Shown here piece by piece: positions 1 to 64,000 of a stretch of DNA of 64,000 bases (the first letter of the stretch is position 1; the number at the start of each line of letters is the position of its first letter). Both the position numbers and the translations under genes were made by a program. Origin of the DNA: Salpingoeca rosetta. Lineage: Eukaryota > Protista > Choanoflagellata. Location: assembly GCA_033442325.1 (NCBI GenBank), contig JAWQFM010000002.1, forward strand, positions 2,734,639 to 2,798,638. The letters run 5' to 3'. The notes below the pieces were generated by a model. The model made no database searches. It worked only from the letters and a program-made list of their open reading frames with translations, and was not told the DNA's origin.

Positions 1-22
1 CCACACACACACACACACACAC

Positions 23-1212
23 CTCGACTTGATCGTATTCCCGCTTGAAGCCAAAGAACAGCTTTCGCCCACACCACACGGCTGTCTGTGGTGTGTCTGG
101 CAAGGGCTGGTCCTGCACAAGTGACCATTTTCACAAGCGAATGTGTACAGACACGATGCATGCACACAGGCATGGGCACAGTCAAGGACAAGGTGTGTTG
201 ACGCGAGCGTCGTCAGCGCACGCTGAAAAACAAAACACCATGGCAATCACATGATCATCTCACACGTACGTATGTGTGTGTATGTGTGTGCTCATGCTTG
301 CCTTGATGTGCTTGGCTTCGTCGCGGCCGACTTCAAAGACGAAGAAGCGTCGCTTGACGATGCAGCAGAGCTGGAGTGTGAGGCGGTCCACGGGCAGGGT
401 GCTCCGCGTCTCGCTGAGGCGATGGGTGTCTGCCTGCGGCATACCACGGACATGGAGGTCTGCGGCGAAGAGGAGCGTGCCCTTGCTCCGCTCGATGGTG
501 TACAAGGACGTGAATGTGGTGAGGTCGTGGACGTGTACGTAGGTGTCTGCGAGGCACAGCAGGATGTTGAGCTCCGGCACAGCGAGCAGCTGGGAGATTG
601 GCGGCTTTCGCGATGTCTTCAAAAAGTCCTTCTTTGTCAGTCGTAAGCTGGGCACAGCGCCCACAGACCCCTCTGGCAGGTCATACACCAGCAATTGGCC
701 CTGGCTTGTTCCCACCAGCAAGTCCGTTCCTGCCAGTGTGTGTGCGTGTGTGTGCGTGTGTGTGAGTGTGTGTGAGTGTGTGTGAGTGTGTGTGAGTGTG
801 TGTGTGTGTGAGTATGTGTGCGTGTATGTGTGTATGTGTGTGTGAGTGTGTGTGTGTGTGTGACGTGAATGTGTGTGTGATGTGTGAATGTGTGTAAAAG
901 TGCACAGGTGTGATGTGAGATGGTGGAGTGAAGACGAAAACGATCCAAGGTGCGTGTGTCAGGTGCGTGGTTTCTGCTCGACAACCACCAGCAGCGACAA
1001 CACACAGCAGCGATGCATCACATAAGCGAGCAAACGCACAGACACAGACACAAACCCACAGAGTCGCACACACACACAGACAAAGACACACACACACAAC
1101 ACAGACACACACACAGCTCACCGTTGAGTTCAACGGATTGGATGTGAAAAGGAACGCTGCGCCATTGTACAATGGGATGGACCTCGAACGCTTGCAGCTC
1201 CGGTGTCTGCAT
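23..1212 (-). CDS. VPS39: Vam6/Vps39-like HOPS subunit, N-terminal CNH domain; 5' part only, gene continues off the left edge
   Basis: Exons 1212-1122 (MQTPELQAFEVHPIV...), 729-302 (LLVGTSQGQLLVY...VHVHDLTTF...SKGTLLFAADL) and 112-23 (DQPLPDTPQTAVWCGRKLFFGFKREY) join in frame and resemble the N-terminus of animal VPS39. Confidence 0.85.
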
Positions 1213-1686
1213 CTCGCTCTGTGTGTGCTGCTTGTCTTGTCTTCCCCTCCACTCGTCAACTCATCAACTCACTATATTTTTGCATGTCGCACTGTCGGAT
1301 CTTCACCAACGAGCACCTCCATCAATTTATGCTGTATTTTTGCATACCCAAAATTCATGTCAATCGTGTTTAATCGTTGCTACTTTTCCTTCCGCGCCAG
1401 ATTTTCAAAAGCGCGCGCGCGCCAAATCCGTCCATCATCTCCCGCGCGTTCAAACAAACACACACAACACAGCCCACACACTGCCACGAGCGAGTGAGCA
1501 AGCAAGCAAGCGAGCAAGAGGGTGGCAAGAAGCCTTCCACCAACACGACCAGACCACCATCATCCCGCCGGTCGGTTCATTTTCTTCCAAGCGTATCGCA
1601 TAGGCAGTTCCCCCTCCCCACAAGCCAACACCACCATTCCACTCCCCAGTCCCCCTTCCAGCCCATCCTCAACACAACCTCCCAGG
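1213..1686. promoter_or_regulatory. Bidirectional promoter VPS39/RRM1 with E2F-like and CHR-like motifs
   Basis: 474 bp between divergent ATGs. Contains GCGCCAAA (reverse complement of the E2F site TTTGGCGC) at about 1419-1426, TTCCGCGCCAGATTTTCAAA at about 1390-1409, TCCCGCGCGTTCAAA at about 1440-1454, and TATTTTTGCAT twice (1275, 1335). Confidence 0.6.
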
Positions 1687-3590
1687 ATGTATGTCGTCAA
1701 GCGAGGTACGCACTCCGCTGTGTGCCGGCACAAAGCTCCCGCGCTCCGTTCCGTCTCCACCATTACCCACGCTTCGCACGACTGCTTGGCGTGTTCTCCA
1801 TCTCACTCACACCATTATTGTTGCGCGCCCACGCTCGTGTTTGGTTGTTGTGATTCTTGCACAGACGGGCGCAAGGAGAAGGTTCTCTTTGACAAGATCA
1901 CTTCCCGCGTCTCCAAGCTCAGCTACGGCCTCAACACAGAGCACGTCGATGCTGTACGTACTTCGTACCACAACACCACAAACGTGCACCAAGCAAGCTC
2001 GAATGCATGTGTGACTGCGAATGCATGTGTGCGTGTTGTTCAAACCCTGTTCATCACCATCTCACGTCGTCACTCGGCTTGCGCGCGTCCTCGTGCTCGT
2101 CGTACACAGGTTGAGATCACCAAGCGCGTCATCTCTGGCGTGTATACCGGTGTCACCACGGTTGAGCTTGACCAGCTTGCCGCGGAGACAGCCGCCTCCT
2201 TCACCACCAAGCACCCGGACTACGCCATCCTCGCCGCGCGCATCGCCGTGTCCAACCTCCACAAGATGACACACAAGCAGTTCAGCGGTATGTCATCCGT
2301 GTGTCAAAACACTGCAATCGCTGTTCATCGTTGCTGTGATTGTGACGGTGTTTCATCAAACGAGCAATGCCCCCACACCTTGTATTTTCACGCAACTGCC
2401 ACGTTGACACAAACGTTGCAATCACCACCACTCACACCGACCGCATTGCGTGCGTGCATGCAGATGTCATTGATGCTCTGCACCACTACGTCAACCCGGA
2501 GACAGGCCGCCCAGCTCCGCTCATCTCCAAGGAGACGTACGAGCAGGTCATGGCCAACAAGGAGGTGTACAACTCGCACATCATCTTTGAGCGTGACTTC
2601 AACTTCAACTTCTTTGGCTTCAAGACGCTTGAGCGCTCGTACCTGCTGAAGATGAACGGCAAGGTTGCCGAGCGCCCCCAGCACATGTTCATGCGCGTCG
2701 CCATTGGCATGCACGGCGAAGACGTTGACGCAGCCATCGAGGTAACGCACCTCTGTGTGTGTGTGCTGTGTCTCGCGTGTGTCGACAAACGTCATGCTGC
2801 AATCTTCGTCCATGTGTTGCACTCTTCGTCTGTTTGTCTCACCAAAGCCCTTTCTCACAACAACCTTATCACACACACACACACACACTGTACTGATCTG
2901 ATTAGACGTACAACTACATGTCCGAGGGCTTTTTCACGCACGCGTCGCCAACGCTGTTCAACTCTGGCACGCCCATCCCGCAGCTGAGCAGCTGCTTCCT
3001 CCTCACCATGAAGGACGACAGCATCGAGGGCATCTACGATACGCTCAAGACGTGTGCCATGATCTCCAAGACAGCCGGCGGCATTGGCCTTAGCGTGCAC
3101 AACATCCGCGCCAGCGGCTCGTACATTGCCGGCACCAACGGCCACTCGAACGGGCTCGTGCCCATGCTGCGCGTGTTCAACAACACGGCGCGCTACGTCG
3201 ACCAGGGCGGCAACAAGCGGCCCGGCGCCTTTGCCGTGTACCTCGAGCCGTGGCACGCAGACATCTTTGACTTTCTCGAGCTGAAGAAGAACACCGGTGT
3301 TGAGGAGCAGCGTGCCCGCGACCTCTTCTTCGCGCTGTGGGTGCCCGACCTGTTTATGAAGCGCGTTGAGGCCAACGAAGAGTGGACGCTCATGTGCCCG
3401 CACGAGTGCCCCGGTCTCTCGGACACATACGGCGACGAGTTTGAGCGCCTGTACGAGAAGTACGAGGCCGAGGGCAAGGGCCGCAAGAAGGTGTCGGCAT
3501 CCAAGCTCTGGTTTGCCATTCTCGACGCCCAGACGGAGACGGGCACCCCATACATGCTCTACAAGGACGCGTGCAACAAGAAGGTGTGTG

Positions 3591-3654
<64 letters not shown>

Positions 3655-5352
3655 GTATGCGTTTGTGTGCGCGCGTTTGTGTACACGTATGCGTTCGTGT
3701 GTGTAACACGTGGCGACTACACAACCATTTTCTGTGCAGTCTGTGTCTCTGTTCAACCACACAACGTGCGTGCTCACATCCTCCCCCATCTCCATACATG
3801 CAGTCGAACCAGAAGAACCTTGGCACCATCCACAGCAGCAACCTCTGCACGGAGATTATCGAGTACAGCAGCCCCGACGAGGTCGCCGTCTGGTGAGTCT
3901 TGATGTTGCTTTGCCTCTGCACCCGGGGTGCGCGCGCGTGTGTGTGTTTGCGCCAATGAGAACAGACTCCTTGCTCGACACTGACAACATCACCCAACGT
4001 GTCACCAACCCATAGCCCATTCACCGCCACACTAACATCCGCACCACCTTTGCCCTCTCTCTCTCTCCAAACACGCTTGCAGCAACCTCGGCTCGATTGC
4101 GCTGAACAAGTTTGTTGGGGACAAGACGTTTGATTACAAGAAGCTGCACGAGGTTACCAAGGTGCTCACGCGCAACCTCAACAAGATTATCGACATCAAC
4201 TACTACCCTGTCCCAGAGGCGCGCAAGTCCAACATGCGCCACCGCCCCATTGGCATTGGCGTGCAGGGCCTTGCCGACGCGTTTATCCTGATGCGTCTTC
4301 CCTTTGACAGCGACGAGGCACGCGAGGTGAACCGCAAGATTTTCGAGACCATCTACCACGGCGCCCTCGAAGCCTCCACGGAGATTGCGTCCGTTGAGGG
4401 GCCATACGAGACTTTTGAGGGCTCGCCCACCTCTGAGGGCATTCTTCAGTTTGACATGTGGGATGTGAAGCCCACGGACCTGTGGGATTGGGAGTCGCTT
4501 CGCGAGCGCGTGAAGAAGGACGGCATTCGCAACTCGCTGCTGGTTGCGCCCATGCCCACCGCGTCCACTGCCCAGATTCTCGGCAACAACGAGTCGATTG
4601 AGCCCTACACGAGCAACATCTACTCGCGCCGCGTGCTCTCTGGCGAGTTCCAGGTGGTGAACAAGCACTTGCTCAAGGACCTTGTTGAGATGGGTCTGTG
4701 GTCCGATGAGGTCAAGGATCAGATTATCCTCAACAACGGCTCCATCCAGAAGATTGAGGGTGAGTTTCATGTGTGTGCGTGTTTGGGGGGGGGGGGAGTG
4801 GGGTTGTGTGTGTGTGTGTGGTTGTGGTTGTGGTTGTGTGTGTGTGTGTGTGTGTGTGACTTGCCGTTATGCACTGTCACTCGTTGTGCATTGTCTGTTT
4901 GCTGCTTGACATGACGTGCGATACAGCCACGCCGAAAACTGTCATGCACATCTCGCTCACCTTCCATCCACCCGCCCCCCCCTTCCTCTCAAACAAACTT
5001 TGCTTCCCTGTTCATTGCAGGCATTCCCGATGACATCAAGGCCCTGTACAAGACGGTGTGGGAGCTCTCCCAGCGTACGCTGATTGACATGGCTGCTGAT
5101 CGCGGCGCCTTTATCGACCAGAGCCAGTCGTTCAACGTGCACATCTCCGACCCCAACTTTGGCAAGCTCACGTCCATGCACTTTTACGCGTGGAAGCGGG
5201 GCCTTAAGACGGGCATGTACTACCTGCGCTCGCGTGCCGCCACCAACGCCATCCAGTTTACGGTCGACGCGAAGAAGGCGCGGGAGGCCAAGGAGGCCGC
5301 CATGATGTGCTCCATCGACAACAGGGACGAGTGCGTCATGTGCAGCGCGTAA
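1687..5352 (+). CDS. RRM1: Ribonucleoside-diphosphate reductase large subunit (class Ia, with ATP cone), 8 exons
   Basis: Exons 1687-1705, 1865-1953, 2110-2287, 2464-2741, 2906-3583, 3804-3892, 4083-4759 and 5021-5352, all with GT-AG introns and in frame. Motifs: [41 protein letters not shown]-terminal CxxC (ECVMCSA). Confidence 0.98.
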
Positions 5353-5365
5353 TGACAACCAACGT

Positions 5366-5405
<40 letters not shown>

Positions 5406-5807
5406 CATCTTCCGACATTGACTGTCGTGGTGGTTGGTGGGGAAAGTGTTGAATTGAAGGTTTGTCATGAGCAATCGTGTGACAATGCGCTGATGAATGT
5501 AACAAGTGTCGGTCAGTCTTTTCTCTGCCTCCCCTCCCCCTTTGATTTGATTCCTCTGTGGGTTGCTTCTCTCTTCTCCCCTCTTCTCTCTGTTGCGTTA
5601 CCCTGCTTCTTGTGCTTGACGAACGAATAAACAAAATATGCTTTGACATGAAGAGCAGGCGGCTTCGCTTATTCGTGCAATGGATTGCTTGCTTTGGAGG
5701 GGAGACAGGAGGTGGACGTGGTACAAACACAAGATTGATCGGTGTGCACACGCATACACACACACACATATACACACCCACAACAGGCAAAGTGAACACG
5801 CACATGT

Positions 5808-5880
<73 letters not shown>

Positions 5881-5883
<3 letters not shown>

Positions 5884-6881
5884 TTGACGCTTGACCTTGG
5901 CTGGGCGGGGAGGGCAGCAGCAGCAGCGCACGAGGGCGCGACCGAGCACAAAGAGGAGAAACGCAATCCCGCCGAGCAGGAAGACAACACTCGTGTGCAG
6001 CATCACGTTGTGGTACAGCATAAACGCCCAGTTGTGCTGGCGAACGGTAAACGCATATGTCGGCTCTGCGCCGGCGGTCGGCACGGTGATGCGAAGGAAG
6101 TTGTTGATGAGCTTCATGTCATGAAACCGCAGGCTGTAGTGGCGGTCCTCCACACTGAATGTTGGCCAGGGTGCCAGCAGCACCAGGCTGTCGAACAGCG
6201 TGATGATGAACCCGCGGATGCCCTCTGAGCCTTTGGTGATGCTGGACGACACAAGCGCCGGAATGCACGTCGTTGTTGTTGATGACGACGACGATGTTGT
6301 TGTTGTGGACTCATGTGCGTGCTGGTGGTTGGTGTCGTCGTCGGTGTCGTCGCTGCCGATGCGTTGGCACATGGTCATGGACGCGGTCATGTGGAGATCG
6401 CCGGCCGCGATGGTGACGTGCTTCTCCCGCGCCGCGCGGAAGAGCGGAGACAGCAGCGCATCCTCGCTCGCGTGATACGAGCGGTGGTTCGGATACAGGT
6501 CGTCTGGCAATGGGGGAGAGGGTGTGCATGTGTGTTGTTGGTGATGTATAGGGCGCAGCTTGTGGATGAGAAGGGTGCAACGGCAAAGAGTACAGACGGA
6601 CATCAGCAATAGGGCGGATGGCCGGACGCGCGAATGTGCGTAGAGGCAAAGAGAGCGAGATAAAAGCAAAGGAGAGAGAGAGAGAGAGACGGAGAGGGGA
6701 GGGGGCCGACACACGCGCACATAATCAGAGACAGACAGGCAGGTAGACAGACAGGCAGACAGACAGGCAGGCAGACAGACAGACAGGCAGACAGGCAGGC
6801 AGGTAGACAGGTAGACAGGCAGGTAGACTGGCAGACAGACAGGCAGGTAGACAGGCAGGTAGACACACATACACACACCAA

Positions 6882-6948
<67 letters not shown>

Positions 6949-8705
6949 ACTGCCCTATTGCTTACGTTCGACGACTTCGACAATGTCGGCCATGAATGTG
7001 TTTGGGTACATGAGTGGGAGGTTGGTGAGGACGAGGATGTTGGAGACGTCCTTGTCCTGCCTCCACGCCTCGATGGTGCTGGTGAACCGGGCCAGCTGTC
7101 CGGTGCCCACGAGCGTCGGGTGCGCCTCGTTCTCTGCGAGTGCGCGGTGGTAGCGCAGGTCAAGCAGGAACACGCCCACGCCATTGGACACAAGGGCGTC
7201 GTCGACAGTCGTGTGCGCAAACAGGGCCGTGTCATCCACTTCCCCGCGCAGCAGCGCTTCAACGTCAAGCACAATGTCTGTACGGGACATTGCATGCATG
7301 CATGCAAGCAACACGCGCGCGTGAGTCAAACGGCAGAGGTCATGTGGCTGTGTGTGTGTATGCGGTGGTGATTGTGTGGTTGTGTTATTGTGTGATTGTG
7401 GTGGCGGTCGTGATTGTGTGAACGTGCGTGTGCGACTGTGTGTGCCCAGAGTTCAAGCCACAGCGAAGCAAGTACAACAACAGCTACATGCGTGGGACAG
7501 CAAGCATCACTGGCAACAACGCATGCACTACAGTCTGCATTACCGTGTGAGAGTTGACGCTGGAAGAGCAGGACGGCCAGGTGCGCTGCTTTGATAAACG
7601 CCATGTCAACAGCATGCGTCTTCAGCACGCCAGGGCTGCAGCAAGGTGTGAGTTGGCGTGAGGCAGCGCAGCGGTCACAGGTGAGAGTGGGTGAGAGGGA
7701 CGGGAGAGATGAGAGAGGTGAGAGCGATTCATGAACAACACCACCGGCGCTGGCGTGACATGGTCGCAGCAGCATGTTGTTGGTGCATGTGGATTTGTTC
7801 GCGTGTGGACATGCCAGCGCCACAAGACAAGACAAGACAAGACAAGAGAGAAGAGAGAGAGTGTGTGTGTTTTGGTCGGACCTGAGGGCGTTGAAGATGT
7901 CATGATCGTCCGGAAGCATGATGTGCGAAGCCTTTCGAAGGATGCTGGCCATTGCTGGGCGCGTCCATGACTTGTGGTACAAGCGACGTACGTGCTGGTA
8001 TGCCTCTGGGAACGACGCATGCGCCAGGGCCTTCCGTGGCAGGTCAAGGTAGAGCTGGTCGCCAATGTGGAACATGGTCTCGTTGCCCGTGAGGCTGGCA
8101 TCAAGCAAGGCCACAAACTCGTCATCGTGATCCTCGAGGTAGCGGTCGCAGGACACGACGACCGCATCCATCGCCATGTCGCGACCAGGGCACTCTGTGT
8201 GGATGCGCGACACGCCCACGGTAATGCCATGGGCATCTGTCACCGCCAAGGTGTACTTGGAGCACGGCCTCAGTCCTTTGTTGAGCACCAGTGCGTTGGG
8301 CAGCCGGGTCGTATCCAGGGTTCCTCGCGCAACGACGCTACCGCCATCACTGGCGTCTCCAGTGGTCAGCTTGTAGTACAGCGTGAACTCACTGCCGTCG
8401 TTCTTGATGTTGGCCGTCGTGTTGTCGTCGTCATGGTCGTGATCGTCGCTGGCTTGCTCCTCGGTTTGTTGCTTGTTGTTGTCGTTGTTGTTGGTGCTGG
8501 TGTTGGGCTGCGGTGGCGCCTCTTGTTGCTTGTCCAACAAGATGTCGTACAGCACACGTGCAGATGTTGTGGTCACACGCCCGTTTGCCAGCAAGAAGGA
8601 CTCCACCTCCTTTGCAGCAAGCACGCGCGGATCTGCACGCGCTGTTGCCATACACACGGCAGCAAGCACAGCTGCTACTGCCACAACCTGCCACTGCCGG
8701 CCCAT
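5881..8705 (-). CDS. PhoD-like metallophosphatase with signal peptide and C-terminal transmembrane anchor
   Basis: Exons at about 8705-7882, 7635-7544, 7277-6966 and 6503-5881. Signal peptide MGRQWQVVAVAAVLAAVCMATARA. PhoD-type motifs VSCD, HIGDQLYLD, PDDHD, LLDLRYHR, AGDLH. TM segment VVFLLGGIAFLLFVLG followed by CCCC and a basic tail. Confidence 0.8.
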
Positions 8706-8980
8706 GACAGCGATGCAGGGATGAGTGATAATGAGATGGGAGGTGAGGTGAGAGGTGTTCAGTGAGCGAGGAGAAAGCAACAACAAGCGAGAAGCAAGAT
8801 GCAAGATTCCACGAAAGATGATTGAAATTATTCACAAATCCTCCCAACTTCACTGGTTTGCTGACAGACAGGACCAACCAAACCAACCCGACTGCTGCCT
8901 TCTCTCCTCCGTCATCTTCATTGTCATCTTCATCATATTCAACTTCTTCAGCAACATCAACAACATCAACAACATCAACC

Positions 8981-9764
8981 ATGGCTACCAGTGGGGTGTT
9001 GAGACAGCTCATGTACACGGCGCATGGCCCGCCGCTGTCGGCGTTGGCCATGCGTTCTGGGACAATTCCAACGCCAGGTGCCAGTGAGGTGCTTGTCAAG
9101 TTCCTTGCGTCACCAATCAACCCATCCGACATCAATCAAGTGGAGGGCGTGTACCCCAAATCCCCAAGCCTCCCTGCTGTCGGCGGCAACGAAGGTGTGT
9201 GTGTGTGTGTGCGTGTGTGTGTGTGTATGTGTGTGTGTGTGTCGAGTTAGTGGGGGAAGATACATTGTTGCATTTCAACAGCAGCAGCAGCAGCAGCAGC
9301 AGCGGCAGCAAGCACGCTGACGCTTACAACAATGTGTACGGTAGGATTGGCCGAAGTTGTGCAGGTTGGCCGCGATTGCGCAACAGACTTGAAAGAGGGC
9401 GACCGAGTCATTCCCAGATGGTCTTGCCTTGGTGAGTGTGCATACGTGTGAATGTGTGTGCGTGCATGCGTGTGATTGTGTGTGTGCGTGCGTGTGTGTG
9501 TGTGTGCGTGCGTGCGTGCGTGTGAATGTGTGTGTGTCGTGTGTGTGTGTGTGTGTGTGTGTGTTCAGATGTGAGGTGGACAGTTTCATGGGTTCGAGCA
9601 CTTTTGCGATTCTCAGAGTTACCTATGCCTCGGCCCTGTTGGACTAATGTTGAAGCTAGATTGCATGTGCGAAGCTTCTCAGACGGGGGAGCTCGAAATG
9701 CGGCAACTCACGGCTATCGCCCGAGAAGAACCGTTGTAGCATTGAGGTTCAAGGAAGCGGCTTT

Positions 9765-9841
<77 letters not shown>

Positions 9842-10284
9842 AAATGTGTGTGCGCGTGTGCATGCGTGCGTGCGTTTGCGTTTGCGCGGGGTGTCGTGTT
9901 TTGTGCACGGTTTCTGATTGAAACCAGTTGCTTTTGAACTCAAGCGAGCGTGTTCTGTGTTCGTGAATGTTGGTCAGCTTGCAGCTTCTCACGCTTGTCA
10001 TGCTCCCTTTTTGTCATCACTCTTGCCTCTTTGAAAGGCACATGGACAAGCCATCTGGCGAGCGACGCGGGGAACTTCATCAAGCTGCCAGGAGACGTGG
10101 ACCCGCTGCAGGCGGCAACGTTGAGCGTGAACCCTTGCACTGCATATCGCATGTTGCACGACTTTTGCCAGCTCCAGCCAGGTCAGTCGAGATGCACATG
10201 CGATCCGACGAACAGCGGCACAATCTGCTCTTGAAACTGCTGCAGCTGGTGACCACATCCTTTCGTGTTCTCTCGCTCCCTGTC

Positions 10285-10317
<33 letters not shown>

Positions 10318-10722
10318 TTCTCTGTCTGTCTGTCTCTGTCTGTCTCTGTCTGTCTCTCTGTGTCTGTCTGTCTCTCTTCCTCTCTCTCCCTCGTTTCTCA
10401 GTCCTGCCAACAGTTATCATGTGTGGCTTTGGGTTGTTTTGCCGCCCCTGCTTGCTTGCCATTGGACTTGACATGTGTTAGCTGCTGCCAATATCACATG
10501 ATGACTCACGCCAGCACATCACCCGCAACAACACCCACGTGACCAGGGGACTACGTGGTGCAGAACGGGGCGACGTCGGCTGTTGGCCAAGCAGCGATTC
10601 AGCTGGCAAAAGTGTTTGGCTGGAAGACCATCAACATCGTTCGCAAGAGGTGTCATGGCTCGGCTGACTGCATCTACGATGACTTGCTTGCCTGAAGAAC
10701 TCTCACACGCTTCCATTTGGTG

Positions 10723-10757
<35 letters not shown>

Positions 10758-11243
10758 TGCAGGCCTGAGGATCAGGCCAAAGGGGATGCAGAGATGAGAG
10801 CGCACCTGCAGGAGCTGGGAGCAGACCACATTGTGTATGATGACGAACTGATGGAGCCAGACACGCGTGCACTGTTCAAGGAAACGCGACCACGGCTCGC
10901 GCTCAACTGCGTTGGCGGAAAACCGCTGTCGACGCTGTGCAAAGTCATGCCGCAACACGGCACCGTGGTCACATATGGCGGCATGTCCAAGAAGCCCATC
11001 ATGCTGCCAACGGTATGCACCCTTGTGCGTGTGAGGGTGTTCATGTGTTTTCGTGTGTGTATATGAGAGAGTGTGCTTGTACATGTATGTGAGTTTTCCT
11101 TGTGTATGTGTACATGTGCGGTACTTTGGTTGTGCAACATCAGTGTTCACGCCGTCAATCTTCTCGCAGGCGGCCCTCATCTTCCAAGACCTGCACTTCC
11201 ACGGCTTTTGGATGACCCGATGGAATGACGTGCGTCATGCGTG

Positions 11244-11339
<96 letters not shown>

Positions 11340-11661
11340 TGCACGTGCATCATGCGTGTGTGATTGCTCCTCCTCCTCCTGCCCCTGTTGCCTTTGCTTG
11401 GTGTGCTTTCATGTGCGAGTTCAGAGGTTCACGCTGTCGATGTTGACTGCAGACAACGGACCTGGCTGAGCGGCAGCGCATGCTCGACACGCTTCTGGAC
11501 CTCATTCGCAGCGGACAGCTCGCCACGGTACGCACATGTCACGGGTGTTCCGCACGCGGTCGCATGTGTGGCGTGGTGAACGTCTTTGTATTGGGGGGGG
11601 GGAGGCAGCGTGAAGGACGCGGTTACATAAGAAAATGCACACACATGCACACTCATATGCG

Positions 11662-11701
<40 letters not shown>

Positions 11702-11887
11702 TGCACACACACATGCACACATATGCGCACACACACACATGCACATTTTGTTCGCATTCATGCTCATATGATGGATGGTTTGTTTACTTTGCAGCGGGTT
11801 CAAACGCATGCGCTGGAGAACTGGGAGGAGGCCATCACACAGGCGACAGCGCCGTACAAGCTGGACAAGCACGTGCTTGTCTTTTGA
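8981..11887 (+). CDS. MECR: Trans-2-enoyl-CoA/ACP reductase (MECR/Etr1, MDR superfamily), 8 exons
   Basis: Motifs [80 protein letters not shown] exons join in frame to the stop at 11885-11887. Confidence 0.95.
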
Positions 11888-12108
11888 CTGACGAAAAGAG
11901 GGAGAAGGGCGTCCCGTTTGAGCCGCTGTCACATGTCACAAGGCCACACACGCACACACCCACATTGCTTGAACGCCATGTTACAATTGCGCTTGCACAT
12001 AACCTCACAGGCCCAAGCACTTGCGCCCTATTAATGCACACACGATGCACACACATGAACACACACAATACATCGAAACCTACATCAGCTACTTGCGCTG
12101 CCGAAGAA

Positions 12109-12225
12109 CTAGTTGGGCCCCTGGGCATCTGTCCTGCGCTCGCCTGTTGATTGTGGTTGTTGTTGCTGTGAGTGGGCAGGCACTGCAGGCACTGTTGGCT
12201 GTTCCGGCTTGTCCTTGGTCCCGCG

Positions 12226-12317
<92 letters not shown>

Positions 12318-12752
12318 GCTGCTGCGGTGTAGACTGTGCGATGGTGTCTCGGAAGAGCTGGAGCTTCTTGAGCGGCTTGATGATGTTGTCCTTGGGGATG
12401 GGGATGGTAGCGAGGCACGTGGGCATGTTCTCTGGCTGCTCGTTCCAGAGGTGGTGCGGGATGCCCGCCTCCCTCAGCTTCTCACTCAAGTTCAGCAGTT
12501 GCTGTTCGCTTTTCACCTGCAAGTGTACATATGTGTGTTGATTAGAGGGGGTGGGGGGACAGTGAAGGAGTCATGAGCAGAGGCGTGGGCGTAGACAGGT
12601 GTGGAGGTGTGGGTATGGCACGTGTGCAGAGATGTACATCAGGACACAGACAGACAGACAGACAGACAGACACAGACAGACACAGACACACACACACACA
12701 CAGACAGACAGACAGACAGACACACACACACACACAGACAGACAGACAGACA

Positions 12753-12800
<48 letters not shown>

Positions 12801-12990
12801 AACCAACCTCCTTGACGTGCTTGGTCATGTGAGGGACGTCGGCCGTGTATCGCTTGACATTGTCATGGTCCATGTTCTCAACAATGACAGCGATTGCGGC
12901 ATGAGCGCCCTGAGCCACAATCGACCCAATGCTCCACCCACACGCCCGCCACAAGTCTCGCCGCACCACAATCACCTGCACCAAGTCCAT
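12109..12990 (-). CDS. PTRHD1: PTH2-family peptidyl-tRNA hydrolase-like protein with a polyQ tail
   Basis: Exons 12990-12808 ([13 protein letters not shown]...[10 protein letters not shown]) and 12516-12109 ([16 protein letters not shown]...LKKLQLF), matching PTRHD1 motifs. Confidence 0.9.
12226..12324 (-). repeat. (CAA)n coding microsatellite giving 33 Gln
   Basis: 99-bp TTG/CTG run on the + strand, in frame in PTRHD1 exon 2. Confidence 0.95.
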
Positions 12991-13225
12991 CCCTGCTTGC
13001 TTGTCCTTCTTATTCTGCTGCTTTTTTCTTGCTTGCTTGCTGACCGATTTGTCCCCCAAGCAACACAAACAACAACAAACAGTAACGGTTGCTTGCAGCA
13101 CCCCACCCCCACTCCTCCCTCACCTCACGCCACCCACTCACACCACCCCCACTCCTCACATCACGCCACTCCACATCAACAGTCACCCCCCCCAACTCCT
13201 TTCTCACACCACCCCGTCGCTGACA

Positions 13226-16200
13226 ATGGCCTCGAGGGTCGGCAGCGCAACAGGCGACGACGGCGGGTTGGAACTGCGCAACGTCTCATCTCCACCCACG
13301 CCGCCAATGGATCTCGCGCAGGATGGCCGCCCGCAGTCCCGGCGCATCGCATCGGTCGTGCGCCGCGTCTCGCGAAGCGCCCGCCGGGCATCCTCGCCGC
13401 TGGTCCAAAGCGACGGCAGCACAGCCGCTGCCACCGACACCGCCGCTGCCACCGCGACGAGGACATCGACGCCGCTCACAGCCACAACAGCGTTTTCGGT
13501 GCGCACCACGCCCGACACAACCAAGCCGCGGCACCACAACTACAACGGCAGCGAGGAGGAGGAGGAGGACGACGACGACGAGGACGGATCGGCAGATGCA
13601 GAGGCAGTGACGCCCGGAAAGCTGGATGGCCACCTTGGGCACATCGAGACGGTGGTCGCCTGCTCGGACTCGCTGGCGCTCTCGGGTGCGGCAGACGGCG
13701 TGGTCAAGGTGTGGCGCATCGCCGATGATGGCCTGGAGCGCATCGCCGAGCTCAAGGGCCACGCAGAGGGCATCACGCAGGTGGTGCAGACCACAGATGG
13801 CACGCGCGCAATTACGCTCAGCAGCGACGAGCTGGTGCTCAAGGTGTGGGATTTATCGACGCGCAAGTGCCTGCGCACGTTTGACTTCTTTGAGTACCGC
13901 CAACAGGAGGAGGAGCACGCAGAGCCGTTTGGTGAGAGCGACGTCGATGGCCACCACGCGCCAACAACAACAACATCAGCAACAGCAACAACAGCGACAG
14001 CAACAAGACCATCCAAGGCAACGCCAGGGTCTCCAATCCATGTGAAACGCACATCAAAGCACAAGGGCCGGCACACGGTGCATGCACGCAAGAGTGGCGC
14101 GGACAGCAGCCATTCAAATCAAAGCGGAAGCGGCGGTGGTACGAATACGAAAGCGAACAGCAAGGGCAGTGCCAATGCTAATGCTGGTACTGGTGTTGGC
14201 GGTGATGAAAACGCTGATGATGCTGATGATGATGACGATGCCGATGATGACGACGACGAGGATGATGAGCTGGATGTTGACGCTGCTCATTCAGACACGC
14301 CGACCAGCCGCGCTGGCGGCAGCGGTGGCGGGCGACCGCCATGGAGGCAGGTGCGCATTGCGCCACCGCATCCTCCACATGGCAGCAAGAACACGACAGC
14401 AGCGGTGCCAGCGGCAACCAGCAAGGACATTGAGGTGGAGATTGATGCGTGGGTGACGACGATGGTGCTGTCTGCGGACAACAGCACGCTGTATGTGGCT
14501 GCCGGTGATCCGCCAAAGATCTACGCCTGGGATCTGAACACGTTCGTGTGGGAGCCCGTGGTTACAGAGGCCACGGGCATCGTGCAGTGCATGGCCATTG
14601 ACGCGACGCACAACCGCTTGTTCACCGCCACAGACACGGGCATGGTGGATGTGTGGGCGCTGCCGCCGCCCAAGGCATCAACGCCGTCGGCGCCGCTCAG
14701 GCACGTGGCCACCCTGCCTGCGTTTGCCGACAAGAAGAAGACGAAGAAGACTGCGGTGTGGTGGATTGCCGCTGCGCCCGACGGCACGTTTGTTGCGGCC
14801 GGCGGTGCGAGCAAGCACGTGCTGGTGTGGTCCAGCGACAGCGTGGCCGCAGCCATCAAGCGGGGCAGCGCAACAAGGACATCAGCAACAGCAGCAGCGA
14901 CCACAGCAGCAACAGCAGCAGCGGAGGTGGTGGGCGTCGCAGCGGTGATCAAGGGCCACGGCACGCATGTGTGCTGCGGCATCATCTCTGCGGACTCGAA
15001 CCGGCTGGTGACGGGAGACCAGACGGGCATCATCAAGGCGTGGTCGCTGCGGGAAGGCTTCCCCTGCGAGGCCACGCTGCCTGGCCACCGGTACGCGGTG
15101 TTGAGCGTGGCGCTGTCGCCGAGCGGGCGGACACTCGTCTCCGGCGGCGAGGCGTCGGAGCTGCGGGTGTGGGACATGGATGCGCTTGAGTGCAAAGGCG
15201 TCATGTGGTCGGTGAAGAAGATGATGCTGGACTTTATCCGCACGGAGCCCTCGCACGCGCTGGCCATGGCGCAGGAAGCGGAATTCCCTGGCCGCCACCT
15301 GGCCAGCGTGCGGCTGGCGCTGTTCCGGGCGGCGCTTGGCGCGGACACGGCGCTGGTGCTCAAGCTTGCAGAGGGCCTGTTTGCGCTGGAGGAGGCCGAG
15401 GTGGAGGCTGGGGCGCCACGCGCGCGCCTTCGCCCGGGCGAGTTTGCCGTGGTCGACCCGCACCTGCTTGATCGCCCAAAGCGGCTGCGGGCGCAGCTGT
15501 CGCGGCAGGAGGACCGCAAGGCGACGCGTGTTGCCACGCGGCCGCTGGTGCTGGACATGCACCAGCTGTGCGGGGAGCCGGGGGAGCGCAACACGCTCTT
15601 CTCCGAGCTGGTGGACAGCAACACGCCCGAGCTGTTCCAGTTCCTGCCGCTGCGCGCGGCGGTGCACTACCGGTGGACGCTGCAGGGCCGGGCATGGTTC
15701 CTGATTGAGACGGCACTGTACCTGGCGACGCTTGGGCTGCTGGTTGCGTTGTCGCTGACGACGACGGATTGGCGGCAGCCGCCGACGGGGGCAGACGCCG
15801 GGCTGACGATTGCGCTGCTTGTGCTCTTTGCCACGCTGCTTCTGGACGAGCTGCTACAGCTGATCACGCGCCCGCGCACGTACTTCACCGACATGTGGAA
15901 CATACTTGACCTTGGGCGAGGCGGCCTCATGTGCGCGTTCTGCGTGCTGCGCTTGCTTGGCGACGGAAACGCGCGCACGCCGCTGGCGGTGGTGGTGCTG
16001 CTGCAGTGGGTTGGCCTGCTGTACTTCCTGCTGCCCTTCAAGAACCTTGGCCCGATTGTGATCATGGTCATCCGCATCCTCCAGGACACGTATGTGTTCC
16101 TCGGGCTGCTGATCATTGTTGTGCTTGGCGCGACCAACAGCTTCTTTGTGTTCTTCCGGGGCTCTGGCGGCGGCACGGGCTTCTCCGACATTGCGCTGGG

Positions 16201-16828
16201 CGCGTTCACCACGGCCAACATGGTGCTGTTTGGCGACTACGACCAGTCTGTGTTTGTGGACAGCTCGGACTCGCTGGCGTCGCGGATTGTGTTTCTGGCG
16301 GTGATGTTTCTCTCGCTGGTGATCCTGCTGAACCTGCTGATTGCCATCCTGTCCGACTCGTACGAGCGCGTGCAGCAGAACTCGATGCACGAGCTGACGC
16401 TGGCCAAGGCGCGCATCCTGGAGGGCCAGTACCAGTCCATTCAGCGCTGGGCCAGCCAGTTTGTGCTGGTGACGCTGCTTCTGCCGCTGCTGGTGCTGTC
16501 GTCCCTTGTTGGGCTGCTCACGTTTGGGCACTGCGGGCATCGGCTGCTGGCTGTGGGGCAGTGGTTGCAGGGCATTTTCCTGCCGCGCAAGTGGCCGCAG
16601 CACCTGCTCGTTCTGATTCCGCAGGGGACCGAGCAGGGCGAAACGCCGCGGCACGAGTGGCAGGGCGTCCTGAACGAGCTCAAGACGTGCGTGCGCGTGT
16701 ATCATGGGGACACAACCAATGCGGTGGCGCATCTCCAGAGCAAGGTCAACACGGTTGAGCGGCGCCTCGATGCCATCGAACAGCGCATCACGGCCCTCCT
16801 CGACCGCCTCCATCCCCGCCAGCCCTAA
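13226..16828 (+). CDS. Intronless WD40-repeat plus 6-TM TRP-like cation channel (TRPW-like), about 1200 aa
   Basis: Single uninterrupted ORF. WD40 repeats (GH...VKVW, GH...LKVWD, GH...IKAWS, GH...LRVWD). S1-S6 helices with YFTDMWNILDL, a pore helix ending LFGDYD, S6 LLNLLIAILSDSYERV, and a C-terminal coiled coil. Confidence 0.9.
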   Translation: MASRVGSATGDDGGLELRNVSSPPTPPMDLAQDGRPQSRRIASVVRRVSRSARRASSPLVQSDGSTAAATDTAAATATRTSTPLTATTAFSVRTTPDTTKPRHHNYNGSEEEEEDDDDEDGSADAEAVTPGKLDGHLGHIETVVACSDSLALSGAADGVVKVWRIADDGLERIAELKGHAEGITQVVQTTDGTRAITLSSDELVLKVWDLSTRKCLRTFDFFEYRQQEEEHAEPFGESDVDGHHAPTTTTSATATTATATRPSKATPGSPIHVKRTSKHKGRHTVHARKSGADSSHSNQSGSGGGTNTKANSKGSANANAGTGVGGDENADDADDDDDADDDDDEDDELDVDAAHSDTPTSRAGGSGGGRPPWRQVRIAPPHPPHGSKNTTAAVPAATSKDIEVEIDAWVTTMVLSADNSTLYVAAGDPPKIYAWDLNTFVWEPVVTEATGIVQCMAIDATHNRLFTATDTGMVDVWALPPPKASTPSAPLRHVATLPAFADKKKTKKTAVWWIAAAPDGTFVAAGGASKHVLVWSSDSVAAAIKRGSATRTSATAAATTAATAAAEVVGVAAVIKGHGTHVCCGIISADSNRLVTGDQTGIIKAWSLREGFPCEATLPGHRYAVLSVALSPSGRTLVSGGEASELRVWDMDALECKGVMWSVKKMMLDFIRTEPSHALAMAQEAEFPGRHLASVRLALFRAALGADTALVLKLAEGLFALEEAEVEAGAPRARLRPGEFAVVDPHLLDRPKRLRAQLSRQEDRKATRVATRPLVLDMHQLCGEPGERNTLFSELVDSNTPELFQFLPLRAAVHYRWTLQGRAWFLIETALYLATLGLLVALSLTTTDWRQPPTGADAGLTIALLVLFATLLLDELLQLITRPRTYFTDMWNILDLGRGGLMCAFCVLRLLGDGNARTPLAVVVLLQWVGLLYFLLPFKNLGPIVIMVIRILQDTYVFLGLLIIVVLGATNSFFVFFRGSGGGTGFSDIALGAFTTANMVLFGDYDQSVFVDSSDSLASRIVFLAVMFLSLVILLNLLIAILSDSYERVQQNSMHELTLAKARILEGQYQSIQRWASQFVLVTLLLPLLVLSSLVGLLTFGHCGHRLLAVGQWLQGIFLPRKWPQHLLVLIPQGTEQGETPRHEWQGVLNELKTCVRVYHGDTTNAVAHLQSKVNTVERRLDAIEQRITALLDRLHPRQP

Positions 16829-16847
16829 AGACTGTTTCTTCTGCATG

Positions 16848-16947
16848 GTGCTGTTTTGTGTGCTGTTTTGTGTGCTGTTTTGTGTGCTGTTTTGTGTGCT
16901 GTTTTGTGTGCTGTTTTGTGTGCTGTTTTGTGTGCTGTTTTGTGTGC
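16848..16947. repeat. Perfect 12-bp tandem repeat (GTGCTGTTTTGT)x8 just after the channel stop codon
   Basis: Directly visible in the sequence. Confidence 0.95.
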
Positions 16948-17602
16948 ATAACAGTAGCAGTAGCAGTAGCAGTAGCAGTGGCGGTAGCAGTAGCAGTGGC
17001 GGGGGAAGAGGAGGAAGTGTGGGGGGGGGGCGTTAAGCGGTTGTTGGTGTTTGTTGTTGAGATGTGGAAGCCTTTGTGTTTGCCTTTGCCCTTTTGTTTT
17101 CTGATAGCTGATTCCATGCAATTTTACGGGACGGAACTGCTGAAATTTTTTAAAATTTTTGCAGAATAGAAAAAACCCACAAGTGTGCAAACTGAATCAA
17201 TTTTATGATATGTTAGAGCGCTTTGTGAGAAGAGCATCTTTGCGCAGAGGCAAGACGGCGCGCAGTGAGGTGCAAACCGAGCGGCTGTTTTTGCTGATTG
17301 AAAACTTTCAGTTCCAATACCCCGGGCTGGCTTCATTGCTTGACCCAATATTTGGAAACCGAAAGGTTAAACCCCTCTCAACACAAAACAAAGAAATGTA
17401 CCTGAAGATGGCTTTTGCAGCCTTCTGCGTGTGTCTGTATGTGTGTGTGTCTGTGTCATTCCATTGCATCACAACAGCTATCACCATCGTCACAACCATC
17501 ATCATCATCATCGTTTACAGCGAGGAACGCAACAAGAGCACATGTCATGAGGAGTGTAACAGAAAAAGCAGTACTGACAAAGGAGAGTGCACCCCGGTCA
17601 AT

Positions 17603-20732
<3,130 letters not shown>

Positions 20733-20845
20733 CCTCCTGGTGGGTTGGCTGGTTGTCGTGGCAGACACTTTGGGTTGTTTGTTGTTTGTGTGTTTGCGTC
20801 AGAAGCCGCTTTTGGCGTCATGCATGATTGCTGTGCTGACTCATC

Positions 20846-20903
<58 letters not shown>

Positions 20904-21166
20904 TTTGTTTGTGCGATCTCACATGCTTGCTTGTCGCTTGCTGGCGCCTTTGGTGTGGAGTGTCTCTTCGTTGGTGTCATCCTCTCTGACCCCCTTTACT
21001 CCTTCTGCCTCTCCGTTCAAGAATGGTGGTGGCGGGCACAACGGTGTACTGCTCTCAGCCGCACCAGTGCACCACGCGACGCACACAGAGGAACAACAAG
21101 ACAAGGGTGAGGAGGGGAAGGAGACAAGACAACGCGCAACATCCACCAACAACAAGGGCCTTGCAC

Positions 21167-21289
21167 TTAGAGGTCCGTCTGGATGAGGCCTGTACAACAG
21201 CAAAGCAGAGCAGGCAGGCAGGCAAGCAAAGCAAGCCAAACGCACATGCGCGTGTGATGCGATGTCATGTGAGTGGGAATCAAAGCTGG

Positions 21290-21322
<33 letters not shown>

Positions 21323-21902
21323 ACAAACACACATGCACCTGCACAAACAAACGGTACACGTGCACACAATCTTTCTCAAGTGCAACATCCACAAAGCAGC
21401 TCGACACAGTGCAAGCGACATCTGCTGTCACAACGCTGTGACAACACACAGCCCCATCAAGACAACAACAACAAAACTTCACAGATACGAAAACAACATG
21501 CACTCGTGCCTGCACTGACCAGGAGGAAGCGATTGCCTCAGCTTGTCTGCCTTGTCTTGGTCTGTGACTTTGAGGGTGTACAAGTACCGGCTGCAGCGGA
21601 CCTTGAACTTGACGTAGCCCTTGGTCTTCATGATCTTGACGGCTGTGGATCAGCAGCAACAAAACAATCAAGCACGGTGAGTCGGTGGTGCACGGGTTGT
21701 ACAGACGATCAAGCAGGTGAAGTGTGGTGTAACGAGGGGAAAGTGAAGCGCGTCAAGTGGTAGCATATCGGCGACCAAAGACAAGCACACACAAGCACAT
21801 TCAAACACGCAGTCTTTCTCTCCCTCTTGGACTCTCTTGAGCGCAGACACAAACAACAACAGTTACAACAGCGACAACAACTCCCGCCTTGATAACACTC
21901 GC

Positions 21903-21934
<32 letters not shown>

Positions 21935-22281
21935 AAGCACAAGGACGACGAGCAAACGCACTCTTCGCGTCCTTGCGGCGCGCGGTCATGAGGAACTCCT
22001 TGATCTCCTTGATCTCCTTAGGCTGTGCATGACACGGAACAACAACATGAGCGACACGAACAAGCGGTAGCGCATGATTGGTTGTGAGCACGGATGGATG
22101 GCAAAAAGGAGAAAGGTGGTGCGTGTGGTTGTGTGTGGTTGTTGTTGTGTGTGTGCGATTGTGGTTGTGCGTAAGGGAATAGGGAGGCTTGGGGAGCCAT
22201 GCGCAGTTGCCCTCTTCCACCACCACCATCAGCCAGCTCCTGCTGTCTTGGCTGCGCGCACCGCATCTTAAGCACCGCCAT
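21167..22281 (-). CDS. RPL38: 60S ribosomal protein L38 (eL38)
   Basis: Exons [20 protein letters not shown] (from 22022), [40 protein letters not shown] and GLIQTDL*. The start lies in a micro first exon whose position is uncertain (ATG GCG|gt at 22281 or ATG|gt at 22229). Confidence 0.93.
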
Positions 22282-23113
22282 CAATCAGTGGCTGTCTCTG
22301 TCTCTTCGAAACAAACGGCCTTGTGCTGATGATGCTTTCTTTGCACGGGGATGACAGAGCGAGGGCGAGCTTGTGCCGTCGTCAAACTCGTCACAGTGGT
22401 GCGTTGTCTCGGATGCCGCATCACTCAATGCAACGTGTCAAACAGCCTTGTCGTTGTTGTTATTAGTTGTTGAAGATGCTGCTTGCGCGGCTCCGCAATG
22501 GTGCGTGTGTGTCTTTTGCCTCAGAAACACAAGTTGCTTCCTGTCATGCTCCGTCGCTGTGGGCCGCATGCGTCCACATCATCATCACCATCGTTGCTGC
22601 TGGTGCTGGTGCTGGTGCTGCTGAGGCTTGGTGTTGCATGCAGTGGTTGGTGCGTGTGTGGCAAAGGGGGTCCTCACGTGCAACTTGCCACAAAGCTTTC
22701 AGTTTGCCACTTGCGGCCTCTCTCCCACACGTCTGCATCACACAACACACACGCTCACACATTACCACACACCACCACAACACACTCCCGCACACACCAC
22801 AACACACGCGGGCTTACCATGGCTGGAGGTTGGCTGGGGGTGGGTTTGGTGGTGGTGGGAGAGGCAAGGGACGGGCACGCGAACAGCACCAGCAGAAAAA
22901 AGGCACAGATGTGGAGTGGTGGTGGTGATTATTTGTTGAAGATATCCACAAATGTAGCCGCACCTCATAAAATTTCCAAAGATTTTCACCTCTTTTTGCA
23001 CAGGCAGAAATCGCTGAATCAGCAATTTTTGCCCGATTGCTGGCTGTTGGCGTTCGATGTGTGCGACAACTAGGAAAGAAGGAAGGACAAGCAGAGCCAC
23101 AAACACACAGACA

Positions 23114-23154
<41 letters not shown>

Positions 23155-23226
23155 CACACTCCAGCCACTGTTGATCTCCCTCTGTACCAGCCCATCTACT
23201 TCCAGGGAAGCAAGCAAGCTTCCATC

Positions 23227-23478
23227 ATGTCTGCGTTACCCATCATGAAGATCATGAGCTTGACCATCAAGACGGTGGCCAAGCCAATCTCAAAACTGCT
23301 CAAGGTACGTGCATGTGTGTGTGTGTGTGTGCGCGTGTGTACGTGTTCAGTGGGTATGGTGTGGGGCACTCACACTGCTGCTCCATCACTGCTGCTCGCT
23401 TGCTCCCTCACTCACATGTGTATGCAATCGCTTTCTCAATCACTGACTCACACTCACACACACACTGCCCCCCTCCAA

Positions 23479-23512
<34 letters not shown>

Positions 23513-24033
23513 CCTGCTCATGTTAGCAACAAGCCATGACGCACGAGACGCTGAGGCAGCGGGTGGTTGTGCCAGTGGGACAGGCAACCCACTGGATCTC
23601 CGTGCGACTGCAGCGGTTGACGATGAACAGCTCCAGGCGGGACGTGAAGCCACTCAGCGAAGATCTCGCCGTGACGTACGGTGCAGAGTTTATCGGCGAG
23701 TTCTTCATCTTCAGCGTGGCCACCGTCATGCTGGTCGGGGAATACAACGCCTCGGCCAAGAAATCCGCCGCCAAGGAGGCCAAGCTGCAGAGCACCCTCG
23801 CTTCCTTGCGCGATGACATTGAGCAGCTGCGTGCCCAGCAGGCGGACACACAGGAGCAGCTCAGGACGGTGCTGGCCCAGCTGCAACAGCAGCAGCAGCA
23901 GCAGCGAGGCGCCAACCCACACAACACAGCAGCTGTGGATGCCACAGCGGCGGCAGCAGCAGCAGCAGCACAGTCACCGTCTGCTAAGACCACCAGCCAA
24001 GCCGGCTTTTTCAACTTTTGGCCCTTCGGATAG
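23227..24033 (+). CDS. OPA3: OPA3-like mitochondrial protein
   Basis: Exons 23227-23304 (MSALPIMKIMSLTIKTVAKPISKLLK) and 23527-24033 (VKPLSEDLAVTYGAEFIGEFFIFSVA...EY, then a coiled coil). Confidence 0.9.
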
Positions 24034-24507
24034 TGTGTGTGTGTGTGTGTGTGTTTATGTGAGTGAGTGCGTGTGTGTGTGTGTGTGTGTGGCGATGGAG
24101 GCCGTCGCCCGGGACATGTGTGTGTGTGTGTTTCTGGCAGGTACGATAATCAACCCACCAAACACAACATAGAGTGAGCTTCACCATCTTGTGTACACAG
24201 AGTAATAAGTAAACGCTTCGATGGTTTGATGGATTAATGTGATGGATTAATGTGATGTCTGCTCATTTGGTCGAGAGGGTCCATGTAATCAAGATGCCAC
24301 GAACGACAGACAAGACAGACAAGAAAAAGGTAAACAGACAAGACAGACACCCCGCACAACAACAGGCCGCATGCTTTGTAAGGAAGGAAGAACAACAACA
24401 TCCAACAGGGGCTTCACTGCGCACACGGAGACACATACAGACACAGAGACACACAGAGGCTGTAAATGCGTGGCAGGTGTGTGTGTGTGTGTGGGGGGGG
24501 GGGGCGT

Positions 24508-29224
<4,717 letters not shown>

Positions 29225-29619
29225 CTTGCTCGCTTGTCTTGTCTGGTCTGTGTCTTGGCGTTGTCGGCTGGAGCGATATGTGTGTGTGGCAAATACCAAA
29301 GTGGCAAAAAGGCAATCGCCGACCAGCCGGCCGGTGGTGTGGCAAAATAATCTGAATCGCAGGTTGTAACAGGATAAAGCGCAGTGCGTTCGTGCCGGCA
29401 TTTTCAAATTCCATACCCCTGACACACAGGCGACAAAGCGCGGGTGTGCATTGCCAGCCAGCCAGCCATCGACCCTCCCCTTCACAACCCCTGCACACCC
29501 TCGTCCATACGCAGGCACTCAAGCGTGAGACACCCAGGAACACACAAACACAAGCAATATCACACACACAGGAACACTCCCAGAGACAGCTGCTCGACGA
29601 GCCAAGCGAGTCGTGCACC

Positions 29620-31831
29620 ATGGACAAGCGGCAAGTTCATGGTTGGAGTGCAAAGCAACCACAAGCATCAGCACAAGCACAAGCACAGGCACCAGCACAA
29701 GCACAGGCACCAGCACAAGCGCCACAGCCATCTCAGCAGCGTCATGGCTGCACTCCACATGCTGCTGTACAGCAAGGGGAGAGGGCCGGACTGCACCGAG
29801 ATTCTCAGCAACGCGAGCCACAGACAAGAGAGAAGCGAAGCGCCCTGGAAACCTCGCACGAGTCACTCATGATCACCCCGTTGCGGCGGTCCAGACCAGT
29901 GCTGAGCGCGCGGCCACGCGGTACCATGGACAGATCCATGCTTTCCCCAGTTACGGAGGAACACACTGCCAGCAAGGCTGATGGCAGTGGAAGTGCACAA
30001 CCACGGCGTCGGCAGCCACCAGTCCCATTTCGTCCGCACGTAAGGACACACATGTCAGAGTGATTCAATTGCTGCTCTGGATGCTCCCTGTGCTGCTGTT
30101 TTACTGCTACTTAGTAGTGCTCTTGCAATTTTCCGTGATATTGTTTGGCTGTGGCCGCCCTGCTGCTGCTAGTTGCAACTGCTTGGTGCTCCACCTTCGT
30201 TGGAGTTGTGCGACTTCATCCACATTGTACAGTGTGTTTTACATTGTTGTAGCAGCTCCTCGTCATGCATCGCAGGCCCATCAGCTCACGATCTGCTCTG
30301 CGTTCTACACCAATGCGTGCATCCCTGCAGAACCTTCGCATCAATGTACAGGGCGGTGGCGGCGGCGACGAGACTGTTGCCGATGACGCCGACAGCAAAG
30401 CGATGGTGCTCGATGTGGATGATGTTGCAAATGAAGACATTGCATGCAAGCGATCAAAATGCCTGGACTCCAGCCCCATCGGGACCTACAGCAGCACTTC
30501 ATCACTGCGCAGCGATCACGTCACGCCATTTGGCTCCCCAGATGAAAAGGCACAAGGTGTGTGCTTTTGTTAGCTTGTTAGCTTGTTTGTTTGTCACGTT
30601 TGTCACTTGGTTTGATTTGTTTGTGTGCATGTGATTGTGTTGTACACTCTTTTGCTCTCGCTCTCTGTTTGTCTCGCTCACTCACTCACTGACTCGCCCA
30701 CTCATATTTACACACACACACTCACTCACTCATTCACTCACTTACTTGCCCACTCACTCACTCATCACATTTGCACACTCACTCACACACACACACACTC
30801 ACTCACTCACTCATTCACTCACTCACTCATTCACTCGTTTTTCCATGGTGGTGCGTGTTACATGCCTTGTTGACTGCGCGTTGAGTCGATAGAGCAAGAG
30901 GCAAAGAGCATTGCCCGACAACAACGAATGCGAATCTTGCAGGAAGTCGTCGACACAGAGCGGACATATGTCAACGGCATTGAGACGATGCTGGTCCACT
31001 TCAAAGTGCCCATGGTCACAAGCAGCGCAATCTCACTTGAGGTACAAGTGATCGTTCCTTGTGCACTTCTGCATGTTTGCCAATGCATATGAGGGTGTGC
31101 TGCTGTGATTTTCTTGGTTGCTCCTGTTGGGAACCTGAACTGCCTGCTTTGTGGGTGGTGCCGTCACAGGAGATCACAACACCTGCTTACGCTTGCACGT
31201 GTTATCAACCAAACACCGAAGGATGCGCAACGGCTGTTCCCCAGGTCCCTGGACAAGCTCTTGGAAACGCACAAGCAGCTGCTGGAACAGCTGCAGACGC
31301 GGTTTCAGCTCTGGCCAGCAAACACAGACTCGCACGCAGGTACGTAAGGTGGGGGTTTGTCGAGCGTACGCCATACTGTGGGACCAATGAGACAAAACAT
31401 TGATGGCGTGGAATCGAAATCGCAGCAAACTTTAACACATCGTGTGCTCACGTTGTGCGTGCGTGTGTGTGTGTGTGTGTTTGCGCGATGACTTCTCTTA
31501 GCTGTGGTCGGCGATGTTTTTGGACGCGGACTTGCAAGTCGGGCGTTTTTCCAGCAATACACGGAATACGCGCGCGAATTTATCGACAGCATGCAGCACC
31601 TGGCAAAGGTAACGTAAAAGGAGAAAGTGGACGTGTTCACTTTGTATGCGCGTGTGTGTGCGTGTGAATGCTTGTCGCGTTTGTGTGCGTGTGTGGGTGA
31701 ACAGTCTGTGTGTATTGCCTGGCGCTGCTGTGCTCTTGGATGCGTCCTCTCACCTGCGTGGTTGCATTTACTTGCACCGCTCGTTTATGCGTTTTTCACA
31801 ACTCCTCACCGCCGAGTGTCTGCCTTTGCTC

Positions 31832-31913
<82 letters not shown>

Positions 31914-34497
31914 GTATGACCATTAACAGCTGACGCGCACCAACAGCAACTACGTTGGCTTCCACGACGACATTGTGCGTCTGAAGCCTGGGCGACTCGA
32001 CTTGGCTGCATACCTCCTCACACCAATCCAGCGCCTGCCACGCTACATTCTCCTCATCACAGAGCTCATCAAGGTTTGAGTGTGTGCGTGTTTGTGGGTG
32101 TTTTGATGAGTGGGCATTTGTGTGCACACGTGACCATGAATTTGCGTGTGCACGCGTAGGTGCTTTGATGCATTTACTGAGACTACTGTGCGTGCATCCC
32201 AGTTCGTTCCACCACACTCACACACTGTCTAATCATTCAGGTCACGCCTTCTGATCATCCTGATCACCAGCAACTTTGCACAGCATTGGAGAAAATCAAG
32301 GTACGTGCGTGGGCGTGTGTGTGTGTGTGCGTTGCATGTGCGTGTGTGCGTGTGCGTGTGCGTGTGCGTGTGCGTGTGCGTGTGTGTGTGTGTGTGCGTG
32401 TGTGTGTGTTTTGTTCTTGTGTGGTTCTGGGTTGATGCATCAAAGCTGTGTTTTGTTCCAGACGTCACCTTTGATGTGCGCGTGCATGTGTTACGAAGGT
32501 GCTGATGGATCAACTCAACGACAGCATCACCAAAGGCCAGGAGCTGGTACGAATTGAAGTTGACTGCCGTGCCTGTGTGGTGTGCGAGTGCTTGCTTGCC
32601 ATTTCAGGCGGTTGCACCATTGACATGGAAATTGTTTGTTCACATGAGTGTGTTCCATTGTGTGTTCGTGTGTGCGTTCGTTTATCCGTGTGCGTGCGTG
32701 CGTGCGTGCATGTGTGTGTGTGTTCGTTTATCCGTGTGTGTGCGTTCGTTTATCCGCGTGTGTGCGTGTTTCTTGTTTTGTTCAGGTGGACGCATTTCGA
32801 CGCCAGGGAAAAACAAGGCGCCCGCCAGGAAAAGGGTTGGTTGATCTCTGATCAAAGGAACTGCCGTGCCATGGCACCGGGAGTGTGTTGGTCATCTTCT
32901 TTTCCCTTTTTCTATCACTGTTGTTCTCATCTATGCTGAGGTGTTCGAACACTGTACGTGTATATGTGTGCGTGTTCGTGTCCTGTGAACAGGAGACGAA
33001 AGCGGCGGCCAATGTCTCTTACGTCGACACTCACCATCATGGTATGCACCAAGGGCTGGGGTAGTTCGACCACAACACCTGAAGGAGATGGCAGTTGGCA
33101 TCACGCTTGGTGTTTGCACATACACAACCATAAATGCACACGCACAAAAGCAATTAGCCCACACAAACACACACGCACACACACACACACATTAACCACG
33201 TGCTCACATCTCATGGCCATCGTGGTTGCATGCTGCGCTGTGTCCTTCAGGCGGAATTTGAGCGCCGCTGTCAAGACGACGAGCACAAGGAAAATGCAGC
33301 GAGCAAGAGGGGGTCGTCGCATTCCGAGGGCAGCGGTGTTGCTGAAGAGCTGGCCGCTGCACACGACACGCAGGGCAGGATTGGCACGCTTCCTTCGCGC
33401 TGGAGGTACGTGTGTTCGTGAATGTGTGTGTGTGTGTGTGTTCGTGGATGTGTGTGGACTCTTGTAGTTGTAAATGTGTGTGTGGCTGTGTGTGCGTGTT
33501 TGCAGTTGCAAATGTGTGTGCGTGTATGTTTTCTTAGTGGGTGGTCGTTCTTGTACTGGTGTGCGCGTGCCGCCTGTGTGTTTGCTTGTGGATTGCGTGC
33601 GGGCGTGAATGAAACTGCAAAACCATGCATAGCGGTGCTGCCAACTGACTGTTGCCAATTGCTGCACGCAACCTTGCACTTCCCATGTGCCGATGCTAAC
33701 GATGATTGTTTGCATCACAATGTGTCCTCCACTGCGCTGTCAGTACGAGCATGGCACAGATGCGCACTGCGGGCGGCGCAAAGCGCATGAGCGCGGGCAA
33801 CTACGAAGAAGAAGTGGCAAAGAAGGCAGCTGGCCCGGCCAACCGCCGTGGCAGACCATTGTACGTTGGTTAACACCAGGGTAGCGTGTGTGTGTGCGTG
33901 TGCGTGCGTGTGTGTGTGTGTGCGAGTGTATTTGCGTGTGTGTGTGTGTGTGTGCGTGCGCATGTGTGATATGATCTGCAACTGGATGTTACTGTCTCAA
34001 CGTCACACCATTTACCGAAGCGCTTTCTCTCACACACGCACACACACACACACACATGAATACACATTGCTCTCACTCTGCAGCGCCTTCAAGTTTACGG
34101 GCGGATTTCGAGACAAAGAGAGCAGGCAGGACGGGCGACCACAGTCGTGGTGGCAGCGCGCGCGCTCATCTTCGCTCGGCAGGGCAAAGTCAACGACAAG
34201 TGTTGCGGAAGCAGCAGCAACCGGTTTGCAGGACGCGGACAGGCAGACTGGTGAGAGCAGTGGAGCAAAGCAGAACGAGAAGGCGGGCCTGACTTTTGAA
34301 GGCGCAACAGACCCCACGAAAGATGCTTCATCCACAGCACAGCAGAGCTCCCAAGCGCGAAGTGCCATGATGCAACTGGCTGGTGTGGCTGCGACACACA
34401 GTCGGCGCGGCAGCGACAGTGGCGCCTCCAAGGCGAAAGCGGCCGCAGCGCTGGTGGCCCAAACTCATGCTACAACTACCACACACGTGCGCCAGAC

Positions 34498-34538
<41 letters not shown>

Positions 34539-35496
34539 CGGACAACAATAAAACACAAAACAACAGCAGCAACAGCAACCAGAGGAAGAGTTCTGGGTAT
34601 GACAGCAAGCTTGCTGGTGCCGGTAACATGCACCAAGTACACAGGCAGCGTGCAAAGCATGCAGACGGCACGCGCCATCAGCCGTTGCAACAAATCTCCA
34701 ACGTCATCGACACCCGGCAACAGCAGGCACAGGTGGGGCATGAATCGATCAGCTGATTTCGTACAGTGAAGAACAATGTGATGTTGTTGCTTGCTTCTTG
34801 CTCAAACACAAAACCACTCACTTGCACTCACGCACGCACACGCACACACACACATGTACACTCCTACACACGTATACATACTCTTACTTGCACACGCTCA
34901 CACGCACACACGCTCACACGCACACACACACCGACAACCACAATCGCCCATACCCACAATCGCTCTCTCTCACACTCAATCACACTCACTCATGCATGCA
35001 TGCGTATGCATGATTGTCTGCAGGAGAAGGTGGTGATCAGTCGGCCGTATCAGTTCCGCCACGTGCAATCTGGAACGGGCGGGCTGAAGGCGTTGAAGGA
35101 TTCCCCGCGCCAAAGAACAAACGCTGTGCGCCATCTACTTGTTGCACCAGCAAAGGCAGAGGAAGCGAGCAAGCATGTGGAGATTACCCGGGCACATCGC
35201 AGCCTGTCACATGGCGACTTGAGGCAGATTGCGGTTGTGAAGGAGCAGTCTATGGTTGGGAAGGGCCAACGCACGCGTCGTGCCGAACACGCAACGGAGC
35301 CGCGACAGCAGCTGCAGGAAGAGGAAGGCCAGCAGCCGCGCAGTCGACTGTCCAGCGCAAACAGCAGCTTGATGAGCAGCAAGCTGGCTCTTTCTGCCAC
35401 CCCCTCGGAAACGGCATCACCGGTTGTGCACCTGTTTCGGAAGCCGGAGCGCCGCGGAAACGCTGCCGGAAAGCGCCTGCTGCTGCACCAACACAC

Positions 35497-35541
<45 letters not shown>

Positions 35542-35920
35542 CCAACAACGGCAACAGCAACAACGCTCGCATCCGTTTGGTGTCATCCAGCGTGGCGGCC
35601 GCCCGGAACCACGCCGCCACCCGCGCGTCGCCGTGCTGGGCTCCGCTGGCGCCAAGGATGGAGATGAGCACCACCACCAACCACATCCACACCACCACAG
35701 TGAACACCACCACCCACAGCAGCAGAAACAGCAACAGCAGCAGATGAGGGTGTATGATTCGCCGCGGCACTACTCGAGCAGTGCGAGTCGTAAGCAGGAG
35801 CAGCACCGCGGCGCGCTCATTGTTGAGGATATCGGGGAGGAGGAGTGCCTTGAAGTCAAGGCCGTCCGTGGTCGTGCATCGACGCAGCCCGAGTCTGGTG
35901 TGCGTGTCACGCTCATCTAG
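29620..35920 (+). CDS. Dbl-homology RhoGEF without a PH domain, with a CRIB-like motif in the C-terminal region
   Basis: DH motifs RMRILQEVVDTERTYVNGI, LAAYLLTPIQRLPRYILLITELIK and VTPSDHPDHQQLCTALEKIK, spread over exons from 30893 to 32546. Downstream exons join in frame through low-complexity sequence to VISRPYQFRHV and end VRVTLI*. Confidence 0.82.
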
Positions 35921-36324
35921 TGGTGATGTATTGCTGTTGCTTTGGGGCGAGGGTGAGCGGAGCGAAGGCGCTGGGGGGGGATAGTGCCAACCTCACTGTT
36001 GCCTTGAATGGCGTGTTGTTTCCAGCGCAGCGTTTCCACCGCTCTACTCTCTCGTCGCCTTCCTCCTTTTCTTTCTCTTGTTTCCCTTGCTTGCTTGTTT
36101 GCTTGCTTAACCGACAGACAGTTTGAGTGCAACAGGTTCACCTGTTCCCCCCAATTCACAGTTGAACCAACGTTTCTGGGCATGGAGCGACAGATGGGGA
36201 CATGGGTCATCATTGGGTGGCGAAAAAAGGATCAGAAGGAGAGGTACAGGCAGAGAGACAGAGAGACAGAGAGACAGAGGTACAGACAGAGAGATAGAGA
36301 GACAGAGAGACAGAGAGACAGACA

Positions 36325-36441
<117 letters not shown>

Positions 36442-36556
36442 ACACAGACACAGTGCGACTGAATTCAGTCGCAGGACACTCGCATTTGCATGTTGCACGC
36501 CAACGAACTCACTGCACTAACCAGCCAGCCGCTGCTCCAGCTCCACCGTGACAACC

Positions 36557-38169
36557 ATGTTCTCTGCTGTTCGTCGCTTGGCCACCGTGCCCGCAGGTGC
36601 GTGCAAGAAGAACGAGCAGCGAGAGGGAACCGGGTTTGACGATGTGACGCGGCATGTAACTTCAACGGTTGCCAGCGTTATCAGACTGCTGCTTTGTTGA
36701 CATCGGTTGTGCTTGTGTATTGGTTCCTCACATCAGACACACACACATGATGCGTGCACACACCCACGCACACACACACATGCACACATGATGCACACAC
36801 ACACACACACACACACACATGATGCACACTCTCAACCCAGGCGCACCCTGGGCGCTGGGAAAGCTGAACCACGTCGCTGTGGCAGTGCCTTCTCTTGGTT
36901 AGCATACACACGCATGTGTTTGTAGTTCGCGGTGCATGTCATGTGTTTTGAAGAGAGCAGGAGACAGGTAGTAGCAGTTGTGCACCTGCATCCCTGGCTT
37001 TACGCACTTGACACTCCGTTGCTTTGTCGGTTGGTGTGTGTTTACATCTGCTTGCAGAGAAGAGCGTGGCCCTCTACCGTGATGTGCTCAAGGCAAACGT
37101 CAGCGAACCGCAGGTGAGATCACGACTTCTTGTGTCAGTGTGTGTGTATGCGCATGCGTATGTTTCTTGCCAAGCCATTGTCCTACACCTCTTCTGACCT
37201 GGCCTTGCTTTGTCGGGTGCAGGCGCTGCCAGAGCACGGCGTCACCACCGTATTTGTCAACCTCGGTGACACAAAGATTGAGGTGAGGTGGTTGGTTGTA
37301 CAAAGTCCTGTTGTTGTGTGCGCATCAAATGTGACTCTGTTTTACATTAGCGTTCAGCCCTCAAGCTGTTAAGCACACACGCACATGCACAGCCACACGC
37401 ACGCACACTCACACACTCACGCGCGCGCACACACACATGCGCACACATTCACACACTCACGCGCGCACACACACACACACATGCACACACATACACTCTT
37501 GCTCACACTCATCCACCACCCCCACACGCAATCCTGCAGCTGCTGGAAGAGTTGGGCGACAAGAGTCCAATCGCCAAGTTCATGGAGAAGAACCCGAGCG
37601 GTGGCATGCACCACATCTGCATGGAGGTGAGCGACATCAAGGCCGCAATGCAGCAAGTCAAGGACAACGGCATCCGCACCCTCACACCAGAGCCAAAGGT
37701 TCGTGGCACACGTGTGAAGTGGGCGCATGACGGCGGTGACGTTGCCGCGCATGCTGCGCACCATTCCTTTCTTGTTCAATCGTGTGATCGTTGATCGAGC
37801 TGGTGTTTGGCGACTCACCAAGCGCACCCTTGACCTCCCCGACGATGCTCGTATCCGTCTGGATTGGCTCATCATGCCATGCGTCAGATTGGCGCTCACG
37901 GCAAGCCCGTCGTCTTCCTCCACCCAAAGGTACCGCCTTTCTCAATTCACGCGTGTTTGTGTTGCTTGGTTGCATGTTGATGGGTGTGCGAATGTTTTTG
38001 TGTGTGTCCGCGATGGGGGGGGGGGTAACAGGCATGCGCGCGTGTGATGTTGCTGTGCGTCGCAACCCTCACAAACGCTTGCCCCACCCCCCCCCCCCCA
38101 CACACACACCCACACGCTACACGTTCGTAGGACTGCAACGGCGTGCTGGTCGAGCTTGAGGAGGAGTGA
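36557..38169 (+). CDS. MCEE: Methylmalonyl-CoA epimerase, mitochondrial, 7 exons
   Basis: Short presequence MFSAVRRLA. Motifs LGKLNHVAVAVP, LPEHGVTTVFVNLGDTKIELLE, GGMHHICMEV, IGAHGKPVVFLHPKDCNGVLVELEE. Confidence 0.96.
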
Positions 38170-38634
38170 TCATGTGCTTGATCACGTGTCCGACTTCACC
38201 ACCCGCTCCCCTCTTCTTTCTTGCTCTTCGTGCCCGAAACATGCACACCTGTTCCCCACACCGGTGACCAGCAGCTGCGATGCTTCTTCAACATAAATAA
38301 AGGATTGATCATCAAATCACAGGACGGGTGGCTGCATTGTATTGCTCAGTCGTTGCGTTACGCTGAGAGACGGTCGGTGAACATAACGCTGTTGATCCCC
38401 AACAGAAACAAAATGTCACACACATGTACACACATGTACAATGCTGCGCAGAAACGGACATGGCAAGAAGCAAGCACATGCCATGAGCACCGACAAGCAC
38501 AACAAAGAGAGATTAGGAGAGAAGCTGAAAAGAACAAGTGACACGAAGCATTGTAGGCGGGGGGGGGGGTTCTGAACAGAGTGAGAGGGAGGTGGATGTA
38601 ACATGTGACTGCAGGTTGGTCGCCAAGACACCCA

Positions 38635-45431
<6,797 letters not shown>

Positions 45432-45545
45432 CGTCTTAGAGCAGCGTCTTGTGCTGTGGTTTGGTGGGCGTGGGAGGACAACACAACCAGCCAGCGGTTC
45501 GTGGCTTGTAGAAAACTGTGCGTATCTTCAAACAAACGTCGAGCC
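45432..45545. promoter_or_regulatory. Very short (114 bp) bidirectional intergenic region between the SH2 gene and ERCC6L2
   Basis: Divergent ATGs at 45431 (-) and 45546 (+), each followed by a short first exon and a GT donor. Confidence 0.55.
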
Positions 45546-45575
45546 ATGAACGACGAGGAGGATGACGGGTTTGTT

Positions 45576-45643
<68 letters not shown>

Positions 45644-45882
45644 TGTGTGTGCTTGTGTGTGCTTGTGTGTGCTTGTGTGTGCGTGTGTGTGTGTGTGCGT
45701 GCGTGTGTGCGTGTGCTTGTGTGTGTGTGATGCATTTGGACACCTTCTCTGGCTCTTCTCTCACACCTCTTGCTTGACACCACTCTCGCTCGTGCAACCG
45801 CAAACACAGATGGATCTCCACGCAGACGCGGTCAGTTCATCGACACAATGATACACACAAACAATCGGACGCGTTCACACAA

Positions 45883-45923
<41 letters not shown>

Positions 45924-47908
45924 CATCGCATACGCCACTCACACGCACACCGCACTCACACTCACAAAAACACACTCACTGATACGCTCGCACACACACA
46001 CACACATGCACACGTCCAGGGCGGGAGAGAGGCCGCTGGCTGAGGAGGATGACCAGGACACTGAAGCTGACGAGGATGAGGAACGCGCCGTCGAGCACGT
46101 GAGCGCACCATCCACAACAACAACCACAACAGCAACCACAACAGCAACCACAACAGCAACCACAACAGCAATCACAACAGCAACATCAACAGCTGCTCGG
46201 TCCCCACAGCGTCGACCAGCACACAGCACACGCCAAGGGTCCCACGAGCCACTGCAGTTCTGGAAGACACTCGAGCGCGTGCGTCAGCGTCCGCCAGCTG
46301 ACGACAGCCAAGCCGCCCTCGCCTTCTCCAACACGGTGTGCGCGCGCGTGTGTATGTGTGCTTGTGCATGTGTGCTTGTGCTTGTAAGCTTGTATGTGTG
46401 CTTGTGTGTGTGTGCTTGTGTGTGCTTGGAATTGCTCTGTGTGTTTGCGCTTGTGTGTGCTTGGAATCGGTGTGTGTGTGCGTGTGTGTGCGTACGTGTG
46501 TGTGTGTGTGAACCTGAATTACTTCTGCACCTCCTCATGCAGCACACACGCACACACGCACACACGCACACTCACATACTCACACACACACTCACTCACA
46601 CACTCACACAGGCGCAGCAGAGGCGGGCGTACTATTCGGCCATGTATGGGAGCAGTAGCAGTGGGAGTGAGGACGAGGGTGGTGACGGGCATGGCCAGCG
46701 AGACAGTCATGTGCAACAAGACGATGACGGCAGCGCGCCTCCTGCGCCCAAACGCGCACGCAAGAGCCGCAAGCCCGCACGCGGAACCGAGCAAGCCGTA
46801 CCCACGTCACCACATGGCAGGCACGTGCAGTCGCCCAGAAGAAAGATGAGCACAACGTCCCGTGCTGGCCGCGCCACCGCCACGTCCACTGCCACTGCCA
46901 CTGCTGGTGATGGCGATGATCGTGATATGCGCGCAATGGCATCGTCAGCGTCGTCAGCTCTGCGGGCACGCCACGCCACCCGCAGCGGGAAGACGAATAG
47001 GAAGGCACGGGGAGCGTCAGTTGCACCTGTCGCGAAGCGTGGAACTCAGCGTTCCTCACGGCAGCAACGGCATGCACGCGCCTACGAAGACGAAGAGCAA
47101 GAGGAAGAGGAGGATCATGACGAAGAGTATGATGATGATGGCGAAGAAGAAGGTGATGATGATGATGATGGTGAGGAACAAGTTGACGATGACGGTGATG
47201 TGGACGAAGTTGCACGGCGCGTGGGTAAACGGCGGGACCACCATCACGGTCGAGGCACACGCACACTCGCGCATACGCGACGATCACGACGGCGACATCA
47301 TCATCATCATCATCATCATCACCGCCGCGACCAGTCATCACCGTCGCCATCGCCATCGCCATCATCATCACGGTCGTCATCGGATGACATGGACGGGTTC
47401 CTTGCGTACCATGAGGCGCACAAGACAGGCGGAGCACGTGCAAAGGCAGCGGGGCGAGCCGGCGGCATGGCGTCATCGCGGCGGGCTCAGCGGCAGCAGC
47501 AGCAGCAACAAGACACCGACAGCAGTAGCGGTAGCAGCGATGCTGGCGAGGATGACCACAACGCAATCATGGGCGCGCGTGTGCGGCGAATGCGTGAGCG
47601 GCGCCGCTACGTCGCTGCTGTGACGGCCAAACCCCGGCCCGACCTCCCCTCGTCCCTGCATCAGCTCCCATCACCGCAGCCGCACGTCGTGTGGATGCCG
47701 GCACAGCACGCGGTGGGGGAGGGTGGGTCGCCGTGGGCGCGGCTGCGGCGAACACAGCTGTCCATCCCGGGGCCCATCAACCAATTTCTGCGCCCGTACC
47801 AGCGGGAGGGGGTGGAGACGATGGCAAAGTGGCTTTTGGATGGGCACGGCGGCGTCCTCGCAGACGACATGGTGCGTGTATGTGCGTGTGTGTGTGTGTC
47901 TGCTTGTG

Positions 47909-47940
<32 letters not shown>

Positions 47941-48290
47941 TGTGCGTGTGTGTGTGTGTGAGGCTGTGTGTGTGTGTGTGTGTGTGTGTGTGGACACGAT
48001 TGGAACAGTGGCCATCGACATGTGTTGCGTCATTGGACTGACTTGGAACCGCTATGCACCGCCCTGTTGACAGGGTCTTGGAAAGACTGTGCAAGTGATT
48101 GCGCTGCTTGCGACGCTGTTGCAGAAGACGTATGATGCCGCCGTTGACGCGATCCCAAAGCTTGCAGGTGAGTTGGCACCAAATGTGCACTGCGATGCTG
48201 CTGTAACATATCTGCTCACGTGCGTATTTAACAAGCACACACTCACGTACATACATCACACACCCATACGCTCTCTCTCTCTCTCACCGA

Positions 48291-48360
<70 letters not shown>

Positions 48361-49777
48361 CTGTCAGCGCCTGTGCTGGTGATTTCGCCAAACACGGTGC
48401 TTGGGACGTGGCTGGAGGAGCTTGAGCGGTGGGGCCACTTCACCGTCGGCAAATTCCACGGCAGCGGGCGAACGCGCGTGCTGGATGCGCTCACGGCTGA
48501 TGCTGCGGCGTACGACGTGGTGGTGACGACATACACGACCTTCCAGCGCGACGCTGCGGGCCTGGCGCAGGTGCCGTGGCTGCTGGTGGTGGCGGACGAG
48601 GCTCACAAGATACGGTCGCCACGGGCGAAGCTGACGACGGCGATGAAGTCATTCCCCGTCCAACACCGCATCGGGCTCACGGGCACTGCTCTTCGCAACG
48701 ACTTCAAGGAGCTGTGGTGCCTTCTGGACTGGGCCTGGCCAAACGCGCTTGGGCCCTTGTCCCAGTTTCTGGCAAATGTCGCCACGCCCATCAAGCGAGG
48801 GCAGGTCATGAATGGCACGCTGGACGAAATCGAGTTGGCAGAGCAGCGCGGGCGGGAGCTCATTGACAAGATGAAGCCTTTCTTCCTGAGACGGTGCGTT
48901 GCGTGTTTGTTTGCGTGCTTGTGAGTTTGTGCGTATGTGTGTGTGCGTTTGTTTGTTTGCTTGTGAGTTTGCGCGTGTTTGTTTGTTTGCTTGTGAGTTT
49001 GTGCATGTTTGTATGGATTGCGGCTGCGTATTGACCATCTGCTGTGCTTGTTGCTTGAAACGCATGGTCATCATGGTCCACTGTACACGCGTGCAGCACC
49101 GAGGTTGTGCTCGCTGGCCAGCTGCCGAAGAAGGAGGATCGTGTCGTCTTCTGCAAGGTGCGTACGTTGCATGTGCGTGGTCGTGGTCGTTGGACGTTTT
49201 GTCTTGTGCATCGTGTCTGAACTCAAAGCGCGCTGATTCTCGCTTGTGGTTGCATGGCTTTTCCGTTTGGATGTGCAGATGACACCGCTGCAGCGAAAGG
49301 TCTACGAGAACATTCTTTCGCAGGACGACGTCGTGGTCAGTGGGCATGAGCACATGTGCAAAGGCGCACGGGTCTGCGTGCCTGGCACTGTTCATGCGTT
49401 GCCTAACCCGCGTCCGTTTGCCACAGCATGTCGTCATCTCTCAAGTCCCCACTTTTGCACGCACACACACACACACTTGTTTGCAGTACATCACCCAGCG
49501 GAACCTGCCGTGTCTGTGCGAGGCGAATCAAGCCCGCGAACGGCAACTGACGCGTTCCCAGTGCTGCTATCAGCTCACCCGCTACCACAAGCGCGGGGAC
49601 GTGTGCACTTGTGGCGGCAGCACTGACGATCCAGAGAAGATTCGTCGCTGCCGCAAGTGCCACTGCTCCCAAGAGGCCATCGCCAGCGGTGTGTGCGTGT
49701 ATGTGTGTACGTGTGTGCGTGTGTGTGTGTGTACGTGTGTACGTGTGTGCGTGTGTGTGTGTGTGTGTGCGTGTGTG

Positions 49778-49810
<33 letters not shown>

Positions 49811-51505
49811 ACGTGTGTACGTGTGTGCGTGTGTGTGCCTGTCACCTAGCCCCACCGCAGCGCGCTGATTTGCGTACAACCCATCCCATTTTCCGCGCCG
49901 CCCCCTTGCTCTTCCAACTGGTGCCTCGCGTGGTCACACCACAGGAACCAACGGCTGCATGCCATGGAGCTACCTCATCTTCCCTCTTGTTGTTCTCCTG
50001 CGCAACGTTGCGAATCACGTCGCTCTTCTCGTTCCGCGCCCGGGCGACGACGAGCTCACCGTCATCAAGGTCGCACGCGCTCTGAGTGTGTTGTGTGTGT
50101 GTGTGAATGTGTGTGTGTGTGTGTTTTTGTGTGTGTATGTGTGTGTGTGTGTGATTGTGTTCAAGATCAGCGTTCCCGGCTCCGCCATTGCTTTAGTTGG
50201 TTTTCTGCAATTCCTCACACGTGGATGCTTCCAACACCGATATGCCCACGCGCCGCACAGAAGGAGCGGGACTGTGCTGCCGCCTTTCGAGGCGAGGAGG
50301 CGTGGCTGCAGCGCGCGCGGCGAAACGACCCCACCGCCATTGGCGACCCAGAGGTGTCCGGCAAACTCAAAGTGCTGCTGAAGCTGTTGTCCATTTGGCG
50401 CGAGGAAGATGCGCGTGTCCTCCTCTTCTCACACTCCCTCAAACTCCTCGACATTATGATGGTAAGCTGCGTTTGTGCGTGCGTGTGTGTGTTTGTGTGT
50501 GTGTGTGTTTGTGTTTGTGTGTGCTTGTGTTTGTGTGTGTGTGCGTGTGTGTGTGTGTGTGTTTGTGTGTGTGTGCGTGTGTGTGTGTGTGTCGTGCGTG
50601 TTTTGTTTGTTGTGGGGACGCACATGTGCGTGCATTTCATGGGACGTTTCGCTTAACCGCCTCGCACTCACATCGGAATCCTCCCACCTCCCACCACCAC
50701 AAGGATGTGTTTCGAGGGCGCGGCGTGAGCTATCTTCGCATGGACGGAAACATGCCCACCGAGGAGCGGCAAGAGGCAATCAATCGCTTCAACGCCGGTA
50801 CCGTCGACGTGTTTCTCCTCTCCACGAAGACGGCCAACACAGGCATCACCCTCACCCGCGCCAACAAGATTGTCATCTTTGATCCAAGCTGGAATCCGGC
50901 TGAGGACCGCCAGGTGACCACGCCATGGGCGAGAGGTTGAAGAGCAGATGAAGGCAGACGCAGGCGAGCAAGCGCACTTGTGGCAGGCCCACGCACACAC
51001 ACACACACATACACACACAGACACACAGACACACACACACATACACACGCACACGCACACGCACACGCACACGCACGCACGCACAGACACATACACACGC
51101 ACACGCACACGCACGCACGCACAGACACATACACACACATGAGGTGCCACCCGAGTTCCATGCTTCACACGCCCTCGTTGTCCGCTGTATTGCGACCGCC
51201 ACAGGCGGAGCACCGCGCGTGGCGCATTGGACAAAACCAGGACGTGGAGGTGGTGCGGCTCATCTCCTCCGGCACCATCGAGGAGCTCATGTACGCACGA
51301 CAACTGTACAAGCAGCAGCTGGCGGCCGTGGCGCTAGAGGGGCGGGCACAGCGCAGGTTCTTTGAGGGTGTGCAGGGTGACCCGTCCCGCAAGGGCGAAC
51401 TGTTTGGGCTCGACAACATGTTTGCATCGGAGCTGGACGAGGAGCTGGTGAAGCAGGTCATCCGCCGCCGCCAGGTGACGTGACGCGGTCGCTTTTGTAT
51501 GGGTT

Positions 51506-51581
<76 letters not shown>

Positions 51582-52678
51582 GTGTGTGCGTGTGTGTGTG
51601 CGTGTGTGTGTGTGCGTGAATGTGTGTCTGTGTATGTGTGTATGTGTATGCGCGTGCGTGTGCTTGTATTTTGTGTGAATGTGTGTGCGTGTGAATGCGT
51701 GTGTGCGCGCGCGTGCGTGTTTCGCTTGTTCCTTGAGGATGTGCGTATGTCTTCCATATCTTTTTGGATTGTCCCCATGCCCTGATTCATGGTGTCCGTG
51801 GTGTGCCTCGCTGCTGCCCCCTCTGTGTGCAGGACGAGCACGGGATGATTGTGGCGCCGTACGAGCTGCTGACAGAGCGCGCCGTCGCCCTCCAGCGTCA
51901 GTACCAACAGCAGCGGCAGCAACGACAGCAGCAGCAGCGAGCCGAGCAAGCGGGCGATGCCGTGGCCGATGAGGAGGAAGACATTGAGCTTGACATTGAC
52001 CAGCTGTTCGTGGACGATGGTGGTCCAACCGCGCCCGCAGCCGCAAATGCCGACGGCCCTGCACAGGTGGCGGGCGGTGGAGGCGGCGATGCTGATGGGC
52101 CAGACAGGGTGGAGCTCCTGCTGCAGCAGTGCGGTGTTTCCTTCATGCACTCCAACGCGCGTGTGCTGGGATTGGATGTGCCGCACAACGCGCCCGAAGC
52201 ACCGCGTCAGGCGGACGGCACACACGCAGGCGATGGTGCTGTGGACAAGGCAAAGAAGCGGCGAAGCCTGCCCTCGCTAACGGCAGCGGAAGAGCGACAA
52301 CTGGAACTGGAGACAGCGGTGCAACTCAACCACTTTATGCGGCTCGCAGCCAGGTGTGTGTTTGTTTGCGTGTGTGTGTGGTGTGTTTTGTTTGTTTGTT
52401 TGTTTGTTTGTTTGTTTGTTTGTTTTTTTTTTTTTTTGTTTGTTTGTGTGCACGTGTTTATCTGCGGTCGCTGAGCACGGATCGGTGCTGCACATGTGAC
52501 ATTATCTGTGCTCACCACGACCATTGCTGTTTCCACCCTCCTGCTCATTGCTGCTTTGTTTCTCAGTCACGGGTGCGTGAATCTGTTCGAGTTTGCACTG
52601 CGCGTGCTCTCGAGCAGCGAAGAGGAGAAGGCGGCAATGCTGGACGCGTTCTACGGATCGCCACCAGCGGCGGAGTGA
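45546..52678 (+). CDS. ERCC6L2: ERCC6L2/RAD26L-like SNF2-family helicase
   Basis: Motifs [46 protein letters not shown], and the family-typical RQLYKQQL...RFFEGVQG...GELFG. VIGSSK-like segment [14 protein letters not shown]-terminal [22 protein letters not shown] resembles the ERCC6L2 C-terminal domain. Confidence 0.85.
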
Positions 52679-52963
52679 TGGCGATGACAGTGTGGTGTGG
52701 CATCATGTTGCGTCATGATCCAAGCAACTGTGTGCTGATTTGCCCTTCCAACCCTTGTTTAATCGACACAAACCGATATGAACGAATAAACGAACACACG
52801 ACCAACAAAACGCGCGAATGAATCTGCAAATCCACACACACACGCGCACACACACACACACACAACCACGCGCACACAGATACAGACACAACGCCCCTAA
52901 TCGAAAGAAAATCACACATCAAGCAACAAGTGCATCATCTGGTTGTTGTCAGGCAACCAAAAC

Positions 52964-52999
<36 letters not shown>

Positions 53000-53082
53000 T
53001 GCGCGCGCGTGGTTGGTGGCGGTCCAACACCACCCGACCAGTAGCGAGCAAGCAGTGTCCGTCCAATGTCAAACGGCTCAAA

Positions 53083-55799
53083 TCACCTGGCGCGTGACCG
53101 CTTGCTGCGCCGCTTCCCAGCAGCGATGCGCCGGCGGCTGCGCGTGGGTGGTGCTTCTTCCTCCTCTTCTACTTCTTCCTCCTCCTCTTCGTCATCGTCA
53201 CCAGAGCTTGAGAGCCGCTTTGAGTTGCGCGTGGATCGCCGAGACGACGACCGCTGCTGTTGCCGCCCGCCACGCGACCGCCGCCCGCGCCGCAGCGTCT
53301 CTTCCTCCTCTTCCTCTTCTTCTTCTTCCTCTTCCTCTTCTTCTTCTTCCTCTTCCTCATCTTCGTAGTCGCTGTCATCGTCATTGTCATCTTCCTCCTC
53401 CTCATCGCTCTCCTTGAACTCCGAGTCCTCGCCCTCCTCCTCTTCGCTGTGCGATGCAGACCGCTGCCGCCTCACGCGTCCCTTTGCCCGCCGCCGCGCT
53501 GCCGGGCTCTTCAGCGCCTTTGCAAGCGCCTCCGTGTCCACTTCCTCTTCCTCTTCCTCTTCCTCTTCGTCGTTTTCGTCGCGGGCAGATGCAGATGCGC
53601 GGGACGACGAGCGGGCACGAGTGATGCGGCCTGTGCCGGTTTGGTTGCACGCAGGTGGCGTCGTGTGAGGTTGAAGCACACGGGAGCACACGGGAGCACA
53701 CGGGAGCACACGAGAGCACGCATGGCTTGGTTTAACGCACAAGAAGTGGTCTGGGAAGACAAGAGGAGTAGGTGGGGACAGAGAAAACGCGCAGCAAACG
53801 CACACTAATGCATGCACACGTGCTCGTGCTGTTGTACTTACGCCAGGCAATTGCGTTGTCGAGAATGCGAACGTAGTGATAAATCTGCAGGGCGGGCAGA
53901 AGGGGGGGGGGGGTGGAGGCACAGTGTGAGGGCACGTTGGTGATTGTAACGGCCCTGTCATTGTCATTGTCATTGTCATTGTCATTGTTGTTGTTGTTGT
54001 TGTTCTGTGTTTGTGGCATAGCTTGAAAGGCTTGTGTTGGAAGCATGATGCACAACACGGACGCCATCTCGTTCGCTTCTCACCTGCGAGATGTTTGCGA
54101 CCGTTTGCAACGACTGACACCACCACTCGGCAAACGTGTCGATAATTGGCGGCGTGTACACAGCGGCCTTGTTCTCGTCGGTCGCGGTTGCGCTTGGTGC
54201 GTCGTCTCCGTTCTCCTCAATGTCGTGGTTCTCTTTGCTCTGGTCCATTTCTTCGCCAGTAGCATCCGCAGCAGCAGCAGCAGCAGCAGCAGCGTCAACA
54301 AACGGCAGGTCGTCCAGCCCAAGGCTTTCCACCCATTCGCGCGCACGCTCAAGCTCTGGTAGGCAGTTAAGACATGCAATTGGTGAATATATGCTGCGCA
54401 CGTTGCAGGTGCGCGGGCAAGAGACGCAGAAGCATGTCCACATACACGACACAGACAAAACACAAACAGCACACACACACACACAGAGCGGCAAACACAA
54501 CAGGCAAACAACAAAGGCGGGGAGCGCACCTTCTTGTGCGATGAGCTGCTGGTCTGCGTCGAGCTTGTCTGTGAGGAAGATGAGGACGCCGGCCGCCCGC
54601 GATCGCGCGGAGGATGTGCGCAGCGCTTTGCGCGATGTATTGCGCTCAAGCTCAAGCAGCAGCGACACAAACTCCTGCGCAAGAAAAAGGAGGGGTGATT
54701 GAAAACGGGGGTTGAGCAGATGAAAGTAAAATGAGTGCCGGGGCTTGTCGACGTACACACGAGTGTACCAAGCAAGTATTGAGCGTGCGGGTGTTCAGAC
54801 AAGAAAAACACACAGGTGCGCAAGTCCATGCACTCACCCACCCACGCACACGCACACGCACACGCACGCACACACACACACACACATGAACACACGCGCG
54901 CATAATGACGCACCTTGGGGGCGGTGGCGGCCTCCACTCGCTCGAGCCAGCTGCTCTCCAAATCCTGTGACAGCAGCGCACACATGCATGCATGTGAGTG
55001 CATTTGATTGCAACGGCGTGTGAACAGGGCGGGAGCAAGAGACAGCAAAAGGTGTAGTGGCGTGCTAAGTCTGTGTGGTACCTGGAAGGCGACGAGCATC
55101 ATGTTGCTCTGGGAGAGCTTTTCAAACATGGTCCTGATCTCCTCCCGCAGAATCTCAACCAGAATGGACTCCGGGTCCTGTTTCTGTTTCGGTGGAAACG
55201 GCAGAGGCGAGCATGTACGCGCATACGTGTGTGTGTGTGCGTGTGTGAGTGCATGTGTGTGCATGTGTGTGTGTGCATGTGTATGTGTGTGTGTGTGTGC
55301 GTGTGTGTGTGTATGCAGCCAGGCGGTCGCGTGTAGACACGAAAGTGAGCACGTGTATGCAAGCGCACCACTGTCCGTGTTTCGTACCACTGGCGGAGCC
55401 ATGCCGTAAGGGTAGCACGTCTTTGGCTTGGACAGCGAAAAGTGCTCGTCAATAATGTCCTCATACTGCACAGCAACGAGCAAGGGCACATGGCGGTGAG
55501 GGAAGAGGGTGGTGTGGACGGATACAGAAACAGCCGGGCAAGAGCAACTGCAGAGATGAACTCGACGCAAACCAGAAGCATGCAAGTCGACACACCACAT
55601 GCACACACACGCGTACACACGCGTACACACACGTACACACACGTACACACACACACACGCACACGCACACAGACAGAGGGGGGCAGGGTTACCGATGCAA
55701 GACGGTCCTTGAGGTCCTTCTCGCGATTGCCGCGAACATTCAAACACTGCACGAGTGCGTCCAGCTCCGCCTTGGTTTTGATGATCGCCCACTCCTCGT

Positions 55800-55868
<69 letters not shown>

Positions 55869-56799
55869 TTTACGCGTGAACACATGAGAGCAAAGTCGTG
55901 TTGGCAAGCGAAGAGACAGGGGTGGGAAGCAGTCACACACACGGGAGAGTCTGCACTCGACCGCTTACCGAGTTTGTGCTGGCTCTCCTCTTCGCGCTGC
56001 GTCCGTGTGAGTGAGTGAGTGAGTGAGTGAGTGAGTGAGTGAGTGAGTGAGTGAGTGTGTGTGTGTGAGTGAGAGAGAGAGAGAGAGAGTGTGTGTGTGT
56101 GTGAGTAGGAGCGGACGAAGCGATGAGCGCCATAAAAGGCGAAAATGAAAGATCATGATATCCCGAAGACACAAAACACACAAAACACATACAACACACA
56201 CAAGGCATGCATGCGCAAAGGTACCTTGGCCGCCATGCTCTGTCGCTTCGCACGCTTCTTTGGCTGCGCTTCGCCGCCTGCAGTCAACAGCACATGTGCA
56301 CATGAACAGCGTGAGCGTGATGGGCAAAACAACGTGTTGACATGTGCTGGCATGCATGCAATTCTGCTGGCTTGTGTTCGCGGACCGTTTGCGGTGGTAC
56401 TTGCGAAGAGCTCCGATGGCGCTGGCTCAACAAGGATACCGGGATAGCCCTGCAGCAACCAGTACCGCCTACGGAGACAAGACGGACACGGAACGGGCAA
56501 GTCGGTGTGAGGAGGCAAGTATGTGTGTGTGTGTGTGCGTGTGCGTGTGCATGTGTGTGTGTGTGTGTGTGGTGGTGTGTGCGTGTGCGTGACGAGTGGG
56601 TACCGGGGTGTCTTCAAAAACTAGCCCATTTGTATCTCTGTTTGGCGGCTGTGTCTAGATCTCATAGGGCCCAAAGCGATCTGTGTTGGTCTGGACGGAA
56701 TCGACGGTATGGGACATAGCTTCCCCTTTTAGAGGCACAAAGGGGAGGAATATACACGTGTGTGTGTGTGTGTGTGTGGTGTGTGTGTGTGTGTGTGTG

Positions 56800-56846
<47 letters not shown>

Positions 56847-56961
56847 TGTGTCAACAGAAGTTTGAGTCCATTTAGCAAAGACAAGCCACGGGTGAGCGCC
56901 AAAAGCACATACAGACGCAGACACAGACATAGACACAGACGCACACGCACATGCACGCACG

Positions 56962-57012
<51 letters not shown>

Positions 57013-57834
57013 GAAGAATCTGTCTCTGCCGAGCAGGCGGGAGCGAATGGCGAGTTTTGTGTTGAAGAGATCACGGCGGAACTGTAGCTGCGTCTCGTCG
57101 CGCTCCTGCTTCTCCGACTCCTCCAGCTGCGCCAACTTGAGCACCTCGTCCTCCCGCTGCGACTGTGCACGGGTGTGTCGCTTGACCGGCTTCTCCTTGC
57201 GCTCCGTTTCAAGCTCCTGCCGCGCCCCCTGCAGTGCCTTACGCGTGTCCTTGATGTTTGCAGAAAACCGAAGTTTCTGCGGTCGTGTGTGTTTGTGTGT
57301 TTGGACGCGTGCGCGTGTGCGTGGTTGTGAGTGAGGAGGAATGTGATCTGCTTGGCTCGGCTATCCCGGAAACAACCCTAACAACAACAGCACACACACA
57401 CACATTCGCACAGACAGACAGACAGGCAGACAGACAGACAGACAGACAGACAGACACACACACACACATACGCACAGACACACACACACACATATGCTCC
57501 CTTGATCCCCCGCCAAGGCGGCAGCACTGGCCGCTGCGCACCTCGTGGTGCCACTGTTTGCTGATGTTTGCGGCCTGCTCCGTTGCGTCGCGCAGGAGGT
57601 CGCGGATTCGGTTCGTGTCCAGAACCCGCAGCGAGAGGTAGTCCAGGCAGGCAAGCTTGTCGTCCACGCTGTTTGAAGGCGGTTGGCGATACAAGGCAGG
57701 CCGGACATGGATCGTGAGGGGGAGAGTGGCCGCGGGACAAACGCGGTTGGAATGCATTCGCGCAGAAACAACGCAAGAGTCTGTGCACACTGACGAGGAC
57801 ATGCACAAAATGTGCGGTACACACACGCGACACA

Positions 57835-57867
<33 letters not shown>

Positions 57868-59483
57868 CTGAGGGAGAAGAAGGTGTCCGTTTTGAGATGA
57901 TCGATGACATTGGGATTGTCAAAGTCAGATGCCGACGACGTGAGGTACCACAGCAGTGTGCCAGACACAGAATGGCAATCGTGCGACAGCTCCTGCAAAT
58001 GCGAGCATGTGTTGGATCATGCGCAGAGTTTAAATCATGTAAGCATGCGTGAATGCGTGCGTGCGTGCGTGTGATACGCGGATTGAGGTGAGCGCGGGCT
58101 CACGTAGCCGCACTGCTCACAGGTGAGGGCATTGTTGATGCGTTCACATGTGCACAATCGTGAGAGCGAGGCAGATGCCGTATTTCACCTCGAGCGGGAG
58201 GCCGAGCAGCGTCATGTTGGCCGGTTTGGTGTTGTCGTCCTCAAGCAAGCAGTCCAGAAACAGCAGCAGCAGATCCGTCACTGAACGCAACGCAAAACCC
58301 AAAGCGGTCAGTTGAGTTTGGGGGGGGGGGGTGGAGGCAAGTGGTGGCAGGTGCGAGTGTACAGTGTGAGATGTGAGCTCAAACAGCATCTCAAGAGCAC
58401 ACACGCGCACGCGCGCACACACGCACGCACACACAGAAACACACGCACGCAGACGAAATACATGCGCAGTCACCCGGCGCACCCAAGTCGTTGACGTGGG
58501 AGAGGGCGAGAGACTGTTCGAGGTCACGGAGGTTGAACGCGTATTCAAAGTGCTCACTCTTCTCCAACGCCTCTTCAAATGCTCTGCGCACAAAACAAAG
58601 CATGCATACCAAGGCACGTGAATACGCCGGGAGGGGGAGGGGCAAGGCAGGTCGTTTGTGTGTGTGTGTGAGTGTGTGAGTGTGCGTGTGTGTATGTGTG
58701 TGTGGTTGCGTGTGCGGCTTCGAGACGTACGAAACAGTCTGCATGATGGTGATGGCGCGGAGAAGCTGGTCCTGGGTCAACTTGGTCTTGAAGGACGGCA
58801 GCAGTGGCAGAGCTGTTTGCGTGTGTGTACGTGTGTGTTGGGGGAGGGGGAAAACGGCAGCGATGAGGGTTGAATCATTCAACAGGAGCACAGCAGTACA
58901 AAGCGGAACAATATGGCGAGGGCAGCACTGCAGCACGGCAGTGGTATGATCTTGTTTGATGCAGCAAGAAGCCGTGCAATCAAACTCGTACGTGTGCTGT
59001 CATCCAGTGACAGGTCTTCCTTTGGCTTCCAGTATTCGCGCTCAGCCTGGCGTGTGTGTGTGTGTGCACAGGTGATGAGTGATGAGTGAGTGAGTGAGTG
59101 AGTGTGTGAGAGTGAGTGAGTGAGTGTGTGTGTGTGTGTGTGTGCAGAAGTGATGAACGAGAGAGAGTGTGTGTGTGAGTGAGTGAGTGAGTGAGTGAGT
59201 GAGTGAGTGAGTGAGTGATTATGTGAGTGATTATGTGAGTGAGTCTGGAAGGGAGGAATATAAGAGCGGGCCGCCAGCGCTGCGCGTGAGCAAACGCAAC
59301 ACCTGTTTCTTCTCCTGTTCTTTGCGTCTGGCCTCTTGTCGCCGCTTGATCGTCTCCTCCTTCATCTCCGCAAGCTGCAGCCGCATGAGGAAAGTGTGTG
59401 AGGGAGGGAACAGAAGGGCAGGATGCTGGTGCTTTGCATGACAGAACACAACGATCAGCCAGCTCGTATGTAGAGGCAGGCAT

Positions 59484-59553
<70 letters not shown>

Positions 59554-59714
59554 CAGTTGGTGGCGTCATGTCACACCACATCGCACCTTCTGCGTGCGCA
59601 AAACGTCGAGGCGGTCAAACTCCTTGAGGTATTTCTGTTGGCAGAAGCAGCACCAGCGCATGTGAGCGTTGGAAGCGCCACACACGCACACCATTACCAT
59701 CAGCAAGCAGATGA

Positions 59715-59780
<66 letters not shown>

Positions 59781-60481
59781 ATGACCTTCTGTTCCCGCTT
59801 CTTCATGTCCTTGATTGCGGATTCAAGGTTCTTGCGAAGTGTCGTCGACTTCTTCTTGCATGCCATGTCCTTCATCTGCTCCAGCACCGCCGTCGCCTTG
59901 TTCGCCTCCGGGTCCACCTTGCGTCGCGATTTTTTCGCCTTTGGTGGCGTGGACACGGCAGACGGCCGCAGCAGCTCAATGTCTGCACGCAAGCACATAC
60001 AGTCGCGGTGGGCACGTGGAAGGAGGGGAAGGGGTGACTCAAACACGAAGCCACAAAAGCGGGATGCTTCGATTTGCAAGCAGAAGCGAAACGCACCGCA
60101 GCAAAACGGGGCATACGCGCACACACATACACACAGACACACAAACGTACACACACACACGCACACACCTGTGGGGGAGAGTTTGTCGTGAATTCCGTGC
60201 TTCTTGCGTGTCTTCGCCTGTGCAGACGGTGGCAAACAAAGGGGTGCGTAATGTGAATCCAATGCAGCATCTTTGTCGGCAACAGTGCAGGTACGGGTGT
60301 GAGCAAGCAATCATGCGATAAGACTGCCCACCTCGATGGACCAGATGTCGCTCTTTGGGAGGTACGGGTCAGTCAAGGAGAATGATGCTTGTGTAGAGTA
60401 ACCGTGGATCACGAGAGGCACAGATGATATTCGCACATGCATGCACACACGAAGATGCAAGCAGTGCATGCATTACTAGAG

Positions 60482-60522
<41 letters not shown>

Positions 60523-60586
60523 GCACAGATGATATTCGCACATGCATGCACACACGAAGATGCAAGCAGTGCATGCATTACTAGAG

Positions 60587-60675
<89 letters not shown>

Positions 60676-62211
60676 CACGACGCACACCTTTGTTTCGCCC
60701 GAGTGCTCAAGCTCAACGGTGAAGACCGTGGATTTGATGCTGGCTGCACACACACACACACACACACACGTACACACACGTACACACACGACACGACGCA
60801 CACCTTTGTTTCGCCCGAGTGCTTGGCCAGGTCAACTGGCGACGAGAACGCAGCCAGCGCACTGGGGTCCGACGTGTCGGCGCCGCCCGCCCCAGACAGC
60901 GATGCAAGGATGCCTTTGAAGGCCGCACGATGAAGGCATGCGTGTGTGCGTATGCCATGCGTATGAGTGTGGGTGTGTGGGTGTGTGGGTGTGTGGGTGT
61001 GTGGGTGTGTTTGAAAGAAAGCATGTGTGTGTGCGGGTGTATGTGTGTTTAGGGAAGCGGTTTTGCAGCACAGGGCATGAGCCAAATCCCGAGCGCAGAC
61101 ACGTACACAGACACAGATACACGCACAAACACCTGCACAGAGGCGCGTACTCTGGCCTGTCGAGTCAATGATGGTGCCTTTTCTTTTTCTTCGGCCAACC
61201 ACGAGCTCCACATCCCAGCCAACACGAAACGTGTCCTTGATCTCGTGGAACACCGTGGAGTACAAGGCTTTGAACGTCTTGGCCTTGCGGTGGTGCGCAG
61301 CACGGCACACGGCCGCCTCAAGCCACGCGGGAATGGCCGCAACCTGCTCCTTGTGCTCTTGCTCCGACTGCACAGTTTGCGTGCGTGCGTGCGTGCGTAC
61401 ATGCGTGCGTGTGTGTATGTGTGTGTATGTGTGCGTGTGTTTGAGTGAGTAAGGTTCACAGAGTGAGAAGACAACACCAGCAAGAAAGTGCACCGCACCA
61501 TCGCAGTCATTCATGCAAATACTACAGAGAACCTGTCCACACGCAAACACTGCCCCAACTTGGCAACAACGGTGACTCAAGCATGAACAAGAAAGGGGTC
61601 ACAAACACTGCAGCCACACCAACCTCCAGCGCCTCGTCAAACGAGAGTTCTCCTTTGCCTGTGAAGCTGCATGCCCAGCGAGGTGCAAGCAACTGGAACT
61701 TGCGACTCAAGAAGTCACTGTCACGGGCAACGCAGAGAACGCGACAAGGTTCAAGAGACAACCGCAGTTCATGGTGAGAACAGAGCCTAGCTGGATGTCA
61801 GTTGTGGACAAGCAGGCATCCAATGAGACAGGGAGACAGCATGCGTGTCATGAGGCGTAAACATCAACACCCAAACGTACTCGTAACTCTTGAAGGCTTC
61901 GCCAGTGTCTTTGCAGGGGAACACTTTCTCGGAGTCACTGCACCGCATCCACAACAAAGCAGGCACGTGGCATTAGAACACGCGACCGGAGATGGGGGGG
62001 GGGGAGGTTCAAAGGGCTTACACAGGGCCCAAAAAGGTGCCAAAAGGCAGTTGAGCGCAACCACGCGAACACGTTCACATGTGCACACAAGCACACACAG
62101 ACACACAAGCACACAGACAATCACACAAGTGAGAGCACGGAACAACACCGTGCACGCTTACTTCAGCGTCGGCACGGCCGGCTGAAACTCTTCGCCATCC
62201 AACGTCGGCAT
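53083..62211 (-). CDS. BAZ1A/ACF1/Itc1-like ISWI accessory subunit (WAC, DDT, WHIM/WSD) with an acidic/basic tail
   Basis: WAC: MPTLDGEEF..., VFPCKDTGEAFKSY, RWACSFTGKGELSFDEALESE. DDT-like region near 58300-58800. WHIM1-like DKLACLDYLSLRVLDT. WSD: LLGRDRFFRRYW and LDALVQCLNVRGNREKDLK. Some internal exons are unresolved. Confidence 0.82.
60414..60590. repeat. Exact direct duplication of about 70 bp of unique intron sequence, separated by a (CA)n tract
   Basis: AGAGGCACAGATGATATTCGCAC...CATTACTAGAGAGCA occurs at about 60414 and again at about 60519. Confidence 0.9.
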
Positions 62212-62451
62212 GGTGGTGGTGACCAATAAACACACTGCGCAAGCCACTCAAGGAGGTGTGAGTGAGCTACAGTACTGGTGTATTGTTCGTCGCATCAATG
62301 AGCGCCATCGACAAGCACAGGAGAGTGGAGAGGAGGGCAAAGCACATCAACCACCATCACCATCCACGTCGCACCTTGCTCGCTCGAAAACCGTTTTTGC
62401 GCGCCAACACATCCGCAACAATTGCACAGAGTCGTCAAAACGGCACATGAG

Positions 62452-62603
<152 letters not shown>

Positions 62604-64000
62604 TGACATGCGTTGTGGTCCTTCCTACCTTCCTCATCCTCCTCTCGACTGTATTTGTATGTGCCTTGTGTATGTGGCTCGGGTGAATAGACTATAATAG
62701 GTACTGGCTGCTGATGCGTGAGGCAGTGGGCGACCCCCACCAACCAACCCACGAACGACTACATACTGACGGATGAATGGTGATCGAGCCACTGCATCAC
62801 CCAGACAGAGAGGTGTGTGTGGGTGTGTCGACGTGCGTGTGCTCTTCTCCACCCATCCACACGCCATCATCACCGCCTCCTCATTTTCTTGTGTCTTTGC
62901 TCACATCCTTCCCTTCCCATCCTCAACACCACTATCACCACCACCCTCCACACTTGCTCGTTTCCCCTTCTTTCTTTCTGCTGTCGCCACACAGAGGGCC
63001 CTTGAGCCAGCAGCTGTCATCCCTCCCCCTCCATCAACCACCACTGCTCTGGCGGGATGAACAGACGGGCGCTGTCATGTGATGACCATCCAGCCACGCC
63101 TGTGCGGCTGTGGAAGCAGCAACACCAACAATACACCACAAACAAGCAAGCGAGCGATGAGCAACGTGAGTGCACCACTGCATGTGCATGTGCATGCTGC
63201 GCACCGCACCAGTGTGCGTGTCTGTGATCGTTGTCTCTGCTGCTCCTGTCTCCCCTTGTTGTCCCACATGGATGTGCATGCATGTGTGTGTGGTGCGGCT
63301 GCCTGTTTTGCTTTGCTTGATGCGCTGTCTCATTCGTCGTTCTCACACACAACTGCCTGCACACCTGCACATTCTCCACCTTGCAGCCGCTGCTTATATT
63401 CCCCTCTCTTTCTCGGCCTCCCTGGCGGCCATCACAACAACAGCAGCAGCAGCCAACACACCCTCCACCGCCAATGCAGCAGCAGCAGAGAATACACCAC
63501 CACCACCACTTGCTGCTGAACACATTCCCCAGCCAACCAACCAACCAACCAACCCATCGCCCACTGCTGTGGCGGAAGCTGGCTGTTTGCAGCTGGGAAC
63601 AGGTGGCGACAGCACAAGTTGCATTTTCGGCTGGAAGCAGCAGCAGAGGTGTGAGGGCGAGAAGAAGAAGAGGGGAAACGGAGAAGAGATGTGTGTTGGA
63701 TGGATGGATGGATGGATGGATGGAATGAGGTGGGGTGGGGGATGCTGGGTGAGTGTGGTGTGGTGTGGTGTGGCTGGTGACAGAGGATGATGATGTGTGG
63801 TGGTGTGAGGAAGAGGGATGGATGGATGGATGGGGTGCAGCATGTCTTGTTCCCCTCCCTTCTGTTTTCTGTTTTCTCCCTCTTCCCTTTCTTCTTCACT
63901 GACATGCACGCACACCATCAGCAATGGCAGCAGCAGTGTAGCTGCGCACATATCCATGCTCCCTGTCTCCTCCACTCACTCACATGCTGGTGCTCGCACA

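What the first reader, a model, noticed from the sequence alone, without database searches (positions are those of the whole stretch)
13226..16828. Intronless WD40-propeller / TRP-channel fusion
Seen: a 3.6-kb single-exon ORF in a window where every other gene has introns. WD40 repeats, interrupted by long acidic and Thr/Ala-rich inserts, precede a 6-TM channel with a TRP-type S6 (LNLLIAILSDSYERV), an extra hydrophobic segment after S6 (FVLVTLLLPLLVLSSLVGLLTFG) and a terminal coiled coil. Known: animal TRP families carry ankyrin repeats or MHR domains at this position, not WD40. I recall WD40-TRPs being proposed as a choanoflagellate 'TRPW' family, which should be verified. Inference: a little-characterised sensory channel whose propeller may be a ligand or partner platform; the lack of introns suggests retroposition or lateral origin.
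Basis: partly seen in the sequence, partly recalled or inferred. Interest (0 to 1): 0.75.

Follow-up and report, generated by a model that had tools for sequence, protein, structure and literature searches.

The report
Known choanoflagellate TRPW1 channel gene
This uninterrupted 3.6-kb gene is TRPW1 of the choanoflagellate Salpingoeca rosetta, a WD40-propeller TRP ion channel that a June 2026 preprint already solved by cryo-EM and showed to sense a bacterial fatty acid, so it is real and interesting but already known.

Summary
Window 13226-16828(+) is one 1200-codon open frame. It encodes a seven-bladed WD40 propeller with two disordered low-complexity loops, a TRPV-like linker, a six-helix TRP channel, a TRP helix, a hydrophobic helical hairpin and a C-terminal coiled coil.

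The genome is Salpingoeca rosetta and the gene is TRPW1 (PTSG_01562 / EGD80980). Both published CRISPR guides, the tagging arm and one deletion arm for "TRPW1" match the window exactly; the other deletion arm differs at one base. They bracket this ORF. All seven residues named for TRPW1 fall at their published numbers.

The family was named in 2026 (two preprints, one now in PNAS). TRPW1 itself already has cryo-EM structures, patch-clamp data, a knockout and a flagellar localisation.

"Little-characterised" is therefore out of date. The agonists bind in the membrane domain, not the propeller.

The lack of introns does not single out this gene. At least six other S. rosetta TRPW paralogues are also single open frames with the same high third-position GC. 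There is no poly(A) or duplication scar, and the nearest relatives are choanoflagellate. Lateral origin is unsupported.

RNA reads could not be obtained. This scan has already filed other TRPW paralogues of this genome as known.

The parts
13226..16828 (+). Complete TRPW1 coding sequence (1200 codons plus stop), with no interruption in the genome
   Evidence: ORF listing and translation. The seven published TRPW1 residue numbers fit only this start. EukProt/EGD80980 channel numbering 831-1052 is identical.
12991..13225 (.). 235-bp divergent intergenic region shared with the PTH2 gene. It is the presumed promoter and holds an X-box-like GTCCCCCAAGCAAC at 13051-13064 (one mismatch to GTNRCC-NN-RGYAAC).
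   Evidence: Sequence and motif scan. The motif is weak evidence only. It is consistent with the log2FC of -2.27 for PTSG_01562 in the cRFXa mutant (Data S4).
13226..13600 (+). N-terminal Ser/Thr/Ala/Arg-rich and acidic region (aa 1-125), with no detected domain
   Evidence: Composition. Pfam finds no domain there.
13304..13323 (-). [quoted passage not shown]
   Evidence: Exact 20/20 match, the only one in the window. Sequence from Table S3.
13601..15190 (+). Seven-bladed WD40 beta-propeller (aa 126-655)
   Evidence: Pfam WD40 and propeller families. AF2 gives 28 strands at pLDDT above 90. Blade-by-blade alignment with paralogues. The cryo-EM description reports a 7-blade propeller.
13889..14425 (+). 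Insert 1 between blades 2 and 3 (aa 222-400): a disordered loop rich in Ala, Asp, Gly, Thr and Ser, including a poly-Asp run
   Evidence: pLDDT below 50. GC3 is 0.52 against 0.79-0.90 in the folded parts. Internal tandem repeats have periods 15, 3 and 18. Absent from P0001 and the paralogues.
14831..14941 (+). Insert 2 between blades 5 and 6 (aa 536-572): a Thr/Ala-rich loop
   Evidence: Low pLDDT at aa ~556-567 and GC3 of 0.57. Paralogue P0003 has a Gln-rich insert at the same loop.
15191..15670 (+). Hinge/linker and pre-S1 region (aa 656-815), TRPV-like, with beta-strands
   Evidence: AF2. VIA alignments to the TRPV linker domains start at model residues 1-11.
15671..16366 (+). Transmembrane domain S1-S6 with pore helix and LFGDYD filter region (aa 816-1047). 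It contains ExxQ (E875, Q878) and NxxD (N892, D895), and the agonist-pocket residues E828, W891, R898, Q927, I949 and R950.
   Evidence: Pfam Ion_trans, PDB sequence hits, AF2, fold search, residue checks.
16373..16435 (+). TRP helix (aa ~1050-1070), continuous with S6. It carries R1063. The canonical TRP-box Trp is replaced by Leu.
   Evidence: AF2 helix at aa 1016-1070, R1063, alignment.
16442..16579 (+). Post-TRP helical hairpin (aa 1073-1118): a fully hydrophobic helix followed by an amphipathic helix.
   Evidence: AF2 helices at aa 1073-1099 and 1104-1118. Present only in TRPW1, P0001, P0002 and P0003, and partly in L018; absent from the other paralogues.
16601..16621 (+). C-terminal beta-strand HLLVLIP (aa 1126-1132), followed by the conserved WQG(V/M)L motif
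   Evidence: AF2 strand. VIA alignments to TRPV channels run on to model residue ~435. Conserved in the alignment. That this matches the TRPV C-terminal strand is inferred.
16715..16810 (+). C-terminal coiled-coil helix (aa 1164-1195)
   Evidence: AF2 helix. The paper reports a C-terminal coiled coil and a coiled-coil-focused map.
16776..16825 (+). Published 50-nt homology arm for C-terminal ALFA tagging of TRPW1. It ends at the last sense codon.
   Evidence: Exact 50/50 match.
16826..16845 (-). Target of the published 'guide RNA at C-terminus of TRPW1', overlapping the stop codon
   Evidence: Exact 20/20 match. The deletion R-primer arm matches 16830-16878(-).
16848..16997 (+). Repeats downstream of the stop, presumably in the 3' UTR: a perfect 12-mer (GTGCTGTTTTGT) x8.3, then (CAGTAG)n. 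There is no poly(A) tract.
   Evidence: Tandem Repeats Finder and sequence.

Best explanation
This is the Salpingoeca rosetta gene TRPW1 (PTSG_01562, protein EGD80980).

Architecture: each subunit has a cytoplasmic seven-bladed WD40 propeller, a TRPV-like linker, a six-helix TRP-type channel domain with a TRP helix, and a C-terminal coiled coil. Four subunits form the channel.

Function, as reported in the published work and not tested here:
- It is a ligand-gated, Ca2+-permeable, non-selective cation channel blocked by ruthenium red.
- It sits at the distal flagellum.
- A mono-unsaturated branched fatty acid from the prey bacterium Algoriphagus, and the synthetic agonist RS 39604, bind a vanilloid-like pocket. 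That pocket lies between S1-S4, the S4-S5 linker, the TRP helix and the neighbouring S5.
- Opening causes flagellar arrest, so cells slow down and gather near prey.

Shown here:
- the identity of the locus;
- the domain anatomy;
- the TRP fold;
- intron-free open frames in many paralogues;
- R950, the arginine modelled as binding the ligand carboxylate, is unique to TRPW1 among 13 aligned family members;
- the post-TRP hydrophobic hairpin is restricted to the TRPW1 subclade.

Inferred:
- The hairpin dips into the inner leaflet rather than crossing the membrane, because both of its flanks are cytoplasmic.
- The two low-complexity inserts are disordered propeller loops.
For: Identity:
- P0003, 'WD-40 repeat protein [Salpingoeca rosetta]', is 100% identical to a paralogue locus of this genome.
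- The TRPW1 guides and homology arms of Table S3 match 13304-13323, 16826-16845, 16776-16825 and 16830-16878 exactly. They match 13257-13306 with one mismatch.
- E828, W891, R898, Q927, I949, R950 and R1063 all fall at their published numbers. Of the 950 numbering offsets tried, no other gives more than 3 of 7.
- The channel domain equals EGD80980 / PTSG_01562 / EukProt P010108, labelled best_subfamily=TRPW.

Anatomy:
- Pfam WD40 and Ion_trans.
- AF2 models.
- PDB sequence hits are only TRP channels, best TRPV5/6 at E 3e-12.
- Foldseek's listed matches (top 50) are all group-1 TRPs.
- VIA gives Z 20-21 to TRPV2, TRPV1, TRPV5 and TRPV6 over model residues 1-437.

Function: taken from bioRxiv 10.64898/2026.06.15.732144.

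Family: named in PNAS 2026 (PMC13663828) and bioRxiv 10.64898/2026.06.15.732245.
Against: - No text I could read says 'TRPW1 = PTSG_01562' in words; the accession labels are in a figure. The link rests on the primers, guides and residue numbers. I regard that as decisive.
- The published deletion primer differs from the window at one base (13274: C here, G in the primer).
[quoted passage not shown] The paper therefore does not independently prove that the native mRNA is unspliced.
- I could not obtain reads.
- The deposited coordinates (35WH, 35WI) are not in the structure libraries available here.
Confidence: 0.97

Rival explanations
1. The native transcript is spliced inside the ORF. One or both low-complexity inserts would be in-frame introns that the annotation missed, so the native protein would be shorter than 1200 aa.
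For: The inserts have GC3 of 0.52-0.57, close to the genomic background and well below the 0.79-0.90 of the folded parts. They are absent from the transcript-derived relative P0001 and are predicted disordered. A GTGAGA lies near the start of insert 1. The published CDS came from the annotation, not from cloned cDNA.
Against: Frame 0 has no stop in 179 codons, while frame 2 has 16. All tandem repeats inside the ORF have periods of 3, 15 or 18, whereas repeats in the neighbouring introns and spacers have periods of 2, 3, 4, 6, 10, 12, 16, 18 and 22. The inserts sit exactly in inter-blade loops, and paralogue P0003 has its own low-complexity inserts in two of the same loops. The full-length protein folds and works in HEK cells.
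Confidence: 0.08
2. The gene is a recent retrocopy or a laterally acquired gene, as the reader inferred from the lack of introns.
For: One 3.6-kb exon in a genome that, as I recall it, averages about seven introns per gene (not checked here). Both neighbours are spliced. The paralogues lie on many different contigs, as retrocopies would.
Against: At least six other paralogues (L013-L018) carry the propeller and the channel in one open frame of 1146-1616 aa. GC3 of 0.79 lies within the paralogue range of 0.74-0.89. There is no poly(A) tract downstream. Paralogues are only 25-53% identical over the channel region, so any duplication is old. The nearest relatives are choanoflagellate proteins. 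The literature reports that the family is found widely in eukaryotes. An earlier scan note reports a ~41-exon paralogue, so intron load varies within the family.
Confidence: 0.05
3. Two adjacent genes, a WD40 protein and a channel, are read together by chance or by a gene-model error.
For: None beyond the general possibility. The 160-aa linker and the inserts are poorly conserved.
Against: There is one frame without a stop. The same order of domains occurs in six paralogous single ORFs. It also occurs in a transcript-derived protein marked 'type:complete' in another species' transcriptome entry (P0001). The cryo-EM structure shows the propeller and the channel in one chain.
Confidence: 0.01

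Closest known systems
TRPW1 of Salpingoeca rosetta (Coyle et al., bioRxiv 10.64898/2026.06.15.732144; PDB 35WH/35WI as cited there)
   Same: It is the same gene. Guides, homology arms, residue numbering and the channel-domain sequence coincide.
   Different: One base differs between the published primer and the window at 13274. Nothing else differs.
TRPW family (WD40-TRP channels; PNAS 2026, PMC13663828; 17-18 members in S. rosetta)
   Same: N-terminal WD40 propeller, group-1 TRP-like six-helix domain, TRP helix and C-terminal coiled coil. The ExxQ/NxxD motifs in S2/S3 are conserved across most members.
   Different: TRPW1 and its closest relatives (PTSG_11274, the P0003 gene and P0001) carry a roughly 45-residue hydrophobic hairpin after the TRP helix that the other paralogues lack. 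R950 is unique to TRPW1. TRPW1 has one propeller and no ankyrin repeats, while some members have two propellers or ankyrin repeats.
Animal TRPV channels (TRPV1, 2, 5, 6)
   Same: These are the best sequence and fold matches: E 3e-12 and Z 20-21 over the linker, S1-S6, the TRP helix and the region just after it. The lipid or agonist pocket is in the vanilloid position.
   Different: No ankyrin repeat domain, with a WD40 propeller in its place. A C-terminal coiled coil, as in TRPM and TRPA. A post-TRP hairpin. Identity is only 13-20%.
TRPM channels (TRPM2, TRPM4, TRPM8)
   Same: ExxQ in S2 and NxxD in S3 match the motif of the TRPM Ca2+ site, which I recall from memory. The paper's methods mention S2-S3 calcium sites in the TRPW1 structure. 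C-terminal coiled coil.
   Different: No SLOG/MHR domain. Sequence matches are weaker, at E about 1e-7.
'Trpw/trpw1' of vertebrates (Mol Biol Evol 2024, PMC11979771)
   Same: The name only.
   Different: That name was proposed for the ankyrin-repeat TRPVL clade of animals. It is a nomenclature clash, not a relative of the WD40 family.

Membership tests
TRPW (WD40-TRP channels) | Voltage-gated-like six-helix ion-transport domain | tested here: met
   Pfam PF00520 at aa 830-1053, E 4.9e-13, 49 bits against a cutoff of 25. AF2 shows S1-S6 and a pore helix.
TRPW (WD40-TRP channels) | N-terminal WD40 repeats forming a beta-propeller in the same polypeptide | tested here: met
   Pfam WD40 at 77 bits against a cutoff of 27. 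AF2 gives seven four-stranded blades at pLDDT above 90. One open frame.
TRPW (WD40-TRP channels) | Transmembrane domain closest to group-1 TRP channels | tested here: met
   All 60 best PDB sequence hits are TRP channels. The 50 Foldseek matches listed are all group-1 TRPs. VIA Z is 20-21.
TRPW (WD40-TRP channels) | Groups in the TRPW clade in a tree of channel domains | not tested
   I built no tree with other TRP families. Indirect support: the best relatives in the protein database and in the genome itself are WD40-channel proteins. The authors' own data file labels this exact sequence best_subfamily=TRPW.
TRPW (WD40-TRP channels) | TRP helix after S6 and a C-terminal coiled coil | tested here: met
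   AF2 gives S6 continuous with a helix to aa 1070 and a terminal helix at aa 1164-1195. The paper describes the same elements. The TRP-box Trp is not conserved.
TRPW1 (the specific gene) | Published guide RNAs, homology arms and residue numbers map to the locus | tested here: met
   A control with shifted numbering found no other offset with more than 3 of 7 matches.
TRPV | N-terminal ankyrin repeat domain | tested here: not met
   No Ank family among the 25 Pfam families listed (of 34 at E up to 1); the region is a WD40 propeller.
TRPM | N-terminal SLOG/MHR domain | tested here: not met
   No LSDAT/SLOG match. Paralogue PTSG_11274 (P0002) does carry one.

The most novel reading that the evidence does not exclude
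Two features that I did not find in the text I searched could matter. ('Intron' gave no hit in either preprint or in the first preprint's supplements, and 're-entrant' gave none in those supplements.)

(1) The hydrophobic post-TRP hairpin (aa 1073-1118) is confined to the TRPW1 subclade, as are pocket residues R898 and Q927. Together with the TRPW1-only R950, it may be a membrane-embedded element that helps tune this subclade to lipid ligands.

(2) A large part of the S. rosetta TRPW expansion consists of dispersed, intron-free genes in a genome I recall as intron-rich. This would fit growth of the family by RNA-mediated duplication.
Probability: 0.25. Interest if true: 0.4.

Novelty: already known. 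Interest (0 to 1): 0.22.

Why it matters
[quoted passage not shown] That case has already been made in the 2026 literature.

This check adds a firm mapping of the published gene to this locus, a correction of the intron argument, and a few small leads:
- a hairpin specific to the TRPW1 subclade;
- an arginine in the ligand pocket that is unique to TRPW1;
- low-GC3 disordered propeller loops;
- the point that the unspliced gene model has not been verified by cDNA in the text I could read.

Tried and rejected
- **The protein's own database entry.** The word-based protein search did not return the window's own protein. I identified it through the papers' supplements instead.
- **Large searches.** I did not use the large representative search or the metagenome and genome scans, because identity was settled without them.
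- **Family tree.** I built no tree with other TRP families.
- **Text search for the accession.** Searching the supplement for 'PTSG_01562 = TRPW1' in words found nothing. Primers and guides gave the link.
- **RFX motif.** A scan for a canonical X-box gave only a one-mismatch site. That is too weak to claim regulation.
- **Splice sites.** Splice-site pattern scans inside the ORF are not decisive either way.
- **Tetramer prediction.** Complex prediction was not run, because a tetramer structure is already published.
Full report
**What is in the sequence.**
The open frame 12929-16828(+) is the longest in the window. The earlier in-frame ATG lies within the first exon of a divergent PTH2 gene on the minus strand. 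That exon starts at 12990 and matches Pfam PTH2 at E 2.5e-8. The real intergenic space is therefore 12991-13225.

Pfam finds WD40 repeats and many propeller families in aa 130-680, and Ion_trans at aa 830-1053. A sequence search of the solved structures with aa 701-1200 returns only TRP channels among its 60 best hits:
- TRPV5/6 at E about 1e-12;
- Inactive/Nanchung, TRPM2, TRPM8, a Chlamydomonas TRP-like channel, YVC1, TRPC3/6 and TRPV3 below that.

**Which organism and which gene.**
The genome is 55.4 Mb. A database protein named 'WD-40 repeat protein [Salpingoeca rosetta]' (P0003) is 100% identical over 908 aa to a paralogous locus of this genome. The organism is therefore S. rosetta.

A literature search found three 2026 papers on WD40-TRP channels of choanoflagellates:
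- Two are versions of one study that names the family TRPW, with 18 members in S. rosetta.
- The third (Coyle et al., bioRxiv 10.64898/2026.06.15.732144) characterises one member, TRPW1.

The third paper names residues E828, W891, R898, Q927, I949, R950 and R1063. All seven are found at exactly those numbers in the 1200-aa translation from 13226. I slid the numbering over 950 offsets, and no other offset gave more than 3 of 7.

Table S3 of that paper gives the CRISPR reagents:
- The 'guide near the N-terminus of TRPW1' matches 13304-13323(-) exactly.
- The 'guide at the C-terminus' matches 16826-16845(-), across the stop codon, exactly.
- The 50-nt arm for C-terminal ALFA tagging matches 16776-16825(+) exactly. 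It ends at the last sense codon.
- The two deletion arms match 13257-13306 (one mismatch, at 13274) and 16830-16878.

The channel domain is letter for letter the entry EGD80980 in the authors' Data S1, listed as PTSG_01562 in Data S4. It is also EukProt S. rosetta P010108, with alignment range 831-1052 and the label best_subfamily=TRPW. The locus is therefore TRPW1.

**What is known about it (from the paper, not tested here).**
- TRPW1 expressed in HEK cells is a ligand-activated, Ca2+-permeable, non-selective cation channel blocked by ruthenium red.
- It responds to the synthetic compound RS 39604. It also responds to a mono-unsaturated branched fatty acid (15M-9E) from outer-membrane vesicles of the prey bacterium Algoriphagus.
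- It localises to the distal flagellum.
- Agonists cause flagellar arrest and slower swimming, and a knockout reduces this.
- Cryo-EM at 2.4 A shows a domain-swapped tetramer with a 7-blade WD40 propeller per subunit, a pre-S1 region, a TRP helix and a coiled coil.
- RS binds between S1-S4, the S4-S5 linker, the TRP helix and the neighbouring S5, in the position of the vanilloid pocket of TRPV1.
- PTSG_01562 is down about five-fold (log2FC -2.27) in a cRFXa mutant.

**Anatomy checked here.**
AlphaFold2 of aa 126-660, run with a six-sequence alignment, gives 28 strands in seven blades at pLDDT above 90. Two stretches fall below 50: aa ~237-399 and aa ~556-567. Aligned with paralogues and with the transcript-derived relative P0001, the inserts lie precisely between blades 2/3 and 5/6. 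A smaller one lies between blades 4/5. Paralogue P0003 has its own Ser- and Gln-rich inserts in two of the same loops.

AlphaFold2 of aa 700-1200 (13 sequences, mean pLDDT 71) gives:
- S1-S6 and a pore helix;
- S6 continuous with the TRP helix (aa 1016-1070);
- two helices at aa 1073-1099 and 1104-1118;
- a strand at aa 1126-1132;
- a terminal helix at aa 1164-1195.

Foldseek against the PDB lists only group-1 TRP channels in the top 50. VIA-align gives Z 20-21 (rmsd 3.8-5.4 A, 311-339 residues aligned) to TRPV2, TRPV1, TRPV5 and TRPV6 over model residues 1-437. This span reaches from the linker to the strand after the TRP helix. TRPW1's own structure is not in the libraries, which end in April 2026.

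**The 'extra hydrophobic segment'.**
It is real, and it is the first helix of the hairpin at aa 1073-1118. In the 13-sequence alignment the hairpin is present in TRPW1, P0001, P0002 (PTSG_11274) and P0003, and partly in L018. It is absent from the other paralogues, which pass directly from the TRP helix to the conserved strand and WQG(V/M)L motif.

The TRP helix before it and the strand after it are both cytoplasmic, and the second helix is short and amphipathic. I therefore infer a re-entrant or in-plane membrane element rather than a seventh crossing. I could not inspect coordinates, so this is inference.

**Pocket and ion-site residues.**
- ExxQ (E875, Q878) in S2 and NxxD (N892, D895) in S3 are conserved in most family members. 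W891 is invariant.
- R898 together with Q927 occurs only in the TRPW1 subclade (R898 alone recurs in three more distant members).
- R950 is modelled by the authors as a salt-bridge partner of the fatty-acid carboxylate. It is unique to TRPW1 among the 13 sequences; the others have Q, E, A, K or H.
- This fits the reported selectivity of the bacterial extract for TRPW1 among seven tested paralogues. It remains a correlation.

**Introns.**
The ORF has no interruption. The public gene model has the same numbering.

The coding sequence used in the paper was taken from the Ensembl annotation and synthesised.

Arguments that the inserts are coding:
- Frame 0 has no stop in 179 codons, against 16 in frame 2.
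- All tandem repeats inside the ORF have periods of 3, 15 or 18. Those in the flanking introns and spacers have periods of 2, 3, 4, 6, 10, 12, 16, 18 and 22.

An argument for caution is that GC3 of the inserts is 0.52-0.57, against 0.79-0.90 elsewhere in the gene. I read this as young, slippage-prone low-complexity coding sequence. I leave about 8% for in-frame splicing.

**Retroposition or lateral origin.**
A search of the genome itself with the channel region gives 23 matches on many contigs. Six further loci (L013-L018) hold a single open frame of 1146-1616 aa that spans both the WD40 repeats and the channel region. Pfam lists WD40 or propeller families for all six. It lists Ion_trans for L013, L014 and L016. 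For L015, L017 and L018 the channel is placed in the same frame by tblastn. Their GC3 is 0.74-0.89, against 0.79 for TRPW1. Other paralogues are split, for example PTSG_07515.

Earlier notes of this scan describe one intron-free paralogue and one with about 41 exons. I did not check those notes.

Downstream of the stop there is no poly(A) tract. There is a perfect 12-mer array followed by (CAGTAG)n. The nearest relatives are choanoflagellate proteins at 45-46% identity.

The missing introns are thus a trait of a good part of the family, not a mark of this gene. Nothing points to lateral transfer. An old retroposition at the base of an intron-free group is possible but untested.

**Verdict.**
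The gene is already known, and it is in fact the reference member of its family. The scan has met other TRPW paralogues of this genome before and filed them as known. Interest for the scan is low, because the main result is a correct re-discovery. The small leads listed under the novel case are incremental.

Noticed in passing
window 12571-12990 (-), with an intron around 12644-12800: A divergent neighbour is a peptidyl-tRNA hydrolase PTH2 gene (Pfam E 2.5e-8). Its first exon ends in an (ACAC)/(CAGA)n-rich intron. It shares a 235-bp promoter region with TRPW1.
   Followed up: partly
window 17603-18259 (-): A convergent neighbour encodes an AAA+ ATPase (AAA and AAA_lid_3 domains) split by a TG/CA-repeat intron. 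Its 3' end faces the TRPW1 3' end.
   Followed up: partly
window 16848-16947 and 12225-12318: Two perfect tandem arrays: a 12-mer GTGCTGTTTTGT x8.3 just downstream of the TRPW1 stop (presumed 3' UTR), and (GTT)31 upstream. Both show 100% matches, so they are probably young and possibly polymorphic.
   Followed up: no
window 13274: The published TRPW1 deletion primer has G where the window has C. That would change codon 17 from CTG (Leu) to GTG (Val). It could be a typing error, a strain difference or an assembly difference.
   Followed up: no
window 13051-13064: GTCCCCCAAGCAAC is one mismatch from the RFX X-box pattern GTNRCC-NN-RGYAAC, 162 bp upstream of the ATG. Only 14 such near-matches (all spacings, plus strand) occur in the 64 kb. 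It is suggestive, given that the gene is down in the cRFXa mutant, but weak.
   Followed up: partly
L020 (G000:C36:579000-588999) = P0002, PTSG_11274: The closest paralogue of the TRPW1 channel domain (53% identity) carries SLOG and NUDIX domains instead of a propeller. A TRPW1-type channel module has been combined with TRPM2-type ends. The preprint notes the domains, and the hairpin is shared with TRPW1.
   Followed up: partly
literature (PMC11979771): The names 'Trpw' and 'trpw1' were proposed in 2024 for the ankyrin-repeat TRPVL clade of animals. This clashes with the 2026 use for WD40-TRP channels.
   Followed up: yes
window 46006-47961 (+): A 651-aa ATG-started ORF in a GC-rich stretch (0.61) has no Pfam match. 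It may be another long single exon, which bears on the claim that every other gene in the window has introns.
   Followed up: partly
L019 (G000:C17:1016000-1025000): In this TRPW paralogue the channel region is split between a 1529-aa open frame (S1-S4) and a 357-aa open frame (S5-S6) about 40 bp apart. This could be a short intron, a frameshift or a broken copy.
   Followed up: no
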